Program-made: the position numbers and the translations under genes
Source of the DNA: Escherichia phage JEP8
Sequence record: MT764208.1
Length of the DNA: 64,000 nucleotides
Direction: 5' to 3' (one strand)
Part shown: positions 1 to 64,000 of the stretch, one piece after another
Position numbering within the stretch: the first letter of the stretch is position 1
Layout of the letters: every line of letters begins with the position of its first letter
The notes under the pieces: generated by a model
What the model was told of the DNA's origin: nothing
Databases searched by the model: none
The model's input: the letters and a program-made list of their open reading frames with translations, nothing else

Positions 1-208
1 TATTGTTAAAATTAGAAACATACTAATAACGCCGATCAGTGGAGTCGTCAAAACTACTGGTCCTACTTCATTTGGTGTTAATGGTGTTAGAACAACTCAT
101 ATTCAGGATAACGGTGATTTTACTAACCCTGTAATGAGTCTTCTTAAGCTGCCTAGAGACAATAAACATATCACATCCAACAACTTTAAAGAGTTCGATG
201 TTGATTAA
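1..208 (+). CDS. 3-prime fragment of a tail-fibre gene upstream of gp36 (possibly gp35-like); open frame from the window edge to TAA at 206-208
   Basis: Frame 2 is open from base 2 to the stop; position immediately upstream of the gp36-like gene; no start in window. Confidence 0.4.
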   Translation, partial: IVKIRNILITPISGVVKTTGPTSFGVNGVRTTHIQDNGDFTNPVMSLLKLPRDNKHITSNNFKEFDVD

Positions 209-370
209 CATTTTTTTACAAGCCGATCCATGTGGTCGGCTTTATTTTTATACAGTTGGTTAAAATGTAACCAAAACGAAGAAAGATCTTTAGAATAATA
301 GAAAATTTGTTTCGGTTAAAAATTAGTCAGTGCCTACGGCACGTCGCGAAGCGATATTTTGTTAACATTC

Positions 371-378
371 TATAAATA
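371..378 (+). promoter_or_regulatory. T4-type late promoter box TATAAATA
   Basis: Exact TATAAATA about 34 nt upstream of the gp36-like ATG, followed by GAGG Shine-Dalgarno. Confidence 0.55.
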
Positions 379-411
379 CTCGGAACTATAACTAATTTTT
401 GAGGTTACTTT

Positions 412-1902
412 ATGGCAGATTTGAAATATGGATCTACTGTAGGTGGATCTCCCATTTGGACGCAAGGAAACTTGACGATCCAGCCAGCAGGGGATCAGCT
501 TTTCTACAAAGGTCATAAAATCTATACCGCTTTTGATAGACCTTCGGCTACCGATTTTGATGCTGTTAGTGCATCCGAAGGTGGCACATTTCAAAAGCAA
601 GTTCATTTCGAGGAAGGTTTAAGCGTAGGTAGCGCATCGGCTGGAGAAACCAAAAAGAATGGTATCTTTAAAGGTCAGAGTGATGCTGCTAATTTTGACG
701 GTGTAAGCTGGGGTTTGCATTCATGGAAGTCAATAGGCTTTGTTAATGCCCGTGATGGCGTTATTATGGCGTATATTGACACCACAACGGGCGAATTTAA
801 GTCTAAAGGGACTATCGAAGGGACAACCATTAAAGACACAGGTCAACGCGTCTATAGCCCTGTTAATAAACCAACGAATAATGATTTAGATTTGGTGTCT
901 CGTCGCGGTGATACTCTCACAGGAACATATAATTTAAACACTGTCACTGTTAAACTATCGGTTGATTCTAAATTAATTGCAAGGGAACGTGATTTAATTA
1001 ATTTTGATGCGACTAAGATCTATTATGGTAACGTTCTTGATACGTTGGTCTTCCGAAGTAAAGATGAGCCTACCATTTTTGTTAATGGCAGAGAAGGTCG
1101 TTTTTATCACACCAATAATAAACCAACTAAAGCCGATGTTGGGCTAGGCAATGTCACCAATGATGCACAGGTTAAACGTGCTGGTGATATTATGGAAGGT
1201 AACTTGCAAGCGCCTAGAATGTTGGCGACAAACGATCCTGCTGGTCCGAATGAATTGGTTCGTTTGAGCTACTTTGAGAGAAAATCAATGGTAGCAAATC
1301 CAACCATCATTGGAAACGTTGATTGGAACACTCTTATTAATCGCGGTATCTATCGTGTGGAAAATGCTGGGTCGGGTACTAATAAACCGTCTGATAGCTA
1401 TTATAACGGCGTTTTGATGGTATATCGCCCAGAAGATGCGGTCGGTACTCGTCGAATTGTTCAGGTGTATTATCCTGAATCTATTGACCATCCGATGTGC
1501 TGGCGTTCTTGTTCTAATGAATCATGGACTGCATGGAACTATGTAGATCACCGTAAATTAGCCGATATTCGCTATGTTAACGTAACTGGCGATACCATGA
1601 CAGGACCGTTAACTGTTCCGGCTGCAAACGGTGTTAGAACGGCTAAAACTAACTATAACGGGGATAACTGTTATGCGGCGTTAAGCGGTGCTGATGGTAC
1701 TGCTATGATTCACCGCATTAGTGATATTAAAGGGACCGAAAAGCTGGGGATCACCCATGACTCAAAGGTCGTGTTTTTCCGTTCTAGAAACAATACTCAA
1801 ACCGTGGACCGCTATCAGCTTTATCATGAAGGTAATAAACCTACTCCGGCTGATGTTGGAGCGGTTCCACTTAATGCGGTGATTGATTTTGGTACTTTCT
1901 AA
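412..1902 (+). CDS. 36: long tail fibre protein gp36-like (496 aa, longer than T4 gp36)
   Basis: N-terminus MADLKYGSTVGGSPIW resembles recalled T4 gp36 MADLKVGSTTGGSVIW; sits directly before gp37. Confidence 0.7.
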   Translation: MADLKYGSTVGGSPIWTQGNLTIQPAGDQLFYKGHKIYTAFDRPSATDFDAVSASEGGTFQKQVHFEEGLSVGSASAGETKKNGIFKGQSDAANFDGVSWGLHSWKSIGFVNARDGVIMAYIDTTTGEFKSKGTIEGTTIKDTGQRVYSPVNKPTNNDLDLVSRRGDTLTGTYNLNTVTVKLSVDSKLIARERDLINFDATKIYYGNVLDTLVFRSKDEPTIFVNGREGRFYHTNNKPTKADVGLGNVTNDAQVKRAGDIMEGNLQAPRMLATNDPAGPNELVRLSYFERKSMVANPTIIGNVDWNTLINRGIYRVENAGSGTNKPSDSYYNGVLMVYRPEDAVGTRRIVQVYYPESIDHPMCWRSCSNESWTAWNYVDHRKLADIRYVNVTGDTMTGPLTVPAANGVRTAKTNYNGDNCYAALSGADGTAMIHRISDIKGTEKLGITHDSKVVFFRSRNNTQTVDRYQLYHEGNKPTPADVGAVPLNAVIDFGTF

Positions 1903-1907
1903 TTTTA

Positions 1908-1930
1908 GCGGGGATTATCTCCCCGCTTTT
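1908..1930 (+). terminator. GC hairpin GCGGGGA-TTATC-TCCCCGC plus T-run between genes 36 and 37 (partial terminator or processing site)
   Basis: Perfect 7 bp stem followed by TTTT. Confidence 0.4.
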
Positions 1931-1972
1931 CTAAATAATGTTATTCTAATAACCGTTTAAGGATTTTATAAA

Positions 1973-4741
1973 ATGGCAGATTTAAGCAGAATCCAATTTA
2001 AACGTACTAGCACTAAAGGCCGTCGACCTGATGCTGGTACGATGAATCCGGGGGAATTGGCAATCAACCTTGCGGATCAATATCTTCTTACTAAAAATGA
2101 TTCCGGTGCTATTATCAATTTAAGTTGTCCTCCGGTTTATGACCGCGATGTTACAATGGCAGGTAAGGTTAAAGGTAATAATTATATCTTAAGTAAAACC
2201 GCTAACTATCTGGAAGATCAGACAGCGCGAGATCTTAACTACTTTGGTGCTTTCCGTACCAATGGTCTTGATGGTTTTCTCGAACTCACGCTAAACGTTC
2301 CTCATTCTTCTGGTGTTCAGCATGGTCGAGGATTTACTTTCCAGTATGGACACACTGGATCGCGTGTAGAAACTTATGGCTATAATAAAGAAGGTCAAAA
2401 AGCATTTAGCTATAAAATGTATCATGAAGGTGATAAACCAACTCCAGGAGAATTGAACGTTTATAGCAAACAAGAAGTTGACCGTATGTTTGTTAAGAAC
2501 GTTAAACTTGCTACATCTCCTAGTGATATCGTTGAAGGCTATTTTAAATTAGCAACTGCAATGATTCCACAAAACGGTCTTAGCGTATTTTTCCGTATTC
2601 ATGGTGGTAACGGATATAACGTTACTGCATACGATCAAGTTGATATTGTAGAAATTGTTATTCGCAGTGGAAATGGTCGCCCTAAAGGTGTTAACGTTAT
2701 TGCATATCGCCGAAATACAAACAAATCATTTGATGTTTTGGCTGTTAATACTTCTGGTGATAACTATGATATCTATGTGAAATATCAGCGTTACACTGAT
2801 AACGTTATTGTTGAATTTGGTAAAAGTGTTGGTGTTAATCTGGTAGTTCATGACGTTCCAGATTTTGTTGCTGATCGTCCTGCTGGCGATAATGTTATTG
2901 GCGGTCGCGCGGTAACTCTTTTTAATACTGAAAATAAACGTGGTGTGTTAAGTTTTGATGATAACACACAAAACAGCTATGACATTGTTCACTTGAGTAA
3001 TGATAGGGGTACAGGACGAAAATATATTCGTAAATTCCGTAGCAACTATAATGAAATGATCTGGCATGAGACGGTTCAAGGTGCTACTTATCGTCTGGCT
3101 ACTGGTGCAACTGATGTTCAGGATATTCTAACCGTTGAATCTGTTAGCTCAATTTCTGGAACTCATAAAGGTAATATTACTTCTGGTCGTATGCTGTTAA
3201 ATGGTGGTAGTAATGTTATTACCTTGCGGCGTCCTGCTGGTCAATCCAACCATATTGCGTTTCAAGATAATCGTACTGGAGATATTACCCGTCAAGGATG
3301 GATCGGTTATGCCAATGCTAATACTAACGTTTTTGAATGGTATAGTGATGTAGGTGGCAGTTCTATTCGTCAACATATCGACGGACAGATCGAATTTCAG
3401 ACAGGTAGCATGAAGCGAGTTTATACTAACGGACAATTCATTTCATTATATGCCGATGGCTTCCGTACTGTATATGGTAACTATGGTTCATGGTGGCGAA
3501 ATGACGGTAGTAACGTTTATCTGATGAGCACAAAATCAGGCGACACTATGGGTCCGTGGAATACCTTTAGGCCGTTCATCTATAGCCTAGCCAATGGTAA
3601 CGTTACATTGGGGGGTAGTGATGCTGGCAACCATTTAATGCGTCTCAATAATGAAAGTAAACGAGTTGAAGTGAACGCAACCACACATCTTGGAAGCAGA
3701 CTGTATTGGGAACGTAACGACGAAGGATCGAAATCTGTATTCTTTGTTAAATCTTGGGGTAATGAAACTCGCGCTCAAGTGTGGGAACTTGCAGACGAAA
3801 CAAGCTATCATCTATATTCTCAGCGTGATTCTAACGGATCGATTCAATTTCGTGTTGCTGGTAGTTTGGAAACTGGAGGCCGCGCCCAGATTAATGGCGA
3901 TTTGGTCGTTACTAATGTTCTTCGTACAAATAACCAAATACAGATTTATAGAGATAACAACAAAGAGATCTGGTTTAAAGATGCTAATGGTACTAACCGT
4001 GGTGTTATCTGGGGAGATGGTGGCGGCAAAATGAGATTGCGTAACTATTCTGGTGGAGAATATGACCATGTGTTCGAAGCTGGTATGATTCGCCTTGAGC
4101 GTGGTTACGCCAATGGACAAGGTGCTGGGTTGATTCGCGGAGAAGTACAAGGTGGAGCATGGTCTGAATGGAGAACTCGCGCTGCTGGCTTATTGGTTGA
4201 CTGTCCAAATGCTCAAACTTCCGCATATAACGTATGGAAAGCGACCAAATGGGGTTTAGACCACATCGCGGCAATGGGTGTTCATGTTCCTAACGGTAAT
4301 GTTGGTAACTCTATTGCGCGTCTGCATGTTGGTGGCACTAACTTTGACTTTAACGCCTCCGGTGATTTCCAGGCAGGTCGTAACGGTAATTTTAACGATG
4401 TTTATATTCGCTCTGATGCTCGCCTTAAAATCAATAAGGAAGAGTATAAAGAGAATGCCACCGATAAAGTTAATCGCTTGACTGTGTACACCTACGATAA
4501 GGTTAAGTCTTTGACGGACCGCACTGTTATCGCTCATGAAGTTGGTATTATTGCTCAGGATCTTGAAAAAGAATTGCCGGAAGCAGTAACAACTTCTAAG
4601 ATCGGCGATCCTGATAAGCCAGAAGAGATCTTAACAATTTCTAACTCTGCTGTCAACGCTCTTTTAATTAAGGCGTTTCAGGAAATGAGCGAAGAATTGA
4701 AAGCCGTTAAAGCTGAACTAGCGGAACTTAAAAAGAATTAA
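1973..4741 (+). CDS. 37: long tail fibre distal subunit gp37 with C-terminal intramolecular chaperone (peptidase S74-type) domain
   Basis: N-terminus MADLSRIQFKRTSTKGRRPDAG..GELAINL resembles T4 gp37 MATLKQIQFKRSK..GELAINL; last 108 aa carry SDARLK..IAQDLEKELPEAV as in endosialidase/T5 fibre chaperone domains. Confidence 0.85.
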   Translation: MADLSRIQFKRTSTKGRRPDAGTMNPGELAINLADQYLLTKNDSGAIINLSCPPVYDRDVTMAGKVKGNNYILSKTANYLEDQTARDLNYFGAFRTNGLDGFLELTLNVPHSSGVQHGRGFTFQYGHTGSRVETYGYNKEGQKAFSYKMYHEGDKPTPGELNVYSKQEVDRMFVKNVKLATSPSDIVEGYFKLATAMIPQNGLSVFFRIHGGNGYNVTAYDQVDIVEIVIRSGNGRPKGVNVIAYRRNTNKSFDVLAVNTSGDNYDIYVKYQRYTDNVIVEFGKSVGVNLVVHDVPDFVADRPAGDNVIGGRAVTLFNTENKRGVLSFDDNTQNSYDIVHLSNDRGTGRKYIRKFRSNYNEMIWHETVQGATYRLATGATDVQDILTVESVSSISGTHKGNITSGRMLLNGGSNVITLRRPAGQSNHIAFQDNRTGDITRQGWIGYANANTNVFEWYSDVGGSSIRQHIDGQIEFQTGSMKRVYTNGQFISLYADGFRTVYGNYGSWWRNDGSNVYLMSTKSGDTMGPWNTFRPFIYSLANGNVTLGGSDAGNHLMRLNNESKRVEVNATTHLGSRLYWERNDEGSKSVFFVKSWGNETRAQVWELADETSYHLYSQRDSNGSIQFRVAGSLETGGRAQINGDLVVTNVLRTNNQIQIYRDNNKEIWFKDANGTNRGVIWGDGGGKMRLRNYSGGEYDHVFEAGMIRLERGYANGQGAGLIRGEVQGGAWSEWRTRAAGLLVDCPNAQTSAYNVWKATKWGLDHIAAMGVHVPNGNVGNSIARLHVGGTNFDFNASGDFQAGRNGNFNDVYIRSDARLKINKEEYKENATDKVNRLTVYTYDKVKSLTDRTVIAHEVGIIAQDLEKELPEAVTTSKIGDPDKPEEILTISNSAVNALLIKAFQEMSEELKAVKAELAELKKN

Positions 4742-4781
4742 GGAAACTCCCAGGGAAGGGAACTACTAAGGAGAAACGGCT

Positions 4782-5021
4782 ATGGTCTATAATATCGTCA
4801 TTGGCGCTTTGTCTAATTTCGGAATGAAATTATTGTCAAAGTTAATTAGTGAAAAGATGCTCACTAAAATTTTCTTCTATTGCGCTCGTCGTCTTGCGGC
4901 TTATACCAATACGCCAATTGATGATCGTTTTGTGGAAGAACTTTATAAGGAGTTTAATAAAGATCAGTCAGAAGATAGTAACGAGCAAGATAAATCTAGT
5001 GATAGTCAACTACCTAAATAA
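4782..5021 (+). CDS. small hypothetical protein (79 aa) between gp37 and holin
   Basis: AAGGAG Shine-Dalgarno 8 nt upstream of ATG; hydrophobic N-terminus, acidic C-terminus; no recognised homolog. Confidence 0.45.
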   Translation: MVYNIVIGALSNFGMKLLSKLISEKMLTKIFFYCARRLAAYTNTPIDDRFVEELYKEFNKDQSEDSNEQDKSSDSQLPK

Positions 5022-5054
5022 GAGTACACTGTCATAGTTATCTTAGGGCATTAT

Positions 5055-5711
5055 ATGCAAGTTTCTGAAAAAGGGAAAGACTTTGCTATCTCAAATGTCC
5101 TGCGCGCTATTTTCACAACTAAAAGCACGGAGTTGCTCGTACTTCGTGTTTTTGCTGCCGTCGTGTTGTCTATATTGGCATTTGTCGTTTATAGTAAAAA
5201 CGAGTTATTTGCGCTTTATAAAGAGACTCGTTATGAGACTTATGCTCACATTCTCCAGGTAGAGAAAGACCGCAATTTTGATAATGCAGCACAGGAGCAG
5301 TTACAGATAGTTCATGTGTCGGCTGATGCCGATTTTTCTGCTGTTTTTAGTTTTCGTCCGAAAAACCTAAACTATTTTGTTGATTTGGTGGCATATGAAG
5401 GAAAGCTACCACATACAATCGATGAAAAGAATTTAGGCGGATTCCCTATCAATAAAACGAGTGAAGAATATCGTAGACATCTTTTAGGTAAATCATATTT
5501 TACCGATAAAGATTTCCAGTATATTCCATCAAGAGAAAAGAAATTAGAGAATATCGATATAGGTTTCATGTATTCTTGTCCTATATTCAATCTCGATAAT
5601 GTCTATTCTGGTAGTATCGCCATTTCATGGAAGAATAAACCGGATATTGACATTGAGAATTTAGATACTCTTTGCAATCAATCTGCCAGAATCCTCGGAA
5701 GGATTAGATAA
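5055..5711 (+). CDS. t: holin t (218 aa)
   Basis: Same length as T4 holin; shared blocks EQLQIVH, SADADFSAV.SFRPKNLNYFVD, AYEGKLP, YSCPxFNLDN, ARILGR. Confidence 0.9.
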   Translation: MQVSEKGKDFAISNVLRAIFTTKSTELLVLRVFAAVVLSILAFVVYSKNELFALYKETRYETYAHILQVEKDRNFDNAAQEQLQIVHVSADADFSAVFSFRPKNLNYFVDLVAYEGKLPHTIDEKNLGGFPINKTSEEYRRHLLGKSYFTDKDFQYIPSREKKLENIDIGFMYSCPIFNLDNVYSGSIAISWKNKPDIDIENLDTLCNQSARILGRIR

Positions 5712-5716
5712 CTTAA

Positions 5717-5748
5717 AGGGGAAGCCTTTCGGCCTCCCCTTCTTTTTA
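5717..5748. terminator. bidirectional rho-independent terminator between convergent genes
   Basis: AGGGGAAGCC-TTTC-GGCCTCCCCT hairpin flanked by A-run and T-run. Confidence 0.55.
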
Positions 5749-5994
5749 TTGGCGCATAGACGCGCCTGAATCACATTTTGACGCTGTATGATGAAAACAG
5801 GTAGCGTACCAGTCATCGGCTTGTTTGTCTTCGTCAGAAAACGCGTAATTTCGTTGTACGCCGTTTTCTACTTTGACCAGTGCAATAGCTGTTTCTGGAA
5901 GATCAATCAATCGGACAAAATCACCATCTTCCCACTCTACACGAGCAATATCATAGCCCATCTCAAAGTATACAATCGCTTGTTCTAATTTCAT
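5746..5994 (-). CDS. hypothetical protein (82 aa)
   Basis: ORF track; first gene of the leftward cluster. Confidence 0.45.
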   Translation of the reverse strand: MKLEQAIVYFEMGYDIARVEWEDGDFVRLIDLPETAIALVKVENGVQRNYAFSDEDKQADDWYATCFHHTASKCDSGASMRQ

Positions 5995-6320
5995 TCTGGA
6001 AACTTCCCGTAAACATTCTCTGCCAACTTACGTGCATCTTTTACAATATCTTTCATGTAATGACTATAATTTTTAGCTAGATCAATGATGCAATCAACAA
6101 AGAAGTAATAGCGTCGCAGTGCGACCAGCTCAACATCTTCAAGATGACCATTTTCTCCAATCGCTGAAATATGTTTAAATTCCTTTCGGATCGCGTCCAT
6201 CGCTACATTAACTTCTTTTATAATATCTTTCGTATTATATGCACCTCGACTAATCAAAATTTTGGTTAGGTCTTCTGCTTTTTCGTGAAAGTTGTCAATT
6301 TCAAACTCGATCATAATCAC
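5991..6320 (-). CDS. hypothetical protein (109 aa), paralog of 6429-6761
   Basis: GAGGTGA Shine-Dalgarno; shares C-terminal ENxxGKF ending with the neighbour. Confidence 0.55.
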   Translation of the reverse strand: MIMIEFEIDNFHEKAEDLTKILISRGAYNTKDIIKEVNVAMDAIRKEFKHISAIGENGHLEDVELVALRRYYFFVDCIIDLAKNYSHYMKDIVKDARKLAENVYGKFPE

Positions 6321-6428
6321 CTCTCATAATTTCACGCTGTTGTTTCAACATTTTTTCGTGGTTTGCTAATTCTATACCTTGTAATAGCATAACCAGTGCA
6401 ATTTTCAATGATTCATCATCTTTCATAA

Positions 6429-6761
6429 TCAAAATTTACCGAAAATATTCTCTGTCATAATTCTTGCTTCGTCGATTATTTTCGTCATGTTCATGGTGTA
6501 GTTATGATCATTTAGTGCTTTAATAACAACGAGCAAGGAATCTAAAAACACTCGATACCGGGTATATTCTACGCTATTTGTGAATACCGATGTTTTCTCT
6601 ACTTTATCGATCAGATAGCCTAAAGCCGATAGCGCCTCGTTTACTTCCCGTGTTACTTTATCGGCGCTAAACAACACCGGATAAAGACGCGGTGTGATTA
6701 ACCGCGCTGCCTCTTTCAATTCGGTCGCTTTCCATGATTCATATTTGTCAAAATTAAACAT
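6429..6761 (-). CDS. hypothetical protein (110 aa), paralog of 5991-6320
   Basis: AAGGA Shine-Dalgarno; similar length and C-terminal motif. Confidence 0.55.
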   Translation of the reverse strand: MFNFDKYESWKATELKEAARLITPRLYPVLFSADKVTREVNEALSALGYLIDKVEKTSVFTNSVEYTRYRVFLDSLLVVIKALNDHNYTMNMTKIIDEARIMTENIFGKF

Positions 6762-6773
6762 TGTATAATGTCC

Positions 6774-7106
6774 TTACAGATGAAAACCTGTTACAATTAC
6801 CGCATCGATCATACCGCTAGGAATAAACGGTTCACCCTCTTTTATTTCAACTTTGAATTGATGCCATTTCGCCAATACTTCTTCCGGTACACCCAGCGAT
6901 TCGGCGTCTGCTTTAGTTTCATCCATAATCCAACTAGGCTGCATGAGAGCATAGTTTACATAGTCCATTTCTGGGGTCATGTCATCAATGTTAATATATT
7001 TGCAGTTGACGCGTTTCAGAATTTCAAATTCTTTATTGTCAACCTGTACCATGTATAATTCAGTAGTTTCTGGAATCACTTCCCACACAATCAGTACATT
7101 TTTCAT
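6774..7106 (-). CDS. hypothetical protein (110 aa)
   Basis: GAGGTGA Shine-Dalgarno before ATG. Confidence 0.55.
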   Translation of the reverse strand: MKNVLIVWEVIPETTELYMVQVDNKEFEILKRVNCKYINIDDMTPEMDYVNYALMQPSWIMDETKADAESLGVPEEVLAKWHQFKVEIKEGEPFIPSGMIDAVIVTGFHL

Positions 7107-7114
7107 AGTTCACC

Positions 7115-7483
7115 TCACTTAACAAAGATTTTCTTTAATGCTTTCAGGATCGTTGCTTCCGGCGCTTCTTCCGGTGGAGGAAGCAATTCTACCACTTCCT
7201 CTTCCAACTCGATATAGTCTACCAGATATTCTACATAGAATGCAAGTGCTTCCATGAAATTAGATGCTACATCCGATTCGCCACACGCGCCCACATGCAT
7301 TGTATAAACATCACTGCGATCAAGTTTGTGGATGCTTCCCAGATAGTTTCGGTTATACCAGACTTCCCACACTTTCAGCTTTCCGGTTTTGGTTGATGTT
7401 TTATAATCGGTTTCGTAATGATGCAATTGACGTTGCAGATCATTGATAATAACACATTTTTCGTAATTGTTTTGAATTTCCAT
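7115..7483 (-). CDS. hypothetical protein (122 aa)
   Basis: GAGGA Shine-Dalgarno before ATG. Confidence 0.55.
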   Translation of the reverse strand: MEIQNNYEKCVIINDLQRQLHHYETDYKTSTKTGKLKVWEVWYNRNYLGSIHKLDRSDVYTMHVGACGESDVASNFMEALAFYVEYLVDYIELEEEVVELLPPPEEAPEATILKALKKIFVK

Positions 7484-7493
7484 GATGTAATCC

Positions 7494-7685
7494 TCACTTA
7501 TCGTTAAGAAGTTCTAAAACTTTCTGTCGTACTTTGTCAATATTAGTTGATTCAAAAACTGTACGGTATCCCCAGCTTTGACCGTATGAGCGGTTGCAAT
7601 CTCCATATCCCCATTGTTCAACCTGATAGTATTCAAGGAATGGGTGCTGCCGAACTATGATACCATCGCGATTAAAAATTACCAT
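7494..7685 (-). CDS. hypothetical protein (63 aa)
   Basis: GAGGA Shine-Dalgarno before ATG. Confidence 0.5.
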   Translation of the reverse strand: MVIFNRDGIIVRQHPFLEYYQVEQWGYGDCNRSYGQSWGYRTVFESTNIDKVRQKVLELLNDK

Positions 7686-7708
7686 AATATAATCCTCACG
7701 TCAACAAC

Positions 7709-7996
7709 TTATTTTCGGTTGTGGTCACGATATGTTTTAAAATATCCCTCGTACCACGGTAAAACATCTGGATTTTTACCACTATACAGACCTTTAACCA
7801 TCATGTCAATAAGGCCATCCGGTGTTTGATAGTTTCCAGCTTTTATAAGCTCTCTGATTAAAATCTCTCTGTATATGTCTTTCGGATCTTCGTAATCAAC
7901 TTGTATTGTGGTTGTGGTCTCATTCAATTTGGTTTCTGGAGTATCTCGCATTGCATCCCACCAATCTTTTGTGACCTTCATGTTATTGAATTGCAT
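7709..7996 (-). CDS. hypothetical protein (95 aa)
   Basis: AGAGGT Shine-Dalgarno before ATG. Confidence 0.5.
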   Translation of the reverse strand: MQFNNMKVTKDWWDAMRDTPETKLNETTTTIQVDYEDPKDIYREILIRELIKAGNYQTPDGLIDMMVKGLYSGKNPDVLPWYEGYFKTYRDHNRK

Positions 7997-8007
7997 AATT
8001 TAACCTC

Positions 8008-8766
8008 TTACTTGCAAACGTATTGGTCTACATCAATTGCTCCACCGAATGTAGGATGACGTTTTTCAAATCGAATAGTTCCGTCGTTTGGTTCGAAAAC
8101 GGAGTATTCATATAGATCTTTCTTGCCAACATTCTTATAAAACCCGCCTTTAGTCATAACGGTTTCTTGTACGTTTGCTTTGTGTACGTTGTATTCATCA
8201 ATGTATACAAAATCAACCATCTTCCCATTTTTAATTGTTACTTTAAGATCACCCGGTTGATTTCCATATTTGGCATACAGTGGCGCTTCTTTAATTTTTG
8301 TGGAAATTCCATCTTTCATACTCCACTCATAACGAACGGTGCATTGATAGGTAAAAGTTTCGACCTTCGGTTCTTCTACCACTTTTGCTTCCTGTTTCTG
8401 TTGTTCTTCTTCAACCTTTGCAGAAGTCTCTGAATCGCTTTCTGACGAGGTTTCTTCTTTAGGTAATACATTCATCAAGTTTTGGATTTGAGCGTTATAT
8501 ACAGCCTCCAGTGGCTGAATCTGCCCGATATTGATCATTGTATCACGAACAGTTTTATTCCAGTTTCGTTGCTCTTGTTTCAGAGACGGATCAATCTTAA
8601 CAGCCTTAACATACACTTCATGAAGTTTAGAGTCCAGTGCGGAGATAGACTCATTAGCACAAATAAACTTCTCTGATTTGGTAGTAGCTTTAGCGCAATC
8701 AAAGGACGCAGCATTAGCACCGAAAGCAGTAGCGGAAAGAACGATAGCAGCGATAATGTTTTTCAT
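8008..8766 (-). CDS. secreted protein with LprI/DUF1311-like (lysozyme-inhibitor-like) N-terminal domain
   Basis: Signal peptide MKNIIAAIVLSATAFGANA then SFDCAKATT..EKFICANESISALDSKLHEVY..QRNW, the two-Cys DUF1311 pattern. Confidence 0.6.
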   Translation of the reverse strand: MKNIIAAIVLSATAFGANAASFDCAKATTKSEKFICANESISALDSKLHEVYVKAVKIDPSLKQEQRNWNKTVRDTMINIGQIQPLEAVYNAQIQNLMNVLPKEETSSESDSETSAKVEEEQQKQEAKVVEEPKVETFTYQCTVRYEWSMKDGISTKIKEAPLYAKYGNQPGDLKVTIKNGKMVDFVYIDEYNVHKANVQETVMTKGGFYKNVGKKDLYEYSVFEPNDGTIRFEKRHPTFGGAIDVDQYVCK

Positions 8767-8800
8767 AATATATTCCTCAATGTTTTGTCTTGATGGGAGT

Positions 8801-8830
8801 ATCTTACTACTCCCTTAATCCTGTGTCAAC
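8801..8830 (-). promoter_or_regulatory. sigma70-like early promoter (-35 GTTGACA, 17 nt spacer, -10 TAAGAT) with GGGAGTA/TACTCCC palindrome flanking the -10
   Basis: Read on - strand; drives 8008-8766. Confidence 0.45.
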
Positions 8831-8836
8831 TAATTT

Positions 8837-8992
8837 TTAAATTTCTTCTACAGTAAAGTCTTCAATGTTGTTGTGCTCGGCGAACGTTGCCAGACCAGCA
8901 TTCCATGCATCATCCTCAGAGAAGAATACACCGTAACGTTCATATCCTTTAGCGCCTTCAAATTTAACCATTAATTTGTGAGTATGTTTCAT
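8837..8992 (-). CDS. hypothetical protein (51 aa)
   Basis: Trimmed to ATG after AGGAG; the ORF-track extension runs through the promoter. Confidence 0.45.
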   Translation of the reverse strand: MKHTHKLMVKFEGAKGYERYGVFFSEDDAWNAGLATFAEHNNIEDFTVEEI

Positions 8993-9022
8993 TTTGATTC
9001 TCCTTCGTTGTCTTGATGAGTT

Positions 9023-9052
9023 TAGTATAGGGGATCGCCGATCCCCTGTCAA
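9023..9052 (-). promoter_or_regulatory. sigma70-like early promoter (-35 GTTGACA, -10 TATACT); spacer is the palindrome GGGGATCGGCGATCCCC with two GATC sites
   Basis: Exact 17 nt spacing; near-identical cassettes at about 49.5 kb and 59.2 kb. Confidence 0.5.
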
Positions 9053-9061
9053 CAACTATTT

Positions 9062-9274
9062 TTAATTTTTACCCGCTCGTGCATTAATACGCATTTTCTG
9101 CATAGCCATGATCTGGCTTACTGCTTCTTCTTTACGTTTTTGCGTGATAACGTGACCAGATTCCGCAAACTCTCCCGCAACTTCTTCTACAATCTCGCGA
9201 ACTTGAGAACGTCCAAAGATGCGGTTTCCTTCGTAGCTCATAAATTCAGTCACTACTTGCTCAATAGATTTCAT
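9062..9274 (-). CDS. hypothetical protein (70 aa)
   Basis: Trimmed to ATG after AGGAGA. Confidence 0.5.
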   Translation of the reverse strand: MKSIEQVVTEFMSYEGNRIFGRSQVREIVEEVAGEFAESGHVITQKRKEEAVSQIMAMQKMRINARAGKN

Positions 9275-9303
9275 GTGATTCTCCTTTCGTTTGGTATGGG
9301 AGT

Positions 9304-9332
9304 ATAATACTACTCCCATTTCTTTACGTCAA
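9304..9332 (-). promoter_or_regulatory. sigma70-like early promoter (-35 GTTGACG, -10 TATTAT inside GGGAGTA..TACTCCC palindrome)
   Basis: 17 nt spacer. Confidence 0.45.
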
Positions 9333-9335
9333 CAA

Positions 9336-9497
9336 CTATTTTAAATTATTTTCGACCTTCACCCATTCCGCGTATTCTTGCGCGGCTACTTTCGGATTTA
9401 AGCCGTCTTCGTACATTGCATCAAGTAATTCTTTGTCGGTGGGCTTATACCCTAGATAAGCCTCCACCTGATTTTTCCAAATTTTATACCAGTTCAT
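9336..9497 (-). CDS. hypothetical protein (53 aa)
   Basis: Trimmed to ATG after GGTGA. Confidence 0.4.
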   Translation of the reverse strand: MNWYKIWKNQVEAYLGYKPTDKELLDAMYEDGLNPKVAAQEYAEWVKVENNLK

Positions 9498-9501
9498 ATT
9501 A

Positions 9502-9774
9502 TCACCAATCAAGAGCGCGTGTCTCTGCGTCTTCCCATGCTTGATCCATAACAGCCTTGAAAACATATTCTAGAGTATCATCTTTAGAGAATCCGAAGAC
9601 TTTAGACGGAATATCTTCGATTGCTACTCCCGCAACTTCTGCATTACGCGCTTGGCAATAATGCAACTCTAAGTTATCGAGATAGCGACCGCCTAATTTC
9701 TCCATATCATCCCAGCATTTCCAGTAACCTACTTTATCTGCAATTGCCAACACTTTGCTGTTTTCGTTGCACAT
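9502..9774 (-). CDS. hypothetical protein (90 aa)
   Basis: Trimmed to ATG after AAGGAG. Confidence 0.5.
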   Translation of the reverse strand: MCNENSKVLAIADKVGYWKCWDDMEKLGGRYLDNLELHYCQARNAEVAGVAIEDIPSKVFGFSKDDTLEYVFKAVMDQAWEDAETRALDW

Positions 9775-9805
9775 CTTTGATTCTCCTTTTGTTTGGTATG
9801 TGTGT

Positions 9806-9834
9806 ATTATGCAATGTTGGATTCTGTAAGTCAA
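9806..9834 (-). promoter_or_regulatory. sigma70-like early promoter (-35 TTGACT, -10 CATAAT)
   Basis: 17 nt spacer; the TGTGTATTATGCA-type -10 region recurs at 23.7, 61.3 and 62.4 kb. Confidence 0.45.
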
Positions 9835-9884
9835 CAACTTTTTAAAATAAAAAAGCCGACCACAAGGATCGGCTTAATAATCAG

Positions 9885-10280
9885 TTACTTACTAAATTTC
9901 TTTTTGGCTTCGTCTACCGCATGAGATGCCAGTACCGCAGCCGCATGTGCACTTTTATCTGTGTTGCAGAGAACGCCCAGATAAACATCACGCCAAAGTT
10001 TAATCATCTCGTAGATCATATCAATATCATTTTCTTGTTTGTTGGCGATGCTATTCGTCGTTATCTGGTAAGGTAACGGCTTGATCTGTACTGGTTCCGC
10101 CATCGGGCTAATCGGCTTCGGATCAGTCATAATAGGTGCTGTTGTGGGTGGTGTTTTCCATACGCCATTATTCCACGGTTTAATCGTTGTATCGTAAAGT
10201 TTATAAGGATTTTTGTCTGGGTCAACCATCCAGGCATGATGAGTACCCAAACCATTTGAAGTAATGCGTCGTTCAGTCAT
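9885..10280 (-). CDS. hypothetical protein (131 aa), proline-rich middle
   Basis: GGAGGG Shine-Dalgarno. Confidence 0.5.
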   Translation of the reverse strand: MTERRITSNGLGTHHAWMVDPDKNPYKLYDTTIKPWNNGVWKTPPTTAPIMTDPKPISPMAEPVQIKPLPYQITTNSIANKQENDIDMIYEMIKLWRDVYLGVLCNTDKSAHAAAVLASHAVDEAKKKFSK

Positions 10281-10482
10281 ACTTTCCCTCCAAAAATTCT
10301 TTCATCAAATAGTCTATCGTTGCTCTGTGTTCTGGTGTGTTTGTGATCTCTGCTAACTTATTCAGAGATTCAATAGTGATCCGGTTGGCTTCTTCCATAG
10401 TCTCAACGACCATTGGCGCAATCTTTTTATTGTTGTACACGAAAGCCACATAACCGCCTTCTGGATATTCTTTCATAATCAA
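10273..10482 (-). CDS. hypothetical protein (69 aa)
   Basis: ORF track; overlaps the gp52 stop. Confidence 0.45.
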   Translation of the reverse strand: MIMKEYPEGGYVAFVYNNKKIAPMVVETMEEANRITIESLNKLAEITNTPEHRATIDYLMKEFLEGKYD

Positions 10483-11843
10483 CCCTTCTTAAGTTCTTTA
10501 AGATCTTTCTTATATTCCTTCATTGCGGTCGTCTTTGTCCAATACTCATATTCACTATGATGTTTATCGGCATCTTTGACCAGTCGACCATACTCTTCTT
10601 GAGTAACGCTATACAATGGCATAGAAACTAGCTTATCGGCGTATGGACGCAGTTTTTCATGTCCATTGATGGATTGCATTACCTCGGCCTTTTTCTTGCC
10701 CTGTAGCTCGATTTCGCCCTTAATTACGCGATCGATAAATTCGGCTTTAGCCATTGCATAATTGTATGCTTCCAGTGTTTCCGCTTGCATCAATTCAATG
10801 CGTTTATCTACATAGCCTAATCGGATTTCGACGAATCGACGGATCAGATCGCTCGCTTTTTCGAATACTTCTACTAAACCACGTTCGTTAACTACTACGA
10901 TATTCTGGGCTACTAACTGCGTTAGTTTAAAATCCTTCATGATTTGCTCATGTCGAGCGGATTCATCTTCGCTTTTGAAATAATCGCGTTTCAGTGTTAC
11001 TTCAAATCTGAATCCGTCCTTAGAGCAACGGTCATTATACGATACAATCAGATCTTTTTCTTCCAGTGCATCCAGTACCGCTACATATTCTTCACGGTCG
11101 AACTTATAAGGAACTTCTGATATTGTCAGTTTAGTCTTGCCGTTTAGTTCATATGTACCCTCAAGAATCACACCATCGCGATCATCTCGCGGGATAACTT
11201 TACCCTTGAATTTCGGGAATTGAACACTAGGTTCTTTATCCAGTTTTCCGGCAAGTGCTAGCTCTGTGCATTCAATAAGGCTTTCCAGTGAATGCGGTAA
11301 AATGTCAGTTTTATACCCTGTAGCAATACCACTAATACCATTAGCTAGTACCATTGGCACAACTGGCAAGTAGAACGCTGGCGGGATGTGTTCCAGATCT
11401 TCGTGCTTAGGTGCGCAATTCATATCTTTATAGATTTTAAAGAAGTTTTCATGCACACGAGCAAAGATATAACGTGCCGCACCTGCTTTCTGGACTAAAC
11501 GCGATCCGAAGTTACCTTGACCGTCAAGCAGTGGAGTATTATTGCTCCATGTATTCGCCATGAGTGATCCGGCTTCTACGGCATTAGTTTCCCCGTGGTG
11601 ATAACCCAACTCAGCAACACCAGATCCAATATCTGCCATCTTACGGAATTTCTTACGGTCGCCTTTACTCTTTTGAAGTGCGCACTCCATAACAAAGCGT
11701 TGCACTGGTTTAAGCCCATCCACTAATTGAGGAATCCCGCGTTCCTCGGCAGAATAGATCGCATATTCCTTAGCTTCATTATGTACAATGCTTTCAAGGC
11801 TGCGGTAAGTAAATGTGTTTACAATTTGACTAATTTTATCCAT
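10479..11843 (-). CDS. 52: DNA topoisomerase II medium subunit gp52 (GyrA-like)
   Basis: KPVQRFV, LGYHHGE, MANTWSNN.PLLDGQGNFGSR, AARYIFARV, HIPPAFYLP blocks match recalled T4 gp52; start set at ATG after GAGGTGAAG. Confidence 0.9.
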   Translation of the reverse strand: MDKISQIVNTFTYRSLESIVHNEAKEYAIYSAEERGIPQLVDGLKPVQRFVMECALQKSKGDRKKFRKMADIGSGVAELGYHHGETNAVEAGSLMANTWSNNTPLLDGQGNFGSRLVQKAGAARYIFARVHENFFKIYKDMNCAPKHEDLEHIPPAFYLPVVPMVLANGISGIATGYKTDILPHSLESLIECTELALAGKLDKEPSVQFPKFKGKVIPRDDRDGVILEGTYELNGKTKLTISEVPYKFDREEYVAVLDALEEKDLIVSYNDRCSKDGFRFEVTLKRDYFKSEDESARHEQIMKDFKLTQLVAQNIVVVNERGLVEVFEKASDLIRRFVEIRLGYVDKRIELMQAETLEAYNYAMAKAEFIDRVIKGEIELQGKKKAEVMQSINGHEKLRPYADKLVSMPLYSVTQEEYGRLVKDADKHHSEYEYWTKTTAMKEYKKDLKELKKG

Positions 11844-11850
11844 CTTCACC

Positions 11851-12213
11851 TCATACACGCTTACAAATCACATTCTTTACTTTATCAGATTTATCAGCCC
11901 AATCCAATAGCCATTTTAACGGAAGGATTGAAACAATAAACGGGGCAGCAATCAAAGCAAACATGATACACCTGATAATCAGGAAAACGCAAGTGACAAA
12001 ACTAGCGATAGTGATCCCGACAAAACAAAATACCATAGAAAACAGAGTAATGATATAGAAAGGCCAGAATACCCACTCCCGCATCTTAACTCCTTTGTAT
12101 TCTCTGAATTGCTTAAAATCTACAAACAACTCTCGGATAGACGCGTACAGGACCGAAAAATCATCTTTCATTGCTCTGAATGAGCAATCTTCTATTTTAG
12201 AATGACCTAGCAT
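11851..12213 (-). CDS. hypothetical membrane protein (120 aa)
   Basis: Long hydrophobic stretches; AAGGCGG Shine-Dalgarno. Confidence 0.5.
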   Translation of the reverse strand: MLGHSKIEDCSFRAMKDDFSVLYASIRELFVDFKQFREYKGVKMREWVFWPFYIITLFSMVFCFVGITIASFVTCVFLIIRCIMFALIAAPFIVSILPLKWLLDWADKSDKVKNVICKRV

Positions 12214-12215
12214 TA

Positions 12216-12509
12216 TTAACCGCCTTTAACCATTGATACAGGAATTGTTTTCTGATTTGTGTATAATTGGCCTACTTCAATTTTTTCTTGAATCACCACG
12301 ACGTTACAATATCCACTGTCTTTAAGTTTTCTGATAATGACTCGCTTTTGTTCGTCGGTGATAGGATTGACTGTTCTCACCAATTCACCGCAAATAATAG
12401 CACCATCTTTACAATTGCCAGTAACTTTCATGCTACGACCGTGAACAACAACCACATCACCGTAAATCACATTTTCGTCGTCGTATTTGGTAATAACCGT
12501 GACTGTCAT
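12216..12509 (-). CDS. hypothetical protein (97 aa)
   Basis: AGAGGGA Shine-Dalgarno. Confidence 0.5.
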   Translation of the reverse strand: MTVTVITKYDDENVIYGDVVVVHGRSMKVTGNCKDGAIICGELVRTVNPITDEQKRVIIRKLKDSGYCNVVVIQEKIEVGQLYTNQKTIPVSMVKGG

Positions 12510-12528
12510 AATGTATTCCCTCTAAGAA

Positions 12529-12547
12529 AGGCCGCTTTGCGCGGCCT
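12529..12547 (-). terminator. hairpin AGGCCGC-TTTGC-GCGGCCT followed by T-run on the - strand
   Basis: Perfect 7 bp stem. Confidence 0.4.
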
Positions 12548-12554
12548 ATGTTGA

Positions 12555-12881
12555 TTATTGTTCTACAGTATAACCGTTGTTTTCAAGCCATGCAATAACA
12601 ATCTTTTCGCCAATTTCATCGAGCATTTCATCAGCGCCGTATTCTTTAATGAAAGTCGATGGATCATTATTGCTTACTACGTGCTGGATCACAACATGTT
12701 CAGGAATTGCGTCTAGCAGTTCGCTATGATCATACTCATTAACGATATCTTCAACACTAACATTATTAACCAAATCAACATCATCCATAGTCACAGTAAC
12801 GCGACCGGACGGACGCAATGAATATTGGCTACTTTCAACTTCAACATGTGCACTTTCGCAAGTAACTTTCATATCAATCAT
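12555..12881 (-). CDS. hypothetical acidic protein (108 aa)
   Basis: GAGGA Shine-Dalgarno. Confidence 0.5.
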   Translation of the reverse strand: MIDMKVTCESAHVEVESSQYSLRPSGRVTVTMDDVDLVNNVSVEDIVNEYDHSELLDAIPEHVVIQHVVSNNDPSTFIKEYGADEMLDEIGEKIVIAWLENNGYTVEQ

Positions 12882-12895
12882 AATTAATTCCTCTG

Positions 12896-13888
12896 TTAGT
12901 AATGGCTAAACCCTTCGGTCACATCTTCAACCACATAGTAACGATGACAGCGCATTTTGGCATTCGCATAATCTTTCGGGATACTTACAACGTGACGCGG
13001 ATCAACTTTACATTTAATGATTCGGCCTCGTCCACCGCCATAGTGCGGAATATAGTGTTTCGCTGCAACGTGGAGGCCATTAGAGCAAGTGCGATCATCA
13101 TCCGGGTCCACGTCTTTACGCTTCATTTTAACCGTGCGACCTGGGCTATTATCAAACGTATGCGTAAAGAAATCTTTATAATCAACATCAACACGTTTCC
13201 ATGCATAGAAACAACCATCTTCCACGATCTCAATGTCGTTGTGCTCTAAGAAGTCAAACAGACGATCTACGGCCTTACGGCTAGGGTTTTTCTTGCACTT
13301 CTCAAAGAAGTTCAGATAGTGCGTATATGGCTTATTCTCTTTAATCGACTCCACAACTCGACGAGTCAGATTATTATCAAGAACAATATTATGATAATAC
13401 ACAATACCATTTTCGATACGGAAAGCGCCGTGATAATATACTTCAACCGCTTTCTTAATGTCAATCAGCGTAATAGCTTTGATGAAATCATTATGTTTAA
13501 TCGCTTCCAGTGCTTCATTAAAGTTAACATGCGACGGATCAGCAGTATAAACAATGTCACCACATGTAATAGTAATAAACTTAGTTGAGGCTATTGCTAC
13601 GATTTTTGAGGAAGTAGTCACGGGCTTTTTTGCGCGTTCACCGCCTTTTCCTTTACTGGTTTTACGGCGTGCTTTACGTTTTTCTAGTGCCTTGCGACCT
13701 TCCGCTACTGCGTCTTTCTGAATCAGTAATACACGGGAGGCAGTACGACGAGATACCCCAAATGCTGCCGCAAGTGCTTCGCGGGTAGTAAACTTACCTT
13801 CGCCCCACTGTTTAGCCAGTTTGATTTGTTTTTCAGAATCCAGGCATTGAACGTTACGGTCAGAGACGGTGATTTTTGCTTTAGTCAT
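12896..13888 (-). CDS. rIIB: rIIB protein
   Basis: C-terminal blocks PSRKAVDRLFDFL..DIEI.EDG.FYAWK, TFDN.PG..VKM, CS.GLHV, HPR.VVSIP.DY.DAKMR, YYVVEDVTE match recalled T4 rIIB. Confidence 0.85.
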   Translation of the reverse strand: MTKAKITVSDRNVQCLDSEKQIKLAKQWGEGKFTTREALAAAFGVSRRTASRVLLIQKDAVAEGRKALEKRKARRKTSKGKGGERAKKPVTTSSKIVAIASTKFITITCGDIVYTADPSHVNFNEALEAIKHNDFIKAITLIDIKKAVEVYYHGAFRIENGIVYYHNIVLDNNLTRRVVESIKENKPYTHYLNFFEKCKKNPSRKAVDRLFDFLEHNDIEIVEDGCFYAWKRVDVDYKDFFTHTFDNSPGRTVKMKRKDVDPDDDRTCSNGLHVAAKHYIPHYGGGRGRIIKCKVDPRHVVSIPKDYANAKMRCHRYYVVEDVTEGFSHY

Positions 13889-13950
13889 AGTATTCATTCC
13901 TCTATTAGTTGGGCGACTATCGCCGCCCGATTCACATCATTATACCAGAA

Positions 13951-14082
13951 TTATTTTGCTTCTACAACCTTGCGGATTGTGCGGTCTGATACATTATAGA
14001 TTCGTGCCAGTTCGCCTTTAGTCAAGCCGCGAGCGTATTGTTTACGGATGGTTTCTTTCTGGATAGCGGTCAGTTTAGTCAT
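13951..14082 (-). CDS. small helix-turn-helix protein (43 aa) between rIIA and rIIB
   Basis: AGAGGTGA Shine-Dalgarno; MTKLTAIQKETIRKQYARGLTKGELARIYNVSDRTIRKVVEAK; below the 60 aa ORF-track cutoff. Confidence 0.45.
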   Translation of the reverse strand: MTKLTAIQKETIRKQYARGLTKGELARIYNVSDRTIRKVVEAK

Positions 14083-14093
14083 AATATCACCTC

Positions 14094-16202
14094 TTAAAAT
14101 TTAACATTCTTAACCAGTTTCATAAAGTCTTGTGCGCGTTTGTCGTTATGCAGAATACGATACCAGTTATCTACAATATCATACAGTAACGGGCTATTCT
14201 CTTTAAACTTCGCACAAACTGCTTTAATTCGTTCGTTTGCTGCCGTGAATTTTTCATCACAGATCTTTTTAGTTTCTTCGTCCATAATCCAACGAGTAAT
14301 AAGGAGTAACTTGGAAACCTCTTTATTATAATGACGACCGTACAGTCTGTCAATAAATTCTGGAATACAGCGTTCTAATTCATCGTCATGAAACAACATA
14401 GTGATCACACCCAGATATTCGCCATACCCCAGATGATTGGTCTTAACCTTCTTAGCCAGACCAGCCAGCTTACCGCGAACAAATTCTAGCGCACATTCCA
14501 ATTGTTCGTCAACGAGATATTTTTGTGTCTCGTTACGGGTAATAATATACTTTGTTACCCCGAAGTAGTCAAGCGCCGTGTGTAATGTATTTTCATTATA
14601 GATCGATTGACGGCTACGGCTTTCGAATGCATCACCCACGCGGAACATGTGCAAGCCTGATAACTCGCGAATCTCTGCCGCTTTCATGTGATGGCTGGTT
14701 TTATGCCAACTGTCACCAATCTTTTCCATGATATACACGTTAGGCAGCTTGGGAGTAGCTTCACGTTGTGTACGCTCGGTCTTCTCCGGCTTAACTGCTT
14801 TAGCACGCAGATCATCGGCCTCTGATACCTTAATCACGGTCATTTCAGAATCATCATAATACTGTTTGATGTACTCGAAAGTCTCCATATGTTTTTCGTT
14901 GCGCTGACGGAACACAAGTACCTTTTTATTGATGCCGTATTCCTGGACCATGCCGTTAAGAGTCAGTGCACGCAGTTTCGGTTTATCGGTATCATCAATA
15001 AGACACGTAATATCTTCTTTATGCATCCATACAAAATGCGTAATGTTGTATTGACTGCTAACGAAAGCAGGGCGCAATTTACTGATTGTGTGACGAGTAC
15101 GATACAGAGTATACACCTGACCTTCTACGTCGTTAGGCGAATCTTTACCCGCATTCACAAACTTATTATAGATTGCTACCGGATCATCCCACTTCCCGAT
15201 CTTACCCATCTTGCTAATAATATTGCGTTGAGTCGATGAATACTCGCTCATAAATTGCGCAAGTTTACGCTCTGTTTTAATGTTGGCGATCTTTTCTTTA
15301 ACCTTTTCCAACATCATTTCATTGATTTCTGCAATACGTTTTTCGATGTTTGCTTTAGTCTCAATTGACAAGTGAACTTCTTCACGCGATGGCATCAGGT
15401 CCAGATCACCCAACTCAAAATTAATGTAAATGGTCTGGTGCTGGCGGTTTACAGCTTCTAACCATGTTCCGCGAACATATTCATACGGGATCGGATACTG
15501 AATCTTACCCATGATTGCATATACTACATAGGAATCGTTATCACGCCCATTGCAAACATAATAATTATCAAAGCTAGGGAAATAATTAATTTCGATTGCA
15601 TTGATATTAGGTTTGTGTTCCCCAAAATGACGCAGTACAAATTGCGCTTCTCGATGCCATGTCTGAATATCTTTTTCTTTCACCGGAATAGTGATTTTCA
15701 GACCATTGTCTTCATAGGTCGGTTCGTCGAAAATCTGCACCATTTTCGGCATAGAGTTTTGCACAAATGCCGTAAAGCCATAAGCGCGACCATTGTAATA
15801 GTTTACGATTGTAAAGGTGTCAGTGTAGCTATAAGCAGATTTCGCACCTAAACCAAAAGATCCGATATAATCATTAGTTTGGTCTTTTGTTGATTCAAAG
15901 TAAACCGTAAACAGTTGTTCTAATTCTTTCTTAGACGGAATACCCGTACCATAATCACGCACAGAGAAATAAGGTTCAATTGCGGTAGGCAAATGAATAT
16001 CAAACGGACGATCTAAGGTTCCGGCTTCTTTGTGAGTGTCGGTAGCATTGCACGAATACTCACGGACGCAAGCACGTTCACAATATTGATAAGTGTTCTT
16101 AGAAAGCACCATAAAAGCCTTGCTACTTGCTTTCAGTGAAAAATCAACCGCACCGCTCAAGTCACTGCCAAATACTTCTTCATTATCAATATGCATTTTC
16201 AT
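14094..16202 (-). CDS. rIIA: rIIA protein (GHKL-type ATPase fold)
   Basis: 702 aa; GSFGLGAKSAY ATP-lid-like motif; synteny with rIIB and gp39. Confidence 0.8.
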   Translation of the reverse strand: MKMHIDNEEVFGSDLSGAVDFSLKASSKAFMVLSKNTYQYCERACVREYSCNATDTHKEAGTLDRPFDIHLPTAIEPYFSVRDYGTGIPSKKELEQLFTVYFESTKDQTNDYIGSFGLGAKSAYSYTDTFTIVNYYNGRAYGFTAFVQNSMPKMVQIFDEPTYEDNGLKITIPVKEKDIQTWHREAQFVLRHFGEHKPNINAIEINYFPSFDNYYVCNGRDNDSYVVYAIMGKIQYPIPYEYVRGTWLEAVNRQHQTIYINFELGDLDLMPSREEVHLSIETKANIEKRIAEINEMMLEKVKEKIANIKTERKLAQFMSEYSSTQRNIISKMGKIGKWDDPVAIYNKFVNAGKDSPNDVEGQVYTLYRTRHTISKLRPAFVSSQYNITHFVWMHKEDITCLIDDTDKPKLRALTLNGMVQEYGINKKVLVFRQRNEKHMETFEYIKQYYDDSEMTVIKVSEADDLRAKAVKPEKTERTQREATPKLPNVYIMEKIGDSWHKTSHHMKAAEIRELSGLHMFRVGDAFESRSRQSIYNENTLHTALDYFGVTKYIITRNETQKYLVDEQLECALEFVRGKLAGLAKKVKTNHLGYGEYLGVITMLFHDDELERCIPEFIDRLYGRHYNKEVSKLLLITRWIMDEETKKICDEKFTAANERIKAVCAKFKENSPLLYDIVDNWYRILHNDKRAQDFMKLVKNVKF

Positions 16203-16216
16203 AATATAATCCTCAC

Positions 16217-16474
16217 TTAATTAAAATCTTCTTTGTCCATCTCTGCGTAGATTACATCCCACGCCCATAAATCAATAAACGCATTATATGTCACGGTGCA
16301 ATCGTTGTCAATCACTTCTTTCGCATATTTCTTGATGTTTTCGTAGGCAACTTGCGGATCAATTTTGTGTTTACGAAGGTGTGCATATTCATACCTCAAA
16401 CATTTCATAAACAGGTCCATCGATTTCTTTTCTCGATGACACTTGGCGATCAGAAAATCAAAACTTCGACTCAT
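16217..16474 (-). CDS. hypothetical protein (85 aa)
   Basis: AAGGAG Shine-Dalgarno. Confidence 0.5.
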   Translation of the reverse strand: MSRSFDFLIAKCHREKKSMDLFMKCLRYEYAHLRKHKIDPQVAYENIKKYAKEVIDNDCTVTYNAFIDLWAWDVIYAEMDKEDFN

Positions 16475-16484
16475 TTTCTACTCC

Positions 16485-16679
16485 TTATACATTTTCAATC
16501 ACCCATTGCAGATGGGCTTCTGCGTCAACCAATTCAGCGCGGCTTTTCTCTAAGCACTTGCTGTATTCTTTACGTTCCCAATCAGCAATTTCGTTTTTCA
16601 GGACTTCTTCATAGTAAGCAATTACGCCTTTCAGGTCTGAAACTTTACGGCTTGCCAATTCGATGTAATGGTTACGCAT
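16485..16679 (-). CDS. hypothetical protein (64 aa)
   Basis: AAGGAGA Shine-Dalgarno. Confidence 0.5.
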   Translation of the reverse strand: MRNHYIELASRKVSDLKGVIAYYEEVLKNEIADWERKEYSKCLEKSRAELVDAEAHLQWVIENV

Positions 16680-16870
16680 TTTGATTCTCCTTTGTTACTA
16701 GATAACGAATTTGGTCTTGCATTGCGATCAGTTCCCAGCGTGCTACTTTCATCATGGAAACCGACTCTTTGAACATAATATTAGCTTTTTCCTTATTCCC
16801 TGTCAAGTAGATTTCTGCAATTTTTCACAAAATTTTTGAGTTTCTTCATTCTTAAACGGTTTCATATAAG

Positions 16871-17230
16871 TCAACCTTTTGTTTTCGATGGGGATATTAT
16901 GATATATCCCCGATCCAGTGTCAACAGATTTTTAATCTTTTTCAATGCATCCATTACTCGCTCTGCGATCAGTTCTCGTAAGCACTGATAACCATGATAT
17001 TTGATGGCAATGTCACGCAGATCATTAACCAGTTCCCGTACTTCATGGTCTTTCAAATCGTCTCTGTATTTCGATTTAACCGTGTCTTTAGGTGGATTTC
17101 TGATAACCTGAAAACCTTGTTCTGCAATCACTGCGGCTTCGCGCTGGCGTTCATGCTGTACTGTATTTTTGATCAGGTCTGCTTCCATGAACTTTGCCAT
17201 ACTCATCATCATGTTATTCTTTTTGCTCAT
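16871..17230 (-). CDS. hypothetical protein (119 aa)
   Basis: Trimmed to ATG after GAGGA; its 3-prime end overlaps a promoter cassette. Confidence 0.45.
   Translation of the reverse strand: MSKKNNMMMSMAKFMEADLIKNTVQHERQREAAVIAEQGFQVIRNPPKDTVKSKYRDDLKDHEVRELVNDLRDIAIKYHGYQCLRELIAERVMDALKKIKNLLTLDRGYIIISPSKTKG
16896..16924 (-). promoter_or_regulatory. sigma70-like early promoter (-35 TTGACA, -10 CATAAT inside GGGGATAT..ATATCCCC palindrome)
   Basis: 17 nt spacer. Confidence 0.4.
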
Positions 17231-17264
17231 TATTAAATCCTCATAAAAGAAAAGGGAGACTCCC

Positions 17265-17292
17265 ATTATAGAGAATCTCCCTTGTATGTCAA
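17265..17292 (-). promoter_or_regulatory. sigma70-like early promoter (-35 TTGACA, -10 TATAAT) followed by GGGAGACTCCC hairpin and T-run
   Basis: Immediately after the gp39 stop; the hairpin lies at the predicted transcript 5-prime end. Confidence 0.5.
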
Positions 17293-17295
17293 GTG

Positions 17296-19119
17296 TTATG
17301 ATTGCATCCACGCTTTTCTGCGATCGGAATCTTCACTATAGAGCAAATCGAATAGCTCTTTATAGTTTTCTGGTAACGTGATGACCTCCATTACAGGATC
17401 GTTGATCACGCGATGATAGTCTGATTCTGTGAGTGATGCCAACCCTTTGATATATCGAATGTTATAGCCTTTGATATTGTCTCGATCGTTCTCGAAATCT
17501 TCTAGGTCATAATACCATCGAACATCGTCACCTTTCTTTGGTTCCGCAATGATAATAGGCGTTTTGATAAACCGGATTCGTCCATCTTCGAACAATTCAG
17601 GCCAACGTGCAAAGAAAGAGATCAGACTAGGCTTAATAGACCCGGTCCCGTCAGTATCAGCGTCTGTCATAATCGCAATATTTTTGTATTGCATAACTTC
17701 CAACGCATCAACACCAAATTGCAAACCAGTGATCGCCATGATGTTAAAAATTTCGGCGTTCTTAACGATCTTTGCCTCCGGTTGTTCCCACGTTGTAAGA
17801 GTTTTGCCTCGCAACGGGAAACCTCCATGTAAATCTTGATCACGTACAGAGATCAGATAGTTGATCGCGGAATCACCTTCCGTCAAAAACAGGGTAGTTT
17901 CTGCGTCAGTTCCAATAAGGTTAGCTTTAACGTGTTTTGCCACCTTAGCCCGTTTCGCTGCCTTTGCTGCCTTAGTCGCTGCCGCTTTATCTGCTGCCTC
18001 TTTGCGTGCCAGGACTACAGCAATAATAGGCATGATAATGTTTTCTTTCTTAGCAATGACTTTAGCCAGCTTTTTAAAATCAAGATCAATATGACGCTTG
18101 ATATCACCAGTTGGATTAGTCAATCGTTCTTTTGTCTGTGAATCAAAACGAAGGTTAGGCAATTCACGAACAATAAGAATACAGGTCAATCCAGACTTAA
18201 CCGCAGCTTTAGTAACATCAACCTTATATTCTTTCTTGATTCGTTTTACAATCTCTTCACAAAGATCATCTGTCACATAATCAACGTGTGTTCCCCCGTT
18301 TTTGGTAAACAGACCATTAGCAAAGGATACTGATTTAAAACCTTCTCCCTCGACCGCAGGAACTAGGGCAAGTGAAAAGTTTTTATCTTCAATGACAAAC
18401 GGGTCATCATTGTATAGTTTAGCATAGTCCTTGAACTTGCTGGTTATCTTTTTGCCATTAAACTTAAACGTGATCTTAGGAAAGATTACACTTAAGGAAT
18501 ACATACGGTCACAAATCACATCTGAAATTTCTTGTGACATGATCATGCCTTCAAAATGATCGAAATCAGGGCAGAATGTAACCTTAGTCCCTTTCAGCTT
18601 TGATGGTTTAGATGACCAACTAATATTTTCAGCACCATTGGTGCATTGTACGGTCAATTCATTCTCACCATCGCATGTCACACCAGTAAACCACGATGAG
18701 AAAAATGATGTGAGCGCGCTTCCTATCCCATTCATCCCCATAGTGACACGATTTGTATCATCAAAGTTAGATCCTGCTTTAGCTCGTGTCCATGCAGCCA
18801 CTGGTTGGGGAATCTGTTTCCCTTCTGGTGTAGTGACTATATGTTGTGGAATGCCGCGACCGTTATCTGTTACCGACACAATGTTATCTTTGATATCTAC
18901 GCTAATAACATTAGCGTATTCAAAATTAGTGCGGATCGCTTCGTCTACCGAGTTGTCGATAATCTCATCAATAATTTTAACTAGACCGGGAACATATGAT
19001 ACTTTGGTCCATTTTCCAAAAAGGAAACGATTATGTGATTCATAAGTCGTTGACCCTATGTACATAGAAGGTCTTTTAAGACAGTGAGCGCGATCATCTA
19101 ACAGCAAAAATTCAGACAT
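17296..19119 (-). CDS. 39: DNA topoisomerase II large subunit gp39 (GyrB-like, fused form, 607 aa)
   Basis: GHKL ATPase signature DEIIDNSVDEA and GRGIP; TOPRIM-like region; synteny. Confidence 0.9.
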   Translation of the reverse strand: MSEFLLLDDRAHCLKRPSMYIGSTTYESHNRFLFGKWTKVSYVPGLVKIIDEIIDNSVDEAIRTNFEYANVISVDIKDNIVSVTDNGRGIPQHIVTTPEGKQIPQPVAAWTRAKAGSNFDDTNRVTMGMNGIGSALTSFFSSWFTGVTCDGENELTVQCTNGAENISWSSKPSKLKGTKVTFCPDFDHFEGMIMSQEISDVICDRMYSLSVIFPKITFKFNGKKITSKFKDYAKLYNDDPFVIEDKNFSLALVPAVEGEGFKSVSFANGLFTKNGGTHVDYVTDDLCEEIVKRIKKEYKVDVTKAAVKSGLTCILIVRELPNLRFDSQTKERLTNPTGDIKRHIDLDFKKLAKVIAKKENIIMPIIAVVLARKEAADKAAATKAAKAAKRAKVAKHVKANLIGTDAETTLFLTEGDSAINYLISVRDQDLHGGFPLRGKTLTTWEQPEAKIVKNAEIFNIMAITGLQFGVDALEVMQYKNIAIMTDADTDGTGSIKPSLISFFARWPELFEDGRIRFIKTPIIIAEPKKGDDVRWYYDLEDFENDRDNIKGYNIRYIKGLASLTESDYHRVINDPVMEVITLPENYKELFDLLYSEDSDRRKAWMQS

Positions 19120-19125
19120 ATTATA

Positions 19126-19869
19126 TCATTCTCCGTCAGTTCGTTTCAGGTATTCCAACGCTGCATATAGTCTTTGCGGATCGTCTTTGAACATTCCTAA
19201 TCCGGCGTTACATTTTCCACAAAGAACACCTCTTATCTTACCAGTCTTATGATTATGGTCAAGATGTTTCCACTTTTGGCGTTTTCTCTCGCCGCATCGT
19301 TCATTTATGAATTTTACACCGCATATCTCGCAATTGTCAACTCTGTCTAAAATTTCTAACGCTTCTCGTTTTGTTATTTTTATACCATCTTCGGCGTGGT
19401 GATATGGTCTATCTAGTTCTCGTTCTCGTTTCTCAAACAATCGACACTCATCAGAACAATACTTTTGAGATGCGTTTATTGCAACAAATGGTTTACCACA
19501 TTTAGCGCATTCTCGTTCAATCTTTATGTTTTGTGCCTGATCCAACGATGCGCAACGAGAACAGCAAAATTTATGATAGCCTCTAGAGTATGTATGATAA
19601 TTTACAGGATTTGGGCATCTTGCACATTTAACTATTCCTGTTATTCCGTGGCGCAATCTATAAACAGCCTCGTTATATGGTTGTTGATTTCTGAGACCTC
19701 CATTACAGAACTTAAACTCATTCCTTATAATCTGAAATTCCGCAGGATACAATTTTTCCATTTCTGGAATTTTATTTTCTTTAAAAAGATTTGAGTTTAG
19801 TCTATTTCCGCTTTTCGCCTCCAGAACATCAACAATAAACTTTTTGATGTTCACTTTTTCTCTCTCCAA
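19126..19869 (-). CDS. putative homing endonuclease: zinc-finger N-terminus plus endonuclease VII-like domain (start TTG/GTG uncertain)
   Basis: Several CxxC pairs; C-terminal HLDHNHKTGKIRGVLCGKCNAGLG matches the endonuclease VII/HNH motif. Confidence 0.6.
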   Translation of the reverse strand: MEREKVNIKKFIVDVLEAKSGNRLNSNLFKENKIPEMEKLYPAEFQIIRNEFKFCNGGLRNQQPYNEAVYRLRHGITGIVKCARCPNPVNYHTYSRGYHKFCCSRCASLDQAQNIKIERECAKCGKPFVAINASQKYCSDECRLFEKRERELDRPYHHAEDGIKITKREALEILDRVDNCEICGVKFINERCGERKRQKWKHLDHNHKTGKIRGVLCGKCNAGLGMFKDDPQRLYAALEYLKRTDGE

Positions 19870-19957
19870 TACATAACATAACCATAACTTACTGCAACCG
19901 CCACAAAGACGGCTGCAACAATCATATTAAAAATTGAGTGATTGTCAAGTATATGAT

Positions 19958-20131
19958 TCATGACACGCGCACATTTTTATCGTAATACCCGCCATTAATC
20001 CCGCGCGGGGCAGTTAATCCCTGTTTGCATTCTTTACCACATTCAGGGCATTCTGCCTTTTCACGCTCGGAAATTTTGCGGATTTTCTGAAATTGACCGT
20101 GTTCTTCACAAGAATAATCATATAATGGCAT
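19958..20131 (-). CDS. FmdB-like zinc-ribbon protein (57 aa)
   Basis: MPLYDYSCEEHG..CPECGK; AAGGGGGA Shine-Dalgarno before the internal ATG. Confidence 0.5.
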   Translation of the reverse strand: MPLYDYSCEEHGQFQKIRKISEREKAECPECGKECKQGLTAPRGINGGYYDKNVRVS

Positions 20132-20132
20132 A

Positions 20133-20801
20133 TTATCCCCTTTGTTTCTTAACTGAATTTGGATCTGGATTTTCTGGCAAGTCTTCCAGACCCATAGCAT
20201 AACGTTGTGCATAGATTAGCATAAGAATATCGCGAGCGCAATCATGAATCGCATCATGGGCGATAAACCCATCTAGCGTACCCATTGGTAACGGACACTC
20301 ACACATCCCGCGATGCATCAATGTACGCTCAATGGCGGTACGAACATCTCGGATGTTCCAGAATCGCACAGGTTCAAGATTGAACGTCTCTCGTGTATTG
20401 TGTGCACGGCGGATCATATCAACTAGTAACGGAATATCAAACGCATTACCGCGTGACCACATTACTGATTTAACCGGATCTACTCCTACGGATTCACAGA
20501 ATGCGTTAAAACGCGCTAAACCTTCTTTAGTTGATACTTCCGTACCATTTGTGATTAATTGCTTTCTCATGCCTTCTGAGGCGGTATTCTTCCACCATTC
20601 AACCACACCATGATCAAACACTCTTACACCTTTCTGGGAAGGAATATCAAATTTTACCAGAAAGGAATTGTCAACCAGTTCTTTAAATGTAGGTGGGTTG
20701 TGCGGATCTTCTTTAAATCCGATTGCCGCCATATTGATAACCGCCCCATCAGGCGGATAACCTAAACTTTCAAAGTCAATCATTAAATCCACTGGAAGCA
20801 T
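20133..20801 (-). CDS. dexA: exonuclease A DexA
   Basis: IDFE, FD..SQKG.R.F, EWWKN, DIPLLVD, FKLEP.RFWN.RD, CPLP.GTLDGF.AHD.IHDCA.DI.M..YA.RYAMGLED match recalled T4 DexA. Confidence 0.85.
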   Translation of the reverse strand: MLPVDLMIDFESLGYPPDGAVINMAAIGFKEDPHNPPTFKELVDNSFLVKFDIPSQKGVRVFDHGVVEWWKNTASEGMRKQLITNGTEVSTKEGLARFNAFCESVGVDPVKSVMWSRGNAFDIPLLVDMIRRAHNTRETFNLEPVRFWNIRDVRTAIERTLMHRGMCECPLPMGTLDGFIAHDAIHDCARDILMLIYAQRYAMGLEDLPENPDPNSVKKQRG

Positions 20802-20802
20802 T

Positions 20803-21045
20803 TTAAATATCCTCCGCGATATGCCGGAACAACTCCAGATCGTTTTTATCCAGAATGAAACCGCTACAATCAATAATCCCGTTACCGTAATTATCGGTTA
20901 ACAGTCGTTCCGTTGCCATGTATGCGCGTACTTTGTTGTTAAAATTCATTACATGTTGTGCATAGTCACAATGAATCTTTTGACGGTTCCAAGCGACAAT
21001 TGATTGTAGATGTATTACATTAGCCACATTATTAATAACAACCAT
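20803..21045 (-). CDS. hypothetical protein (80 aa)
   Basis: GAGGT Shine-Dalgarno. Confidence 0.5.
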   Translation of the reverse strand: MVVINNVANVIHLQSIVAWNRQKIHCDYAQHVMNFNNKVRAYMATERLLTDNYGNGIIDCSGFILDKNDLELFRHIAEDI

Positions 21046-21046
21046 A

Positions 21047-21214
21047 TCAAAAACCTCGCTTAGTGAAATATTCGATCATTTTATTGATACATTCAGCTTC
21101 ACTGTCGCCGGACACGTTCCATCCATAATAACCCCAACAAAAACACATGGTAACAGTTCCATTGTGACGGCGTACCGTCACTTCGTCAAATTCGGGGATA
21201 TTTCGCATAATCAT
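21047..21214 (-). CDS. small Cys-containing hypothetical protein (55 aa)
   Basis: GAGGA Shine-Dalgarno 8 nt before ATG; not in ORF track (<60 aa). Confidence 0.4.
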   Translation of the reverse strand: MIMRNIPEFDEVTVRRHNGTVTMCFCWGYYGWNVSGDSEAECINKMIEYFTKRGF

Positions 21215-21224
21215 AATAGTTTCC

Positions 21225-22616
21225 TCAAATATAGTCTACCCGATAACGTGCACGGGTAACACCCACATATAATAACTGCATTGCCAGTTCAAAGTCAACA
21301 TTATCTGTACACATGCAAGGAGTATACAGGAACACGCGGTCTACGCTGATCCCTTGTGACTTATGAATAGTGCAAGCTGGTAATGCTTTTACATTCAGGA
21401 ACATACGTTTCATCGTCCAGAAAGAATCCCAATCTGGTTTAAAGTTTGGATTCTCTTTCTTCATTTCGCGATATTGTCCGGCGACCGTATTCAGGTAGAT
21501 AGAGAAAATGTTCTTCTGTCGTTGTTCTGTCAGAATATTGATTTCTACTAAATCCGGTTTGTCGGTAGTGATTCCGACTGCATCTAAACCAACTTTCTGA
21601 TTCAGGATCTCTTTGACTTCGTCATTATCTACGCTTTCCACTTTAAGAGTATACCCTAAAACTGGTTGCGGATCTACCCCCGTGCAACGTAATGTAAATT
21701 CGCGCGGTATAACCTCTTTAACTCGGATCATCTCACCGTTGTTAAAAATCACATTAGGAATCTTCTTCCCGCGTTCATCTCGCAGATATTCGATCAACGG
21801 TTCCTGAGTAACCAGAATTTCATCTACAATGACCGGATCTTCTGTATTGTAAATGCGCTTACGCACAATTTCATTGAGTTTTTCGACACTCTTATTAGTG
21901 TAAGCCAGAATACGGTTTTCTAACAGGTCTTCCGGCGTTTTAACTGCTTCAAAATAACGAGTCATAAACTCCGGCAGAGTTGAGCTATGGAATACACCCT
22001 CGTTACCGCACTGCTTTTCGAATACCCATTTACCGTTACGGACAGCGGTCGCCACATCAATTATTGGTGCATTAGATCGTTTAATCTCTGTAAGTTCTAC
22101 ATTATGAAACCTTTCATCGGTGAAGAAAGGAGAGATCGACGTTGCACCGCTCGGATCAACTGGTCGTAACTGGTACAGATCACCCACGGCAATAATAACA
22201 ATTCGACCGTTGATACTCTTCATGAGAATATCAAATAGTTTCTTATCGACCATACTCGCTTCATCAACAATGATGATCTGAACATCATCTAGCTTAGGAG
22301 TATCTTTTTGCTCAAATACTTGAGTATCTTCATAGTTGGTCGGGTTTAGTCGCAGTAGTGCATGTAAAGTAAATGCTTGACGACCTACCGCTTTACTCAA
22401 AACTTTTTTAGCCTGGTGGGTAGGCGTTGCCAAAACCACACCAGTTACACCACGGCGGACCATTTCCTGAACAATGAATTTCATCATTGCGGTTTTACCA
22501 GTACCCGCCGCACCACGGACAGTTGTATGCTTCTTTTGTTCAATGCGTTTCATTAGAACATCAAAAGCATGTTTTTGCCCGTCTGTTAACATATCGAAAG
22601 TTAATACTCTGCTCAT
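21225..22616 (-). CDS. dda: Dda DNA helicase (SF1)
   Basis: DGQK.AF..VMK, GAAGTGKT, ATPTHQAKK.LSK, SPFFT, ELTE.KRSNAPIIDVAT.VRNGKW, LYVGVTR blocks match recalled T4 Dda. Confidence 0.9.
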   Translation of the reverse strand: MSRVLTFDMLTDGQKHAFDVLMKRIEQKKHTTVRGAAGTGKTAMMKFIVQEMVRRGVTGVVLATPTHQAKKVLSKAVGRQAFTLHALLRLNPTNYEDTQVFEQKDTPKLDDVQIIIVDEASMVDKKLFDILMKSINGRIVIIAVGDLYQLRPVDPSGATSISPFFTDERFHNVELTEIKRSNAPIIDVATAVRNGKWVFEKQCGNEGVFHSSTLPEFMTRYFEAVKTPEDLLENRILAYTNKSVEKLNEIVRKRIYNTEDPVIVDEILVTQEPLIEYLRDERGKKIPNVIFNNGEMIRVKEVIPREFTLRCTGVDPQPVLGYTLKVESVDNDEVKEILNQKVGLDAVGITTDKPDLVEINILTEQRQKNIFSIYLNTVAGQYREMKKENPNFKPDWDSFWTMKRMFLNVKALPACTIHKSQGISVDRVFLYTPCMCTDNVDFELAMQLLYVGVTRARYRVDYI

Positions 22617-22930
22617 TATCCTAAAATCCTCACCTTGCGAACACAGATAGTATTGAGTTCTCGCCGTACCCGTTCTTTTTCATATTCAGGAATTTTATAT
22701 TCGATACCATCCCGAACAATTTCAGAAGACCGGATTATGCCAAATTTTCGTTTAGGTACAACCTTGTATTTCGGTTCACCCGCCAATAGACTCTCACAAT
22801 AATCTATCTGATCACACATTGACGCTAACGCAGCATCATGTGTTTCGCAAGTTAGGACGCGACCCTTCGCGTCCACTGAGTATTGAAAGAATCCGTCTTT
22901 ATCACGATAACATACAGCAAATACATGCAT
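22616..22930 (-). CDS. hypothetical protein (104 aa)
   Basis: Overlaps dda start; AAGGTAGG Shine-Dalgarno. Confidence 0.5.
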   Translation of the reverse strand: MHVFAVCYRDKDGFFQYSVDAKGRVLTCETHDAALASMCDQIDYCESLLAGEPKYKVVPKRKFGIIRSSEIVRDGIEYKIPEYEKERVRRELNTICVRKVRILG

Positions 22931-23685
22931 TATAAACCTACCTTCGCTTTCATCAATTCAATCCACGACGCATCAATCGGAAGCCCGTATTTCACGCGTT
23001 CTTTTTGTGCTGGCGTTAAGTTCTCATACTTAGAAAGAGATTCAATCAAAACGCTGGTATATTTTAGCACGATTTCGGTATTGTTTGCAATAGCCTTAAG
23101 TTTTTCTTCTTTCTTGTTGATTTCGCTAAGGGCTTGCTTGAGATCTGCAATTTTCTGATAACGTTCTTCCATACGGAAGAGAGTATTTTTAATCGCTCGC
23201 TCGGCTGCCTCTGCTTTCTCCGGTTCGTTGTGCTTTTTATGGCGCTCGATTGCTAATTTCTTTTCTTCGATTGCCATTTCCTGATTTTTGATGCGATTCT
23301 CGTTAAGTTCGATCCACTCGATGTACTTCGCACGTAGGGCAATTTCATCATCAGAAAGTTTACCGTTAGTTCCTAGTTCCTGGATCTCTTTAAGAGATTC
23401 GATAGTGTGATTGCCACGGAAAGAATTGTATTTCAGTTTAACCGGAATTACATTGCCATCAACATATCCCAGATTGCAATCAATGCGCTCTAAGGAGAGT
23501 CCATCATCACCTTCACCGAAAGCCTCACCGGAATAGGCGCAATGAGTCTGACGGTAAATGTTACGCACAGTGACTAAGCTCATAGAGAAGTCTTTGTTGC
23601 GACGTGAAGCACCAGCCATGATAGAGTTCAGCCGGAAAACAACCAGCGCCAATTCTTCGTTAGATTTAAAAGCAAACAGTTTCAT
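22930..23685 (-). CDS. hypothetical protein (251 aa), C-terminal coiled coil; positional counterpart of T4 srd (not sequence-verified)
   Basis: ORF track; Shine-Dalgarno present; heptad-rich charged C-terminal half. Confidence 0.5.
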   Translation of the reverse strand: MKLFAFKSNEELALVVFRLNSIMAGASRRNKDFSMSLVTVRNIYRQTHCAYSGEAFGEGDDGLSLERIDCNLGYVDGNVIPVKLKYNSFRGNHTIESLKEIQELGTNGKLSDDEIALRAKYIEWIELNENRIKNQEMAIEEKKLAIERHKKHNEPEKAEAAERAIKNTLFRMEERYQKIADLKQALSEINKKEEKLKAIANNTEIVLKYTSVLIESLSKYENLTPAQKERVKYGLPIDASWIELMKAKVGL

Positions 23686-23713
23686 AATTGATTCTCCTTA
23701 GTTGGTATGTGTG

Positions 23714-23743
23714 TATTATTGTCTATCTGGTTTGTGCTGTCAA
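23714..23743 (-). promoter_or_regulatory. sigma70-like early promoter (-35 TTGACA, -10 ATAATA-like)
   Basis: TGTGTATTAT -10 region class. Confidence 0.4.
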
Positions 23744-23746
23744 CAC

Positions 23747-24250
23747 TTAAATTAAAGAAAATTTGTAAATCTCTATCAGATCGCCATTACACGCGTAAAC
23801 TTCCTCGATCTCATCAAGGATCATGGTCGTCCCTGTCTTGTATATGCACTCGCGCTCATCTGCCAACATAGCATACAAAGACAGTCGAGTAGTCGGATTG
23901 TCATACTCTTTAGACACCACTCGGTCAATAGCATGTTCGTAATAATTCATGCAAGGCTTGGTAGGTTTTATTGCAATAATCTTTCCTGTTGCATAAACAT
24001 CGGTTGCAAAGTCCTCTGCTGTTGATTGCAGTGGCGTAAAGCTCATAGGACGCTCTACAACGAAAGAATCGCCTACAATTAAGGTATCCAGCTTACGGCC
24101 TTCTCTTTTGCTCACACCGCGATACAAGGCTTCATGATGCACTAACCGCTCAGTCTTTTCAATCAATCCATTAAGGATCGACATATCGATATTTTCTTTA
24201 GAGTTCATCACCTCATCAATGATGTTAAGTTCTTCTGGTGTAAATTGCAT
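23747..24250 (-). CDS. putative ADP-ribosyltransferase (ModA/ModB/Alt-like), tentative
   Basis: Ordered YRG ... SFT ... ERE triad resembling the R-S-E ART motif; position after gp56 as in T4 mod genes. Confidence 0.4.
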   Translation of the reverse strand: MQFTPEELNIIDEVMNSKENIDMSILNGLIEKTERLVHHEALYRGVSKREGRKLDTLIVGDSFVVERPMSFTPLQSTAEDFATDVYATGKIIAIKPTKPCMNYYEHAIDRVVSKEYDNPTTRLSLYAMLADERECIYKTGTTMILDEIEEVYACNGDLIEIYKFSLI

Positions 24251-24259
24251 AATAAAAAA

Positions 24260-24283
24260 GCCTCCAATCTTTCGACGGGAGGC
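24260..24283 (-). other. RNA hairpin GCCTCC..GGGAGGC whose 3-prime arm contains the Shine-Dalgarno of the downstream ORF, followed by T-run
   Basis: 6 bp stem; sits between the promoter -10 and the ATG at 24250. Confidence 0.4.
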
Positions 24284-24312
24284 ATAATAAAACCATGATA
24301 GAGTAGTGTCAA
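24284..24312 (-). promoter_or_regulatory. sigma70-like early promoter (-35 TTGACA, -10 TATTAT)
   Basis: 17 nt spacer. Confidence 0.45.
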
Positions 24313-24319
24313 CTAATTT

Positions 24320-24838
24320 TTAGTAGCCGCGTTCTTGACGGGCGAAGTTTTCAGCATTTTTCAGATAGTACAGAATAAAGAGTTCTTGAGCGTCAATACC
24401 CAGCGGGATCATCTTTGACAGAATGAAGTGGATCGCGTCCACAAATTCAAATTTCACTTCAAGCTGATCTTCTGGTGACAGTTCAGAGAATTTACGCGCT
24501 CGCGCTTCCCCGTGGTTCTTTTTCCACATTTTCCAGATTGCACTTGCATCTTTACCATTGGACATTCCACCCAGCGATGTGTAAAGCTCTCGTGTTTCGT
24601 CTGCGATAGCGTCATCCATCCGTTGCATCCAATCCAGCATTTCACCGCAAGTCTCTAGCTTAGTTGGATTTGGGACCCAATCAAATTTTTCGGATAATGC
24701 AACCTGTAAACCAGTTTGCATTTCGAGCATCACCTGAAACGGATCTTTACCTTCTGCAATCGCGTGATGATATGCGGCGATAGCCGCGTCAATATTTTTT
24801 TCGTTAACCAGACCAGCACAAGAATTAAATTCTGACAT
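24320..24838 (-). CDS. 56: dCTPase gp56
   Basis: DPLQVML.MQ, PDKLET.G, FRELLTSLG.MS, ASA.WKKW, MSPEDQLE.KFE.VD.FHF, YYLKN.ENFARQ.RGY match recalled T4 gp56. Confidence 0.85.
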   Translation of the reverse strand: MSEFNSCAGLVNEKNIDAAIAAYHHAIAEGKDPFQVMLEMQTGLQVALSEKFDWVPNPTKLETCGEMLDWMQRMDDAIADETRELYTSLGGMSNGKDASAIWKMWKKNHGEARARKFSELSPEDQLEVKFEFVDAIHFILSKMIPLGIDAQELFILYYLKNAENFARQERGY

Positions 24839-24852
24839 ATTCACCTCATTAA

Positions 24853-25881
24853 TTAAAATTTACAATATTTCATAAACCGCATTTTAGCCATCAGACCTTG
24901 TACGGTGTTCTCTTTGATATATTCCATGATCTGGTCGCGTGTAGCGCCCTCGTCCTGAATCATGGCGTTAACGTCTTTAGAATGCCACGGACAACGATCC
25001 CACAAAACAATCTTTTCCCCTGCATTGATAAACTTTTCCAGTCGGTGCATTGTATCGGCAGACCGTGGTTCCGCATCAAGTACAAACACTCGCTGGTCTG
25101 GGAAAGGGATTTCATCTAATCCCAAAGTACCGCCAGTAATTGCACACCCGTTATCAATAAACAATGAATCGATCGGACCTTCTAAGAAATACACTGGTTT
25201 ACTCGGATCGGCGCGTTCAAGACCATAGACCTTACTCGCTAACTCATGAGTTTTAATCGTCATATATTTGGTCTTTCCGTAATCCTTTCTCAATGCTCGC
25301 CCCTGAATGGATTCTATCTTGTTCTCGCGGTTAAAGATAGGAATCACTAAACGCGGTTCCGGTTGTGGATTCTTGAAAGTATCAGCCTTAATGTGATTTG
25401 CTACCTTTTGCCATTCTCTCGTGAAATACAGAAGATCCCATTTATCGTGAGGAATACAGCGATCACTGACATACTTTATTATAGGATGATTAGCCGGAAG
25501 AGTATCTAACCTCTCGCAGAAAGGCAATGTTTGCACTTTCTTAATCTCCGGCTTTTCTACCTTTTTCAGTGGCTTGAACGTGGTGTTCTTGTGGTCGCCT
25601 TGTTCCTTCCGTCGTTCCATAAGCCATTCCCTGAATAGGTCCGGCTTATACTGTTTGAGAAATTCACCCAACGGCTGATTGTAGTTACAGTTGAAACATC
25701 CGGCTCGCAAACTATCCTTATAGGTATAGATACGGAATCGCGCTTGAGTATGATTTTTCTTTGAGTCACCGCAGATCGGACAACTACAGACCAGCGTAAA
25801 TGAGCTAGTATGCAACCGTTTAAAATTTCGTTCGCCGTATATGGCTTTTTCCGCTATTTCATAATCTGCGTAGTAAATCAT
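24853..25881 (-). CDS. 61: DNA primase gp61
   Basis: 342 aa as in T4; N-terminal zinc finger CSCPICGDS...CFNCNY; synteny between gp56 and gp41. Confidence 0.85.
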   Translation of the reverse strand: MIYYADYEIAEKAIYGERNFKRLHTSSFTLVCSCPICGDSKKNHTQARFRIYTYKDSLRAGCFNCNYNQPLGEFLKQYKPDLFREWLMERRKEQGDHKNTTFKPLKKVEKPEIKKVQTLPFCERLDTLPANHPIIKYVSDRCIPHDKWDLLYFTREWQKVANHIKADTFKNPQPEPRLVIPIFNRENKIESIQGRALRKDYGKTKYMTIKTHELASKVYGLERADPSKPVYFLEGPIDSLFIDNGCAITGGTLGLDEIPFPDQRVFVLDAEPRSADTMHRLEKFINAGEKIVLWDRCPWHSKDVNAMIQDEGATRDQIMEYIKENTVQGLMAKMRFMKYCKF

Positions 25882-25890
25882 ATTAACCTC

Positions 25891-26094
25891 TTATAGCTCA
25901 AATTTCATGAAAGTTCCCACACTTTCATTTTCATTCTCTCCGTTTTCATCTAAGCCAAATTTGTAGACACTACCATCTGGCGATGTGTAAGAGAATACAC
26001 GAAAACGGCCTACCGAATCAAGTTCTGCAAATTCATATTCTTTTCCGGCTTCAAAAAGTGCATATGTGCTTTTAAGACATTTCATCGTAATCAT
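25891..26094 (-). CDS. hypothetical protein (67 aa)
   Basis: ATG overlaps upstream stop (ATGA). Confidence 0.5.
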   Translation of the reverse strand: MITMKCLKSTYALFEAGKEYEFAELDSVGRFRVFSYTSPDGSVYKFGLDENGENENESVGTFMKFEL

Positions 26095-26249
26095 TTAAGC
26101 GCCACCGACAACAGAATGAGAACTACACCAACATACATTGTGATCTCGGATAACTTTTCTGTTTTTGTTTTGTGTCCAGATAATCCGAAAACAACAACAC
26201 CGACAATAGCGGACAGCAAGCCAACGATAAACATGATGATACTAAGCAC
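26091..26249 (-). CDS. small membrane protein (about 52 aa, GTG start)
   Basis: AAGGAG 6-7 nt before GTG; two hydrophobic segments; stop overlaps next ATG. Confidence 0.4.
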   Translation of the reverse strand: MLSIIMFIVGLLSAIVGVVVFGLSGHKTKTEKLSEITMYVGVVLILLSVALK

Positions 26250-26418
26250 CGTCTTTCTCCTTTTTGCGTTTTTCTTTACCCGCTACACTAGGTCCACGAT
26301 TGGTAATAGATCCGCTCGTTTCACCTGCTGCGATCTTCTCAGGATTGCCGCCAGCATCGCCAGCGGTCATATCTTCTTTGAGTTTATTTTCTTCAACAAA
26401 CTGTTTAAATCCAATCAT
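26242..26418 (-). CDS. small Gly-rich basic protein (58 aa)
   Basis: ATG overlaps stop of 26415-26792 (ATGA). Confidence 0.4.
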   Translation of the reverse strand: MIGFKQFVEENKLKEDMTAGDAGGNPEKIAAGETSGSITNRGPSVAGKEKRKKEKDGA

Positions 26419-26792
26419 AGAATAATCTCTTTCAGTAAGTCAACAATCTGGTCTTTCGTCAGTTTATCCTGATTCTCTACAATCTTGATAACACAAGCAT
26501 TAACATCTTTTCGAGTCACGCGGGAGATCGTTTTAATACGATGAAACGGTTCGTAGAAATATACTGCTTCATTATAGAGCGCAGCAATTTTTCGACGCAT
26601 TTGATCTTTATCTGACAAGAAAACAAGTGCTGTTTTATGACCTTCTACACCCGCCACGTTATATAGTTCAGCAACACCCCAGCGACCTTCCGGTTCAATC
26701 ATTCCGGCGTGTTTACCGTCGATAAAAATAAGAATATCTCCGTTGAATGCGGTTTTGAATGCTACATCTTCCGGCGTAATCATATTTTTCAT
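26415..26792 (-). CDS. hypothetical protein (125 aa)
   Basis: AAGGAG Shine-Dalgarno. Confidence 0.55.
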   Translation of the reverse strand: MKNMITPEDVAFKTAFNGDILIFIDGKHAGMIEPEGRWGVAELYNVAGVEGHKTALVFLSDKDQMRRKIAALYNEAVYFYEPFHRIKTISRVTRKDVNACVIKIVENQDKLTKDQIVDLLKEIIL

Positions 26793-26822
26793 AATATAGT
26801 CTCCTTAGAGTTTCATTATAGA

Positions 26823-27458
26823 TCAAGCGAATGTAGAAAGCAAATGTTTTGTTTCTTTCAGTTGTCGTTCAAGATCTTTGCGTTTCTCTTTAAGTTGCAT
26901 TTTAGCATTATTTCGCTGTTTTTCAACATCTTTATCAATGCTCTTATTCCAGTTATCAATATCAGAATAAGTTGGCATACCCAATTCTAGACCTAATGCG
27001 GTTGGATACAGGGTAACAGTCCATAAACCGCTAATCTTCTTAAATAGGTCTGGGTGTAGTGTACTATCTACATCTTCCGGTGTCAACTCTTTTTCTTCTT
27101 TCAGTGGTGGGATCTCGTCATATGGTTCCAGCGCATTTACTTTAATATCAGATACCTCATCAAAGAATCCGCGTACATCCGCAGGAAATACACAAGCAAT
27201 TTCCCAACCGTGATCACGCAGAGAAGTAATATTTTTCACTCCCCCACCATGTGTGATGATTGATGTGACATTGCCATCGAGGTCCACCGAATTTACGAGA
27301 AATGGCTTATCGTCTGTCAGATCATTATAAAACTGTGCTTCGGCTGTAGTCATCTCCAGAAACAGATCTCGGATCGGACGACCATCAGGTGCGTTACCTT
27401 CCTTGAGAGTATAAAAGCGACTTACGATCCATTTTGGCGGTAAAGCATTAGCGGTCAT
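26823..27458 (-). CDS. hypothetical protein (211 aa)
   Basis: AGGAGA Shine-Dalgarno. Confidence 0.55.
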   Translation of the reverse strand: MTANALPPKWIVSRFYTLKEGNAPDGRPIRDLFLEMTTAEAQFYNDLTDDKPFLVNSVDLDGNVTSIITHGGGVKNITSLRDHGWEIACVFPADVRGFFDEVSDIKVNALEPYDEIPPLKEEKELTPEDVDSTLHPDLFKKISGLWTVTLYPTALGLELGMPTYSDIDNWNKSIDKDVEKQRNNAKMQLKEKRKDLERQLKETKHLLSTFA

Positions 27459-27508
27459 GTTATATCTCCTATCAAATCATTCACCAGCGCCCCGCAGGGC
27501 GCATTTTA

Positions 27509-28921
27509 TTAGAAAGTCATGGTATTTGCTAGCTCGTCGAGTTTTTCGCGTTTCTCGGCTTGCTGTGCGCTTTGTGGTTTAACTTGTGCATTCTCCTGAT
27601 CTGCGATCTGGTTTGGTACTTCATACCAACGCTGATTGCCTTTCTTCACACCAACGTTAAACCGTGAATAATAGTTCTTATCACCGTAACGAGACTTGAT
27701 CTGCTTCATGAGTTGGACGCCCATTTTAGCCAGGTCTTCGGTTTCGATAACACCCAACATAAAGTCGGCAGTAGCCGGAAGACCTGCTGATTCAGCGGTA
27801 TCACTCATGTTAAGGTCGGAAGCATCCCAACCCGCGCGGGTAGTCTGTGCCGCAGTCCAACCAACAACATCCCACTTAACAAAAAATCCTCGCAGTTCTT
27901 CCGCAATCGCCTTAACTAGTGTGTAACTATTTTCAGAGTATACACGCAAGCGAGACGATGCGCAAATCCCCAGATAGTCAACAATCACAACATCAGGTTT
28001 AAACTGTTTCTTGAGTCGCAATTCATTCATTAACGCCTCAAAGTGATTGGAGTTCGCGCCACCAGTCGGATACTGCTTGATCATCAATTTTCCAACCGGA
28101 CGATCTCCGATCTTCTTATTCTTAACACGCTTCATGCGTGCGGAATATTCCGCAAAAGAAACATTACCATTATCCAATTCATCTAATGTAATGTCAAGCA
28201 AGTTTGCGTCGATACGTTTTGCTACTACATGCTCTGCCATCTCCATTGAGATATACAATACATCATAACCACATTCCATATAATCCGCAGCAAGAGAACA
28301 CAAGCCAAGCGATTTACCAACGTTTACACCAGCAAGCAACACATTTAGCGTTTTTCTTTCCGCCCCTCCTTTCGTGATTTTATTCAACATCGGCAGCTTA
28401 AACGGGATCTTATTCGCCTTAGTCTGATATAGCAAGAATCGTTTTTCAAAGTCATTAAACCAGTCATGACCTACATCAGAATCAAACGTAATGGATAGTG
28501 CTTCCTGCATGATCTCAGGAATAGCACCCTCACTCGGCAATTTCTTATTCTGTTTCTCTTTTGGTAGTTGTGCGTTCGCCTGAATCTCTAGCGCCCGTGA
28601 CATTGCATTATACATGGCACGGTCACGAATAAATTTTTCGGTTTCCTTCATTAACCAATCAAGGTCTTCCGGTGTATTCTCAAGCGAATCAAGAAGAGTT
28701 TTAGCCCCTTCATATGTTGTCTGATTGCCTCTCTCCTTGTCTAAAGCAATCTGTAATGCAGTTGGCGTAGGAATATTGGAATATTCGTCTACGTGCTTTT
28801 TAATCAGCTTATAAATCAGTTTTTCTTCGTCTTCGGTGAAGTAGTCCGCTTTAAGGTGAGGCCATACATTCGTAAAGAATGCGCCATTGTAAATCAACTG
28901 TGAAAAGATAGTTTTAATCAT
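27509..28921 (-). CDS. 41: replicative DNA helicase gp41 (DnaB-like)
   Basis: Walker A GVNVGKS, SMEM, RecA-like fold; 470 aa vs 475 in T4. Confidence 0.9.
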   Translation of the reverse strand: MIKTIFSQLIYNGAFFTNVWPHLKADYFTEDEEKLIYKLIKKHVDEYSNIPTPTALQIALDKERGNQTTYEGAKTLLDSLENTPEDLDWLMKETEKFIRDRAMYNAMSRALEIQANAQLPKEKQNKKLPSEGAIPEIMQEALSITFDSDVGHDWFNDFEKRFLLYQTKANKIPFKLPMLNKITKGGAERKTLNVLLAGVNVGKSLGLCSLAADYMECGYDVLYISMEMAEHVVAKRIDANLLDITLDELDNGNVSFAEYSARMKRVKNKKIGDRPVGKLMIKQYPTGGANSNHFEALMNELRLKKQFKPDVVIVDYLGICASSRLRVYSENSYTLVKAIAEELRGFFVKWDVVGWTAAQTTRAGWDASDLNMSDTAESAGLPATADFMLGVIETEDLAKMGVQLMKQIKSRYGDKNYYSRFNVGVKKGNQRWYEVPNQIADQENAQVKPQSAQQAEKREKLDELANTMTF

Positions 28922-28923
28922 AC

Positions 28924-29235
28924 TTATCCCCCAACTACACGCATAACAAAGGTCTTAAGTTTATACCAGAAAGTTTCCTTTTTCAACTTTTCTTCTGCTT
29001 CTTTGATCTGCGCGGTTAACGCCTTAATGATGTGAGGATATACCACATCACGATCTGACGGCGTGGAGTAGTCGACCACAATACCTTTAGTGTCTGGATC
29101 GTATTCAACATTATGAATATAGACAATATGATGTTCTCCCTCTTCATCAACAATTATCAGTTCCTGAATAACTGTCTTCATTGCTTCTTGAATCAAGCCG
29201 TGTGCTTCTTCTAAACTTGTTGGTTTCTTATCCAT
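28924..29235 (-). CDS. hypothetical protein (103 aa), positional counterpart of T4 gene 40
   Basis: GAGAGGA Shine-Dalgarno. Confidence 0.5.
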   Translation of the reverse strand: MDKKPTSLEEAHGLIQEAMKTVIQELIIVDEEGEHHIVYIHNVEYDPDTKGIVVDYSTPSDRDVVYPHIIKALTAQIKEAEEKLKKETFWYKLKTFVMRVVGG

Positions 29236-29261
29236 AATATAATCCTCTCAGTAAAAATCTC

Positions 29262-29290
29262 ATTTTACTACTTTAATTATTCTATGTCAA
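29262..29290 (-). promoter_or_regulatory. sigma70-like early promoter (-35 TTGACA, weak -10 TAAAAT)
   Basis: 17 nt spacer. Confidence 0.35.
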
Positions 29291-30053
29291 CAAATTTCCA
29301 ATTTGGAAAGTCTGGACACATACAACGACGGCGAACGGTTCCGCGCTCGTTTCCTAGTACCTTAGATACTTCCGATACAGATTTATAGATCACACCATCA
29401 ACAGATACAGCCTTTCGGTCTTTTCTGTTTTGTTTCTTGCTCTTTTCTCGTCTGGCTTCGACATTCTCCGAATCATTCCATTGTCTCTTTGCTGTCTCGC
29501 GGGAAGATATTGTCTTTTGTTCTTTAACAATATCTTTAACAAGTTGTTCTTGTCCTGTTATCTTCGCCCACACATTAACAGACTGAATAGCATTAGCCTC
29601 ACTCATTCCCCAACGTTTACCGGATATATTCTTACGACGAACGCGTAGAAATTCGTTAAAGACTTCTTCGCATTGGTGCATATAATCACGAAAACCATAT
29701 TTCTTAGCCCATGCCTCTTTAATTGCACCAGACATATTTTCGGCAATACGTCTACGCACCCATGCATACTCCTTATTATTGCGACCGTGACTGGTCATAC
29801 ACATCATACGTGCAGCCATAATAAGACCAACATTCTTAGGATACATTTTAGCTAACAATAAGTGAGCGGTAAAGTGTTCCTCCGGTGTCAATGGAACGAG
29901 ATTTTCCTGTTCATCCGTGCCGCCCATACAACGTGGTTTAACGTGATGGATCTCTATGTATCCGGTCGGCTTCTCTCGGTTTCTTGCTCGTTCAATCAAT
30001 CTTTCGTAATGTGTTTTGTAGTTCATGTGATCCTCCATATGAAAAAGGGGCAT
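29277..30053 (-). CDS. free-standing HNH homing endonuclease (true start may be an internal ATG at 30026)
   Basis: EIHHVKPRCMGGTDEQENLVPLTPEEHFTAH is a classic HNH motif; inserted between uvsX and the gene 40/41 block. Confidence 0.75.
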   Translation of the reverse strand: MPLFHMEDHMNYKTHYERLIERARNREKPTGYIEIHHVKPRCMGGTDEQENLVPLTPEEHFTAHLLLAKMYPKNVGLIMAARMMCMTSHGRNNKEYAWVRRRIAENMSGAIKEAWAKKYGFRDYMHQCEEVFNEFLRVRRKNISGKRWGMSEANAIQSVNVWAKITGQEQLVKDIVKEQKTISSRETAKRQWNDSENVEARREKSKKQNRKDRKAVSVDGVIYKSVSEVSKVLGNERGTVRRRCMCPDFPNWKFVDIE

Positions 30054-30077
30054 AAAGCCCCTTAACTGCCACTGATA

Positions 30078-31148
30078 TTATGCTAACATATCCTCGACTT
30101 CTTTGTCAACTGCTTCGTCGCTGATAACTTGACCTAACTGATAGTGATCGTTGATCGCTTTCTGGAAGTGTTCATTGGTCAGAAGTGGTTTCCAAAAATC
30201 AACACTATCCGTTTCTTTAGCGCGGAACTTGCGGTCTTCGGTTTCCATTTCTCCTGTTTCAGCATTCAGGATTGAGCGAGAATACCAACCATTCGACGGT
30301 TTAACAATCCAACCCAACTCGATAGCCAGTTCAAGCAATCCAGAGTAAGGATCAATGCCACCGCTAAAGGTTACGCTAATCGGGAACTTCGATTTTTCTT
30401 TAACGGTTCGTGATTTTTCCGCATTCAGGATAAAATCATAACCAGTAATTTCGGTTCCTTCTTTCTGCTGACGACGGCTAATAATGAATACTTCGTTTGC
30501 ACTGTACATACCACCAGTACCACCCGACATAATCTCTTTCGGATACAGAGACATTTCAGAGTAAGTATGGTTAATAGCGATGCACGGGATATCATTCATA
30601 GTCAGATAAGGTGTCATCATACGGAACAAGCCTTTAAGTGCTTTAGCTCGCGTCATATCCTGCGCTGATTTCTCATTAATCGCGTCTTCAACTTCTTTTT
30701 TGCTTGCCAAGTTACCGATTGAGTCGATAAAGATGATCACTTTATCTTCACGGGTAATTTGCTCAAGCTGGTTCATGATTTCAAATTTAAGTTCTTCGAT
30801 GTTCTTGATTGGAACATGCACCACGCGATCAGGATCTACACCCATAGATGACAGATAAGCGGACGTAATACCGAACTCAGAATCAAAGAACAAACACGCC
30901 GCATCAGGATTCTGTTTCATGTATGCACTAACACAAGTTAATCCCATGTTTGATTTAAAGTGCTTAGACGGACCAGCAAAGAAAATCAGACCAGATTGAA
31001 AGCCCTTTTTAAGATCACCTGAAAACGCAATATTCAGCATCGGGATCTTAGTGCGAGTATTTGTTTTTTCGTTAAAGAAGCTGGATTTAGACAGTACCGC
31101 AGTAGTTTTCAGGGTAGAGTTCTTTTTCAGTTTTTCCAGTACAGACAT
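30078..31148 (-). CDS. uvsX: UvsX recombinase (RecA-like)
   Basis: RTKIPM.NIA.SG, SGL...AGPSK.FKSN.GLT, FYDSEFGIT.AYL.SMGVDP.RV.H, IDS.GNLASKKE.EDA.NEK, CIAINHTY, KSRTVKEKSKF, GGIDPYSGLL match recalled T4 UvsX. Confidence 0.9.
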   Translation of the reverse strand: MSVLEKLKKNSTLKTTAVLSKSSFFNEKTNTRTKIPMLNIAFSGDLKKGFQSGLIFFAGPSKHFKSNMGLTCVSAYMKQNPDAACLFFDSEFGITSAYLSSMGVDPDRVVHVPIKNIEELKFEIMNQLEQITREDKVIIFIDSIGNLASKKEVEDAINEKSAQDMTRAKALKGLFRMMTPYLTMNDIPCIAINHTYSEMSLYPKEIMSGGTGGMYSANEVFIISRRQQKEGTEITGYDFILNAEKSRTVKEKSKFPISVTFSGGIDPYSGLLELAIELGWIVKPSNGWYSRSILNAETGEMETEDRKFRAKETDSVDFWKPLLTNEHFQKAINDHYQLGQVISDEAVDKEVEDMLA

Positions 31149-31159
31149 TATTAATACCT

Positions 31160-31348
31160 CTATTCAGTTAATCCGTAATACTTTAATTGCTTCATTGTTA
31201 TTCGATCTTTGTAGTGCTCTTGAATTAACTTTTTCATCGCATCAACATCGATCGTCACAAATACTTCGTTGCTGTGATTTCCGTGAACTTTCTTGAAATG
31301 CTCTATGCCTTCCTCACGTTCACGTTTAATCTTTTCAATGTCTCTCAT
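31160..31348 (-). CDS. hypothetical protein (62 aa)
   Basis: Trimmed to ATG downstream of hairpin; the ORF-track GTG extension runs into the hairpin. Confidence 0.45.
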   Translation of the reverse strand: MRDIEKIKREREEGIEHFKKVHGNHSNEVFVTIDVDAMKKLIQEHYKDRITMKQLKYYGLTE

Positions 31349-31366
31349 AATATATTTCTCACATTG

Positions 31367-31393
31367 GCGGGTATCGTAACCCAACACCCGCCA
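31367..31393 (-). other. GC hairpin GGCGGGT..ACCCGCC immediately after a promoter -10 (transcript 5-prime stem-loop)
   Basis: 7 bp stem, 13 nt loop. Confidence 0.4.
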
Positions 31394-31420
31394 TTATACA
31401 CACTTTATCTTAAATGTCAA
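31393..31420 (-). promoter_or_regulatory. sigma70-like early promoter (-35 TTGACA overlapping gene 43 stop, -10 TATAAT)
   Basis: 16 nt spacer. Confidence 0.45.
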
Positions 31421-32886
31421 ACAGGTCCGTAAGCGATGCCACCTTTTCATATTGCAGCTTTGCAGCCGTGGTAATGTTCTCCAGTGGTTTGACGAAAGTC
31501 TTATTAAACAACAAAGGCCAGTCTAACCACTTTAACACCTCGCTTTCAATCTCTGGAGGAATACGAGTACCGGACAACCAACCAAAACAGATTTCTCCAA
31601 ACGGATTTCGATCTTTCAGCGGTACAATCATAACCTTCTCGCCTTCACGAATCGGATCTAGTCCGAATTTTCGAGCATTACGATTATAACACAATACACT
31701 CTTAACCGCATACGGACAACCCTTAATCGGATACCCGTTTGAATCGCTGTATTTCTGTAGGTTGTTTGCAGATGATACCGCAGCAACATCAAGATAGTCA
31801 AGTTTTCTAAATTCTTGCTCAAAAATACCGTAGTATTCCTGCAATGACTCTTCACCTTCCTGCAACATACGGCGAATACATTCTTTCAGTGATTTCTGAC
31901 ATGCTTTCGGGGTGGAGCTACGTTGCGTTTCCAAGCCCATGATTTTTAGCTTAGGTTCAGCAAAGCGCGTTCCTTCCATATCCCAAACATTAAGAGCATA
32001 ACGCTTTTTACCAGTCCAGAATCCACCGATACCCGCAGATTTCAATGGAGGACCAGCAATTGCCTCACGGTCCATAAACATCAAGTGCTCATAGTTGTTC
32101 ATGTACTCGCATAACTCGCGATATCCCTCGTCGATAATAGGTTCCATTCGATGTTTACCGAAATTATCAAGGAAGTCAACAAGTTTTTCGGTATCGTCGA
32201 AACGGTCTTCCCCACCAACCTTATCAATAACATTGTTAACCAGCACATAAACGGAGTCAGTATCACAATAACGAACATATGCAAAATCAGTTGTTCCGCA
32301 AAGCTCGTTTAAGTATTCGTTAATCTTACGCTCAATCCACTGAATTGCAAGCTGACCGAACAGTGTGATCGCACTAGCGTTACGGAGATCATAAAAACGG
32401 AATTTAGGATTCCCCAACGCACCATAAAGGGAGTTGATCAAAACTTTTCGAGAAAGCTGGTTTGTATTGCACAAGATCGACTCGTCTTTACATTCATCCA
32501 GCAATTTCTCTAAGGCATCTTTACTTAATTCAGAAAGCATCGATTTAAACGCTTCGTCAAAGTCGTGACGCACTTCAACGCTATAGCTAATGGTTCCCCC
32601 ATAAACATGATTTTCATCGTGTAGAATCGCTTTACAGAGTTCAGCATTGCGATCACATGCCAACATCATGTTTTTGTACTGCTTACGCTGATCGAATACC
32701 TTTTTAATCTCAATCGGTACGATACCATGAATATCTTTTCGATACATCCATCCGTTAGGCGAGCAAGAATACTCATCACTAGGACGTGGTGCAGTTTTAT
32801 TGATATACTCGTGCATCGGTGCAGCATCAAAAGATCCAGCGATTGTTTCCGGCGAAATGTTAACCTGACGGATGATTGATGGATAC
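31410..32886 (-). CDS. 43: DNA polymerase gp43, exon 2 (from second half of motif A, YPSIIRQ..., to stop)
   Basis: In-frame conserved YPSIIRQVNISPETI lies directly upstream of the ORF-track ATG with no start codon; downstream blocks incl. YCDTDSVYV match recalled T4 gp43. Confidence 0.8.
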
Positions 32887-34000
32887 CATTATGTTCAGCG
32901 CGGTTCGCTACTCCCGCGCCCGTTCTCTTGCGAACTGCTACATGTCACCATGTAGATCAGACTATATCACATTCTCATAGAGAATCCTGCCATTTCGAAT
33001 CGCTTGATTCTACTCTACTCGGTTCGTTACCCTTTCGATAGTCGTTGAACAACTGCATCTTTAAGCTCATTTTGATCAAACGGTGTTCTCTTACAGTACC
33101 CGCTATAATTCTTAGCAAAAGGTTTCTTCTTACCAAAGATCTCTTTTCCTGAATTATGTGCTTCAACAAGAAAATTCACCATTTCATCAAATGTGAAACT
33201 TGCAAATTTAGCATAAGTTTCATTACGTTTTGACATTATTTTACTCATAACTTCCGGTCGTTTAGACGCTGAATTTTCGCGTTTCTCGCCAGTATTAAAT
33301 GATACCAACTCACCGGAAACATATCTAGGATCATCACAACTAACTCTAAACCGATTTCCTTCATTATCCTTAACGATAACAGTATTCTTTAGCTTTTCTG
33401 CCATAGAATCAAGACCTTTTCGTATAGTGTCCTCATCAGCCCCGAAATATTTCTTTCCGCTCATATCGGTTCTGGCTTTTCCGGTCTTGTTTTCGGATAT
33501 TTTCAGTCTAACTTCCTCTCGCTTGGCTGGGTTATTGTCTCCAGCGAATGCATCTTTGGTTAACGCCTTCACTTTATCGTCATAAGATCCTCTAGAGATG
33601 AAAGCATATGCTCTCTTGCATTCACCGTTATTGAATATTAAGCACAATAACCGATGCGCCTCGACGTGGTCTTCAAACTTAAGCCTAACAAGATTCCATT
33701 TATCTAACCGATATTCAGGGAACATTGACTTCGGGCATATATGATGCACCTCGGAATATTCTTCACCCTGATACGGATTAGACACCAGTTTAATGTAGTC
33801 GTTTAATGCTTCCTCGTTATGTATTTCGTACTTTCTTAAAATGTCTTTCATCTCGCGCCTCCAATGTATATCAATATCTATATACATTATAAGACACGTT
33901 AGCTCAAAATGCAACTGCTGCTGATTGTCTCCTTAGAGATTTCCCAGCAATTAAGCAGGTTATTCGATCACTGTCACCAGTGAAAGCCCCATATCAGTTT
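32887..34000 (-). mobile_element. group I intron (1114 nt) in gene 43 carrying an HNH homing-endonuclease ORF
   Basis: P (AAUUGCUGGGAAA), Q (AAUCAGCAGC), R (GUUCAACGACUA), S (GAUAUAGUCUG) elements; IGS GGGG pairs with exon CCCU; 5-prime exon ends in U and intron ends in G; P9-like hairpin with GUGA loop. Confidence 0.75.
33027..33851 (-). CDS. intron-encoded HNH homing endonuclease (274 aa)
   Basis: GGAGG Shine-Dalgarno then ATG (MKDILRKYE); EVHHICPKSMFP..WNLVRLKFEDHVEAH HNH motif; 3-prime end overlaps intron R element. Confidence 0.75.
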   Translation of the reverse strand: MKDILRKYEIHNEEALNDYIKLVSNPYQGEEYSEVHHICPKSMFPEYRLDKWNLVRLKFEDHVEAHRLLCLIFNNGECKRAYAFISRGSYDDKVKALTKDAFAGDNNPAKREEVRLKISENKTGKARTDMSGKKYFGADEDTIRKGLDSMAEKLKNTVIVKDNEGNRFRVSCDDPRYVSGELVSFNTGEKRENSASKRPEVMSKIMSKRNETYAKFASFTFDEMVNFLVEAHNSGKEIFGKKKPFAKNYSGYCKRTPFDQNELKDAVVQRLSKG

Positions 34001-35202
34001 AGGGAAGTAAGGTCAAAGCTCATCATCCAACGGTAAGCATTCGGCACAGGTTCTTTTACAAATGCGCCTGGATAAGTCTGCTTAGGCTGTATCTTATTTT
34101 CCGGTACTACTTTACCCTCTGCTTTCAGAGATCCGAAGATAATAGCATCCCATACCTTCATCGGGTTATATACATGGTTAAACTTAATTTTCGCATAGAA
34201 ACATAGACTATACACAAGATCGATAAATCCACGCTTTTTATCAATCGCCAGCACACGGTCAACGTCGCCGATGTTATAATCGATGTAAAGTTGATGGTTG
34301 TCATCACGCAATTTCTTTAATGGACCATCATAATCAACCTTACCGATTCCTGTCTCATATTCAGCAACATAATCTAATGCATATGTTGGTTGAGTCGTAA
34401 AGCTAAATTTCTTGTACAGGTCAATATAATCAAGGCTTTCGATCCCCATGATCGTAAATGCTTCACGCTCGTTGCCAAAATCATCCTGTGAGATTCTGGA
34501 TTTAATCTTACCGCACGGGCTTAGACGGTTTGCCGTTCGACTTCCAAACTTATTCCCGATACGTTTAATGATATATGGAATATCGAATGTTTCTGTGTTC
34601 CAGCCAGTGAAACCAACGGGTCGGTTTTCCTCAAAGAATCGGATGTATTCTAACAGCAATTCATCTTCTGTGTCATAAACGTTATAAACAACGCGCTCCA
34701 CAATATCAGGTCGAAGAATAGACTTGCTTGCTTCCCAGATTTCACCGTTTTTTCCTTTCAAATCAAATACAAAGAAACGATCATGTAAGGAATCATAATG
34801 CGTAATTGCATCGATAGGATATTTCGCTTCTTCTGGTTTAGGAAATTCTGGGGCAGTGACCTCAATATCAACCCACGCTACACGGATTTTATTTCGGTCA
34901 TATCGAATCTCGCCTTTATATGTATCGGACAGATAGGAGATGATAAAATCATCCATCCCTAGTGCCTCTTGCCCCATTTCCCCCATCTTTTTACGCCATT
35001 TGTTGGCCTCGTTCATAGATGGGAATTTTTTAGCAATGCAAGGCTTGCCATAGATATCTTTATAATTCGTAACCATACCAGGCGCGGCATGATGAAATAA
35101 AGTTGGCGTATATTCAACGTAACGCTCTTGTTCTTGTCCAGCATCATCAATATAACGCTCGTAGATCTTATCACCCACTCGCTCACATGACAGAAAATAC
35201 AT
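34001..35202 (-). CDS. 43: DNA polymerase gp43, exon 1 (N-terminal and exonuclease domains up to ...SFDLTSL)
   Basis: ERYID, FPSM, DIEVT, IDAITHYDS, FTGWN.E.FD.PYI, YDGP..KLR..NHQ.YI.YNI.DV, WDAIIF.SLK, PGAFV.EP, MSFDLTSL match recalled T4 gp43; start at ATG after GGAGGAG. Confidence 0.8.
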
Positions 35203-35284
35203 AATATAAACTCCTCCACTTACGAAAGACACTCATTATAGGGGAATCGACTTGGTTTGTCAATACCCCTATCCCATCAGTATC

Positions 35285-35647
35285 TTAGCGTCCGATCTGA
35301 TATTTCTCGATCAGAGTCCACTCTTCTTTCTGTTTGAAAGACAGTACACGGAAATTATTAACTTCGGTAGTTTCAAAATCACTATCAATTAGGGTACATA
35401 GATTCCACTGCGCCAGAAGTTTTGCAATGTTATTACGGCGTAATTCATCTTCCCACGTCATTTTAACACTACGACCATCTAATTTCAACAACTCCTTGAA
35501 ATGAACGATGTAATAGCGCCCTTTCTTCTGGAGAATATGACAAGACTGATACAGAGTCTTGTCTCGATTGTTGGCAATGCCGCAGCGGGTTAAAGTCTCC
35601 TTAATTTTAAGGAAGTTTTCAGGACTAATCAAATTAATTTCAATCAT
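35285..35647 (-). CDS. regA: translational repressor RegA
   Basis: MIEI.L..PE.FLK.KETLTR.GIANN.DK.LYQSCHILQKKG.YYIVHFKE and NNFRV.SFKQK.EW.L..KY.IG match recalled T4 RegA. Confidence 0.85.
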   Translation of the reverse strand: MIEINLISPENFLKIKETLTRCGIANNRDKTLYQSCHILQKKGRYYIVHFKELLKLDGRSVKMTWEDELRRNNIAKLLAQWNLCTLIDSDFETTEVNNFRVLSFKQKEEWTLIEKYQIGR

Positions 35648-35648
35648 T

Positions 35649-36227
35649 TTACCACCTTTCTATAATCTTTTTAAGTCGTTTCCTTTCTGTCTGATTCTTA
35701 GTAACACCCGCCAAAAGTTCATCGGTCGCATACGGTTTAATGTGCTTCAATAACTTGTCCATATATCCCTTTTCATTAGCCAAATCGAGATAAAACCGGG
35801 CGTCATCCATATTTACACAATATGCTTTCGCCACTGCCGTTAAAACCAATTTTTGGTCCAATTCTTCTGTTAGTTTAGCCCATTTACCGTATCGTTTCCC
35901 CTTAGAAATACTCTGTAAGAGATAATCAAAATGCATTTGATCTGGGAGGCCATGACCGATTAAATTCATCACATACGCGCTATATAGACAATCTGCGTGC
36001 TGGGAAAGAGCGGTGTTAATCCATCTCTGGTTATATGCAGAATTGTTTCCCACATTAACGCGCTGTTTATCTAAGGTGATATGATCCATCAGAGCAAATA
36101 ATGCATTGTCGGTTTTCTCGGTGAACGTGTCCGCTAATTCAGACACCTTTTCCCAATCACGAGAGCGCCATGCAATTTCATGCTCGTTTAATTGTGTATC
36201 ATCTTCACCGAAAAATTGACCTAACAT
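35649..36227 (-). CDS. 62: clamp-loader subunit gp62
   Basis: QLNEHE.AW.S.DW, YSAYVMNLIG.GL.D..HF.YL, KGKRYGKWAKL; start overlaps gp44 stop (TAATG) as in T4. Confidence 0.8.
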   Translation of the reverse strand: MLGQFFGEDDTQLNEHEIAWRSRDWEKVSELADTFTEKTDNALFALMDHITLDKQRVNVGNNSAYNQRWINTALSQHADCLYSAYVMNLIGHGLPDQMHFDYLLQSISKGKRYGKWAKLTEELDQKLVLTAVAKAYCVNMDDARFYLDLANEKGYMDKLLKHIKPYATDELLAGVTKNQTERKRLKKIIERW

Positions 36228-37201
36228 TATACGAACTCCAATTCAACCATTAATTGCATTAACAAAAAGACAATGTGAATCTCTTTATCAGCCGCGTGCG
36301 CAAACATCTGATTATTTTCACCGATGATCTCAGTGAGACGAATAATCGACGCTGGCTTAACTTGAGTATACAACTCATTATAAAGTTTCTTGACAAATTG
36401 AGCGTATGTATTGGTATATCGTGGCGCAAGTTTACGCACATTAGCAAACTGTTTAGTTTTAAGTGCTTCCACTACATCGGTTACTTCGGTATTGCTACTT
36501 TCGATAACCATACTCAATACACCAGCATCAATTTTACCGTGTTTTGCGTAACGGTCCAAAAGTTTCATTACGCGCCGGAAATCTGGGAAGTTCTGCTTAA
36601 CCAGTTCCGCCAATACGCGCATTTCTTCTACTGGAACACCTTCTTTATCAAGAATTGCTTTACACCGGACGATCATTTCTTTCATCATGCGAAGCTGGTC
36701 ATCTTTAGTCGGAGATCCAAACGTGATTGGATCAAATCGAGATCTCAACGCTGGGATAATACCTTCTAGATCGTTTGCTGTGATAATGAAGGTCACATTG
36801 TTTGAGTATGCCTCGGAGAAACTACGCAAGTGTCTTTGAGCATCAGCCAGCCCTGCTCGGTCATACTCATCGATAATAACAACTTTGCCTTTTTCTCGTT
36901 TTTCTTCATCGAGTGATACACTCTGCGCAAAGCGTGTAATCTCATCTCGGATAAAGTCAATCTTACAATCTGCGCCGTTAACAAACAGATAATCAACACC
37001 CACATCTTCACAAAGCGCCTTAGCAACGGTTGTTTTACCAGTACCCGGCGATGGGCTATGCAGAATCATTGAAGGGATTCGGCCTTGTTTAACGATCTGC
37101 GCGAAGATCTTTTTATCTGCTTCCGGCAGAATACATTCAGAAATTGATTTCGGACGGTATTTCTGTTCCCACTGAAACTCATTTTCATTAACACTCAGCA
37201 T
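36227..37201 (-). CDS. 44: clamp-loader ATPase gp44 (AAA+)
   Basis: EQKYRP, ECILP, ILHSPSPGTGKTTVAKALC Walker A, IIDE.DR Walker B; start at ATG after GAGAGGTGA. Confidence 0.9.
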   Translation of the reverse strand: MLSVNENEFQWEQKYRPKSISECILPEADKKIFAQIVKQGRIPSMILHSPSPGTGKTTVAKALCEDVGVDYLFVNGADCKIDFIRDEITRFAQSVSLDEEKREKGKVVIIDEYDRAGLADAQRHLRSFSEAYSNNVTFIITANDLEGIIPALRSRFDPITFGSPTKDDQLRMMKEMIVRCKAILDKEGVPVEEMRVLAELVKQNFPDFRRVMKLLDRYAKHGKIDAGVLSMVIESSNTEVTDVVEALKTKQFANVRKLAPRYTNTYAQFVKKLYNELYTQVKPASIIRLTEIIGENNQMFAHAADKEIHIVFLLMQLMVELEFV

Positions 37202-37228
37202 ATAATCACCTCTCACAAATTACATCAT

Positions 37229-37253
37229 TAAAAAGGGGAGTATAATACTCCCC
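37229..37253 (-). terminator. rho-independent terminator after gene 45: GGGGAGTA..TACTCCCC palindrome plus T-run
   Basis: Near-perfect 8 bp stem followed by TTTTT on the - strand. Confidence 0.5.
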
Positions 37254-37265
37254 ACAAACATTATA

Positions 37266-37952
37266 TTAGTCGGTGTAGCTGGAGTCAAGGTCACACGCGA
37301 TCATATAAGATACGGTTTCACTTGCCAGCCATACAGCCTTACGGCGAGTGAAGCTCAGTTTGTAATCACCGAAGTCAGTAGCAACCAGTTTCATGTTGTC
37401 TTTACGAATAAAGAAATGGAAGTCGGCGGTTCCGGTATATTCGCCCATGTCAAGACAAAACATCTCATTAGGATTGTTTTTGTCAATCTCTTCCCAGCCT
37501 TTGATCATCAGACGACCATCAATCGGTAGAAATTCAAGGCGGTCCACTTTAAGCTGATTGCTCATTTTCATAAGCTGTTTCAGATCGTCGTTGCTCAATT
37601 CGTAATCTACATCGCTTGCAGGTGGAGTAACTCGGCCTTTCGGTGATACGATAGCGGCAGCACTAGCACCAGGATAGTTAATTTTCAGTCGATCGTTAGA
37701 CACACGAATGTTTCCAGTGCGGTTATCAACCGTAATATCTGCTTCATCGCCTACCAGATTCAGAATACCCAAGAAAGAGTTAAGATCGTAAATCCCAATT
37801 TCGTGTTCCAGTTCTTGATTCAGAGTCGCTTCACCATATACAACGTTTGTCATGTTTTTGGTGATCAGCACATTTCCTTTTTTCAGGATGATACCTGGGT
37901 TAATAGCGGAAAAGTTTTTCAGGGTAGCAATGGTTTCTTTAGTCAGTTTCAT
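37266..37952 (-). CDS. 45: sliding clamp gp45 (228 aa)
   Basis: Same length as T4 gp45; N-terminus MKLTKETIATLKNF resembles MKLSKDTTALLKNF; IYDLN.FLGIL.LV. Confidence 0.85.
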   Translation of the reverse strand: MKLTKETIATLKNFSAINPGIILKKGNVLITKNMTNVVYGEATLNQELEHEIGIYDLNSFLGILNLVGDEADITVDNRTGNIRVSNDRLKINYPGASAAAIVSPKGRVTPPASDVDYELSNDDLKQLMKMSNQLKVDRLEFLPIDGRLMIKGWEEIDKNNPNEMFCLDMGEYTGTADFHFFIRKDNMKLVATDFGDYKLSFTRRKAVWLASETVSYMIACDLDSSYTD

Positions 37953-37982
37953 CAAATCACCTTTATCATGTTAATCAATTAA

Positions 37983-38360
37983 TTACGGGTTCACTTCGTG
38001 CTCATTTTGAATCTTTAGCATTCTTTCGATAAATTTTTTCTCGGCTTCCTTATCGGATGAGTGAGTATACTTCAATCCAATGTAAGCTGTCAAGTATTGT
38101 TGCAGAGCATAGACAGTAACAGGATTCTTTGCGGTCTTTTTTCCGTCGAGATATACCAGATCACCACGAACATCAAACGCAAGTTTACGACGAATCACAT
38201 CATCAACAAATTTATCTAGGACAAAATACCACTCAATACACTCTATCCCGTGACGGTAGTTCATTACATCATTATCTTTGATATAATCAAACGGAATATG
38301 ACATAATTTACTATTTTGTAGGATGAATAGCATTTGTTCTTTTAAGCTCATACGTTTCAT
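37983..38360 (-). CDS. hypothetical protein (125 aa), positional counterpart of T4 rpbA
   Basis: Trimmed to ATG just after upstream stop. Confidence 0.45.
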   Translation of the reverse strand: MKRMSLKEQMLFILQNSKLCHIPFDYIKDNDVMNYRHGIECIEWYFVLDKFVDDVIRRKLAFDVRGDLVYLDGKKTAKNPVTVYALQQYLTAYIGLKYTHSSDKEAEKKFIERMLKIQNEHEVNP

Positions 38361-38364
38361 TCTA

Positions 38365-38742
38365 TCACTTCCCATCAGCAATTGCGATCAGACGAGTTAC
38401 TACTACGCTAGCGGCTTCAATCAGCAGTTCATCAGTGTCAATCTGATAACTTTTTTCGAGAATATCTTTACCTCGAATAGTTTTAGCGCCTTTAGCAATT
38501 GAATCATCGTAATACTTGCGCATTGCAGCGATCCATTCTTTTTGCACCATATCATCAATATGCGCGTACAGTTCAAAGCGTGCTTGCTGCGGGATAACCT
38601 TCATTTTAGCTTTCTCGCTTTCTGGCATTTGTAGTACCCACGCTTTACGGATCTTGTTCATTGCTCGGTCAAATTCGAGACTGGTTTTCTTGTTCTGAAT
38701 GTCTGCTACAGTAATTTTAGCCAGGTTTGCGGAAGTAGTCAT
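38365..38742 (-). CDS. hypothetical protein (125 aa)
   Basis: Trimmed to ATG after GGAGA. Confidence 0.5.
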   Translation of the reverse strand: MTTSANLAKITVADIQNKKTSLEFDRAMNKIRKAWVLQMPESEKAKMKVIPQQARFELYAHIDDMVQKEWIAAMRKYYDDSIAKGAKTIRGKDILEKSYQIDTDELLIEAASVVVTRLIAIADGK

Positions 38743-38772
38743 AATATTAATCTCCAAAATAAAATCAGTATA

Positions 38773-39003
38773 TCACGTTCTAAAGTTTGTTGCAACCCCA
38801 GCATCAGGGTAATCAAGTTTATCAAATTTGGGGACCAGCATAAACTCATGATGACGACAAGACAACATTTTTGTTATGTCTTCATCGCTGTATATGCTGT
38901 TTTTCATATCCCCCATACTAACTACATATTCTTCACCGGAATATAGATTGATTAATGTATACAATTCTAACTCCGGCTGCGTTACTCTGTCAAATGTTAA
39001 CAT
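38773..39003 (-). CDS. hypothetical protein (76 aa)
   Basis: ATG overlaps the gp46 3-prime end. Confidence 0.45.
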   Translation of the reverse strand: MLTFDRVTQPELELYTLINLYSGEEYVVSMGDMKNSIYSDEDITKMLSCRHHEFMLVPKFDKLDYPDAGVATNFRT

Positions 39004-40672
39004 TCATTTCAGTGAATCGCCCACGTTTAACCATCTTGAGATGACGGCTAAAATCATCAGGGTTATGGTCACGATGGCTGATAATATACACGTTATCATC
39101 TAACTTGTCAATGATGGAATCAAGTGCTTTTACGCCTTGAACGTCAGTAGCCCCATCATAGATTTCATCGAGTACCAACAAAGAAATATTAGTACCAGAT
39201 ACTTTACCAGCAACATCACGCCATGTAAAGAGCATCGCAAGATCAATACGTGCTTTTTCGCCTTGACTGAATGATGTATACGAAAACGATTCACGCCCCC
39301 GTGATTTGATTGTTTCGTTAAACTCTTCATCTAACGTAAAGATATAATCCGCTTCCATGATCTCCAGATAATAAGCAATTCGATCATTGAAATATGGAAT
39401 ATATTTCTTGACGATAGACGCCTTAACACCGGAATCCTTCAACATTTCTGTTACAAATCCGCGATGATATTTTTCAAGAACTAGTTTTGATTTTTCATTG
39501 GTAATCTCTACCAGTTCGTGTTCCAGTTTAGCAAGTTCTTCGGAATTGTCAACCCTTTCTTTTTGTAATTCCTGAATTGCTTTCTGGATCTGTTTAGCCC
39601 GACCTACAGATGCCGTTAAATTAGCTCTCTGTGACTCTATAGCGCGTTTAATTTCCAAGACCTTAGTTTGTGCTGTCTGGAAAGAATTGGCTTTCTCTGC
39701 GTATTCTACGCGCTTCTCGTCAATCAGAGACAGCTTATGTTCTGCTTGTGCTTTTTGCTCGCGCACCGCTTGATCATTACCCTGAATGATCGGTTGTGTA
39801 CACGTAGGACAGACACCGCCTTTCTCGTGCATATGGATAACACGATCAAAGTTCTGGATCTGTGCCCCAATCTGTGCGATAGCCGTATTAATTTTAGCCA
39901 ATGCCGCGCTGGGATCTTCCGGCATAACAACAGCCAATAGCTCATCGGTCAAGCGAGTTTCTTCGGCTTTAAATGCTTTAGCCGATTCCACCTCTTTATC
40001 ATACATATTCTGTAAACGCTGGAGATTCTCGGCACTCGCCTTGCTAGCGTCTTCTATGTACTTTTTATGAGTGTTGATTTGTTGCTGAACGTGATTAGCT
40101 TTCATTTCCTGCATTTGGATATTCTGGGTAATCTCGCGCACATACGCTTTATTCAGTTTATCCATTTCGCCTAGCGTAGCAATATCAAGCAAATCCTCGA
40201 CCAGCTTACGGCGACCCGCTGCCGGAAGACTCATAAACGGAACATAACCCGCAGTGCCTAAAACAACAATCTGCTTAAAGCTGGCTAGGTTCATGCCTAT
40301 GATACCTTCAAAATATTCCTGAAAGTCTTTGGTGCTTGCGCTCTCATCGATCTTTTGACCGTCGCGATGCACTTCGAATACTTCCGGCTTTTGTCCACGT
40401 TTAATATAAAATTCTTTCCCGTCCAGTTCAAACCAGACTTCGACTAACAGTTTCTTTTTGTTGACGCTGTTAATCAATTGGCCTTTCTTGATACTACGAA
40501 ACGGTTTACCAAACAATACAAAGCAAAGCGCCTCGATCATTGTTGATTTACCAGCACCGTTAACACCAGTGATCAGTGTCTTTTTGAATCCGTCTAGCTG
40601 AATCTCAACAGGTTCAGCACCCACGCTCATTATATTTTGATAGCGCAAGGTTTTAAAATTTAACTTTGCCAT
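38990..40672 (-). CDS. 46: recombination endonuclease subunit gp46 (Rad50/SbcC-like ATPase, 560 aa)
   Basis: KYKNIMSVG-like N-terminus, Walker A GVNGAGKST, LVEDLL, C-terminal ETIKSRGRE.FSY.SFSQGEKARIDLA; length equals T4 gp46. Confidence 0.9.
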   Translation of the reverse strand: MAKLNFKTLRYQNIMSVGAEPVEIQLDGFKKTLITGVNGAGKSTMIEALCFVLFGKPFRSIKKGQLINSVNKKKLLVEVWFELDGKEFYIKRGQKPEVFEVHRDGQKIDESASTKDFQEYFEGIIGMNLASFKQIVVLGTAGYVPFMSLPAAGRRKLVEDLLDIATLGEMDKLNKAYVREITQNIQMQEMKANHVQQQINTHKKYIEDASKASAENLQRLQNMYDKEVESAKAFKAEETRLTDELLAVVMPEDPSAALAKINTAIAQIGAQIQNFDRVIHMHEKGGVCPTCTQPIIQGNDQAVREQKAQAEHKLSLIDEKRVEYAEKANSFQTAQTKVLEIKRAIESQRANLTASVGRAKQIQKAIQELQKERVDNSEELAKLEHELVEITNEKSKLVLEKYHRGFVTEMLKDSGVKASIVKKYIPYFNDRIAYYLEIMEADYIFTLDEEFNETIKSRGRESFSYTSFSQGEKARIDLAMLFTWRDVAGKVSGTNISLLVLDEIYDGATDVQGVKALDSIIDKLDDNVYIISHRDHNPDDFSRHLKMVKRGRFTEMNVNI

Positions 40673-40916
40673 TAAGCCACTCCGCAATCACACATTCCAT
40701 AATATTAAATGCTAACACATCTTCATCAATGTTGTAAACACTTGCAGCCTTCACTTTAACTAGTGTGTCTCTGCGATCTGGCAACATGATCACATAATCC
40801 AGTGTCGCCGGATCATATGTCATAAAGGGATCAATGTAAATCCCTTTATTCAATGCCAGATATTCGCGAAGACCTTCTATAACCCTGTGTCTAAGGTAGG
40901 TCATCGATAGAATCAT
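40653..40916 (-). CDS. hypothetical protein (87 aa)
   Basis: ORF track; overlaps gp46 start. Confidence 0.45.
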   Translation of the reverse strand: MILSMTYLRHRVIEGLREYLALNKGIYIDPFMTYDPATLDYVIMLPDRRDTLVKVKAASVYNIDEDVLAFNIMECVIAEWLNGKVKF

Positions 40917-41485
40917 TTTAGTTTATGTTCCTCTAAAAATTCTTCAATTTCACCTTGCAGGTCTTCCGCTTGCTGTTCCAGAATATCGCGAAATTCACCT
41001 ACAGTCAAGCGGTGATCACATTTCACCAGTCTATGCGGGAGAATATACCCCTTGTACATTGTCTCTGACGCTTCCAGGAATACCCCGCTATGCATGACAG
41101 AGATCCAACCTGTTAGAGTCAATGGAGTATTCGGAAAATAATATTTGCTGGATTGTTTCCACTGGACGAAAGCACCATATACAATCGGATTATATTCACC
41201 AACCACACTCTTAATAATAGCTTCTACTTTGTCTTTTACAAATACGCCCATATCCATATTGATCATCAATTCTTGTGGATGTATCACTTTAAGATAACGA
41301 TGATAACCATCATCATAATACAGCTTAACCACTGGCTGACCCCACGTAGATGAAATATTCGCTTTCAGATAACCATAAATCGGATTCTTGTAATGTGATT
41401 GTTTTATCGTGTAGTTATGCAACAGCGTAATAAAATGTTGCATTACCAATTTATCTGGATCAGCCGCGACCATAGTCGTATTCAT
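40913..41485 (-). CDS. hypothetical protein (190 aa)
   Basis: Trimmed to ATG after AAGGGGGA. Confidence 0.5.
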   Translation of the reverse strand: MNTTMVAADPDKLVMQHFITLLHNYTIKQSHYKNPIYGYLKANISSTWGQPVVKLYYDDGYHRYLKVIHPQELMINMDMGVFVKDKVEAIIKSVVGEYNPIVYGAFVQWKQSSKYYFPNTPLTLTGWISVMHSGVFLEASETMYKGYILPHRLVKCDHRLTVGEFRDILEQQAEDLQGEIEEFLEEHKLK

Positions 41486-41777
41486 AATATGTTCCCCCTT
41501 CAATCTCATATTGTTTCAGGTCTTCTAAAAGTTCATCCATTGCTTGTTTCAGCACATGACGCAGCGTAAAGTAATAGCTTTCATCAAATTCTATTTCATC
41601 GCGAGGAATAGAGCGAAACTTACACTTAACGGTAGTGTCAGTGAGTCGCTTTTCGAGCATCATCCGAACTTCTTCATGCTCTTTGGAATACCATACATCA
41701 ACGGAGATCCCCTTACGGCGAGCAAACATAGGCAACGCTGCATTAAATTCCATTACTTTTTGTGCAAGTGTTTTCAT
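41460..41777 (-). CDS. hypothetical protein (105 aa)
   Basis: GGAG Shine-Dalgarno; ATGA overlap with upstream stop. Confidence 0.5.
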   Translation of the reverse strand: MKTLAQKVMEFNAALPMFARRKGISVDVWYSKEHEEVRMMLEKRLTDTTVKCKFRSIPRDEIEFDESYYFTLRHVLKQAMDELLEDLKQYEIEGGTYYEYDYGRG

Positions 41778-42025
41778 CGTACAGACTCCATAGACCCACG
41801 AGCAATAACATTCTGGGTAATATCAGCAACCTTACGGGATACGATGGTTGCTAGTTCCAGTCTAGTGATATTGTCTCGGTCGAAAGGAATTTCATCATGT
41901 GTCCACATCCCGTAATTAGAACGGAAGGATAGCATATGTTGACCATTCCGAACAACCTCAAAAACTCGGATCTTAGTAAACTTCTCTAAACTTGCGTTAA
42001 ATTCTTTCAGTGTGTCGGTAATCAT
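41774..42025 (-). CDS. hypothetical protein (83 aa)
   Basis: GGGAGGT Shine-Dalgarno. Confidence 0.5.
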   Translation of the reverse strand: MITDTLKEFNASLEKFTKIRVFEVVRNGQHMLSFRSNYGMWTHDEIPFDRDNITRLELATIVSRKVADITQNVIARGSMESVR

Positions 42026-42051
42026 AATAACCTCCCATCAATTTTTTAGAG

Positions 42052-42080
42052 AGTATAACGGGGATTTCTCCCCGCGTCAA
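42052..42080 (-). promoter_or_regulatory. sigma70-like early promoter (-35 TTGACG, -10 TATACT) with GGGGA/TCCCC hairpin in spacer
   Basis: 17 nt spacer; immediately after gp47 stop. Confidence 0.45.
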
Positions 42081-43106
42081 CTAACTTTTTGCGCTATTTA
42101 CTTCGGCTAAAAGCTCATCGGAGATACGCTTAACTGCCGCAAGTTCTTCCGGTTCTAGGTTTTGTTCTTCCAGATATTCATAGACCATCTGAATAGTGCT
42201 TTTAACTTCAATAACACCTGTTTCCTGTGATGCGCTACTCTCCAGCTTATGGACCACTTTTAGCTTGTGTACAACGGCCTCTAACGCGCTTTCTAACTTA
42301 GTTAACCCATTATCAGCGACCGTTGCAATTAGGCGCACACTAAGCCCTTTAAAGCGTTCTACATCGATTTTATCATCTGACGGGTAAGTGATACGCACAT
42401 GATAAGTTTTGTCATTCTGGATAAACTCCTTTTTGTGTGTATCTGTATCGAATACCCAAAAACCACGCGGATCATTTTCGTCGCCAGCCGTTAGTGTGTA
42501 TGGTGTACCGATATACGTTACGTTACCGCCATCACTGATAGTATGAAAGTGACCGGAAAACACTTCACGGTATTTCTTGAGGAAGTCCGCGCTATAACCT
42601 TCGGATTTTAACCCTTTATAGAAATAGTAGCCGGACAATTCCCAATGGCCTACACAATATTCGCTGAATGAATTTTGAATAAACTCTAAAACCTCGGATT
42701 TATTGTCATCACAAAACCACGGGAACAGGTCGAATGATACCCCATCAAAGGTAACTGTTTCCGGCTTATCAATAACCTTAATGCAATCATACTGGCTTAA
42801 CACTTCGCGCGGTGCGTTAGGCTGGATCTTATTGCGTTTAAACATATCATGATTCCCGACCGTGATATAACAGGTGATTCCTGCCTCTTCCAGTAATGGG
42901 ATGACCTTAGTACGGTTAAATTTCATGGTTTCATGTGTGATAGCCTTGCGACAATCAAACCAATCCCCTGTTTGAATCCATATCTTAATACCATTTTCTT
43001 TAGAATAATCAACAGCTTTCTTGATCGTGTCTAAAATATACTCATGCACCCACGGATCATCGCCACCGATACCAGTATGCAGATCACCCAAAAGCAAAAT
43101 TTTCAT
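42081..43106 (-). CDS. 47: recombination endonuclease subunit gp47 (Mre11/SbcD-like nuclease)
   Basis: MKILLLGDLH phosphoesterase motif I, GNHD motif; 341 aa vs 339 in T4. Confidence 0.9.
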   Translation of the reverse strand: MKILLLGDLHTGIGGDDPWVHEYILDTIKKAVDYSKENGIKIWIQTGDWFDCRKAITHETMKFNRTKVIPLLEEAGITCYITVGNHDMFKRNKIQPNAPREVLSQYDCIKVIDKPETVTFDGVSFDLFPWFCDDNKSEVLEFIQNSFSEYCVGHWELSGYYFYKGLKSEGYSADFLKKYREVFSGHFHTISDGGNVTYIGTPYTLTAGDENDPRGFWVFDTDTHKKEFIQNDKTYHVRITYPSDDKIDVERFKGLSVRLIATVADNGLTKLESALEAVVHKLKVVHKLESSASQETGVIEVKSTIQMVYEYLEEQNLEPEELAAVKRISDELLAEVNSAKS

Positions 43107-43196
43107 AGTCTCTTCCTCTCTTCGTTTTCGATGCTCTCACTATATCATAGAAAAATAAAAAGGGAAACCCCTTTCGGAGTCTCCCTTATAAAGCCA

Positions 43197-43484
43197 TTAC
43201 AGCATACTTAATACCGTTTGCCGTGTACTAATCCACATAGCAGAAAGCAGTTCTGGCGTGTGTGGCTGTTTGTAGATATCACGTAACTTTCCGATAGCGT
43301 AGATATACGCATCACGGTTATCATCGATGATAGCTTGTTCAGCCCACCGCTTAAGGCGTGCAATCTCTCGCGAGTTCTTACGCAAGATCTTTTCCGCTTT
43401 CTTAGCGGCTTTAGCCTCTAGTTCTGCTTGTACTTTGTCTACTTCATTCACTGCAATCTTGTCATGCTGTTCATCGTAAGTCAT
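43197..43484 (-). CDS. hypothetical protein (95 aa)
   Basis: AGAGGT Shine-Dalgarno. Confidence 0.5.
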   Translation of the reverse strand: MTYDEQHDKIAVNEVDKVQAELEAKAAKKAEKILRKNSREIARLKRWAEQAIIDDNRDAYIYAIGKLRDIYKQPHTPELLSAMWISTRQTVLSML

Positions 43485-43485
43485 G

Positions 43486-43719
43486 TTATTTTACCTCTGG
43501 GATATAATCAATTATTAAAGAAAATTCATCTTCTGATACATTATAGCTATGTGAGATTGTACCCGTCAAGACCTCAAGATCCGGTGATTTGATATTGCAC
43601 GGATCGATAATCACCGGAACGCCGCAATCTCTCAAAAATAATTTGGCGAAATACGGCACGAGGTCAGTTTCAAACTCTGCTTCTTCCAGCAAACGGGAAA
43701 TGTTAATTTTCAATCTCAT
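43486..43719 (-). CDS. hypothetical protein (77 aa)
   Basis: ORF track; overlaps gp55 3-prime end. Confidence 0.4.
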
Positions 43720-44236
43720 AAAATTGGTCCAGGCTAGGCAATTCCTCAGTCAATACATCTTCAACCTTTGGCGCTTTCGGTTTATTGACCGATTCCTCGT
43801 AGTTGTTGATTTTATCGTAAATGTCCTGTATGAATGCCTCATCAGCAATCTGGCACATATCAGCGTCGCGTTCGTCATATACATGATGCACAAAATATTT
43901 GTATTTTGCGGCTGTCGCTGTTCTCTCTTTTTTAATGCGCTGTACAAAAGCATTAAAGCACGCTTGCGTGATGTAAGCATGAGGATTTTTATACTTTGTC
44001 TCGTCAAAATTAATCAAACCCTTGACCGCCGCTTCGATTCCGTCGTCGATCATTTCTTCGCGCCATGTTTGACTATAACCAGAAAAGTTAAAACGACGTG
44101 ATAGATTTTTAGAGATTTGCATAATTGCTAGGCCGATTTGATCGCTCATTGGAACTTGCCGACCTTCTGCTGCAATTTGTTGTTTCCAACGGCAAATTTC
44201 TTCGTAAAGCTCTTTATTGTTTACATAATCAGACAC
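43703..44236 (-). CDS. 55: late sigma factor gp55 (GTG start)
   Basis: [64 protein letters not shown]...YEES match recalled T4 gp55. Confidence 0.85.
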
Positions 44237-44276
44237 TTCGCACCCTCGCTATTATTTAGGAAATAACCCTTTCGGG

Positions 44277-45746
44277 CTATTCCCCATTACCATTATACTT
44301 TCTTTGCTTAGTTATCCACACTCTAACCATCTCTACTGATTCACCGTCAGACGGATCAAGAGTTTTTCCTTTTTTCTTCATGCGATACTTAAATCCGTTA
44401 AATCTTGCATTCTCTTGCTCGTTAAAGTCGAACATCTTTTTAAATGATTTTCTCCCTTTACGCTCACCACATTCTAGCGGAATCATTCGGTCTGTTATTA
44501 CATTGGCATTAGGTAGAAACGTTTTTAGATAATCCACCAACGCCCAATCAGGAACATATAGATTAACATTCTCCTTGCTCTCGTTGTCTCTCAGGTTACA
44601 ACGCAAACATAATTGAAATGCTGGTTCCAGATAATCAGACACATGACGCGCTTTCAAAAACTCGTTTGTCGGGAGATCACAACTATTAGCAAGACCTTTT
44701 AAAATATCAATCTCCCATCGTTGAGGGTTAAAGCTGAACATCACAGCAACATTTTTATGATGAATGTAAGAGTTAAGACCATAAGATCCGTAAGGTATCC
44801 GCTCACCAATACCATTTGTGCACGCTTCACGGTCCCGATTCACGGTATAAATGAAGTCATCGCCACATTCATTTTTAACCATATCAACAAGACGTTCAAA
44901 GGTATTGTTTGTTTCTGACTGGTGACGCGACCAGCGTTCGGAGTCAGTCATAAGGATGATGTTAACTCTATCTGTATTTTTATACTCTTTGAAATATAGT
45001 CTGGATTCTAGCGCACTCGGAACAAAATCGCAATTTGCATAGTATCGTAGATACTTCCCACTATATGTATCAAAGAGATTTGCACATGCTATCGTAACCT
45101 TTTTAAAGTCTCCCCACGTACCGTGTTTGTTATCGTTCAAGAAAACAATTTTCGACCCATTCTTCCGGTGTCCTTCGTTATGTTTTACCATAACGTTGAT
45201 TTTCTTCTCTAATAACGCCTCATAAAGCCCTCTAAGAGAAGAATCGATCATATCAGTACCATCCTTTGCACTTTCTATCTTTTCTTTGATAGCGGCCTTC
45301 TCAGAGTCTTTTAGAACTAAGTTCTGTAGGCATTCCGATTCGTCGGCGATTGGTTCGCAATGCTTCGTGATAAGTTCAAGATTAGACTTAAACGGATACT
45401 CATTAAATTCAACCAGTTGAGGAACTTCATCAATGTAAAGAGCATATTCACCAAACATTTTTGAACGTTCCATATTAGATAACGCTGTATGTGTAATGAA
45501 TATCACATCAGCACCGTCTTTAACTGATTGCATTATCGACGCTTGCACTGTCTTAAGGCTTCTTAGTCTTGTGCTATCGATCAAGACAGCACGACCGCCC
45601 ATTCTTTTAAACTTATTGTAAGATTGTTCACTTAAAACACGAGATGGCGAAGCAATAACCGCTTTTTCTTTTGTCTCTAGGACGTGGGAAAGTATAGCAT
45701 CAGTTTTCCCCGCCGCTGGCAATGCGATTAATGTTTCAATCTTCAT
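44277..45746 (-). CDS. P-loop NTPase with SF2-helicase-like motifs, function unknown (489 aa)
   Basis: ALPAAGKT (motif I), SPSRVL (Ia-like), YIDEV (motif II) in N-terminal 110 aa; remainder unrecognised. Confidence 0.55.
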   Translation of the reverse strand: MKIETLIALPAAGKTDAILSHVLETKEKAVIASPSRVLSEQSYNKFKRMGGRAVLIDSTRLRSLKTVQASIMQSVKDGADVIFITHTALSNMERSKMFGEYALYIDEVPQLVEFNEYPFKSNLELITKHCEPIADESECLQNLVLKDSEKAAIKEKIESAKDGTDMIDSSLRGLYEALLEKKINVMVKHNEGHRKNGSKIVFLNDNKHGTWGDFKKVTIACANLFDTYSGKYLRYYANCDFVPSALESRLYFKEYKNTDRVNIILMTDSERWSRHQSETNNTFERLVDMVKNECGDDFIYTVNRDREACTNGIGERIPYGSYGLNSYIHHKNVAVMFSFNPQRWEIDILKGLANSCDLPTNEFLKARHVSDYLEPAFQLCLRCNLRDNESKENVNLYVPDWALVDYLKTFLPNANVITDRMIPLECGERKGRKSFKKMFDFNEQENARFNGFKYRMKKKGKTLDPSDGESVEMVRVWITKQRKYNGNGE

Positions 45747-46033
45747 TAGAAACCCTTACGTCGTGCTTTCTGGCATTTCTTGATCATTTTATCAGAAATT
45801 TCGCGCTTAGGTGCAAGCTCTTTCACACCGAAAGCACTAATGCCAAATTCAGAGAGAATATATTCAACCAACAATTCACGCACACGCGCTTTACCGATAT
45901 TCACGCCGTTATTTTTCAGATATGTCTGGCCTTCGACTTGCATCAGATCTAAATCAGCGTCGGTAATATTGATTTCTTCCATGCGCCCAAATCGAGAGTA
46001 AACCATGTGTGCGATTGCATTGTGTACTAACAT
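45746..46033 (-). CDS. hypothetical protein (95 aa), translationally coupled to the NTPase gene
   Basis: Trimmed to ATG after GAGGAA; stop overlaps NTPase ATG (TAATG). Confidence 0.5.
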   Translation of the reverse strand: MLVHNAIAHMVYSRFGRMEEINITDADLDLMQVEGQTYLKNNGVNIGKARVRELLVEYILSEFGISAFGVKELAPKREISDKMIKKCQKARRKGF

Positions 46034-46054
46034 AATATATTCCTCACTCAAGAA

Positions 46055-46213
46055 TTACTTAATGATACTTACTTTACCAGATCCATGACAATGAGCGCAA
46101 CACCCATCACCACGTAATCCTGTTCCGTTACAGTGTTTACACTTCTTCAACGGTAAAGTCATTATAGCAAATAAAGCAATAATGAACACCGAAACTAAAT
46201 TCTCAATAATCAT
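46055..46213 (-). CDS. small membrane-anchored DnaJ-type zinc-finger protein (52 aa)
   Basis: GAGGG Shine-Dalgarno; hydrophobic N-terminus then CKHCNGTG and CAHCHGSG (CxxCxGxG repeats); not in ORF track. Confidence 0.45.
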   Translation of the reverse strand: MIIENLVSVFIIALFAIMTLPLKKCKHCNGTGLRGDGCCAHCHGSGKVSIIK

Positions 46214-46472
46214 AAATCGCCCTCAGTTCTTTATAGCCTCCAATGTGCTCGTTGTCAATGAATATCTGGGGGTATACAAACCGGAGGCTCTTTGAGTTCA
46301 GCCTCCCCGCCAGTTCTTCAATCATATCACGGTCGGGAATAATGTCAACCCCGACCTGCTTGAATACTGGTTTAAGTGTATACGGAATACCCAGATCATC
46401 CAGTAGCTTCATTGCACTAATACAACCATAACAATGATAAGCCTCTTTAGGTATACCGTATATCTCGATCAT
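46203..46472 (-). CDS. nrdH: glutaredoxin-like protein (NrdH/NrdC family)
   Basis: CYGC active-site motif, YPQIFIDNEHIGGY; position next to nrdG/nrdD. Confidence 0.7.
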   Translation of the reverse strand: MIEIYGIPKEAYHCYGCISAMKLLDDLGIPYTLKPVFKQVGVDIIPDRDMIEELAGRLNSKSLRFVYPQIFIDNEHIGGYKELRAIYDY

Positions 46473-46945
46473 TTCTCAGCCTTTAATCTTTCTAGTTCTT
46501 CTTCCAGTTCCTTGATCCGTTGGTCACGTTCAAAGTCACGCTGTAACTTAGTGGCGAATACTCGTTTAAACTGATTGTAATCATCGATTTTAAACACTTC
46601 TTCTTCGCCATAGCGACGCACAGAAACTTCGTAGTTATTGAAGAATTGTTGCATCATTGCTTCGGATGATAGTTCTGCTGATACTACTTTAAAATATTGA
46701 TCTTCGGTAGGTGAAAACCAATTACAAGCATAAAGATAAACCTTTTCATTGTCTGGACACTGATAAGCCTTACCATCGATTTCAATCACAGAAACATATT
46801 CAGGTATACTGGATGAATCAATAGCTAAGACTTTAAACGCACGGTCCCCGATAAACTCGGAGATCACACGATTCGCATCACTGGTTGCAAATGCTTTACG
46901 CGCTTGTTCGTTTTTCCACTGATAGGTCATACCAACAACAAACAT
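46469..46945 (-). CDS. repeat-domain family protein (1 copy) with C-terminal coiled coil
   Basis: GMTYQWK..FKVL..IEIDG..W.. domain; ERDQRIKELEEELERLKAEK tail. Confidence 0.55.
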   Translation of the reverse strand: MFVVGMTYQWKNEQARKAFATSDANRVISEFIGDRAFKVLAIDSSSIPEYVSVIEIDGKAYQCPDNEKVYLYACNWFSPTEDQYFKVVSAELSSEAMMQQFFNNYEVSVRRYGEEEVFKIDDYNQFKRVFATKLQRDFERDQRIKELEEELERLKAEK

Positions 46946-46946
46946 A

Positions 46947-47771
46947 TTACCAACCTCGCTCTTTACCGATCAAAAATTCAACTTCACGACGTTTAATATC
47001 TTCTTGAAGGTCTTTAATCTTCTGGCGATCTTGCATGATTTCGTCCATCTTGTCAAGTGCTGTAATGAAATCATCGAAACGTTCAAAGGTTTTACCTTCA
47101 TTTGCTTCGCCAAATTTAACCATTGTCAGGCCGTAACGACTACTAAACAGACGTTTCAACTGTCCAACGATCTTAGAATCAGTAGTGACGACTTCCAATT
47201 CTTCTACTTCTTGAAAGAATTTTCTATCAGAATCAATAAACCAGCTAATTCCTTTATGGTCTTTATCTTCGGTTGCACTCATTAGAGTATGGTCTTTACC
47301 ATCAATTTCAATTACATCAATTTGCCCACATGGACTAACCTTTTTAACAGTAAAAGGTCTATAATTTATTGCTCGTGCAATAACATAATTAAGGTTTGAT
47401 ACGTTTTCAGCATAATGGCAGAAGTCGGTCATAGCATTCGCATCTTTCCAAGTATAAGTTTTACCAACTTCCCATTTCTGGGGAACTTCTTCGACTTCAC
47501 GAAAGAATTTTCTATCGAATGGACTAAAGAAATATGTTGCAGTCCAAATGTCTTTTCCTGTAGCAGTTTTCGCCGTATGATAAACACCGTCTAGCTCTAT
47601 TGCATCAATCCAACCGTTACCCTCGATCTCGATGATGGTAAATGGCTTGTCACCAATAGCTGCACTAATATCGCTGTTAAGTGGAGAAAGAACACCTTCT
47701 CCGTTAGTAATAAACTCAGTTTTAGCGTTTTCGTCTTTCCAAGTGTAAGTTTTACCAATTTCCCATTTCAT
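46947..47771 (-). CDS. repeat-domain family protein (2 copies) with C-terminal coiled coil
   Basis: MKWEIGKTYTWKD.. and QKWEVGKTYTWKD.. internal duplication, each ending DRKFF.EV. Confidence 0.55.
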   Translation of the reverse strand: MKWEIGKTYTWKDENAKTEFITNGEGVLSPLNSDISAAIGDKPFTIIEIEGNGWIDAIELDGVYHTAKTATGKDIWTATYFFSPFDRKFFREVEEVPQKWEVGKTYTWKDANAMTDFCHYAENVSNLNYVIARAINYRPFTVKKVSPCGQIDVIEIDGKDHTLMSATEDKDHKGISWFIDSDRKFFQEVEELEVVTTDSKIVGQLKRLFSSRYGLTMVKFGEANEGKTFERFDDFITALDKMDEIMQDRQKIKDLQEDIKRREVEFLIGKERGW

Positions 47772-47783
47772 AATATATTCCCC

Positions 47784-48269
47784 TTAACCGATTTTATCAA
47801 GTTCGTTTAATGCTTTCTCTGCTTCCTGTATAGCTTGCACTCTTTCCGGCATTTTGTCAAGAAAATCTTTCAACTCTTCAAAACTGGAGATATGACGCAA
47901 GGCATTAGCACCGATAGCCGCATGTGATTTGCATTCAAAGCGGATTTTATAATTATCCATAGCCAATTTGAGAAGATCAATTAGATCATGTTCATGACCA
48001 GGCAATAAAACTTCTTTGAAGCACGCTCGGTCGTCATCGGAAAACCATATATTATCACCAACATCGATAGAACTAATATAATCCCCTTCGTGATTATAGA
48101 TTGAACGTACATTACCCCAACGGTCTACCGTAGCGACAGTAAATGGTTTATCTAGATATGTAAACACACCATCAATATTAGGTTTTTGTTCGTAACGCCA
48201 ACAATCACGCAAAATACGCTTTTCGTCCTCACCAACCAACTTATATGTCTTCCCTTCTTCCCATTTCAT
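47784..48269 (-). CDS. repeat-domain family protein (1 copy)
   Basis: MKWEEGKTYKL..; trimmed to the ATG matching family N-termini. Confidence 0.55.
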   Translation of the reverse strand: MKWEEGKTYKLVGEDEKRILRDCWRYEQKPNIDGVFTYLDKPFTVATVDRWGNVRSIYNHEGDYISSIDVGDNIWFSDDDRACFKEVLLPGHEHDLIDLLKLAMDNYKIRFECKSHAAIGANALRHISSFEELKDFLDKMPERVQAIQEAEKALNELDKIG

Positions 48270-48273
48270 AATA

Positions 48274-48801
48274 TCATCTCTCATTTTTGATACGTGATTC
48301 TAATTGGATCATACGGTCGCGCGTTTGCTTATATTCGCGGATAGCACCGATTCGGCTAGGCATACCATCCAGTACGCTCTTAATACCTTCTAGGGTAGTG
48401 ATTTTAGCAATGCTATTATGCAATCCTGTCTTATCGATCAACTGAATGTCGTAGGCTTCCATAAGCAGACCCAGACGTTCTAAAGTTAGGTCTTCTTCTT
48501 TTTCTTCCGATTCTGGAATCTTAGGTTCAATAGTAACTTCGGTAAAGAAACGACGCTCACCAGCCCAAAACCACACACCGGAACAGCCAATAGGGGATTC
48601 TTTTAACGTCATAGAGTCGAAATCACTACCAATAATAGTAATTTCTCTAACATCACCATCATCGTCAATGTCTTCTACCATAAACGGGCGACCAGCCAAC
48701 AAGTCCACAATACATCTGTTAATAGACGACGAAAATTTAGTCAGTTCGGCTTTCGACGCTTCGCATTCAATCTTGTAAGTTTTACCAACTTCCCATTCCA
48801 T
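48274..48801 (-). CDS. repeat-domain family protein (1 copy) with C-terminal coiled coil
   Basis: MEWEVGKTYKI.. after GAGGTGA; ERRFFTEV. Confidence 0.55.
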   Translation of the reverse strand: MEWEVGKTYKIECEASKAELTKFSSSINRCIVDLLAGRPFMVEDIDDDGDVREITIIGSDFDSMTLKESPIGCSGVWFWAGERRFFTEVTIEPKIPESEEKEEDLTLERLGLLMEAYDIQLIDKTGLHNSIAKITTLEGIKSVLDGMPSRIGAIREYKQTRDRMIQLESRIKNER

Positions 48802-48811
48802 AATAATCACC

Positions 48812-49315
48812 TCAAATAATTTTCACTGGAATACTATTAACAATCTTGTATTGTACTTGATTGTCAGACCCCCGCCACGGCTTCTTCGTTGGCATATCTT
48901 TAATATAACGCCCATCGATGAACATGTCAACTGATTCTACAATTTTTCTTTGCTCATCATTCAATTGGTCAAGGGTATAACCGGACCATAGCCAAATATC
49001 TTTATTTGGCATCCATGATTTTACTTCATCGATGATCCGCTGTACACCCTTTAAATTGCGTTTATACAGTGGATCGCCACCTAAGAATGTTAGCCCCTGA
49101 ATAAAATCAGGACTAAGCAGATCCAGAATCAATCCCATTGTATCATCGGTGAATGGTTCCCCGTTCTTAGGATTGAGTATACTGGAATTAAAACAACCAT
49201 CACATGCGTGTGAACATCCGGTAACGTAAAGGGAGACTCTCACTCCCTCACCGTTAACCATATCACAATCTTTAATATCGGCATAGCGTAGTTTGCCGTA
49301 TGTATCAGAACTCAT
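48812..49315 (-). CDS. nrdG: anaerobic ribonucleotide reductase activating protein NrdG (radical SAM)
   Basis: D.VNG.G.RV.L.VTGC.H.C.GC.N, GLT..GGDPLY, DIWLW.GY, KPWRGSDNQ match recalled T4 NrdG. Confidence 0.85.
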   Translation of the reverse strand: MSSDTYGKLRYADIKDCDMVNGEGVRVSLYVTGCSHACDGCFNSSILNPKNGEPFTDDTMGLILDLLSPDFIQGLTFLGGDPLYKRNLKGVQRIIDEVKSWMPNKDIWLWSGYTLDQLNDEQRKIVESVDMFIDGRYIKDMPTKKPWRGSDNQVQYKIVNSIPVKII

Positions 49316-49532
49316 ATTCAATTACCCCGAACTCGTTTACAATCTGCGCTTTATAGTAACCACCGCGAGATGCCAATAGATAAGCTGGTCTTAGGTATTC
49401 GTATTCACGGATTTCTACTTGTGCGTTTTCAGTTTCCCAAATCAGTAAAGTCCACATATTTGATTCTCCTGTAAAGTTGTATCTCGTCTTGATGAATATA
49501 GTATAGGGGATCTCGCGATCCCCGTCAAGAAT

Positions 49533-50075
49533 TTATTTTAAATTTTTTCGAATGTATTCAGACCATTCCTTCCCTGTCATTTCGGACCCGTTCTGGAAAC
49601 TGAAATATTCATAAGGCATCGAGTCAAGATAAAACAGGATCATACATCGCGCCATATAATACCAATCACGATTAAAGTAAACTACGTTATCACCAGTGCC
49701 ATCAACCCCTTTATCATAACCATCGCGGGTACGGGCTACCCATTGAATAGTATCAGTTTTCTCACGGATAGTAACAGGTTCCCAATATCCAGCACATCCA
49801 GCATGACCACACGAACAAGTAAGGAAGTATTGGCCTTTTGCTTTGTTGTCATCCCATTCACGATGGATTGGTTCGACCTCGTGAAACAGTACCAAACAAT
49901 CATGATTATGCAACACTGGCTTACCATCAATCAATGCATGGAATGTATACAAACGACCAGTAGACAAATAGCTATCCTCACGCTCAACCAGTTCAATAGC
50001 AATCTTTTTAGCTCGTTCTTTGTGTCGTTGTGCTTTACGCTTACGGTTTAATGATTTCATATTCACCTCACACAT
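49533..50075 (-). CDS. hypothetical Cys-rich protein (180 aa)
   Basis: Start coupled to upstream stop; CSCGHAGCAGYW. Confidence 0.5.
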   Translation of the reverse strand: MCEVNMKSLNRKRKAQRHKERAKKIAIELVEREDSYLSTGRLYTFHALIDGKPVLHNHDCLVLFHEVEPIHREWDDNKAKGQYFLTCSCGHAGCAGYWEPVTIREKTDTIQWVARTRDGYDKGVDGTGDNVVYFNRDWYYMARCMILFYLDSMPYEYFSFQNGSEMTGKEWSEYIRKNLK

Positions 50076-50077
50076 TA

Positions 50078-50620
50078 TCAAAGGTCGCGATATAGTACAT
50101 TATGAAAATGAGAACTTGCATTACCAATATTGTAGATAATAAATTCTTCATCCGGCGCTTGCGCTACAAATTGAGTATGAGCAACCGCCACAACCTTAAA
50201 AATACGATCCGTGATCTTGTGTTTAATTTCTGCCCCTACTTCCATAGGAACATATTCATTTGTTTCTGTTTCAGTCGCAAAACAGCCATCTTCTTCATAA
50301 GCACGAACAAATCGGTCGCAATCAGTACGCTTAACAAATTCAAGAGTATATAATTCTCGTGAATTGTCGGTATAGACCAATACAGAATTATTATGATAGC
50401 GAATCACATACAGGTTATTATCATCGTCAATTACGCAAAAGCTACGGATTCCTTCGCCTTGACTCCAGCAGATATTAACCACCGTTCCTCTAATAAAAAA
50501 ACTTTCCTTTAAATTAAAACTAGTCAATGTGCTAGCGTGCATTTTAACAACAACACCATCGCCAATTTCCAGTTTACGAAGTTTAACTTCTTTGCTCAGT
50601 ACACAAAACATCATCATCAT
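50078..50620 (-). CDS. hypothetical protein (about 180 aa)
   Basis: GAGAGGA Shine-Dalgarno before a run of ATG codons. Confidence 0.5.
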   Translation of the reverse strand: MMMMFCVLSKEVKLRKLEIGDGVVVKMHASTLTSFNLKESFFIRGTVVNICWSQGEGIRSFCVIDDDNNLYVIRYHNNSVLVYTDNSRELYTLEFVKRTDCDRFVRAYEEDGCFATETETNEYVPMEVGAEIKHKITDRIFKVVAVAHTQFVAQAPDEEFIIYNIGNASSHFHNVLYRDL

Positions 50621-50649
50621 GTTGTCCTCTCGTTGTTTTCGATGTGAGC

Positions 50650-50677
50650 ATTATACATTAGCTAATCAAGTTGTCAA
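50650..50677 (-). promoter_or_regulatory. sigma70-like early promoter (-35 TTGACA, -10 TATAAT)
   Basis: 16 nt spacer; downstream of the nrdD terminator. Confidence 0.45.
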
Positions 50678-50683
50678 CACCCC

Positions 50684-50715
50684 AAAACGAAAAAGCCGAC
50701 CCTTTCGGATCGGCT
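50684..50715 (-). terminator. rho-independent terminator after nrdD
   Basis: GCCGACCC-TTTC-GGATCGGC hairpin followed by TTTTTCGTTTT on the - strand. Confidence 0.5.
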
Positions 50716-50720
50716 GAAAA

Positions 50721-52583
50721 TTACATGTGCTTAACGCGGTTTACCATCTCGGAGTGTTTCCCGTGGTTAAATGGACGCAGATCAACAGATCCAAGATATC
50801 CACTAACGCGACGGATAACATTCATCTTTTCCAGATTGTCATTGCCGCAATCAGGGCAAACAAAACCAGACTCGGTCGCTCTCATTTCCTTATTAGATCC
50901 ACATACATGACATACATCAGAAGGAGTATTAACACCGAAGTAGTGCAATTTATCCATTGCATAGTCTACTACAGTTTCAAGACCTTTCAGGTTGTTTTTC
51001 ATGTCTGGGAACTCAACATAAGAGATCATGCCACCGGACGCCAGCCAGTGATAATCTTTCTCAAAGTCGATTTTCTCAAATGGTGTGACTTTCCGGTCTA
51101 CGTCAAGGTGGAATGAGTTGGTGTACCAGTCTTTATCGGTAGCACCCTTAACAATACCAAATTGCTCTCTGTCCAGTCGATTAAATCGATAGCAAAGGCT
51201 CTCGGCTGGCGTACCGTAAAGACTAAACCCAAGTCCGGTTTCATCCTTCCATTTTTCAGTATAATGACGCAAGATCTTAAGAATATGTTTACCGTATCGC
51301 TGCGCATCTTCCGAATCAAACGGATGAACACCAAACAGGACGCTCAATACCTCATGTAAACCAATATATCCAAGAGAGATACTAGCGCGACCATCTTTCA
51401 ACACTTCCAAAATTTCATCGTTTTGATGAATACGGAAAAATGCACCTTCTGTATACAGCACCGGAGCAACATTGGCTTTAGCGCCTTTTAAAGCGTCTAC
51501 GCGACTCATGAGCGCATCAAAGCAAATAGGCATACGATTGGCTAGCTCTTGTTCGAATAGCTCAATTCTGCGCATTACAGACGCTTTACCAGCACGACGC
51601 GCGGCAATAAGGGCAATACGCGGAAGATTCAGAGTCACAACACCTAAGTTATTACGTCCGTCTAATACTTCTTCTCCTTTCTCATTATGCCACACACCCA
51701 GGAAGCTACGACAACCCATCGGGCTAACCGGAACACTAGATCCGGTGATACTACGGTTATTCTTCGCAGAGATATAATCAGGGTAAAGACGCTTACTAGA
51801 ACATTCCAATGCAAGTTGCTTAATGTCGTAGTTCGGATCTTCCGGTTTAAGGTTTAATCCTTCTTCTAAGAACATCACCAGCTTAGGAAACACCGGAGTG
51901 ATACCATCTTTACCTAAACCTTTAGTTCGAACGTTCAGGATCGCTTTCTGAATCAGTTTTTCTTCCCAGCTAGTACCCATACCAAAGGTTAAAGTCACAA
52001 AAGGCGTTTGACCGTTGGTGGAGAACAAAGTGTTGATTTCATATTCCAACGCTTGATACCCGTCTAAAGTTTCTTTTTCTGTCTTCTCTTGTGCATAGAG
52101 AGTATCAGCTTTGATTCCGTAGGTTTCGGCATCAGCAAGGTGTTTATGATATGTTTTCTCAACATACGGTGCTAACACCTGATCGATGTTTGCGATTGTG
52201 GTCCCTCCATATTGATGACTTGCCACCTGTGCGATAATTTGAGCGGTCACAGCACATGCAACACCGATCGATTTAGGACTTTCGATTTGTGCGCTACCCA
52301 ATTTAAAACCATTCTCTAACATGTCTTTGAGATTAACAAGACAGCAGTTAGTAAACGGCATAGCGGGTGCATAATCCATATCATGATAATGAATATCACC
52401 GTCTACATGCGCTTTATAGATGTGCTCAGGTAACACGGTTTTAGCAATCTGTTTAGACACAGCACCAGCAATCAGATCTCGACGTGTCGGGAATGTTCGC
52501 GCGTCTTTGTTCGCGTTCTCTTTACTTACTTCGTTTTCTTTACCCGTTGCGATCTCTGTAATGTCTTTGATTAGTTTTTCCAT
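50721..52583 (-). CDS. nrdD: anaerobic ribonucleoside-triphosphate reductase NrdD (glycyl radical enzyme), uninterrupted
   Basis: Extensive blocks match recalled T4 NrdD incl. NANKD.R.FPT.RDL, PFTNCCLV.LK.MLENGFKLG.AQIE.PKSIG, C-terminal CxxC zinc ribbon and glycyl-radical RVSGYLG. Confidence 0.9.
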   Translation of the reverse strand: MEKLIKDITEIATGKENEVSKENANKDARTFPTRRDLIAGAVSKQIAKTVLPEHIYKAHVDGDIHYHDMDYAPAMPFTNCCLVNLKDMLENGFKLGSAQIESPKSIGVACAVTAQIIAQVASHQYGGTTIANIDQVLAPYVEKTYHKHLADAETYGIKADTLYAQEKTEKETLDGYQALEYEINTLFSTNGQTPFVTLTFGMGTSWEEKLIQKAILNVRTKGLGKDGITPVFPKLVMFLEEGLNLKPEDPNYDIKQLALECSSKRLYPDYISAKNNRSITGSSVPVSPMGCRSFLGVWHNEKGEEVLDGRNNLGVVTLNLPRIALIAARRAGKASVMRRIELFEQELANRMPICFDALMSRVDALKGAKANVAPVLYTEGAFFRIHQNDEILEVLKDGRASISLGYIGLHEVLSVLFGVHPFDSEDAQRYGKHILKILRHYTEKWKDETGLGFSLYGTPAESLCYRFNRLDREQFGIVKGATDKDWYTNSFHLDVDRKVTPFEKIDFEKDYHWLASGGMISYVEFPDMKNNLKGLETVVDYAMDKLHYFGVNTPSDVCHVCGSNKEMRATESGFVCPDCGNDNLEKMNVIRRVSGYLGSVDLRPFNHGKHSEMVNRVKHM

Positions 52584-52596
52584 TGTATCACCTATG

Positions 52597-52619
52597 AAAA
52601 AGCGGGATTTTCTCCCGCT
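52597..52619 (-). terminator. hairpin AGCGGGA..TCCCGCT plus T-run upstream of the nrdD ribosome-binding site
   Basis: 7 bp stem; terminates transcripts from 52630-53124. Confidence 0.4.
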
Positions 52620-52629
52620 CGTTGATAGT

Positions 52630-53124
52630 TTATTTTACCAGTTCTGCTAATTCTTTTTCTTTAGCTTCCAGTTCAGCTTTAAGCTGTTTAATCTCTTGTC
52701 GCTTCTTATTAGCGGCTTCCTGCTTACTATTGCGGATAATCTGATCTAGATACAACTCCCAATCCTGAATATTTTTGATAATATAACCGTCAACATTAAT
52801 TGGTCGGATATTTAGTACAGCTTCCAGTTTAGTCGCAAAAACTTTAATTGCTGGTGTGAAGTATTCATATTCGTTATCTTCAAACCAATAACCTAGACTT
52901 GCATTCTCAATACGAAGACGAAGTTCAAGATCAAGGTCTTTATCTTCGGTGTAAAGATCTTGCACATGCCCCATCGAACTAACAACAACTTTAAAACGAA
53001 TTTTATCAACACCACCAAACACATCAGTAAGGATACCAGCAATTGAGCTATTAGCGCAAGATTGGTCGCTGAATGCGTCAAGGTTTTCTTTAGTTACAGT
53101 ATACCAAACATCTTGTACCCACAT
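52630..53124 (-). CDS. hypothetical protein (164 aa) with C-terminal coiled coil
   Basis: GAGAGGA Shine-Dalgarno; KQLKAELEAKEKELAELVK tail. Confidence 0.5.
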   Translation of the reverse strand: MWVQDVWYTVTKENLDAFSDQSCANSSIAGILTDVFGGVDKIRFKVVVSSMGHVQDLYTEDKDLDLELRLRIENASLGYWFEDNEYEYFTPAIKVFATKLEAVLNIRPINVDGYIIKNIQDWELYLDQIIRNSKQEAANKKRQEIKQLKAELEAKEKELAELVK

Positions 53125-53178
53125 AATATAATCCTCTCGTTGTTAAGTGGGAGTATTATAGCATACTCCCTTCGCATG

Positions 53179-54357
53179 TCAAGCACTAACTTTTTTCTTT
53201 ACTGCTTTCACCTTCTGGCGAATTGCTCGAATCTCTTCGATCTCTTTTTCAGTCTCTTTAACAATTTCTTTGCGATTCTGAATATCTGTATCGAGATTAT
53301 CATCAAGTTTAGGCAGCATGTCAATCAAGAACTTTTTAAAGTCTTTCAGGTTTCGGATAACAGCACCTTCACCCATTACCGCCACCCCTACACCATCCGG
53401 CAGATCACCAAACAGCTTAACCAGTTCAGACAGATGATCATGATCTTCTAGTGCTTCTTCCGGTTCAGATGGCAGTTCAACAAAGTTATAACGTTCATCA
53501 TTGCTGATCAAGTGATACCAGCAAAGCCCAAAAGATTTAGGAGTATATTCTACACCATCAACTTCAACCGCGTCAACACTTCCGAAAGAATCTACTTTAG
53601 TTGCCTTAAATCCGTGTTCCAGCTTTTGAACAATTTCAATAACATGACTGGATACGGTTTCCGTATTAAACCAATGAGGCAAATTATGTGGATTTGGCTT
53701 GTAGCGTTCGCCTACTTTAAATCTCTGACCACGCTCTTGCATACGGACATATTCAACTCGCGTGATTTCCGCGAAGTATTCAAATTCGCCACCGTCAAAC
53801 ACACAAGCCCATTGATCACAAAAACGATCTGCCTTAACAGTTTCACCTTTCGCGGTGATCATGGTAGCTGATCCGTGCAATTCTTCTTCAACTAAAAAGC
53901 CATATTCGACAAAATCAACAAGTTTCATAGCTTCTTTGTGATCTGGATCATGCTCTCCCCAGAATCGCTTAAATTCTTGCAAACCTTCTGGGGTAAACGA
54001 ATAACATTTACCTTTTTCAAAGTAAGTCGGCATTGCATCCTCTTTCTTGTTCATCGCTTCGTATGCCTCTTTTGAGATGCGTTTAAAGTATTTACGCTCA
54101 TTGTGCATAATCATAGTAGCCCAATAATCAACAATATCATTAGCGGAATAAACTACATCTCCAGCTTCAATAGTAATAACATGACCGTGGTCATCTTTTT
54201 CTAATACTTTAAAGCCCTTTTCTACGATTTCAGCAACCCGAATATGACCACGGCGCGAAGCATCGGTCAGAATAATTGAATAGCGAGAAAAGTCTAGAAA
54301 CTCATCTTTACCACCTTCACGGAATGCATAGTAATGACCTTCAAAGAATTTAGCCAT
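53179..54357 (-). CDS. repeat-domain family protein (about 3 copies, 392 aa) with C-terminal coiled coil
   Basis: Three modules each ending ERKYF/FEYF/ERYNF; GAGAGGA Shine-Dalgarno. Confidence 0.55.
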   Translation of the reverse strand: MAKFFEGHYYAFREGGKDEFLDFSRYSIILTDASRRGHIRVAEIVEKGFKVLEKDDHGHVITIEAGDVVYSANDIVDYWATMIMHNERKYFKRISKEAYEAMNKKEDAMPTYFEKGKCYSFTPEGLQEFKRFWGEHDPDHKEAMKLVDFVEYGFLVEEELHGSATMITAKGETVKADRFCDQWACVFDGGEFEYFAEITRVEYVRMQERGQRFKVGERYKPNPHNLPHWFNTETVSSHVIEIVQKLEHGFKATKVDSFGSVDAVEVDGVEYTPKSFGLCWYHLISNDERYNFVELPSEPEEALEDHDHLSELVKLFGDLPDGVGVAVMGEGAVIRNLKDFKKFLIDMLPKLDDNLDTDIQNRKEIVKETEKEIEEIRAIRQKVKAVKKKVSA

Positions 54358-54413
54358 AATATAATCCTCTCGTTGTTTAGATGTGAGTATCTTACTACTC
54401 CCGTTTCATCATG

Positions 54414-54980
54414 TCAAGCGTTAAATGACTTTTGGATCTCTTTCAGTTCAGCTACTTTATCGGCGCTGAATTTAGCGTAGGTATCATGTCGAATAATTTC
54501 ACTTTCAAGAAAGGTTTCCAGCCGAGATCTATTTTCAATAAGGAACTCTTTCAGGTCTTCCGCGTTCTTGATAAAGATTTTATTGTCAGTAATGTCATCT
54601 TCAATCGCAAAGGAGATAGAGCGAACTTTACCAAACAAGTTAATCAGATCTTCCAGAGATTCTTCTTTCTTAACTGGTTTCATTTCTTCAAACTGCTTTT
54701 TAGTGATGCGTTTAAAGTATTTGCGCTCGCTTGCATCAATCATGATTGACGCACCCTCATAATCATGAGTTTCTACCAAATACACTTTACCCATAACATT
54801 AACCGTAAGAACTTTAAAGCCCCTGTGAAGCACACCATACAGGAACTTGTTATGTTGTGGATAGCGTTTAACAAATTCCTCTGCGGACTCAGCATTACGG
54901 AAAGTGTAATAACGACCTCGTTCAAAAACAGCATCATTTGAAGACTTAGCTGGATACAATTTATACGTTTTCTGTACCAT
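54414..54980 (-). CDS. repeat-domain family protein (188 aa)
   Basis: VQKTYKLY..GFKVL..ERKYFKRI; trimmed to ATG after AGAGGA. Confidence 0.5.
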   Translation of the reverse strand: MVQKTYKLYPAKSSNDAVFERGRYYTFRNAESAEEFVKRYPQHNKFLYGVLHRGFKVLTVNVMGKVYLVETHDYEGASIMIDASERKYFKRITKKQFEEMKPVKKEESLEDLINLFGKVRSISFAIEDDITDNKIFIKNAEDLKEFLIENRSRLETFLESEIIRHDTYAKFSADKVAELKEIQKSFNA

Positions 54981-54994
54981 AATATAATCCTCTA

Positions 54995-55267
54995 TCATTT
55001 CACTAATTGAACAGCACGGAACAGAATGCGCTCACACGGAAGCAGCATAAATTCCCAACGCGGATCAAAGTCTTTAGCGGTGTATGTTTTCCCATCAACC
55101 GAGATTTCACTTACATAACCAACAGGTGACACTTTAAGAACAGTAAATCCATTCTTGATGACTTCGTAGGTATCTTTCACTCCTTCGTATTCATCATCTA
55201 AGAAGTCTTTACGTGCTTGCTCAGATTTAAAAACATAGGCAACACCGGATTTAAACATCTTACGCAT
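54995..55267 (-). CDS. repeat-domain family protein (90 aa)
   Basis: Trimmed to ATG after AAGGAGA; GFTVLKV..VDGKTY. Confidence 0.5.
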   Translation of the reverse strand: MRKMFKSGVAYVFKSEQARKDFLDDEYEGVKDTYEVIKNGFTVLKVSPVGYVSEISVDGKTYTAKDFDPRWEFMLLPCERILFRAVQLVK

Positions 55268-55330
55268 TGTTGATTCTCCTTCTTGATTAGATGGGAGCAT
55301 TTTACTACTCCCATTTCTTATTGTCAACTA

Positions 55331-55804
55331 CTATCTTAAACTTTTTATGAATTGTTTCTTATACTTCTTCGTGATCTCTTCTCTTGTATCAGCGTCGCAG
55401 TAATCGAAACCTTCTGCGTCCATAATAGCAACCATCTCCGCGCGGGTCAAGCGTGAAAATAGTTTTACTTTATCAACGGCATATTGAGGATGTAAATGAT
55501 TGTTGGTGTAGTCTCCTTTGATGTAATTAACATAGTTTGTAGCCCAAACAACGAAATCAGCACCTAAAGCACCAACACCAAACCGCTTAAAGTCTCCGGT
55601 CAACGATCCTTCTAGGCGGTTGCAACACGAATGAAGCAATCCCCTTACGCGGCCTTGCCCTTTCCCATCTAGATCATGATCATGGTCAAGATGGTTTTTG
55701 CTCATATCCTCAAAAAGTGGCAATTGACAAAGGGGGCAAATGCCCCCCTGTTTTTCGAATAGTTCTTGTTTGTACTCTTTAGCACTCTTAGCAGTCAGTA
55801 ACAT
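55331..55804 (-). CDS. 49: recombination endonuclease VII gp49 (157 aa)
   Basis: C.LC, NHLDHDH, RGLL..CN..EG, NY..Y.K.DYT.N..HP, FSRL...EM, KKQ..KSL match recalled T4 endo VII; same length. Confidence 0.85.
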   Translation of the reverse strand: MLLTAKSAKEYKQELFEKQGGICPLCQLPLFEDMSKNHLDHDHDLDGKGQGRVRGLLHSCCNRLEGSLTGDFKRFGVGALGADFVVWATNYVNYIKGDYTNNHLHPQYAVDKVKLFSRLTRAEMVAIMDAEGFDYCDADTREEITKKYKKQFIKSLR

Positions 55805-55828
55805 AAATTCACCCTCCAAAGAAGGTAT

Positions 55829-56110
55829 TTAACCATTAATCTTGTTTTTGACTACAAAGGATCTGAACTCATCAAAACCACCTATATAATCACCATTATA
55901 GAAAATCTGCGGCATGGTGGCAATAACTTCTACCCCTGAGCGATCCTGAATGTCGGCAATGATAGAATCAATCTTTACCGGACGACCGTTTTCGTCTACA
56001 CCATCATTAACCGGAATGTAGATGTAAGGGATCTTACGCGATTCACAAAGGCGCTTTGCATTCTGGCAATACTTACAGTTGTAACCTTCAAAACCAAAAA
56101 TTTCTACCAT
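55829..56110 (-). CDS. nrdC: glutaredoxin NrdC-like
   Basis: CKYCQNAKRL active-site region, MPQIFYNGDYIGGFDEFRSF; aligns with recalled T4 NrdC. Confidence 0.7.
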   Translation of the reverse strand: MVEIFGFEGYNCKYCQNAKRLCESRKIPYIYIPVNDGVDENGRPVKIDSIIADIQDRSGVEVIATMPQIFYNGDYIGGFDEFRSFVVKNKING

Positions 56111-56118
56111 GTTATACC

Positions 56119-56931
56119 TCAATCTACGTTAGTTACATAAACTTCTTGCGTATCAGAAGACTTACCACCTGAACGATCTAGGCAATAGGTCTTATTCAAC
56201 AGGACGCAGTTTAAATCATTCCGCTTGATAAAGTCAAGGAGATGATCATTTACCTTTCCCTTATGATGTGTGACATTACTGATACCAAACTGAAAACCAC
56301 GCGCCATAATAGATTCTACCCACTGATAGAATTTAATCTCTTCCTCGTTACTCCAGAACTTATTGTATTCCGCAGAAGTGATAAGGTACGGCGGGTCCAA
56401 ATAAACGAAATCACCTGGCAAGATCTCGATCTCGTCATAGCGACCAGACGTAAAACTGATTCGACCGTCTTTGTTTTCTTCCTTAAAATTCAGGACACGC
56501 TCTACCGCGTTTTCGTTAAAAGTCCGGCGACCAAAATTAGCATTAAATTCTCCCTTTCGGTTATGGCGGTTAATGTTGCTAAAACTGTGCTGAATCAACA
56601 CAAACAGAGATAGCGGATCTGGATTCTCGTTATACTTCTTACGGAATATCATGTAAGCGTCTTTATCATCACGAGACAAATCATTTTCGGCAATAATACG
56701 CTTGATCGTAGAAACCGGATCAGGACACTCGTCAATCGCTTTGTACGCGTCAATTAAGCGGTGATCATAGTCATTAGCCAGCACATCACCTTCGACGTAC
56801 AGAGACACGCTCAAGCCGCCACAGAAGGCATCAACAAAGCGGTTATAGCGCTTAGGGAAATACTTACTAACACCGGGCAATAGCTTTTCCTTATTGCCAG
56901 TATAGGGAATTAAACCTAATGCTTTCTTCAT
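56119..56931 (-). CDS. dam: DNA adenine methyltransferase Dam
   Basis: YTGNK..LLP, NRFVD.FCGGLSVSL, VLAND, GDFVY.DPPYLIT.A.YNKFWS.EEE, GISNV..H.GK.N match recalled T4 Dam. Confidence 0.85.
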   Translation of the reverse strand: MKKALGLIPYTGNKEKLLPGVSKYFPKRYNRFVDAFCGGLSVSLYVEGDVLANDYDHRLIDAYKAIDECPDPVSTIKRIIAENDLSRDDKDAYMIFRKKYNENPDPLSLFVLIQHSFSNINRHNRKGEFNANFGRRTFNENAVERVLNFKEENKDGRISFTSGRYDEIEILPGDFVYLDPPYLITSAEYNKFWSNEEEIKFYQWVESIMARGFQFGISNVTHHKGKVNDHLLDFIKRNDLNCVLLNKTYCLDRSGGKSSDTQEVYVTNVD

Positions 56932-57362
56932 TATCCCTTCCTCAAATAAGTTCGCTCAATCTCTACCAGTTCGAAAAAATCTTGCCAGTCGCAAGGAAAA
57001 TTGCAGTTTCCGAAATGATCCTCTTTGTAAAGTTCTTTACCGGATGGCAGCTTAATATCTGTTACGCTGTAGTATCCGCAACAATCGCAATCACCATCTG
57101 TATATTCTGTTTTGGTAGGAATATCCATCATTGCCAGATACAAAGGTACATCGTCTTGCTCAAAGTTCATGTAACCTTCATGGTCGAATGAAACAAAGTT
57201 ATCATCGCCACCGAAAGGGATATAATGGTCATAATCGGTTACAGGTTGACCGTGCAATTCCCATTCTACAATTTTAACATTACCGCTAAACTTGATGCCC
57301 ATAATTTCAACAAGAAAATGAGTATCGTCAATGTAAATCTTACTAGGAGTTGGATAACCCAT
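56931..57362 (-). CDS. hypothetical protein (143 aa)
   Basis: GAGGA Shine-Dalgarno; stop overlaps dam ATG. Confidence 0.5.
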   Translation of the reverse strand: MGYPTPSKIYIDDTHFLVEIMGIKFSGNVKIVEWELHGQPVTDYDHYIPFGGDDNFVSFDHEGYMNFEQDDVPLYLAMMDIPTKTEYTDGDCDCCGYYSVTDIKLPSGKELYKEDHFGNCNFPCDWQDFFELVEIERTYLRKG

Positions 57363-57372
57363 TATATAATCC

Positions 57373-57666
57373 TCATATCTCAGAGAATAGAATCTCTGTT
57401 AGCTTCACTGACTGCTCTCTGAATGTTAGCGTATACTCGAAAGGAAAGTCAACACCCAACTTCAAAAGAGAATAGCCTACCGCCTCTTTATGCTTATCGG
57501 TTAGGGCGATCCTAACCAATTCCCGTTGAATCTCTTTAGGCGGTGAATGGATAGTAACACGGGTATCATGTAATGTCCAGTCACCATTTCGAATTAAGAT
57601 TAACGGTTTATCATCATTGAAGATCACCGACCCCTTTCCGGTCGGTGAATGTTTTATATTAATCAT
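57373..57666 (-). CDS. hypothetical protein (97 aa)
   Basis: ORF track, trimmed from TTG to the adjacent ATG. Confidence 0.45.
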   Translation of the reverse strand: MINIKHSPTGKGSVIFNDDKPLILIRNGDWTLHDTRVTIHSPPKEIQRELVRIALTDKHKEAVGYSLLKLGVDFPFEYTLTFREQSVKLTEILFSEI

Positions 57667-57880
57667 CAAATTCTAAGAAATATTCTGGAACGATATAACC
57701 GTTAAAGTCATTGCACTTATAAAAATGTGGTGCATTCAATGCTGGATGAGCATTAGTAAAGAGTTTACCCTCTAGAAACAGAATGTAATTAATCGGTCTA
57801 ATACCGACAGAATCAGGATCTAAACCTTTTTCTTTCAGTTCAGCCAGCGTTAAAACTCGTCCAGATCGTAACTTAGCCAT
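57659..57880 (-). CDS. hypothetical protein (73 aa)
   Basis: GGGGGT Shine-Dalgarno. Confidence 0.45.
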   Translation of the reverse strand: MAKLRSGRVLTLAELKEKGLDPDSVGIRPINYILFLEGKLFTNAHPALNAPHFYKCNDFNGYIVPEYFLEFDD

Positions 57881-58166
57881 GATTTACCCCCAATTCATCA
57901 AGATTATGTCGCAGCATTTCAGAGTATTTTTCTACTTCCTTGATCTTAGTGTGGATCTCCACGATCTCATCTTCACTATCAGATAGTTTAATGGCAATCG
58001 CGAGCGTGCTTTTACCAGCTTTCATAGTCTCTTTCCGTTCAACCAATAGATCCGCGTGTTTCAATAGCAATTCTTCACGTCGAACATAAGCGACGGTCAA
58101 AGCCTCATCAGCGATTTCTAAAGCATTTTCAGCGACACCAACAACCATTTTACGAGTAGACAGCAT
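57873..58166 (-). CDS. hypothetical protein (97 aa)
   Basis: ORF track. Confidence 0.45.
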   Translation of the reverse strand: MLSTRKMVVGVAENALEIADEALTVAYVRREELLLKHADLLVERKETMKAGKSTLAIAIKLSDSEDEIVEIHTKIKEVEKYSEMLRHNLDELGVNHG

Positions 58167-58180
58167 AAATTCACCTCACA

Positions 58181-58489
58181 TTATTTCACGTTAACGCCGT
58201 CATCAATCCAGCCGACGCTATTTTGTTTAACAGTTTTACCATAGGATGCATACTTAATCAAGCATGGTTTAACATCATTATCAAATCTTCCTAAACGTAC
58301 TCCCAAATCAGGAATATCCATGTATGCGGCTTTATATCCCCATGTGCCGTATTCAGAATCAATCTCAACCGGACGGCCTTTAAAAGCATACACTACACCG
58401 TGACGGTCAACGATAACATAGCGATAGCCAGCCGGAAGATACACAGTTTCGCCGTAAACTTTAACTGGAGTAGCAGAAGAGATAAACAT
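58181..58489 (-). CDS. hypothetical protein (102 aa)
   Basis: Trimmed to ATG after GAGGA. Confidence 0.45.
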   Translation of the reverse strand: MFISSATPVKVYGETVYLPAGYRYVIVDRHGVVYAFKGRPVEIDSEYGTWGYKAAYMDIPDLGVRLGRFDNDVKPCLIKYASYGKTVKQNSVGWIDDGVNVK

Positions 58490-58559
58490 AATATAATCCT
58501 CACATCGTTCATTTGATGCGGTCATTATATGATAACCGCATTTTCATGTCAACAGTTTT

Positions 58560-58868
58560 TTAAAAATCTTCTTCCGGTTTATATCGACCGTCATCGACTG
58601 GTTTTGGACTGAATCCTTTATGCGTGCGCGGCTTCGCTTCCGGTTTACCAGCAATCATCAAACCAAAACATTTCAGCCCCTTATAACACATAACAATATC
58701 AACCACGGTCCACGTTATAGGCCATACGATTGCAGCAATACAAAATGCTCCTGTATCGACCTCTTTGGTGTCCTTGTCGAATCTGGCGTACAAGCAGAAT
58801 ACTAGATACGAGATCATTGCACCAGTAGTCCAGATATAAAGCACATTAACAATATCTTGTGTTGTCAC
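58560..58868 (-). CDS. hypothetical membrane protein (about 102 aa, GTG start)
   Basis: GGAGGA then GTG just after the upstream stop; two hydrophobic segments. Confidence 0.4.
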   Translation of the reverse strand: MTTQDIVNVLYIWTTGAMISYLVFCLYARFDKDTKEVDTGAFCIAAIVWPITWTVVDIVMCYKGLKCFGLMIAGKPEAKPRTHKGFSPKPVDDGRYKPEEDF

Positions 58869-58878
58869 ATTATCCTCC

Positions 58879-59157
58879 TTACATGTCTTGCAGTGCATAA
58901 AAGCATTTTTCTTCATAGTCATAGAAAATGTCAAAGTATGCTTTTTCCACATACTCGCCATTAATCCAAGCGGCAGTAACAATCAGAGTGGTCCAGTTAG
59001 ATCCGCTCTCAACGGTAAAGGTTTTAATACCCAGCTTCGCTGCCAAGTCGAACGCAAACCGGACGCAACCACGGCAGGAAGTGATATTGGAAGTTTTGAT
59101 TTTAAAGCCACCGCGAGTTTTAGAAATTTCTACTTTAGCGAAAGACAGGTTGCTCAT
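58879..59157 (-). CDS. hypothetical protein (92 aa)
   Basis: Trimmed to ATG after AAGGAGA. Confidence 0.45.
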   Translation of the reverse strand: MSNLSFAKVEISKTRGGFKIKTSNITSCRGCVRFAFDLAAKLGIKTFTVESGSNWTTLIVTAAWINGEYVEKAYFDIFYDYEEKCFYALQDM

Positions 59158-59194
59158 TTTGATTCTCCTTAAGAAAGTGTGTTTCGTTTTGATG

Positions 59195-59226
59195 TGTGTA
59201 GTATAGGGGATCACCGATCCCCTGTC
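59195..59226 (-). promoter_or_regulatory. sigma70-like early promoter cassette (-35 GTTGACA, spacer GGGGATCGGTGATCCCC, -10 TATACT); coordinates approximate
   Basis: Near-identical to the cassettes at 9023-9052 and about 49.5 kb. Confidence 0.45.
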
Positions 59227-59236
59227 AACAACTTTT

Positions 59237-59500
59237 TTATGATTTTAGTGAATTAACCACCACATCAAAATGATGTACAGAGTACACCTTATTAAACACA
59301 TATTCATCGTGTTTAGGAATCGCCCCTAATCGCTCTATTTCGCTCGCTAACACGATAAAACGTTTATCCGGTGCATTTACCTTATATGCTTCAACAACGC
59401 ACGGAAAACGCGTTTTAGCGAGTTCGGGATAGTTTTCTGACTCCATCAGGACAATGAATACCCTATTACATTGATTGTAGAATCCGGTTTTTGATTTCAT
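59237..59500 (-). CDS. hypothetical protein (start uncertain)
   Basis: ORF track trimmed to an internal ATG. Confidence 0.4.
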   Translation of the reverse strand: MKSKTGFYNQCNRVFIVLMESENYPELAKTRFPCVVEAYKVNAPDKRFIVLASEIERLGAIPKHDEYVFNKVYSVHHFDVVVNSLKS

Positions 59501-59804
59501 CAAGTTTTCTTCTCTGTGAAATTCGTGCAATCTTCCTTTCATGATTTCGTTGGTTCTTGTCTTCACAGTTTACCCACTCAACAAGGTCTTTACCTAACTC
59601 GAAAGCCCATTCTCGGTCCTGCTTTACGTTTTGTAGGTATGGACTTTCCGACACTCGAAGAAGTGATCTTGTCGTAACAAGAATGATCTCAGGAATGTTC
59701 GGATGTTCCTTTCCATATACAATAGGACGCGAGTCACTATCAATACCCTGTAAGAAGGTGTATCCTGAATCACTTAGAATCATATACTTTTTCATTTCAC
59801 ACAT
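59466..59804 (-). CDS. hypothetical protein (112 aa)
   Basis: ATG after GAGGAAA. Confidence 0.45.
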   Translation of the reverse strand: MCEMKKYMILSDSGYTFLQGIDSDSRPIVYGKEHPNIPEIILVTTRSLLRVSESPYLQNVKQDREWAFELGKDLVEWVNCEDKNQRNHERKIARISQRRKLDEIKNRILQSM

Positions 59805-60061
59805 CACAGTTTCCTCAACCAGTTATTAAAGCGAGCAAACCATGACGCTTTTCGTGCTTCTTTTACTTTATGTGCACGCAAACCACTGAAACACCATTCA
59901 TAATCATCACTGAAATATGATTCAACAGGAACACCCGCATTTCGTAGTTCTCTGGTCTTTATCATGAATCCTTGACATAAGGGGCGACCTTCAACAATGA
60001 TAGGAAGTTTAACTTTTTCCATGAAAGTATACCCAGCACGGTCAATAATTTCAATTTTCAT
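59804..60061 (-). CDS. hypothetical protein (85 aa)
   Basis: GGAGA Shine-Dalgarno. Confidence 0.45.
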   Translation of the reverse strand: MKIEIIDRAGYTFMEKVKLPIIVEGRPLCQGFMIKTRELRNAGVPVESYFSDDYEWCFSGLRAHKVKEARKASWFARFNNWLRKL

Positions 60062-60305
60062 TTACATTATCTCCATAGATCTTTCCATCAATATCAATTT
60101 CACCAGCACGAACATCTAGGATAAGATGCGGTAGGTGAATGCAGTTTTCCCACCCTACTCGCTTCATTTCTGAAACAGTGACGTAAGCCCACCCGTTCGC
60201 TGTAATAAAGTCTACTTCAACCTTGAGAGGAAAGCAAGACTTTTCTATGTCTTCAAATCCGATAATGTGTTTTGTCGTTGAATATGGAATATATCCGGTG
60301 ATCAT
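60051..60305 (-). CDS. hypothetical protein (84 aa)
   Basis: AAGGAGA Shine-Dalgarno; ATGA overlap with upstream stop. Confidence 0.45.
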   Translation of the reverse strand: MITGYIPYSTTKHIIGFEDIEKSCFPLKVEVDFITANGWAYVTVSEMKRVGWENCIHLPHLILDVRAGEIDIDGKIYGDNVNEN

Positions 60306-60736
60306 TTTGTGATCTCCTTATACTCAACACACCATAAGCGGGTAGCCCATGATAAACGCTCATAACGCTGGCAGAAATCGGACCATAGATATTGTGTACC
60401 GTCTTGCATGGTTGAAATATGCGTTTTCTCACCTACTTTCACGAAAGAAGTATTCGATTTTGTGATCTCGACCGGAGTATATCCGAAAGCGGGTTCCAAG
60501 CCAACATCTGAACTAAATGCCAATTTAACAGAATTTGTTTTTCTGACCGCTGTCCGGTTTCCTTCTGGGTACAGCACAGCAGGTTTAGCGCCTAAGCGGA
60601 TAAACTCAGTGTTTTTAATAAACAGAATATCATGATAACCGTCATATTCCGACACTTCCATAGTAACAGGAAAATCGACATGTTCTAAACCTGGTAGATC
60701 TCGCATATCATGAAAGGTCGCCATCAACTTTTTCAT
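60302..60736 (-). CDS. hypothetical protein (144 aa)
   Basis: Trimmed to ATG after GAGGAA. Confidence 0.45.
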   Translation of the reverse strand: MKKLMATFHDMRDLPGLEHVDFPVTMEVSEYDGYHDILFIKNTEFIRLGAKPAVLYPEGNRTAVRKTNSVKLAFSSDVGLEPAFGYTPVEITKSNTSFVKVGEKTHISTMQDGTQYLWSDFCQRYERLSWATRLWCVEYKEITK

Positions 60737-60746
60737 TCTATATTCC

Positions 60747-60944
60747 TCACTCTTCTGTTTCATTTCTTTTATATGGTACTATAACAGGATTAATACAGCA
60801 AGCACCAATTACGTTATGAGCACCACAATTTAAGCATTTATAATCATGGAACTTATTAAGGAATCGACCAAACTCATAACCGACTAGCGCCGCATGTACT
60901 TGAGTCTCGATCTCATCCATATCAGCCAATGTTTTAACCTTCAT
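60747..60944 (-). CDS. hypothetical Cys-rich protein (65 aa)
   Basis: Trimmed to ATG after GAGGA; CLNCGAHNVIGACC. Confidence 0.45.
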   Translation of the reverse strand: MKVKTLADMDEIETQVHAALVGYEFGRFLNKFHDYKCLNCGAHNVIGACCINPVIVPYKRNETEE

Positions 60945-60954
60945 AATATAATCC

Positions 60955-61245
60955 TCAAATTGTAGTTTTGCGAAGATGGTCATTACATGCTTTTAATGCA
61001 TCGGTCGCGGTGTCATAGCGAGTATTATCATAGCACCAATAACCATCTGTCAACTGATAAATTAATCCATCCTTTTTAGCTTCGATGAAAGACAATTCTT
61101 TGAAAGTTTCTACTTTCTTTGCTGATACTCCACGGTCACGTCGCTTATACAGTTTAGCTAAAATGCGTTCAGCTTGTTCCTCTTTATCTCCAGACAGATC
61201 CCAGATGATGTTTCGGATATGCTTGATTAATTGTTCAGTGGTCAT
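60955..61245 (-). CDS. hypothetical protein (96 aa)
   Basis: AAGGAGA Shine-Dalgarno. Confidence 0.5.
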   Translation of the reverse strand: MTTEQLIKHIRNIIWDLSGDKEEQAERILAKLYKRRDRGVSAKKVETFKELSFIEAKKDGLIYQLTDGYWCYDNTRYDTATDALKACNDHLRKTTI

Positions 61246-61274
61246 CTTTGATTCTCCTTAGTTGGTATGCGTGC

Positions 61275-61302
61275 ATTATAGCATTGTGATTATCTTTGTC
61301 AA
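61275..61302 (-). promoter_or_regulatory. sigma70-like early promoter (-35 TTGACA, -10 TATAAT)
   Basis: 16 nt spacer. Confidence 0.45.
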
Positions 61303-61307
61303 CACCC

Positions 61308-61339
61308 AAAAACAAAAAAGGCTACCCCGAAGGATAGCC
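61308..61339 (-). terminator. rho-independent terminator after the gp38-like gene
   Basis: GGCTACCCC..GGATAGCC hairpin followed by T-run on the - strand. Confidence 0.45.
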
Positions 61340-61346
61340 CATAAAA

Positions 61347-62126
61347 TTACACGCGAGCACCGTAGATCGTGCCTACTTTATCCCAGCGAGGGGCATTGCC
61401 AGTAACAGCCTTACCAGCCGCTCCGCCATTATATTCCGATCCCCGTCCACGGATATTACATTTACCACCAGCGCCACCAGCATCACCACCGTTACCGCCA
61501 TTATATACACCGTTGACAGACCCTTTACCTGGCGCGGAAATAGTACCAGCAGTAGCACCCTGTTCCATTTTAGCAGACCCACCAGCAGCGCCAAATGGAC
61601 GACCGCCGCCACCTCCAAAAGTCAATTTCATTTGTGGAAAAGGAGACCAGTATCCTCCGCCACCACCACCACCGCCACCGCAAATAGCGCCGTTATTTGT
61701 GATGCGTAAGCGTGTGCCTATACCGTTGTTAATTGCATTACCACCAGCACCACCAGCGGAGTTATTGCCACCATTACCACCACGCCCCCAAACATGAACA
61801 CCTGCATTAATGATCAATGTTACATATTCGTTTGTTAACGAGCTAGGGAAGTCAAGACAAGGAACGCCAGTAGATTGGGAAACAATATTACCCGTGATAG
61901 TAATTACTACCGGAGTAGATCCTTGTGCTTTCATCCAGTTAATAAGAGTGTCTTTATTGTAAGAGTTACTAGCACCAATGCTATAATGAATCTCTTTAGA
62001 GCGTCCGACCATTGCCGACATATACGCCGGACGACCTAAGCGTACAGCTTGCATTGCGGCGCTCATCCACCGTTGACCAGTCTCGGACACCGCAGATGAT
62101 CCTACCCATCCAGAAGATATTGCCAT
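61347..62126 (-). CDS. 38: gp38-like tail-fibre adhesin (T2-type receptor-recognition protein with glycine-rich motifs), ectopic
   Basis: N-terminus GWVGSSAVSETGQRWMS resembles recalled T2 gp38 GWIGSSAVNETGQRWMS; GRGGNGG, GGGGGGGGGY, GGGGGRPFG glycine-rich motifs; about 259 aa. Confidence 0.7.
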   Translation of the reverse strand: MAISSGWVGSSAVSETGQRWMSAAMQAVRLGRPAYMSAMVGRSKEIHYSIGASNSYNKDTLINWMKAQGSTPVVITITGNIVSQSTGVPCLDFPSSLTNEYVTLIINAGVHVWGRGGNGGNNSAGGAGGNAINNGIGTRLRITNNGAICGGGGGGGGGYWSPFPQMKLTFGGGGGRPFGAAGGSAKMEQGATAGTISAPGKGSVNGVYNGGNGGDAGGAGGKCNIRGRGSEYNGGAAGKAVTGNAPRWDKVGTIYGARV

Positions 62127-62142
62127 AAAATTTCCTCACAAG

Positions 62143-62162
62143 AAAAGCCCCAATTAAGGGGC
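62143..62162 (-). terminator. hairpin GCCCC-AATTAA-GGGGC plus T-run upstream of the gp38-like gene
   Basis: 5 bp GC stem. Confidence 0.4.
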
Positions 62163-62180
62163 ATTGATTGATAATATTAC

Positions 62181-62402
62181 TTAGATGACCTCTGCTTCAC
62201 CATCCAGGAAGAAAGACCATGTTTTGTTAGGATAGCGAAGCGCCCATGATTCAGCAGTTTTAACACCAGCTTCGAACAATTGACGGCTGGTTACTTTAGC
62301 CATACCATCTTCGATGGCAACGTTTTCAATAATCATCGGGTACTTAGCGCCACGCATGAAACCGAAACCAGCGGAAGATTTGATAATTTTAACAGTTGCC
62401 AT
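62181..62402 (-). CDS. hypothetical protein (73 aa)
   Basis: AGGAGA Shine-Dalgarno. Confidence 0.5.
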   Translation of the reverse strand: MATVKIIKSSAGFGFMRGAKYPMIIENVAIEDGMAKVTSRQLFEAGVKTAESWALRYPNKTWSFFLDGEAEVI

Positions 62403-62490
62403 TTTTGATTCTCCTAGAAAGTGTATCTCGTTTCGATGTGTGTATTATGCAATAACACCGGAACGCTGTCAACACTTTCTAAGAAAAATT

Positions 62491-62775
62491 TTAAACTAAT
62501 CGAATGTAGCCCAAAATTTCAGCACTTTTAGCCAGATCTAAAATTTCCCATTCAAGATCGCCGTAGTCATAATTTGCAACCATCAACTGACCATTTTTCA
62601 TGCAGCAATCATGAGAGAAAATTTGCCCCGCATAAACTACGATAGTGATAAACTTTCCTGATTCTGGCGGTGTGGAAGACAAAGCGACCATATGACCATT
62701 CAGCTTAGTCACCAGTGATGGAACAATAAAATTCGGGCTTACCTTAATACCGTTAAATTCGTTTGTGTCTTTCAT
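62491..62775 (-). CDS. hypothetical protein (94 aa)
   Basis: GAGGT Shine-Dalgarno; ATGA overlap. Confidence 0.5.
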   Translation of the reverse strand: MKDTNEFNGIKVSPNFIVPSLVTKLNGHMVALSSTPPESGKFITIVVYAGQIFSHDCCMKNGQLMVANYDYGDLEWEILDLAKSAEILGYIRLV

Positions 62776-63122
62776 GCCAGACCTCGCAAAACACTAATAG
62801 CATAATCATGCTGGTTATTCATAATATCAATTGCATTGTGATAACGAGCTAAACCATCAAGGATAAATTCTTGTTTATCCTGTTTCAGTTTGGTATCACG
62901 CGCAGCCATAAGAGCATCGAGAACAGGTCCAAAGTGATTATCTAATTCATCTTCGGTTGCAATGTTTCCTATTGCCTCGTCGATCCGTGATTCTAATGCT
63001 TGCTTTTCGTTGATCACTTGCTGGGTATATTCCAACACATCAAGAATATCGCGGGTAACGTCGCCGTGATAAGGTATTCCCGCATGAAGATGATCAATTA
63101 ATCGCTGAATATCGATGTTCAT
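62772..63122 (-). CDS. hypothetical protein (116 aa)
   Basis: AGAGGAGGG Shine-Dalgarno. Confidence 0.5.
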   Translation of the reverse strand: MNIDIQRLIDHLHAGIPYHGDVTRDILDVLEYTQQVINEKQALESRIDEAIGNIATEDELDNHFGPVLDALMAARDTKLKQDKQEFILDGLARYHNAIDIMNNQHDYAISVLRGLA

Positions 63123-63457
63123 TTGTAACCCTCCTCTGAAAGCACATCCCAGATCGTTGAGTCAAGGTGCATTAAATTCCACATAATAGAGTCATAACTA
63201 CCGAAGCCAGAAGTAAAAATTACATCACACTGGCGATAGGTCTTATGAAAATCGGTGGCTGTCTCTGCATCAATCGGCATATCGTCACCAGAAAGCACCA
63301 GACATTTAAGAATCATAACTCTGTTAGCCGTTGGCGCTTGCTTAGTCTTTTCAGCATATTTTTCGATGATCCGTTTTGCCTTTTCTTCTTTGATACGTCC
63401 AGACCAAATCCGGTTTCGGTATTGATTCATAATAATTTCAATCACATCATTTTGCAT
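63119..63457 (-). CDS. hypothetical protein (112 aa)
   Basis: GGAGA Shine-Dalgarno. Confidence 0.5.
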   Translation of the reverse strand: MQNDVIEIIMNQYRNRIWSGRIKEEKAKRIIEKYAEKTKQAPTANRVMILKCLVLSGDDMPIDAETATDFHKTYRQCDVIFTSGFGSYDSIMWNLMHLDSTIWDVLSEEGYK

Positions 63458-63656
63458 TCTTCACGGTCTCCATAATTGTTTTGTAAGCCAGTTTAAGATG
63501 ATCACCGAAAAACTTTGCAGTGTTACCCTTCGGATCGCGGAGCATGGTTTCTACGATCTCATCGGCAGTAACAATTTCTCCTTTCTTTGCTGCATGTTCT
63601 ACCATATACTTCAAAGTTTCTTCGGAAGCAAGTGCTGCGGCTACTGGATTAATCAT
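63447..63656 (-). CDS. hypothetical protein (69 aa)
   Basis: AAGGAGA Shine-Dalgarno. Confidence 0.5.
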   Translation of the reverse strand: MINPVAAALASEETLKYMVEHAAKKGEIVTADEIVETMLRDPKGNTAKFFGDHLKLAYKTIMETVKNAK

Positions 63657-63685
63657 TTTGATTCTCCTTTGTTGTCGATGTATGC

Positions 63686-63714
63686 ATTATGCTATACCCT
63701 ATTCCGGTTGTCAA
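63686..63714 (-). promoter_or_regulatory. sigma70-like early promoter (-35 TTGACA, -10 CATAAT)
   Basis: 17 nt spacer. Confidence 0.45.
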
Positions 63715-63720
63715 CACCTA

Positions 63721-63751
63721 AAAACGAAAAAGCCACCCTTTCGGATGGCTT
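63721..63751 (-). terminator. rho-independent terminator
   Basis: AGCCACCC-TTTC-GGATGGCT hairpin followed by T-run on the - strand. Confidence 0.45.
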
Positions 63752-64000
63752 TTGATTATATTTTATTCTAATCCATTTGTATAGTAGTGTTTGAATCGAC
63801 CTTTGCTAAACTCGTTAAACATAGTAACCAATTTACCACCACTTTCCAATGATAGCACTTCCTCGTCTTAGACGGGTCTTCCGATTCGGCAGTAATTGAA
63901 CACGCGAAAGTATGAGGAAGCCAAATAGTTGTGTTAATGCTAGTATTCTTTTACTTCTGGTATGCATCCCACAGTGACTAACATTAAGCCAGTCGAGTGA

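Follow-up and report, generated by a model that had tools for sequence, protein, structure and literature searches.

The element most similar to the one described here is located in gene 43 of phage JSE, for which Petrov et al. 2010 (Virol J 7:292, PMC2993671) flagged a putative intron containing the relic of a homing endonuclease gene (HEG). A comparable pair of states is known for the nrdB intron, which has an intact HEG in phage RB3 and a truncated HEG in T4 (PMC2993671). In the polymerase gene of the Dickeya phage LIMEstone1, I-LimII and I-LimIII were listed as putative introns, without RNA analysis, by Adriaenssens et al. 2012 (PMC3296691), and other DNA polymerase genes with group I introns are known from the phages SPO1, Bastille, T7-like phages, Pf-WMP3 and Aeromonas phage 25 (PMC2988022, PMC3428280). 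Our literature search for introns of Krischvirus (RB49-like) phages returned only reviews from 2010; it found no paper that deals with the full-length element of Krischvirus or with its structure or splicing, and no published splicing or cleavage experiments for this intron lineage.

Here, we have analysed a stretch of 64,000 nucleotides of Escherichia phage JEP8 (sequence record MT764208.1), which we refer to as the window. A preliminary description had proposed that a group I intron with an HNH endonuclease gene splits the polymerase gene inside motif A, and the in silico excision, the Rfam match, the P1 and P10 pairings, the covariation, the patchy distribution and the HEG-deleted derivative in JSE all agree with this proposal. 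We consider it very probable that window positions 32887..34000 (minus strand) are a mobile, T4-like group I intron (subgroup IA, bearing P7.1 and P7.2) that interrupts motif A of gene 43 and carries a predicted HNH HEG; its self-splicing and its endonuclease activity are what we infer from the sequence. What JSE has as a relic is intact here, and the element is a member of a textbook class, not a new type of system. The JSE element occupies the same site in a phage of the same genus, Krischvirus, its first 149 nt are 100% identical, and its ribozyme differs by 1 nt in the ORF-less part; however, the JSE copy is 464 nt long, is HEG-deleted and has one mismatch in P9.2, whereas that of the window has an intact HEG of 274 aa and represents the 'wild' form. 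The relation between the two thus resembles that between RB3 and T4 with respect to the nrdB intron and I-TevIII.

The introns of T4 in td, nrdB and nrdD (sunY), which are associated with I-TevI/II/III, are of the same class and likewise have a P7.1/P7.2 extension. As in the window, the ORF of the td and nrdB introns is looped out of P6, and the T4 introns reside in essential genes of nucleotide or DNA metabolism and are patchily distributed among relatives. The element in the window differs from them in its host gene, in its HEG, which is predicted to be of the Mob-like HNH type and not GIY-YIG (I-TevI/II), and in the reach of its ORF, which extends as far as the catalytic core (P6', P7, P7.1). 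The nrdD gene of the window (50721..52583, minus strand) is uninterrupted, as had been noted in the preliminary description, because it gives an end-to-end match to the Pfam NRDD model. The element also resembles the HNH-linked self-splicing introns that target conserved polymerase motifs in SPO1/SP82 (I-HmuI/II), Bastille (I-BasI), T7-like phages, Pf-WMP3 (I-PfoP3I, PMC3428280) and Aeromonas phage 25 (25.g43B). Most of those polymerases, however, belong to family A, the insertion sites differ, and several of the HNH enzymes involved are nicking enzymes. Moreover, the Aeromonas phage 25 intron 25.g43B, which reportedly lies in the 43B cistron, has no HEG of its own, unlike the element in the window.

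Gene 43 of this RB49-like (Krischvirus) phage encodes its replicative polymerase, which is of the PolB type. Exon 1 (34001..35202, minus strand) starts with an ATG at 35202, is collinear with residues 1-401 of RB49 gp43 and ends at 34001 with ...AGC TTT GAC CTT ACT TCC CT, which encodes ...SFDLTS and provides the CT of a Leu codon. Beyond this point the unspliced frame reads CT|A AAC TGA, and the TGA at 33994 ends the N-terminal ORF 7 nt inside the insert, exactly as first described. Exon 2 (31410..32886, minus strand) starts with the G of the Leu codon, continues with YPSIIRQVNISPETI... up to the stop codon, and is open in frame from 32886 onwards (G TAT CCA TCA ATC ...). The earlier observation that the C-terminal ORF extends in frame without a start codon holds as well: neither a Shine-Dalgarno sequence nor a start codon is present at the exon 2 boundary, and in-frame ATG, GTG and TTG codons are absent upstream of 32816, which is 23 codons past the junction.

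Joining of the exons in silico results in a gene of 2679 nt with a single, terminal stop, whose 892-aa product reads ...FDLTSLYPSIIRQVNISPETI... across the junction and is identical to RB49 gp43 at 885 of the 892 positions, with 0 gaps; the restoration of motif A and of a polymerase of about 892 aa, postulated previously, is borne out by this. The insert splits the Leu codon of motif A (D-L-T-S-L|Y-P-S) in gene 43 after its second base. A three-way alignment of the window, RB49 and JSE shows that the gene 43 of RB49 is uninterrupted and lacks exactly window positions 32887..34000, and because precisely these 1114 nt are missing there, the boundaries of the insert are unambiguous. The ligated exon junction is predicted to be ...ACUUCCCU|GUAUCCAUC (in a longer form, ...ACUUCCCU-GUAUCCAUCA) and the junction peptide of the joined gp43 to be SFDLTSLYPSIIR; the site reads ...GACTTAACAAGTCTGTATCCATC... 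in the RB49 type and ...GACCTTACTTCCCTGTATCC... in the intron-plus or spliced type. In all homologues examined, the reading frame is exactly kept across the junction. The possibility that the insert is an intein was also considered and is ruled out by in-frame stop codons in the insert.

All features of the 1114-nt intron, whose first base is A and last base is G, lie on the minus strand, and the assignment to group I draws on its absence from RB49, the matches to Rfam RF00028 and covariation. The internal guide sequence GAUAUGGGG (33987..33995) can pair with the ligated junction CCCU|GUAUC at 9 of 9 positions: P1 is formed by its GGGG and the CCCU that ends exon 1, and P10 by its GAUAU and the GUAUC that starts exon 2. 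Among these pairs are the U.G wobble of the 5' splice site and, as the first pair of P10, a G.U. In P1, CCCU|A pairs with UGGGG, the U.G is kept in all nine aligned homologues, and exon 1 always ends in CCCU despite differing codons (TCC CT; GCC CT in nACB2). For the 5-bp P10 (GAUAU/GUAUC), the partner shifts with exon 2 (GUAU/GUAC in POP12 and in the homologue L013); pairing extends to just 69% of the P10 cells of the MAFFT alignment, and the LIMEstone-type copies have no contiguous P10.

The core helices P3 to P8 with the P3/P7 pseudoknot, which comprise the P, Q, R and S elements, are all present. A P2 hairpin (UCACUG-GUGA-CAGUGA, 33968..33983), predicted by RNAfold and covarying in six of its six pairs, is followed by the P3 5' strand CCUGCU (33954..33959), whose partner is the P3 3' strand GGCAGG (32986..32991); P3 is paired in 100% of the cells, four of its six pairs have changed on both sides, and covariation likewise identifies the 3' strand. 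P4-P5-P4' (UGCUGG...UCUC UAAG GAGA...UCAGCA, 33919..33949) contains the P element AAUUGCUGGGAAA and the Q element AAUCAGCAGC and gives a local Rfam match; P4 is near-invariant and P5 covaries. The P6 5' strand GCAGUUGCAUUUUGAGCU (33901..33918) pairs across the ORF with the 3' strand AGCUUAAAGAUGCAGUUGU (33049..33067), which lies within the last HEG codons, and duplexfold assigns -18.8 kcal/mol to this duplex. In 11 of 11 relatives, an equivalent long-range P6 of different sequence closes over the ORF.

The R element GUUCAACGACUA (33039..33050) is situated inside the HEG, where it encodes the conserved C-terminal VVQRL, and includes the P7 5' strand GACUA (33039..33043), while the S element GAUAUAGUCUG (32958..32968) includes the P7 3' strand UAGUC (32960..32964); P7 is invariant in all nine aligned sequences. 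Between P7 and P3', an extension (32997..33038) forms P7.1 (UCG...CGA) and P7.2 (GAAUC AAGC GAUUC); with respect to the Rfam consensus, this region is a 44-nt insertion, and P7.2 is 100% paired, with four of its five pairs covarying. An extension of this kind between P7 and P3' is the mark of subgroup IA in the Michel-Westhof classification, the class to which the T4 introns belong. Towards the 3' end follow a P8 hairpin (AUUCUC UAU GAGAAU, 32971..32985; RNAfold and covariation), the helices P9 (CUACAUG GUGA CAUGUAG), P9.1 (GUUC...GAAC) and P9.2 (GCGCGG...CCGCGC), which occupy 32898..32955 and all three covary, and the 3' tail UGAACAUAAUG (32887..32897) with the terminal G (omega G) at 32887. 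The 3' end reads ...AAUG in the window, G is the last base in 12 of 12 copies, and UGAAC is kept in most homologues. Thus, AAUUGCUGGGAAA, AAUCAGCAGC, GUUCAACGACUA and GAUAUAGUCUG, which the preliminary description had put forward as P, Q, R and S of a 1114-nt insert, were all located where it had placed them, and the P9-like hairpin with its GUGA loop, the GGGG guide pairing with CCCU and the terminal G were found as well.

A covariance-model scan, proposed earlier as a check, gave a positive result in so far as RF00028 was matched, and fell short in that the match stays below the curated gathering score of 50 bits. In gathering mode, the Rfam scan of the whole window returned no matches; in E-value mode, the single match in all 64 kb was Intron_gpI at 32938-33198(-), with 31.1 bits and an E-value of 4.5e-4. 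A local Rfam search yielded the same 31.1 bits for RF00028 (E 1.1e-5) and a separate 13.2-bit match to P4-P5 at 33919-33949. With the ORF-deleted JSE copy, the model was aligned over positions 1-253 at 42.9 bits (E 9.2e-9), placing P1, P2, P3, P4, P5, P6, P7, P3', P8, P7' and P9, and the gathering score was not reached in this case either. The sub-gathering score can be attributed to the 825-nt ORF in P6 and to the additional 44 nt that separate P7 from P3' and that we have folded as P7.1/P7.2.

Comparative support for the fold comes from a MAFFT alignment of ORF-less introns, in which pairs were counted on nine sequences; nACB2 was excluded from this count, its 3' half being misaligned in the first MAFFT alignment. 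The proposed structure, including the P3/P7 pseudoknot and P10, pairs 91.5% of the cells versus 37-43% after the partners have been shifted by 1-3 columns, both sides have changed in 32 of the 67 pairs (9-11 in the slid controls; a mean of 19.7 in shuffled alignments, with none of 500 shuffles reaching 32), and the covariation score is 0.444 versus about 0.10 in the controls, figures that are somewhat inflated, since we built the structure on the window sequence and compared homologues that share ancestry, but whose margin is still large. P3 and P7.2 are each 100% paired with four covarying pairs apiece, and P5 and P8 also covary. When no structure was supplied, RNAalifold recovered P1, P2, P4, P5, P7.2, P8, P9, P9.1 and P9.2, with compensatory double changes at 26 of 65 pairs.

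The HEG (33027..33851, minus strand) encodes a protein of 274 aa and is preceded by a GGAGG ribosome-binding site (33858..33862) six bases 5' of its ATG. It is looped out of P6, so that the earlier placement of a 274-aa ORF with its GGAGG in a peripheral loop, with last codons overlapping R, is correct. Sequence and profile searches of the protein against Pfam, NCBIfam and PDB gave no useful match. It does match PHROG 12434 'HNH endonuclease' (1.8e-130) and also phrog_655 'homing endonuclease', and its N-terminal 70-190 residues match MobE/MobD-like HNH genes of T4-type phages, the outcome of a comparison with phage homing endonucleases that had likewise been suggested. In an alignment of 28 homologues, E34, H36, H37, P40, H62 and H66 are invariant and N53 is nearly so, and the resulting motif E-x-HH-I-x-P ... 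WN ... H-x-x-x-H corresponds to the HNH pattern. Because of these PHROG families, the MobE/MobD-like matches and the conserved HNH residues, we predict with moderate confidence that the product is a Mob-like HNH homing endonuclease.

P6', P7 (the R element) and the beginning of P7.1 are all encoded within the last 41 nt of the HEG. The homologues have a common C-terminus, (A/S)VVQRL(S/E)K, the codons of which (GUU GUU CAA CGA CUA UCG AAA) constitute the R element and the start of P7.1, and the codons just before it are the P6 3' strand. To judge from these alignments, the HEG protein and the ribozyme RNA are jointly constrained over the last 41 nt. With respect to expression of the HEG, a perfect T4 late-promoter motif, TATAAATA, is present 25-40 nt 5' of the start codon in five relatives, and the same place is occupied by TATAATGTA in the window and in JSE; because of this replacement, expression of the HEG may be impaired. 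A scan for sigma-70 promoters upstream of the HEG found none.

JEP8 is a Krischvirus (RB49-like) phage, and the order of the flanking genes (gp62, regA, gene 43, a small ORF, uvsX) is that of the RB49 replication cluster. The 1.9 kb around the element are 100% identical to ELT4 and 97-99% identical to ECD7, kvi, MIZ4/5, G2494, G5211, Cognac, PTE-Eco09 and JK32. Among 66 matching phage records, mostly of Krischvirus, 11 contain the full element and two, both of JSE, contain the HEG-deleted form, the rest of the matches listed being without it; one series of isolates is mixed, with MIZ4/5 carrying the element and MIZ2/3/6 lacking it. The JSE copy, 464 nt in all, results from a 650-nt deletion within the HEG. 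Between the window and the ECD7 intron, 7 of 1114 bases differ, and the HEG protein is 98.9-100% identical in the two copies listed (ELT4 and Cognac).

The joined gene 43 differs from that of RB49 at 63 of 2679 positions (2.4% gene-wide), and six synonymous differences are clustered at -11..-3 from the insertion point (GAC CTT ACT TCC CT versus GAC TTA ACA AGT CT in RB49). These clustered changes, which are common to JSE, create the CCCU required for P1, and CCCU is present in every intron-bearing lineage. They are consistent with donor exon sequence having been co-converted during homing, and they possibly protect the carrier against its own enzyme. An intron-less Krischvirus allele with donor-type flanks, which would be the footprint of precise loss, was not encountered in the collection, where the best contiguous match was RB49 at 91%.

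Homologues outside the genus were sought by BLAST with the ORF-less intron ends and by tblastn with the ORF. Homologous insertions in polymerase genes were identified in Pectobacterium phage POP12 (Straboviridae) and in the Ackermannviridae phages Dickeya LIMEstone1, Salmonella CRW-SP2 and allotria, and Acinetobacter nACB2, and a search of 5.8 billion proteins retrieved 42 homologues of the HEG; in the five of their metagenome contigs that were examined the intron is present. At the 9-10 other loci examined, the insert measures 1104-1204 nt and occupies the identical codon position: it follows ...CCCU, the last two bases of which are the first two of the Leu codon in D-x-x-S/A-L|Y-P, ends in G, and is followed by (G/A)UAUCC or GUACCC, encoding Y-P. 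The I-LimII element of LIMEstone1 illustrates this well, as it is located in the same codon of motif A (D-L-N-S-L|Y-P-H) and has the same architecture, including a homologous HEG (35% aa) with the same overlap with R; its ORF-less ribozyme is 69% identical to that of the window (82-89% over 74 nt at the 5' end). It differs in belonging to another phage family, in exons that share only about 32-36% protein identity, and in a longer P7.1 and P8. As a side observation, I-LimII appears as GIY-YIG in the table of PMC3296691 and as HNH in RefSeq and in our alignment (via the homologue P0038).

The ORF-less ribozyme of the window is 69-74% identical to those of LIMEstone1, CRW-SP2 and the homologue L014, whereas the polymerase exons on either side reach only about 32-36% protein identity. 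This contrast is compatible with transfer between phage families; alternatively, strong structural constraint on the RNA could account for it. We tentatively propose, on a point about which we are nearly evenly divided, that one lineage of intron plus HEG may have moved horizontally between Straboviridae (Escherichia, Pectobacterium) and Ackermannviridae (Dickeya, Salmonella, Acinetobacter), always into the same base of the Leu codon of PolB motif A, and might have persisted as a co-evolved unit. The last part of this proposal relates to the HEG C-terminus VVQRLSK, which is at the same time the R/P7 sequence of the ribozyme, so that neither part could be cleanly lost.

Other explanations of the locus deserve to be weighed against an active, mobile intron. 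It could be argued that the insert is not spliced and that gene 43 is truly split into two polypeptides around a free-standing HNH gene, similar to 43A/43B of the Aeromonas phages 44RR and 25, as the deposited records examined annotate two 'DNA polymerase' CDS and two-subunit gp43 enzymes do occur in T4 relatives (reviewed in PMC2988022). We consider this highly improbable. The exon 2 boundary offers neither a start codon nor a Shine-Dalgarno sequence, use of the first in-frame start 23 codons further on would drop YPSIIRQVNISPETI..., the second half of motif A, and a split gene explains neither the exact preservation of the frame over the junction in all homologues examined nor the conserved, covarying fold of a full ribozyme. 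The sub-threshold Rfam score, in turn, might suggest that the likeness to group I motifs is accidental or marks a dead remnant, with the insertion being some other element; however, the Rfam match of the JSE copy (E 9e-9), together with covariation far over that of the controls, effectively refutes this reading, and cultured phage isolates carry the element inside their replicative polymerase gene. Its probability is negligible.

It is also conceivable, although in our opinion unlikely, that the intron splices but that its endonuclease no longer works as a homing enzyme here, being silenced, decaying or kept only for the 3' part of the ribozyme, with vertical inheritance at present. JSE has lost its HEG by the 650-nt internal deletion and yet has kept the ribozyme, the late-promoter motif of the five relatives is altered in the window, and the C-terminal codons could be constrained by RNA structure rather than by the protein. 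Against this, the ORF and its GGAGG are intact, all residues of the catalytic motif are kept, the protein and intron are nearly unchanged in the copies compared (98.9-100% identity in the two listed, ELT4 and Cognac, and just 7 of 1114 intron bases differing from ECD7), and recent homing is suggested both by the patchy presence in very close relatives and by the clustering of the exon differences.

For a mobile, self-splicing intron, the following course of events can be proposed. The pre-mRNA would fold such that the guide GAUAUGGGG holds the exon 1 end CCCU in P1 and, later, the exon 2 start GUAUC in P10. An exogenous guanosine would first attack behind the U at 34001; exon 1, thereby released, would in turn attack behind the terminal G at 32887, and the ligated exons would give an mRNA for a continuous gp43 of 892 aa. 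In the unspliced RNA, the stop 7 nt into the intron would make the codons for YPSIIRQVNISPETIAGSFDAAP untranslatable, from which it would follow that replication of the phage depends on splicing. The 274-aa HNH endonuclease, for its part, would act on gene 43 alleles that lack the intron in co-infecting relatives, cutting or nicking them close to the site, and recombinational repair would copy the intron and, with it, a little of the adjoining exon (homing). When a ribosome reaches the end of the ORF at 33027, it would unfold P6, P7 and the first part of P7.1, and because the last 41 nt of the HEG are P6', P7 and the P7.1 start, a ribosome finishing the ORF and a folded core would be mutually exclusive in each RNA molecule.

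The element has a practical consequence for annotation. None of the deposited records examined contains an intron feature; they list two 'DNA polymerase' CDS and a hypothetical or HNH protein, and in the JSE and ECD7 records the second CDS begins at the ATG equivalent to 32816, so that 23 codons of exon 2 would be lost. As the default threshold of Rfam misses the intron, an essential polymerase is mis-annotated as split in the 11 deposited genomes carrying the full element.

Our current understanding of group I introns is not changed by this element. It does complete, with the intron-less RB49, the full element and the HEG-deleted JSE, a natural three-state system (empty, full, decayed) for the homing life cycle in phages of E. 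coli, and the overlap of ORF and ribozyme makes it a convenient case for the exclusion between HEG translation and splicing. The most interesting points are, in our view, the spread at the same site over two phage families and the overlap that hard-wires the 3' end of the HEG to the catalytic core. If true, the cross-family lineage would contradict the view of 2010 that there is no crossing between clusters of T4-related phages.

The C-terminal peptide of the endonuclease family, (A/S)VVQRL(S/E)K, is conserved in most of the 28 homologues of the intron-encoded protein that we aligned, and in the intron RNA the codons specifying it double as the 3' strand of P6, the R/P7 element and the beginning of P7.1. 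The segment at 33027..33067 on the minus strand is thus dual coding, serving both protein and RNA. RNAalifold additionally predicts that the GUUC with which R begins (33047..33050, minus strand) pairs with the GAAC of the 3'-terminal UGAACA (32893..32896, minus strand). Both tetranucleotides are invariant in all six folded sequences, which places this pairing beyond the reach of a covariation test. In phage JSE, the 3' strand of P9.2 reads CCACGC instead of CCGCGC, creating one mismatch in this helix in addition to the 650-nt deletion in the endonuclease gene; the mismatch possibly marks the onset of decay.

The region preceding the endonuclease start differs among relatives. A perfect T4 late-promoter motif, TATAAATA, is located 25-40 nt upstream of the start in five of them (L005, L011, L012, L013 and L015), while TATAATGTA occupies this position in JSE and in the window (33868..33885, minus strand). 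In the same window region, the GGAGG ribosome-binding site is adjoined by a 9-bp hairpin, AAUGUAUAU...AUAUACAUU. Regarding the class of the related endonuclease I-LimII, it was entered as GIY-YIG in Table 1 of the LIMEstone1 paper (PMC3296691), whereas the RefSeq annotation (NC_019925) describes it as an HNH endonuclease, and the HNH pattern is present in its homologue in our alignment (P0038).

All 11 deposited genomes carrying the full element have two separate "DNA polymerase" CDSs annotated for gene 43 (31410..35202 in the window, minus strand), and an intron feature is absent from the annotation of the GenBank records inspected. In the JSE and ECD7 records, the second CDS begins at an ATG equivalent to position 32816, which lies 23 codons beyond the point where exon 2 actually starts. 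The polymerase genes of Ackermannviridae contain a second insertion further downstream (5088..5930 in LIMEstone1, L004; 4588..5430 in allotria, L009), which holds a homing endonuclease gene, I-LimIII, in the opposite orientation and leaves the gene in three pieces. In two metagenome contigs, L011 (3521..5830) and L015 (3804..5437), the start of exon 2 is correct (YPSIIRQVNISPETI), and downstream of it the gene caller gives only small ORFs rather than the C-terminal polymerase of ~490 aa; these could reflect low-coverage frameshifts (the coverage of L011 is 1.4x) or additional insertions.

Sequences resembling the 3' core of the intron also occur elsewhere. It is 74% similar to a sequence of Vequintavirinae phages (positions 3001..3171 in Escherichia phage A7_1, L008) that is located just 5' of the DNA primase/helicase gene, inside a hypothetical ORF of opposite orientation. 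Similarity to sequences of phiKZ-like Pseudomonas phages is 68%. The Vequintavirinae and phiKZ-like matches are presumably further group I introns, largely unannotated, that belong to the same subgroup as this one.

Follow-up and report, generated by a model that had tools for sequence, protein, structure and literature searches.

What are the two genes that separate gene 55 from nrdH in Escherichia phage JEP8, and do they belong together? We analyzed a window of 64,000 nucleotides of this phage (sequence record MT764208.1), the whole stretch of DNA considered here. It belongs to a Krischvirus (RB49-like), and its 43.7-46.5 kb portion is 99.1-99.5% identical to E26, JSE, RB49 and 55 others. 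A first-pass annotation had described a coupled pair in this interval, an SF2-like P-loop NTPase of 489 residues and a partner of 95 residues, and had taken them for a cargo module with a possible role in anti-defence, host takeover or DNA modification. The open reading frames themselves were confirmed. Both lie on the minus strand between gene 55 and nrdH, where the gene for the 95-residue protein (45746-46033) adjoins, on the upstream side, the gene for the 489-residue protein (44277-45746), and the stop codon of the first overlaps the start codon of the second in TAATG. The explanation that we consider the probable one, with some reserve, is that these are two separate, vertically inherited early genes: a homolog of T4 gp55.2 and an accessory DNA helicase of T4-like phages with the architecture of XPD and DinG.

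The smaller gene is the counterpart of RB49 gene 55.2. Its product matches Pfam DUF7570 over profile positions 1-94 of 94 (E 1e-28) and phrog_1475 (E 1.5e-32), and aligns end to end with T4 ORF 55.2 at 42% identity over 96 columns (BLASTP, E 6e-20), a match also recovered by tblastn. The counterparts in RB49, Aeromonas phage 65 and RB16 are annotated as 55.2, and the gene comes after nrdH and before gene 55 on the map, as in T4. Members of the family have the core IGKxxxRExxVxYILxEFGxxAFGV and mostly a basic C-terminal tail, which the window protein also carries; an AF2 model of the 95-residue protein is all-helical (pLDDT 86). The start codon is an ATG with GAGG before it. An alternative TTG start six codons upstream would give a protein of 101 residues, and the RB49 annotation uses the 95-residue form. 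A function can accordingly be proposed by homology for a partner that had been described as of unknown function. The contrast that had been drawn with T4, where the interval was said to hold only small 55.x ORFs, also dissolves: the 95-residue ORF is itself one of them, 55.2.

T4 gp55.2 is small and helical. It is a DNA-binding protein and an inhibitor of E. coli topoisomerase I (Mattenberger, Silva and Belin, PLoS One 2015, PMC4396842), and blocks the relaxation of negative supercoils by the host enzyme. Its overexpression is toxic, extra topA suppresses the toxicity, and 55.2 is an early transcript that confers a measurable fitness advantage on T4 (PMC4396842). By analogy with T4, we infer that the 95-residue protein does the same, binding DNA and stopping host topoisomerase I from relaxing negative supercoils. 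The host-takeover role suggested earlier fits 55.2, by homology, and does not fit the two proteins acting jointly.

The larger protein is 100% identical to RB49ORF044c and falls in phrog_2467 (E 9e-175), a family labeled "unknown function"; its ORF is preceded by AAGGG. A weak Pfam DEAD/DEAH match of RB49ORF044c was tabulated in 2006 (PMC1524935), and the record of phage W115 labels the gene "putative helicase", whilst in the literature we found no functional study of members of RB49ORF044c/phrog_2467. Sequence searches place the protein only loosely. DEAD is the sole Pfam family above threshold and barely passes, at 27.4 bits against a curated cut-off of 26 (E 3e-6). Pfam DEAD_2 and Helicase_C_2 gave no match at E<=1, a search of NCBIfam found nothing, and searches of the PDB with the single sequence or with a 30-sequence profile returned nothing useful. 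Alignment of the family profile with E. coli DinG by hhalign gave a probability of 0.5%, that is, no signal.

Conservation was read from an alignment of 30 homologs that are 33-74% identical. Motif I (Walker A) is ALPAAGKT, residues 8-15, encoded at 45702-45725 on the minus strand, with P10, G13, K14 and T15 invariant. SPSRVL at residues 33-38 resembles motif Ia. Motif II (Walker B) is YIDEVP, residues 104-109 (45420-45437, minus strand), with D106, E107 and P109 invariant. PAAGKT (residues 10-15) and DEVP (106-109) are both invariant or nearly so. These are the motifs that the first-pass annotation had quoted and, since they are (nearly) invariant across the 30 homologs, they are not a product of chance. 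Conservation extends well beyond them. A motif III-like IACAN, residues 219-223 (45078-45092, minus strand), follows a strand at 216-221 and ends in the nearly invariant N223. A motif VI-like FQLCLRCNLR, residues 377-386 (44589-44618, minus strand), has F377, Q378, L379, C380, R382 and R386 invariant; R382 and R386 are candidate arginine fingers. Further invariant or near-invariant positions are FITH (83-86), the xAN that ends at N223, Y300, N303, R306, G323, N325, N340, W344, the series P375-F-Q-L-C-x-R382-x-x-x-R386 and VPD (398-400).

The same residues persist at much greater distance. When 1.8 billion cluster representatives were searched with a profile of the family, 1320 relatives came out at E<=1e-3, 758 of them at E<=1e-10. 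Among relatives that are 20-28% identical, G-K, D-E, G..N, Q...R...R and the aspartate of VPD are invariant in short and long forms alike. Invariance at this distance suggests that purifying selection maintains a working ATPase. The long forms (phrog_31024; 750-890 residues) retain the helicase core in full, its invariant catalytic residues included, and differ in a C-terminal extension of about 350 residues with an invariant LDxDxGD, which the window protein does not have. A PriCT_2 primase-associated domain scores above the Pfam threshold in one of 30 long forms, and two others give faint primase-related matches. On these counts we did not adopt the idea that the long forms are helicase-primase fusions, and the DNA-replication ancestry that such a link might imply is kept as a lead only. 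Among isolate phages, the long form occurs only in jumbo phage Atu_ph07, and it is nearly absent from isolate phages and plasmids. The genes around the relatives in Atu_ph07 and PH357 are all hypothetical, and the neighbors of a further relative (P0043) were uninformative.

We further characterized the 489-residue protein by structural modeling. The AlphaFold model is confident (pLDDT 87.9, pTM 0.77) and can be read as a first RecA domain (residues 1-111 and 206-255) that is interrupted by an insertion (112-205), a second RecA domain (256-418) and a basic helical tail (419-489). The first RecA domain holds Walker A and Walker B, and a second RecA-like domain carries the putative arginine finger of motif VI, as in SF2 proteins. 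The earlier assignment to the SF2-type P-loop NTPases is borne out by motifs, Pfam DEAD match and model fold. The insertion, delimited from the secondary structure of the model, comprises 94 residues (45132-45413, minus strand) and falls between motifs II and III. The Arch domain of XPD sits in this position. Whole-chain structural matches to the model were XPD (3crv, score 18.0), Finegoldia DinG (17.9), type IV-A CasDinG (17.5), yeast Rad3 (17.4) and S. tokodaii Xpd4 (17.2). The XPD-family matches extend over 320-341 aligned residues, where other two-domain SF2 proteins reach about 240-260; global TM-scores are just 0.41-0.49. The closest overall fold is that of XPD/Rad3/DinG, down to the accessory insertion at the Arch position of motor domain 1, and this likeness is structural only. 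The approximately 380 residues that had been left unmatched are, from these structural matches, the rest of an SF2 helicase core with XPD/DinG architecture.

The Fe-S domain of XPD, Rad3 and DinG contains four cysteines between motifs Ia and II. A 4Fe-4S domain is absent from the 489-residue protein, which has no cysteine before residue 130; C130 and C380 are the only cysteines invariant in the family. This absence is no bar to the wider XPD/DinG family, because CasDinG and S. aureus DinG also lack the Fe-S domain. On the evidence of the model, we describe the protein as built like an XPD/DinG helicase and do not file it in that family, since membership is undetectable by sequence.

The Pfam DEAD family is dominated by RNA helicases and, as the sole family above threshold, it invites the reading that the 489-residue protein acts on RNA and has no role on DNA, as a helicase or chaperone for the remodeling of the degradosome or of phage or host transcripts. 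We consider this quite improbable. Over the whole chain, XPD/DinG-type DNA helicases match better, with a lead of about 4 Z units and about 80 additional aligned residues, the genomic neighbors are DNA-related, and the protein has no DEAD-box Q motif, D-E-A-D or SAT, with DEVP and CAN instead. We prefer DNA over RNA as the substrate because the best whole-chain matches are DNA helicases and the neighboring gene encodes a homolog of a DNA-binding protein, gp55.2. The DprA-like gene that overlaps the start of the helicase gene in Tulanevirus, and the one long-form relative with PriCT_2, speak for DNA as well. As a DNA helicase, the protein would be a stand-alone SF2 ATPase with two RecA motors, an insertion in the Arch position, a basic helical tail and no Fe-S cluster. 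It would use ATP to unwind or translocate on DNA, probably in the 5'-to-3' direction like its structural relatives. Many SF2 proteins translocate on nucleic acids or remodel them without unwinding.

To get a broader picture of how the helicase is inherited, we looked at its distribution. A tblastn search found it in 243 phage records (Aeromonas 77, Escherichia 53, Cronobacter 19, Enterobacter 18, Citrobacter 12, and others). It is found at this locus in T4-like phages that infect Aeromonas, Proteus, Serratia, Cronobacter and E. coli, and is 33-44% identical in distant genera. In most of the 34 helicase loci surveyed from IMG/VR and GenBank, across several genera, gene 55 follows the helicase gene directly. 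The exception is the RB16/RB43 type, which is rearranged so that gene 34 follows the helicase, with 55.2 and the helicase still together. Identity to the window protein tracks gp55 identity (Spearman 0.87, n=25), and the GC content of the gene (0.38-0.39) matches its surroundings (0.39-0.42 in the flanks). The helicase is thus an old, vertically inherited resident of T4-like genomes, and not the cargo that it had been taken for. T4 and its close relatives lack it, which suggests that it is dispensable in the T4 lineage. T4 has the 87-residue 55.1 in its place; we rejected 55.1 as a helicase remnant since the two have no similarity.

The competing view, that the genes form a mobile cargo pair in a hypervariable interval and serve anti-defence, host takeover or DNA modification, has several observations to recommend it. 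The interval from gene 55 to nrdH is hyperplastic in T4-type phages (PMC4396842; PMC2839356), T4 gp55.2 manipulates a host enzyme, and the defence-linked SF2 helicases CasDinG, Hna and DdmD are among the structural matches. In addition, a relative from the bacterium Neptuniibacter is part of a small island, with an integrase on one side and a resolvase on the other. We nevertheless give this view little credence. It sits poorly with a helicase that keeps its locus across genera, diverges in step with gp55 and shows no compositional anomaly, and the window contains no flanking repeats or mobility genes. Neither protein has a meaningful match in PADLOC, where the only match of the helicase was marginal and off-target (E 0.0088) and the 55.2 homolog had none, so that the proposed anti-defence or DNA-modification role found no backing there. 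Nor does the presence of the helicase follow DNA-modification status. Gene 42 has been reported in Aeromonas phage 25, as in 44RR and 31, and phage 25 has the helicase (P0034); a tie between the helicase and unmodified-cytosine genomes was rejected on this ground. Both RNA-helicase and anti-defence roles are less likely than that of an accessory DNA helicase.

We then asked how tightly the helicase and 55.2 are joined, using a 55.2 profile built from the 34 loci. Thirty-three of them have a 55.2 homolog upstream of the helicase and on its strand. The two genes abut or overlap in 24, are 68 nt apart in one further locus, and are separated by one to three genes (0.8-2 kb) in 8. In Tulanevirus the DprA-like gene intervenes, and in Serratia phage Muldoon three small ORFs lie between the two. 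In the remaining locus (L023), the helicase is found between nrdH and gene 55 with no detectable 55.2. Conversely, T4 has 55.2 without the helicase, and single-sequence searches returned 1092 phage records for 55.2 and 243 for the helicase. Pairing is frequent, loose and not obligate. The description as a coupled pair therefore holds for the usual arrangement, with 55.2 upstream in nearly every locus, and fails as a rule, given T4, L023 and the separated loci.

The junction in the window reads ...GGTTTC TAATG AAG..., in which base 45746 is common to the stop and start codons. We considered this overlap as the mark of a dedicated two-gene operon and rejected it: 8 of the 16 same-strand junctions from 40.9 to 49.5 kb are overlaps, and at a further 3 the genes are one base apart. 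The TAATG overlap is little informative because such junctions are typical of the region whatever the function of the genes.

Signals that might govern transcription were sought on either side. A consensus scan found a sigma-70-type promoter-like site (TTGTCA, 18-nt spacer, TATCAT; 10/12 matches) on the minus strand at 46062-46091, ending 29 nt upstream of the start codon of the 55.2 homolog, and a stronger one (TTGACA, 16-nt spacer, TG-TATGAT; 11/12) on the same strand inside nrdH at 46348-46321. Such sites are consensus matches in an AT-rich region and weak evidence, the 15 seen being barely above the 9.9 expected in shuffles; the site at 46062-46091 is kept within Krischvirus only. At the other end, RNA folding predicts a stem-loop of 13 bp with a GAAA loop across the helicase stop codon (44257-44286, minus strand). 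Its dG is -20.1 kcal/mol (z -3.8), and none of 200 shuffles fold as well. A 40-nt spacer separates it from gene 55. No T-run follows the stem-loop, so it is not a classical intrinsic terminator; Serratia phage Muldoon has an annotated terminator at the equivalent place. With a promoter-like site and a strong hairpin bracketing the pair, co-transcription is plausible. It would be weak evidence of shared function because the genome is so tightly packed. The promoter-like sites upstream, together with the early transcription of 55.2 in T4, suggest that the helicase is made early in infection.

A closer relationship can be envisaged, in which the two genes form a functional module for DNA topology or R-loops. 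In such a module, 55.2 would block or redirect topoisomerase I, and the helicase would act on the resulting structures or together with the topoisomerase. Blocking topoisomerase I, a type IA enzyme, would lead to more negative supercoiling and more R-loops, and these would offer a substrate to an XPD/DinG-like helicase. DinG removes R-loops, and partnerships between a helicase and a type IA topoisomerase are found in RecQ-Topo III and reverse gyrase. The module would account for the high count of loci with 55.2 upstream on the same strand, mostly abutting or overlapping, and for the persistence of the pair in RB16/RB43-type genomes although gene 34, not gene 55, is the downstream neighbor. The bracketing promoter-like site and hairpin, the presence of DinG among the structural relatives, and the action of gp55.2 on DNA and topoisomerase I (PMC4396842) are also consistent with it. 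We regard it as unlikely all the same. In T4, 55.2 acts alone, with 55.1 in the place of the helicase (PMC4396842), and the search with 55.2 brought up about four times as many phage records as that with the helicase. L023 has the helicase without detectable 55.2, one to three genes intervene in the 8 separated loci, and overlapping junctions are typical of the region regardless of function. Functional cooperation between the helicase and 55.2 is a possibility to which synteny alone points.

More specifically, 55.2 might hand topoisomerase I to the helicase, or gate it, to make a phage-directed machine of helicase and type IA topoisomerase like RecQ-Topo III or reverse gyrase. We consider this highly improbable. 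Were it true, such a machine might serve to control R-loops at origins of replication or to dissolve recombination intermediates, and it would be ancestral, T4 and its close relatives having lost the helicase and kept only 55.2.

Taken together, we favor two separate genes, each with its own role. The accessory DNA helicase would act on intermediates of replication and recombination, such as forks, D-loops and R-loops, working alongside the core helicases gp41, Dda and UvsW. These three are among the Core Genome genes of T4-like phages, some flagged as Quasicore (PMC2993671), and because of this listing we take the helicase to be an addition and not a replacement.

T4-like phages are a reference for the enzymology of replication and recombination, and this helicase was presumably overlooked because T4 lacks it. 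It is present in at least 243 sequenced phages, and the family built around it counts more than 1300 protein clusters. Its structural class offers a concrete biochemical hypothesis, and its usual place beside 55.2 raises a possible link between supercoiling control and helicase action. If it is an ordinary accessory helicase, the main gain is the better annotation of two "hypothetical" genes. The family of its partner is already characterized; what remains is a widespread XPD/DinG-like helicase of non-T-even T4-like phages, which merits biochemical attention but will not surprise a specialist.

Compared with known systems, the 95-residue protein resembles T4 gp55.2 in its conserved core, basic tail and map position, and differs in that the RB49-type protein is 13 residues shorter at the C-terminus. 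The loci differ in the next gene, which in T4 is the unrelated 87-residue 55.1 and in Krischvirus the helicase. The helicase, at 489 residues, is much smaller than the XPD/Rad3/DinG proteins, CasDinG/Csf4 and S. aureus DinG included, which have 550-890 residues. Its motif II is DEVP where theirs is DEAH, and its basic helical C-terminal tail (419-489) has no counterpart among them. In T4, UvsW (SF2) and Dda (SF1B) are non-replicative DNA helicases that remodel forks, R-loops and D-loops. A phage-encoded accessory role of this kind is what we propose for the 489-residue helicase.

The helicase-core proteins of 750–890 aa that are related to the phage helicase (the long-form relatives, phrog_31024) carry a C-terminal extension of approximately 350 aa, as seen in P0068, P0076, P0084, P0123 and others in their alignment (A5). 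Three motifs, LDxDxGD, NRxRVxIP and FYxPC, are invariant in this extension, and in P0123 the C-terminal end is formed by a Pfam PriCT_2 domain (E 7.6e-8). Taken together, the extension motifs and the PriCT_2 match suggest that the long-form relatives may be fusions of an SF2 helicase with a primase-like region, encoded in uncultured mobile elements or phages. A bacterial relative of 546 aa lies within a compact island in a Neptuniibacter sp. MAG (L034 5828-11274). There the helicase relative is flanked by ORFs of 94 aa and 80 aa, with a tyrosine integrase beyond the former and a serine resolvase beyond the latter. This integrase-to-resolvase layout points to carriage of the Neptuniibacter relative on a small integrative element.

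In Tulanevirus genomes, such as that of Aeromonas phage 60AhydR15PP (L037 2429-3004), the gp55.2 homologue and the helicase are separated by an inserted gene for a DprA-like recombination mediator (phrog_768, E 3e-65), which overlaps the helicase start codon. The helicase gene match in Escherichia phage vB_Eco_TB34 (H37; OX001802.1, 115270-116735) is split into two pieces at 99% identity, and that record annotates an 'E. furg BREX site' within the gene. A frameshift might account for this, as might a site that was engineered or marked.

In the window, the helicase stop codon is spanned by a stem-loop whose 13-bp stem is capped by a GAAA loop (44257-44286, minus strand; dG -20.1 kcal/mol, z -3.8), and which is not followed by a T-run. 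It may be the stem-loop of a promoter/stem-loop (PeSL) cassette, of the kind described for RB49 and phi1; alternatively, it may stabilize the mRNA 3'-end.

Between nrdH and the gp55.2 homologue lies RB49ORF046c (46055-46213, minus strand; phrog_3931). Its 52-aa product has an N-terminal hydrophobic helix and, after it, two zinc-finger repeats of the DnaJ-type CxxCxGxG form (CKHCNGTG...CAHCHGSG). The Pfam matches are all weak, and involve DnaJ_CXXCXGXG and the final part of Gabija anti-defence Gad1 (E 0.16). Four adjoining genes (46469-48810, minus strand; 158, 274, 166 and 178 aa) look like an array of paralogues, their translations containing five copies of a domain of about 95 aa that starts with W(E/K)xGKTY. 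Of these, the two that were scanned (158 and 274 aa) have matches to phrog_5347 and weaker ones to T4 goF-type mRNA-metabolism modulator families.

The interval between a-gt.4 and gene 47 distinguishes the window phage from RB49. In RB49 it contains RB49ORF040c, a 555-bp HNH/AP2 homing-endonuclease gene (L001 6141-6695), whereas the window has a spacer of a mere 90 nt (43107-43196). Thus, compared with RB49, the window phage lacks this mobile endonuclease.

Follow-up and report, generated by a model that had tools for sequence, protein, structure and literature searches.

We describe a 52-residue microprotein gene within the 64-kb window, i.e. the whole stretch of DNA analysed here, which very probably is a genuine gene coding for an N-terminal transmembrane (TM) helix followed by two CxxCxGxG motifs that are predicted to form one zinc knuckle of the DnaJ type. 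Taken as a whole, our explanation, according to which an early-region bitopic membrane protein acts as a tethered protein-binding module, has not quite an even chance of being right.

Gene position and evidence for coding

The ORF is located on the minus strand at 46055 to 46213 and its translation is MIIENLVSVFIIALFAIMTLPLKKCKHCNGTGLRGDGCCAHCHGSGKVSIIK (52 aa), which is exactly the protein given by an earlier sequence-only reading of the window. That reading had the coordinates right and left the strand out; reading the plus strand across the same interval yields many stop codons. The gene and its surroundings comprise the following features:

46203..46472, minus strand: nrdH, encoding an 89-aa glutaredoxin-like protein, upstream gene (Pfam Glutaredoxin 23.4 bits; RB49 annotation)
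46224-46220, minus strand: Shine-Dalgarno sequence GAGGG, 6 nt 5' of the microprotein ATG, within the last nrdH codons
46055..46213, minus strand: coding sequence of the 52-aa microprotein, stop codon included (ORF listing; orthologue of RB49ORF046c, PHROG 3931)
45746..46033, minus strand: 55.2 homologue (DUF7570), downstream gene (PF24454, E=1e-28; gp55.2 in the RB49 annotation)
44277..45746, minus strand: 489-aa DEAD-like P-loop protein (RB49ORF044c), next in the conserved block (PF00270, 27.4 bits; phrog_2467)
43703..44236: late sigma factor gp55, beyond the gene of the 489-aa DEAD-like protein

The microprotein gene, with its ATG at 46213-46211, shares its first 11 nt with the 3' end of nrdH, an overlap from which we infer translational coupling of the two genes, and the GAGGG ribosome-binding site that had been read from the sequence is found 6 nt upstream of this ATG. 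The nrdH product passes the Pfam Glutaredoxin cut-off of 22.9 bits. Downstream, the 55.2 homologue begins 21 nt past the microprotein stop codon, with GAGGAA as a ribosome-binding site of its own; the gap between nrdH and 55.2 is wholly occupied by the microprotein ORF. The placement between an NTPase operon and nrdH, also part of the sequence-only reading, agrees with this order, 55.2 and the gene of the 489-aa DEAD-like protein being downstream and nrdH upstream, and the synteny of the latter DEAD-like gene with the block is kept in diverged relatives. Absence from the ORF track, finally, applies to the track itself, most simply because 52 aa is below the usual listing cut-off of 60 aa, but it does not extend to public records, in which the ORF is annotated.

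The microprotein gene is part of a long minus-strand block of early-type genes almost devoid of the T4-type late-promoter sequence TATAAATA, which is present once in the window versus 5.9 times expected. Early expression of the microprotein, coupled to the upstream gene, would be our reading of its regulation. The surrounding region harbours small host-directed ORFans. T4 55.2 is an inhibitor of the host topoisomerase I (PMC4396842).

Comparison of diverged relatives shows that the microprotein gene is real and under purifying selection. Conservation of the frame in related phages had been named beforehand as the check to make, and the frame is open in nine diverged lineages, with every indel being a multiple of three. 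The nearest diverged relative, L008, differs by 13 synonymous and 10 non-synonymous changes, corresponding to a dN/dS of 0.16, and dN/dS is below 1 in all other pairs with unsaturated dS. A purine-rich GAGG/GGAG element is positioned 5-8 nt 5' of the start in 9/9 homologues examined, and the overlapping start is conserved in the nine diverged homologues; the overlap specifically with nrdH is kept in six diverged Krischvirus-like lineages, including L008, L010, L011, L012 and L014. All 58 Krischvirus records have an unbroken ORF.

The idea that there is no gene at all, the ORF having arisen by chance or the interval serving as an RNA or regulatory spacer between nrdH and 55.2, could draw on the mere 52 codons, on two Krischvirus records that leave the ORF unannotated, on an RNA fold slightly more stable than that of shuffles (z = -1.8) and on a sigma-70-like site upstream within nrdH, but its probability is close to nil: the chance-ORF reading is effectively excluded by the comparative data, as the frame stays open across saturating synonymous divergence with in-frame indels, the eight invariant residues are precisely the motif positions, the ribosome-binding site is conserved, homologues exist in an unrelated phage subfamily and 0 of 300 shuffled windows carry a double motif in an open frame (mean of 0.26 single motifs). 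An RNA element in place of the gene was rejected, with no Rfam match at E<=1 and an unremarkable fold.

Annotation status

In the 801 bases around the ORF the window shares 98.6-99.1% identity with 58 Krischvirus phage records, among them RB49, phi1, JSE, GEC-3S and ECD7, and is itself Krischvirus (RB49-like). RB49ORF046c (AAQ15321.1, 'hypothetical protein') and UniProt Q7Y3T0 have the same protein sequence as the microprotein (100% identity); the ORF is not new, being on record as RB49ORF046c since 2003, and several records (W115, Makalu phages) carry the annotation 'putative membrane protein'. It matches PHROG 3931, a phage family without assigned function, with E=4.4e-10 (residues 9-48 versus profile positions 16-56 of 59). 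We found no assignment of a DnaJ-type zinc finger for RB49ORF046c in public records or the literature, and no functional study of RB49ORF046c, Felix01p243 or PHROG 3931 in the literature.

The sole literature mention of RB49ORF046c that we found is a table of Nolan et al. 2006, in which it is listed with a 'prokaryotic N-terminal methylation motif' at a non-significant E=0.43 (PMC1524935). We rejected such a type IV pilin-like N-methylation motif, since current Pfam gives no N_methyl match at E<=10, and also a pilin-type cleavage site, there being no Gly ahead of the hydrophobic segment in the Krischvirus proteins.

The CxxCxGxG motifs and the predicted zinc module

Scanning the microprotein and its alignment of 16 homologues resulted in two motifs:

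46118..46141, minus strand: CxxCxGxG motif 1, CKHCNGTG, residues 25-32 (C25, C28, G30, G32)
46076..46099, minus strand: CxxCxGxG motif 2, CAHCHGSG, residues 39-46 (C39, C42, G44, G46)

The eight Cys and Gly residues of these motifs are the only ones invariant across the 16 homologues, and a six-frame scan of the 64-kb window for C..C.G.G found no stop-free match besides these two motifs. The tail K-V-S-I-I-K following motif 2 is conserved as well; within the Krischvirus lineage amino-acid change is found almost entirely in the helix and the linker, the finger and the GKVSIIK tail being nearly frozen. A fifth Cys, Cys38, directly precedes motif 2 in 12 of the 16 homologues. The first Cys residues of both motifs are 14 residues apart, a spacing that gives ungapped alignments to residues 10-35 of anti-TRAP (3LCZ) and, in the Cys-rich domain of DnaJ (1EXK), to the second pair of motifs.

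We searched a family profile of the 16 homologues against solved structures. The E. coli DnaJ Cys-rich domain 1EXK is matched with E=3.6e-12, each half of this domain aligning to the phage module, followed by human DNAJA3 (2CTT, 1e-7) and Bacillus anti-TRAP (3LCZ, 2e-6); a weaker match is the lambda Q finger. In a large-library profile search true J-domain DnaJs are recovered, 30 of the larger matches having HPD within their first 80 residues. The cut-offs of the curated models are missed by far: Pfam PF00684 (DnaJ_CXXCXGXG) matches the window protein with 14.6 bits and E=0.042, under its gathering threshold of 32.7 bits, whereby 15 of the 16 family members match at E<=0.1 (best E 4.7e-5); and NCBIfam RtpA (NF058604) reaches 13.4 bits, under its 65-bit cut-off. 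BSD2_CRD is matched by two family members. The likeness to the DnaJ and anti-TRAP models rests largely on the Cys/Gly pattern.

AlphaFold2 provided with the 16-sequence alignment resulted in a model of mean pLDDT 78.8 (6 sequences gave a poor model, pLDDT 61), in which short beta-hairpins follow the helix. The best Foldseek matches in the PDB are the anti-TRAP structures 3LD0, 3LCZ and 2BX9 with rmsd values of 0.9-1.2 Å over 28-29 residues and probabilities of 0.92-0.99, the weak E-values (0.09-0.3) being due to the small size of the domain; DnaJA2, DNAJA3, lambda Q, DnaJ 1EXK and BSD2 (6EKB) come next. C25, C28, C39 and C42 would form one Zn(Cys)4 site. Judged from profile and model, the module is a single DnaJ-type (anti-TRAP-like) zinc knuckle and amounts to half a DnaJ Cys-rich domain. 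The DnaJ-type zinc finger of the sequence-only reading is thus borne out in its two CxxCxGxG motifs and in the 1EXK match, and has to be cut down in extent, as only half a domain is present and the curated thresholds are missed.

Distribution and gene contexts

Homologues were collected by an exhaustive profile search of 1.84 billion proteins followed by contig look-ups around the matches; a word-index protein search returned near-identical relatives only, the diverged ones needing the exhaustive search. Diverged full-length homologues of 35-85% identity are present in Krischvirus-like contigs, in which the layout is nrdH, overlapping start, microprotein, 55.2 (DUF7570) and the 489-aa protein. 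A second clade with 42-44% identity and the same architecture is found in about 258 records of Ounavirinae, e.g. ORF131 of FelixO1 (NP_945023, annotated as 'hypothetical membrane protein'), its carriers being Felixounavirus, the Mooglevirus-like phages Sf15 and Maleficent, and Suspvirus SUSP2. The Ounavirinae copy overlaps the end of a 111-aa ORF (phrog_4262), which contains no CxxC and has no similarity to NrdH, and is followed by rIIA and rIIB; no glutaredoxin gene adjoins it. A glutaredoxin 'Rosetta stone' link was rejected as a general explanation, as the homologues in Ounavirinae follow this unrelated 111-aa ORF and precede rIIA. The adjacency to nrdH is lineage-specific, and the gene context gives no hint of a partner.

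T4 has no equivalent between nrdH and 55.2. T4 55.8 was rejected as a positional equivalent, being a membrane protein without the Cys motifs, and so were T4 55.6 and 55.4, which are soluble and unrelated. In the UNVERIFIED record of GE_vB_B3 the copy aligns in two pieces, which points to a sequencing error or a sporadic loss. A programmed frameshift in Felixounavirus copies was discarded, as the breaks occur at differing positions and not at one slippery run.

In its sequence distribution the gene behaves as an accessory gene common to two unrelated myovirus groups of Enterobacteriaceae, and among cultured phages the TM-anchored two-motif form is confined to Krischvirus and Ounavirinae. The occurrence of the family in two unrelated myovirus groups with differing contexts, together with its absence from T4, speaks of a host-directed character.

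N-terminal helix and predicted topology

The transmembrane helix, which had been predicted in the sequence-only reading too, is recovered:

46154..46210, minus strand: N-terminal transmembrane helix, residues 2-20 (mean Kyte-Doolittle hydropathy 2.36 over 19 residues)

The AlphaFold2 model has a helix at residues 2-19 with a pLDDT of about 80. Among the 16 aligned sequences, the 13 from phage lineages have no K or R N-terminal to the helix, where a Glu is usually present, and K/R residues are found C-terminal to it; in the window protein the segment after the helix has a net charge of +4. In some Ounavirinae members the C-terminal flank is net acidic, resulting in a weak positive-inside signal there. 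Applying the positive-inside rule to these flank charges, we predict an N-out/C-in orientation with the Cys-rich tail being cytoplasmic. The residues Glu4, Ser8, Ala13 and Phe15 are conserved and lie roughly on one helix face, a pattern which hints at the helix being more than a passive anchor.

Proposed mode of action and alternatives

We tentatively propose, rating the chance as below even, that the microprotein is tethered to the membrane and serves as a module that binds proteins on the cytoplasmic face. It would be translated from the conserved Shine-Dalgarno sequence inside the nrdH end and would insert as a bitopic inner-membrane protein, with 1-4 residues including the conserved Glu facing the periplasm. 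Residues 25-46 would fold into two short beta-hairpin knuckles in which C25, C28, C39 and C42 bind one zinc ion, and the zinc knuckle, facing the cytoplasm, would be held against the membrane. Together with the conserved C-terminal strand GKVSII it could then capture a partner, of host or phage origin, on the inner side of the membrane, and this partner would be inhibited, sequestered or localised by the tethered microprotein. We prefer a binding module over a chaperone or an enzyme because a J domain, a second zinc centre and a catalytic signature are all lacking, and the binding mode is favoured because anti-TRAP and FIP, both two-motif proteins, act by binding. The trimer of anti-TRAP is built on a C-terminal helix that the microprotein lacks, and this speaks against the proposal.

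A more specific version, in which the microprotein would be an anti-TRAP-like inhibitor or adaptor capturing a specific enterobacterial inner-membrane protein and having been exchanged between Krischvirus and Ounavirinae for a shared host target, is rather unlikely. Candidate partners might be FtsH, by analogy to FIP only, or a membrane-bound component of defence or envelope stress.

We consider it quite unlikely that the microprotein is a redox partner of NrdH, its Cys-rich tail serving as a thiol-disulfide oxidoreductase or as a redox-sensitive zinc switch at the membrane, for which the DnaJ Cys-rich domain and plant CYO1/LQY1 can be invoked as precedents; an oxidoreductase activity of DnaJ is documented (PMC8262869). 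The overlap of the microprotein start with the nrdH stop, kept in diverged Krischvirus-like lineages, would fit such a role, but overlapping starts are routine in tight phage operons, the Ounavirinae copy overlaps an unrelated gene likewise and the Ounavirinae homologues are not beside any glutaredoxin. A weak match to GRXCR1-2_C (E=0.0036), a Cys-rich tail fused to an animal glutaredoxin domain, does not reach the threshold, spans 12 residues and is shown by 2 of the 16 members. C38, located beside a zinc ligand and conserved in 12 of 16 members, counts in favour of this role, but the other four have P, K, T or R in its place.

A J-independent holdase or co-chaperone, binding unfolded polypeptides or DnaK and aiding insertion or assembly of phage membrane proteins, has as precedents the plant DnaJ-like zinc-finger proteins of the BSD2, OR and PSA2 type, which aid specific clients. 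This role is suggested by the likeness to the DnaJ Cys-rich domain, in which the zinc centres serve substrate binding and the interplay with DnaK (PMC5915565), by BSD2 (6EKB) being among the structural matches with BSD2_CRD matched by two members, and by the metagenomic relative P0009, which has a TM helix and all four motifs. The microprotein, however, has a single zinc centre and lacks a client-binding beta-sandwich domain, its soluble part of 27 residues is very small, no chaperone genes are present in the neighbourhood and a Pfam survey of the novel RB49 ORFs reported no J-domain protein (PMC1524935), all of which makes a holdase improbable to our judgement.

The reverse N-in/C-out orientation would place a disulfide-bonded Cys tail in the periplasm and imply a role in the envelope as with other small membrane proteins of T4-type phages, e.g. 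in superinfection exclusion or in setting the time of lysis. We counted in its favour that many small single-pass proteins of this phage type act in the periplasm (Sp, RI, Imm), along with the Ounavirinae copy lying directly upstream of rIIA and rIIB, the acidic C-flank in some Ounavirinae members and the distant matches P0098 and P0105, which resemble signal-peptide or lipoprotein versions. It is opposed by the N-flank of the phage-lineage members, which with its lack of K/R and its conserved Glu is the opposite of the n-region of a Sec signal or signal-anchor, by the C-flank of +4 in the window protein and by such CxxCxGxG zinc knuckles being known from cytoplasm or stroma (anti-TRAP, DnaJ, FIP), and we give it little chance.

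Significance

Small phage membrane proteins are systematically under-annotated, although host takeover, exclusion or lysis is often under their control. The present case is an uncharacterised member of a known module type in an already annotated ORF and as such an improvement of annotation and not a surprise; the microprotein is conserved in more than 300 sequenced genomes, and among the RB49-like and FelixO1-like groups there are many phages that have been isolated or tested for therapeutic use and biocontrol. Placing it among the DnaJ/anti-TRAP zinc knuckles makes a 'hypothetical protein' experimentally testable. Should a host partner be identified, the microprotein would offer a compact, membrane-targeted inhibitor scaffold, and if the anti-TRAP-like capture is true, a TM anchor with a single DnaJ-type knuckle would mark a new class of microproteins by which phages take over their host.

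Comparison with known systems

By its sequence, the microprotein is not a DnaJ, because it has no J domain, has two motifs in place of four and misses the curated cut-offs; neither an HPD nor a Pfam DnaJ match at E<=10 was found in it. Type I DnaJ proteins possess a J domain, a G/F region and C-terminal substrate-binding domains around the Cys-rich domain, in which four CxxCxGxG motifs form two interlaced zinc centres, whereas the microprotein with its two motifs has one predicted centre, contains no C-terminal beta-sandwich and ends 6 residues past motif 2. What both share is the motif itself, the DnaJ Cys-rich domain 1EXK being the best sequence-profile match of the microprotein.

Its closest analogues are anti-TRAP for the zinc module and plant FIP for the architecture. 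Anti-TRAP (AT, RtpA; PF15777) is a zinc-dependent protein of 53 aa with two CxxCxGxG motifs that inhibits TRAP by binding to it (PMC2896485). The likeness comprises the length (53 versus 52 residues), the two motifs and their 14-residue register, and anti-TRAP is the best structural match to the microprotein model (rmsd about 1.0 Å over 28-29 residues). Anti-TRAP, however, is soluble and assembles into trimers and dodecamers through its C-terminal helix and N-terminal residues, whereas the microprotein has an N-terminal TM helix and, in the model, no C-terminal helix. TRAP and anti-TRAP belong to the regulation of the trp operon in Bacillus. TRAP is not known from the enterobacterial hosts.

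FIP (At5g02160) consists of a TM segment and two CxxCxGxG repeats, has no J domain, exposes its C-terminus to the stroma, the counterpart of the cytoplasm, and binds the membrane protease FtsH5 (PMC5915565). Without its transit peptide it has the same architecture as the microprotein, i.e. a TM helix and a C4 finger preceded by a short trans-side N-terminus. FIP is a plastid-targeted protein of eukaryotes, reports of which are limited to mosses and land plants; the likeness is one of architecture, taken from the published description, and does not imply common descent. Other thylakoid proteins with a 'DnaJ-like zinc finger' and no J domain are LQY1, CYO1/SCO2, HCF222, OR and BSD2.

Among phage proteins, RB43ORF179c is a soluble protein of 61 aa with two CxxCxGxG motifs, and the other small CxxCxGxG proteins are mostly soluble or parts of larger proteins, the lambda Q finger being among the PDB matches. 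Metagenomic relatives combine a TM helix with four motifs (P0009, P0039, P0047), and the BFVD contains dozens of matching models ('DnaJ-like', 'Anti-TRAP domain'), nearly all of them uncharacterised. The two-motif DnaJ-like knuckle is widespread in phage ORFans.

Conserved residues of the transmembrane helix

In both phage clades bearing the 52-aa microprotein, its transmembrane helix opens with a conserved acidic residue (IIE.., WIE.., WLE..), and Ser8, Ala13 and Phe15 are likewise conserved, these positions falling roughly on one helix face.
approximately 46169-46204, minus strand: conserved residues Glu4, Ser8, Ala13 and Phe15 in the transmembrane helix of the microprotein
A 2006 survey weakly read the conserved N-terminal pattern as a pilin-like methylation motif (PMC1524935), a reading which we did not reproduce.

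Genomic neighborhood and transcription

The microprotein, gene 55.2 and a 489-aa protein are kept together in all Krischvirus-like contigs examined. The sequence-only reading had named the 489-aa protein an NTPase; its match to the N-terminal domain of DEAD/DEAH helicases is only marginal (27.4 bits versus a cut-off of 26).
44277-45746, minus strand: 489-aa protein, RB49ORF044c/phrog_2467

Between nrdH and nrdG we identified a tandem array of paralogous ORFs sharing an N-terminal 'W-E-x-GKTY-x-W/K' domain. Both members scanned (n=2) match phrog_5347, with additional weak matches to GoF-like 'mRNA metabolism modulator' PHROGs. The counterpart array in RB49 encodes proteins of 158, 274, 154 and 175 aa, differing in member number and sizes from that of JEP8, and the array is therefore a plastic paralogue cluster.
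46469-49321, minus strand: paralogous ORFs in tandem, encoding 158, 274, 166, 178 and 169 aa

The microprotein could be transcribed independently of nrdH from a predicted sigma-70-type promoter located inside nrdH, with the microprotein start lying approximately 110 nt downstream of it. Across the region as a whole, 28 promoter-like sites were counted versus 21.4 expected, which is not a significant enrichment.
46321-46348, minus strand: near-consensus sigma-70-type promoter (TTGACA, 16-nt spacer, TG-TATGAT; 11/12 matches)

The whole window (1-64000) contains a single copy of the T4-type late promoter core TATAAATA, compared to 5.9 expected from shuffles, and the minus strand holds nearly all long ORFs from approximately 8 kb to 62 kb. 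Both the scarcity of the late core and this run of minus-strand ORFs are consistent with a single long early-gene block.
371-378, plus strand: sole T4-type late promoter core TATAAATA

Frameshifted and four-motif homologues

Several Felixounavirus entries encode 63-aa frameshifted versions of the homologue (ORF131 region of L002, L004 and L005; proteins P0006, P0008, P0010 and P0012), and the copy from GE_vB_B3, whose record is flagged UNVERIFIED, splits into two pieces on alignment. Among the 63-aa versions, the shift into an overlapping +1 frame happens at four distinct sites. As the breaks do not fall at one slippery run, these copies probably reflect sequencing errors or sporadic loss and not programmed frameshifting.

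Three metagenomic relatives of 96-99 aa, P0009, P0039 and P0047, combine an N-terminal transmembrane helix with the full set of four CxxCxGxG motifs downstream of it; the phage-like contigs bearing P0009 also encode a LAGLIDADG endonuclease.
Metagenomic contigs L016, 1614-1904, and L017, 4001-4291: transmembrane helix plus four-motif proteins
By their predicted architecture, these three proteins represent a complete DnaJ-type Cys-rich domain being membrane-anchored and lacking the J domain.

Follow-up and report, generated by a model that had tools for sequence, protein, structure and literature searches.

A 259-aa open reading frame (ORF), encoded far from the tail-fibre genes, is very probably gene 38 of a Krischvirus. 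Its product would be the sole receptor-binding adhesin and would cap each of the long tail fibres, in a role left unchanged by the position of the gene. The ORF lies in the 64 kb stretch of DNA that was analysed, referred to throughout as the window. Judged by the relatives of the gp38 region, the phage is a Krischvirus, a T-even relative resembling RB49 and GEC-3S. The gene and its two domains have the following coordinates.

61347..62126, minus strand: gene 38, long-tail-fibre tip adhesin, 259 aa plus stop codon, ATG start (matches to GP38, Gp38_N, phrog_2056 and 6F45_D).

61851..62126, minus strand: N-terminal gp37-attachment domain of gp38, aa 1–92, with Trp7 and Trp20 (Gp38_N; alignment with the S16 tryptophans).

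61350..61850, minus strand: C-terminal receptor-binding domain of gp38, aa 93–259, with glycine-rich motifs and variable segments (motifs; local drop in identity).

The predicted protein matches the complete Pfam GP38 profile (PF05268, positions 1–218 of 218) with an E value of 5.4e-73 and a score of 245.9 bits, the curated cut-off being 25 bits. Residues 1–40 are covered by Gp38_N (PF21721; E = 3.9e-18, 65.6 bits). The best-matching orthologous group is annotated 'tail fiber protein; host specificity' (phrog_2056; E = 4.9e-102). These matches support the earlier note, made from the sequence alone, which had placed the ORF in the T2/T6-type gp38 adhesin family. Database similarity to gp38 adhesins also extends to a known structure. 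Thus, gp38 of phage S16 (PDB 6F45_D) aligns with the protein from end to end (aa 1–257, E = 2e-50). Trp7 and Trp20 align with both S16 gp38 tryptophans, which are the prongs that insert into gp37 (PMC7917993). The N-terminus and the three glycine-rich motifs quoted in the note are all found in the ORF; GWVGSSAVSETGQRWMS is at aa 6, GRGGNGG at aa 114, GGGGGGGGGY at aa 150 and GGGGGRPFG at aa 171. Glycine accounts for 23% of residues. In comparisons with gp38 of T6, JK1 and STP4-a, the glycine-rich motifs (aa 114, 150, 171 and beyond) are invariant and the intervening segments vary. By these alignments, the ORF is a full-length gp38 adhesin of the T2/T6/S16 type. A proline-rich 142-aa ORF on the other strand (61369..61797, plus) was not accepted as a gene, since it arises from GGN glycine codons read in reverse, as CCN.

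By locus convention, which is not a trait of the protein family, genes 37 and 38 are immediate neighbours in the late tail-fibre operon, with gene 38 downstream. This is not so here. The gp38 gene is on the opposite strand, 56.6 kb from the gene 37 stop codon, and the ectopic position proposed previously, at about 57 kb from gp37, is borne out. The tail-fibre module is arranged as follows.

412..1902, plus strand: gene 36, small distal tail-fibre subunit (hinge connector), 496 aa (phrog_16472, E = 0; phrog_1425, E = 7e-55).

1973..4741, plus strand: gene 37, distal long-tail-fibre subunit and gp38 partner, 922 aa (phrog_1699, E = 6.4e-179; Pfam Gp34_trimer and Peptidase_S74).

4782..5021, plus strand: 79-aa ORF in the canonical gene 38 slot (phrog_402, unknown function, E = 5.2e-20).

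5055..5711, plus strand: holin gene t, which closes the tail-fibre module, as in T6, JK1 and STP4-a (Pfam Phage_holin_T, E = 4.5e-61; synteny).

The gene 36 product also matches Pfam Phage_T4_gp36, at a level (E = 2.6e-4, 21.4 bits) below the 26-bit cut-off. The slot after gene 37 is held by an ORF unrelated to gene 38, as the sequence had first suggested; it belongs to phrog_402, and a Pfam profile search returned no family for it. The 79-aa product is hydrophobic at its N-terminus, ends in an acidic tail and contains a YTNTPIDDRF motif. Located between gp37 and holin t, its gene is apparently part of the late tail-fibre transcript. It may be the 'Dc5' ORF of pseudo-T-evens (PMC6832132).

Both the displaced gene 38 and the small ORF in its slot are already known. 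Displacement of RB49 gene 38 was reported by Desplats 2002, as cited in Trojet 2011 (PMC3157838), and a small ORF occupies the slot after gene 37 of RB49 (PMC3157838). A preprint describes Krischvirus gp38 as being ~55 kb from gp37 (10.64898/2026.04.02.716166). The arrangement has been in print since 2002, and again in 2011 and 2026. For Krischvirus annotation and host-range prediction, the implication is that the adhesin should be sought ~55 kb from the tail-fibre operon.

A gp37 with its own chaperone domain might seem at odds with a gp38 adhesin. The S74 domain recorded for gp37 in the earlier note was recovered, with Peptidase_S74 matching aa 814–873 (E = 1.3e-11), and delimits one further feature.

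4412..4741, plus strand: gp37 intramolecular chaperone, aa 814–922 plus stop codon (start of Peptidase_S74 at aa 814; motif alignment; predicted autocleavage between R813 and S814).

The motif DVYIR^SDARLKI, at R813/S814 of the window gp37, aligns with gp37 of T6, JK1 and STP4-a. Over its last 200 residues, the protein is 55% identical to T6 gp37, with the common block DVYIRSD.RLK. The S16 gp37 cleavage site, DLNVS^SDRRIKK, has been aligned to DVYIR^SDGRLKI of T2-like phages (PMC7917993). By analogy, we infer that the window gp37 chaperone is cleaved within its DVYIR^SDARLKI motif.

The same note had further supposed that S74-bearing gp37 proteins fold without gp38. This is contradicted by three comparison loci in which gp38 directly follows gene 37, namely those of T6, Tequatrovirus JK1 and the S16-like Gelderlandvirus STP4-a. 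In each case gp37 carries Peptidase_S74 (E = 6.6e-10, 3e-15 and 8.5e-14 respectively) and gp38 is adjacent. Autocleavage of the chaperone is known to expose the gp38 docking surface (PMC7917993; PMC9569957). In RB49, gp37 has a self-cleaving chaperone and a gp38 monomer is found at each fibre tip (PMC9569957). Because T6, JK1 and STP4-a carry both proteins, and because chaperone cleavage exposes the docking surface, the S74 chaperone and gp38 belong together. The paradox of both co-occurring disappears. In annotation, an S74 domain on gp37 should lead one to expect a gp38 cap, not to regard it as dispensable.

These comparisons suggest a mechanism at the fibre tip. Trimerisation of gp37 would be aided by its own C-terminal S74 intramolecular chaperone, a domain that is itself present. 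The chaperone would then be removed by autocleavage at DVYIR^SDARLKI, as homology with S16 and T2-like gp37 predicts. The docking surface would thus be exposed, and the N-terminal domain of gp38 would insert via Trp7 and Trp20; these residues are conserved, and the mode of binding is taken from 6F45. The glycine-rich C-terminal domain would present variable loops that, in this phage, are predicted to bind outer-membrane proteins or O-antigen. RB49 gp38 recognises O-antigens and OmpA, and RB49 mutants able to grow on new hosts have E230K, or E230K and Y231S, in gp38 (PMC9569957). Within the genus, the attachment domain is frozen, matched to the Krischvirus gp37 tip. Conversely, recombination exchanges the receptor-binding half, and Tequatrovirus alleles are among those that take part. 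The docking geometry of gp38 on the window gp37 is assumed by analogy. Before the cleavage site, the gp37 tip is only weakly similar to that of S16; most of the match (E = 1.2e-4) falls in the chaperone. On the grounds of RB49 genetics and homology, gp38 is expected to be present in the virion; a literature search found no Krischvirus virion proteomics or mass spectrometry.

The S16 gp37–gp38 complex (PDB 6F45) resembles the window pair in having both tryptophan prongs, polyglycine motifs and a gp37 with a C-terminal chaperone, cleavage of which is predicted in the window. Unlike the window, S16-like genomes have gene 38 directly after gene 37; the gp38 identity is ~49% and the gp37 tips are barely similar. 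The T2/T6 gp38 proteins of Tequatrovirus also share two domains, glycine-rich motifs separated by hypervariable segments, an S74-bearing gp37 and C-terminal exchange. However, gene 38 of T2/T6 adjoins gene 37 in the late operon, whereas the window gene is 56.6 kb away, on the early-gene strand and without a late box. The T4 protein has the same gene number and a role in gp37 tip maturation, but is an assembly chaperone and not an adhesin. The adhesin function of T4 is carried by gp37 itself, in an extension at its C-terminus, and g38 codes for a chaperone of that fibre (PMC3157838). The window gp38, in contrast, has a full adhesin domain.

The distance between genes 37 and 38, together with the folding chaperone of gp37, could also mean that gp38 is a second or alternative receptor-binding module, working beside a gp37 tip that binds receptors itself. 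This was among the readings put forward previously. However, an S74-bearing gp37 is the normal gp38 partner in T6, JK1 and STP4-a. Once cleaved, the window gp37 would have no T4-type needle domain, and it has no other tip. Moreover, gp38 gave one match per genome in the Krischvirus records, and host-range mutations of RB49 map to gp38 (PMC9569957). A second module is thus highly unlikely, and a single adhesin at the tip of gp37 is preferred.

The surroundings of gene 38 are those of an early gene. The elements listed here were identified on the same strand.

62444..62472, minus strand: sigma-70-type early promoter TTGACA-17-CATAAT, the nearest upstream of gp38 (scan, 11 of 12 positions; GEC-3S promoter annotation; conserved).

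62181..62402, minus strand: 73-aa ORF directly upstream of gp38, in the same transcription unit (phrog_7345, E = 4.9e-34; without a Pfam family).

62147..62162, minus strand: hairpin GCCCC-ttaatt-GGGGC plus TTTTCTT, between the 73-aa ORF and gp38 (terminator scan; GEC-3S terminator annotation; invariant).

62134..62137, minus strand: Shine-Dalgarno sequence GAGG, 7 nt before the gp38 ATG (read from the sequence; invariant in five Krischvirus genomes).

61275..61340, minus strand: PeSL-type element after the gp38 stop codon, consisting of a 9-bp hairpin and T-run, then a perfect TTGACA-16-TATAAT (scan, 12 of 12 positions; conserved).

The promoter at 62472–62444 sits before the 73-aa ORF; none was found between the hairpin at 62162–62147 and the gp38 ribosome binding site. 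That hairpin has a G+C stem of 5 bp and a minimum free energy of −11.5 kcal/mol for its 41-nt context (z = −2.7). It is probably a leaky terminator or attenuator. The downstream hairpin (61340–61319) is stronger, at −14.7 kcal/mol (z = −3.5), and the TTGACA-16-TATAAT promoter that follows serves the next early gene. The initial description of gp38 as lying between terminators, with an early-type promoter region upstream, therefore stands: a hairpin and T-run occur on both sides, and TTGACA-17-CATAAT is upstream.

The hairpin and promoter after gp38 fit the definition of a PeSL given for RB49 and phi1 (PMC2839356; PMC4122927). As in the RB49/phi1 cassettes (Arbiol 2010), a hairpin is combined with a perfect sigma-70 promoter in a hyperplastic region. 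The two boundaries of gene 38 differ in this respect. On the downstream side there is a stem-loop and a sigma-70 promoter. On the upstream side, unlike a PeSL, there is a hairpin only, and the promoter is one ORF further up. Gene 38 is not discussed in PMC2839356 or PMC4122927.

The displaced locus is conserved across the genus. A 2.5 kb region around gp38 has matches in 76 phage records, of which at least 43 cover at least 80% of it. The best nucleotide matches are to Shigella phage Sf20 (98.4%) and GEC-3S (97.6%), and RB49 matches at 94.2%; all of the named top matches are Krischvirus genomes or close relatives. GEC-3S has the same gene between the same small ORFs; its annotation places a terminator at either end of the gene, with sigma-70 promoters close by. 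RB49, GEC-3S, ECD7, Cognac49, JSE and phi1 share the displaced gp38 locus and its flanks with the window. They also share the 79-aa ORF after gene 37 and have an N-terminal gp38 domain that is 100% identical, and differ from the window only in the receptor-binding allele (77% amino acid identity for RB49 and 96% for GEC-3S). Among the window, GEC-3S, RB49, kaaroe and ECD7, identity is 98% over the 410 nt upstream of gp38 and 96% over the 170 nt downstream. Both flanking hairpins and both flanking promoters are invariant in these five genomes.

A sliding comparison of Krischvirus genomes over positions 60500–63000 gave 94–100% identity outside two places, an indel at 60756 and a block at ~61371–61850. 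The block corresponds to gp38 aa ~93–252 and here identity falls to 47–86% per 100 nt. Identities of the two gp38 domains to those of the window are as follows.

GEC-3S (Krischvirus): aa 1–92, 100%; aa 93–259, 96%.

RB49, kaaroe and ECD7 (Krischvirus): aa 1–92, 100%; aa 93–259, 75–80% (RB49, 77%).

JK1 (Tequatrovirus): aa 1–92, 79%; aa 93–259, 90.4% (amino acid) and 81% (nucleotide).

T6 (Tequatrovirus): aa 1–92, 42%; aa 93–259, 71%.

Whole gp38 is 99.2% identical to a protein of phage GoldenSnicker. The receptor-binding half is closer to the Tequatrovirus JK1 allele (90.4%) than to the RB49 allele (77%). Elsewhere, the window and JK1 are 48% identical in holin t and ~40% identical, in patches, in gp37. 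The gp38 gene is 78% identical to JK1 at the nucleotide level. JK1 provides the closest allele outside Krischvirus, and the match runs from codon 5 to the stop codon, with no homology in the flanks. Because the match is confined to the ORF, there is no trace of a transfer junction.

In all Krischvirus genomes examined, gp38 is present at the displaced site, without presence/absence polymorphism, and only the C-terminal half varies. Since the locus, its flanks and the N-terminal domain are 96–100% identical across RB49, kaaroe, ECD7 and GEC-3S, relocation of gene 38 most likely predates the sequenced members of Krischvirus. As far as these alignments show, the moving part today is the receptor-binding half, which crosses genus boundaries, and not the gene or the locus. 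Exchange of the receptor-binding halves of T-even adhesins has been described (Trojet 2011, PMC3157838; preprint 10.64898/2026.04.02.716166).

These data bear on the suggestion that the whole of gene 38 is a recent host-range cassette, placed in the early region by PeSL-mediated recombination. The PeSL directly downstream and the hairpin upstream could be read in this way, as could the closeness of the receptor-binding half to a Tequatrovirus allele. Horizontal acquisition in the ancestor of the genus is also raised in preprint 10.64898/2026.04.02.716166. Against recent transfer, the identity of 96–100% noted above extends from the N-terminal domain into the locus and flanks, and the exchangeable segment is aa ~93–252 only. 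Homology to JK1 ends at the ends of the ORF and is 78% at the nucleotide level. A recently transferred cassette, as first envisaged, fits poorly with a locus and flanks that are 96–98% identical in RB49, kaaroe, ECD7 and GEC-3S and a region found in at least 43 records. We consider it very improbable, and favour an old relocation of gene 38 with continuing exchange of its receptor-binding half.

The indel at 60756 is of the single-ORF kind attributed to PeSL recombination. An extra ORF of ~220 bp is carried at this point by ECD7 (locus positions 248..466), E26, PHB13, Makalu phages and others, and is absent from the window, RB49 and GEC-3S.

Late promoters of RB49 are reported to have the sequence (T/A)ATAAATA, and RB49 is reported to lack motA and middle promoters (PMC1524935). 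The window contains a single late promoter of this type.

371..378, plus strand: TATAAATA late promoter, 34 nt before gene 36 (sole copy in the window; serves genes 36 and 37, the 79-aa ORF and t).

A consensus scan of the whole 64 kb window, which a non-canonical late promoter could escape, found neither TATAAATA nor ATAAATA on the gp38 strand, in agreement with the initial remark that gp38 has no late box. Counting both strands, ATAAATA occurs once in the window, compared with an expectation of 23.2 ± 4.7. As a control, we used 30 kb of GEC-3S. Here, ATAAATA is found 20–45 nt upstream of rI (three copies), 57A, gp3, gp4, gp53 and others, on both strands. Because it is placed before these late genes, ATAAATA is a valid late-gene marker. 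In GEC-3S, the nearest late boxes on the gp38 strand are those of rI, ~2.6 kb upstream of gp38 and separated from it by two hairpins.

That ATAAATA is depleted ~23-fold in the window implies that stray late promoters are strongly selected against in the early region. The rI cluster is unusually dense, with three copies of ATAAATA within ~90 nt upstream of rI (GEC-3S 49086..49173; locus positions 7200..7287, minus strand). It would fall ~700 nt past the end of the window; on the gp38 strand, no other late-type signals lie closer.

Gene 38 is most likely reached by transcription from the sigma-70 promoter at 62472–62444 that reads through the weak 5-bp hairpin. Long late transcripts from the rI promoters ~2.6 kb upstream may contribute. 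Two other regulatory features were considered. A MotA middle promoter was rejected, as inspection by eye of the 280 nt upstream of gp38 revealed no Mot box that was both convincing and correctly spaced; no asiA- or motA-like gene was found between t and gene 52. Protection of the gp38 mRNA from RegB was also dropped. The gp38 Shine-Dalgarno sequence is GAGG, and promoter-proximal neighbours have the RegB target GGAG, but gp38 is not distinctive; among 97 minus-strand ORFs, 24 have GGAG and 35 have GAGG only.

Early-gene orientation and neighbourhood, and the absence of a late box, might indicate a repurposed gp38 homologue that acts early and outside the virion, in superinfection exclusion for example, or solely as an assembly factor. 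Repurposing, as proposed earlier, is extremely unlikely. The adhesin is full-length, its attachment prongs are intact, none of its glycine-rich motifs is missing and its loops diversify in the way typical of receptor contacts. Once cleaved, gp37 would have no other candidate tip protein, and RB49 host-range mutants, which gain hosts by point mutations, map to the gp38 gene (PMC9569957).

With gp38 taken as the tip adhesin, a tentative and somewhat doubtful extension is that the adhesin has left the late regulon. It would be made early from the sigma-70 promoter, via the leaky hairpin, ahead of its partner gp37. Placed between invariant regulatory flanks in a hyperplastic region, the gene would have a receptor-binding half that is readily exchanged as a host-range segment and held in common with other T-even genera. 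The exchange of this half is largely known already from Trojet 2011 (PMC3157838), and the residual novelty is limited to the timing of adhesin expression only. A literature search found no Krischvirus transcriptome, and the timing of gp38 expression was not addressed in the work retrieved. Such timing would inform how strictly T-even phages need late expression of structural genes.

Two further genes in the window gave matches of interest. The position immediately following holin t, occupied by asiA in T4/T6-type genomes, holds an 82-aa ORF (5746..5994, minus strand) that matches the Pfam Tad2-like family (Thoeris anti-defense 2; E = 2.4e-6; score 28.4 bits, cut-off 25). By this match, it may be an anti-defence gene. 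In the early region, a 252-aa ORF (8008..8766, minus strand) carries a lysozyme-inhibitor domain of the LprI family, matched with an E value of 7.7e-6 and a score of 26.7 bits, the cut-off being 22.
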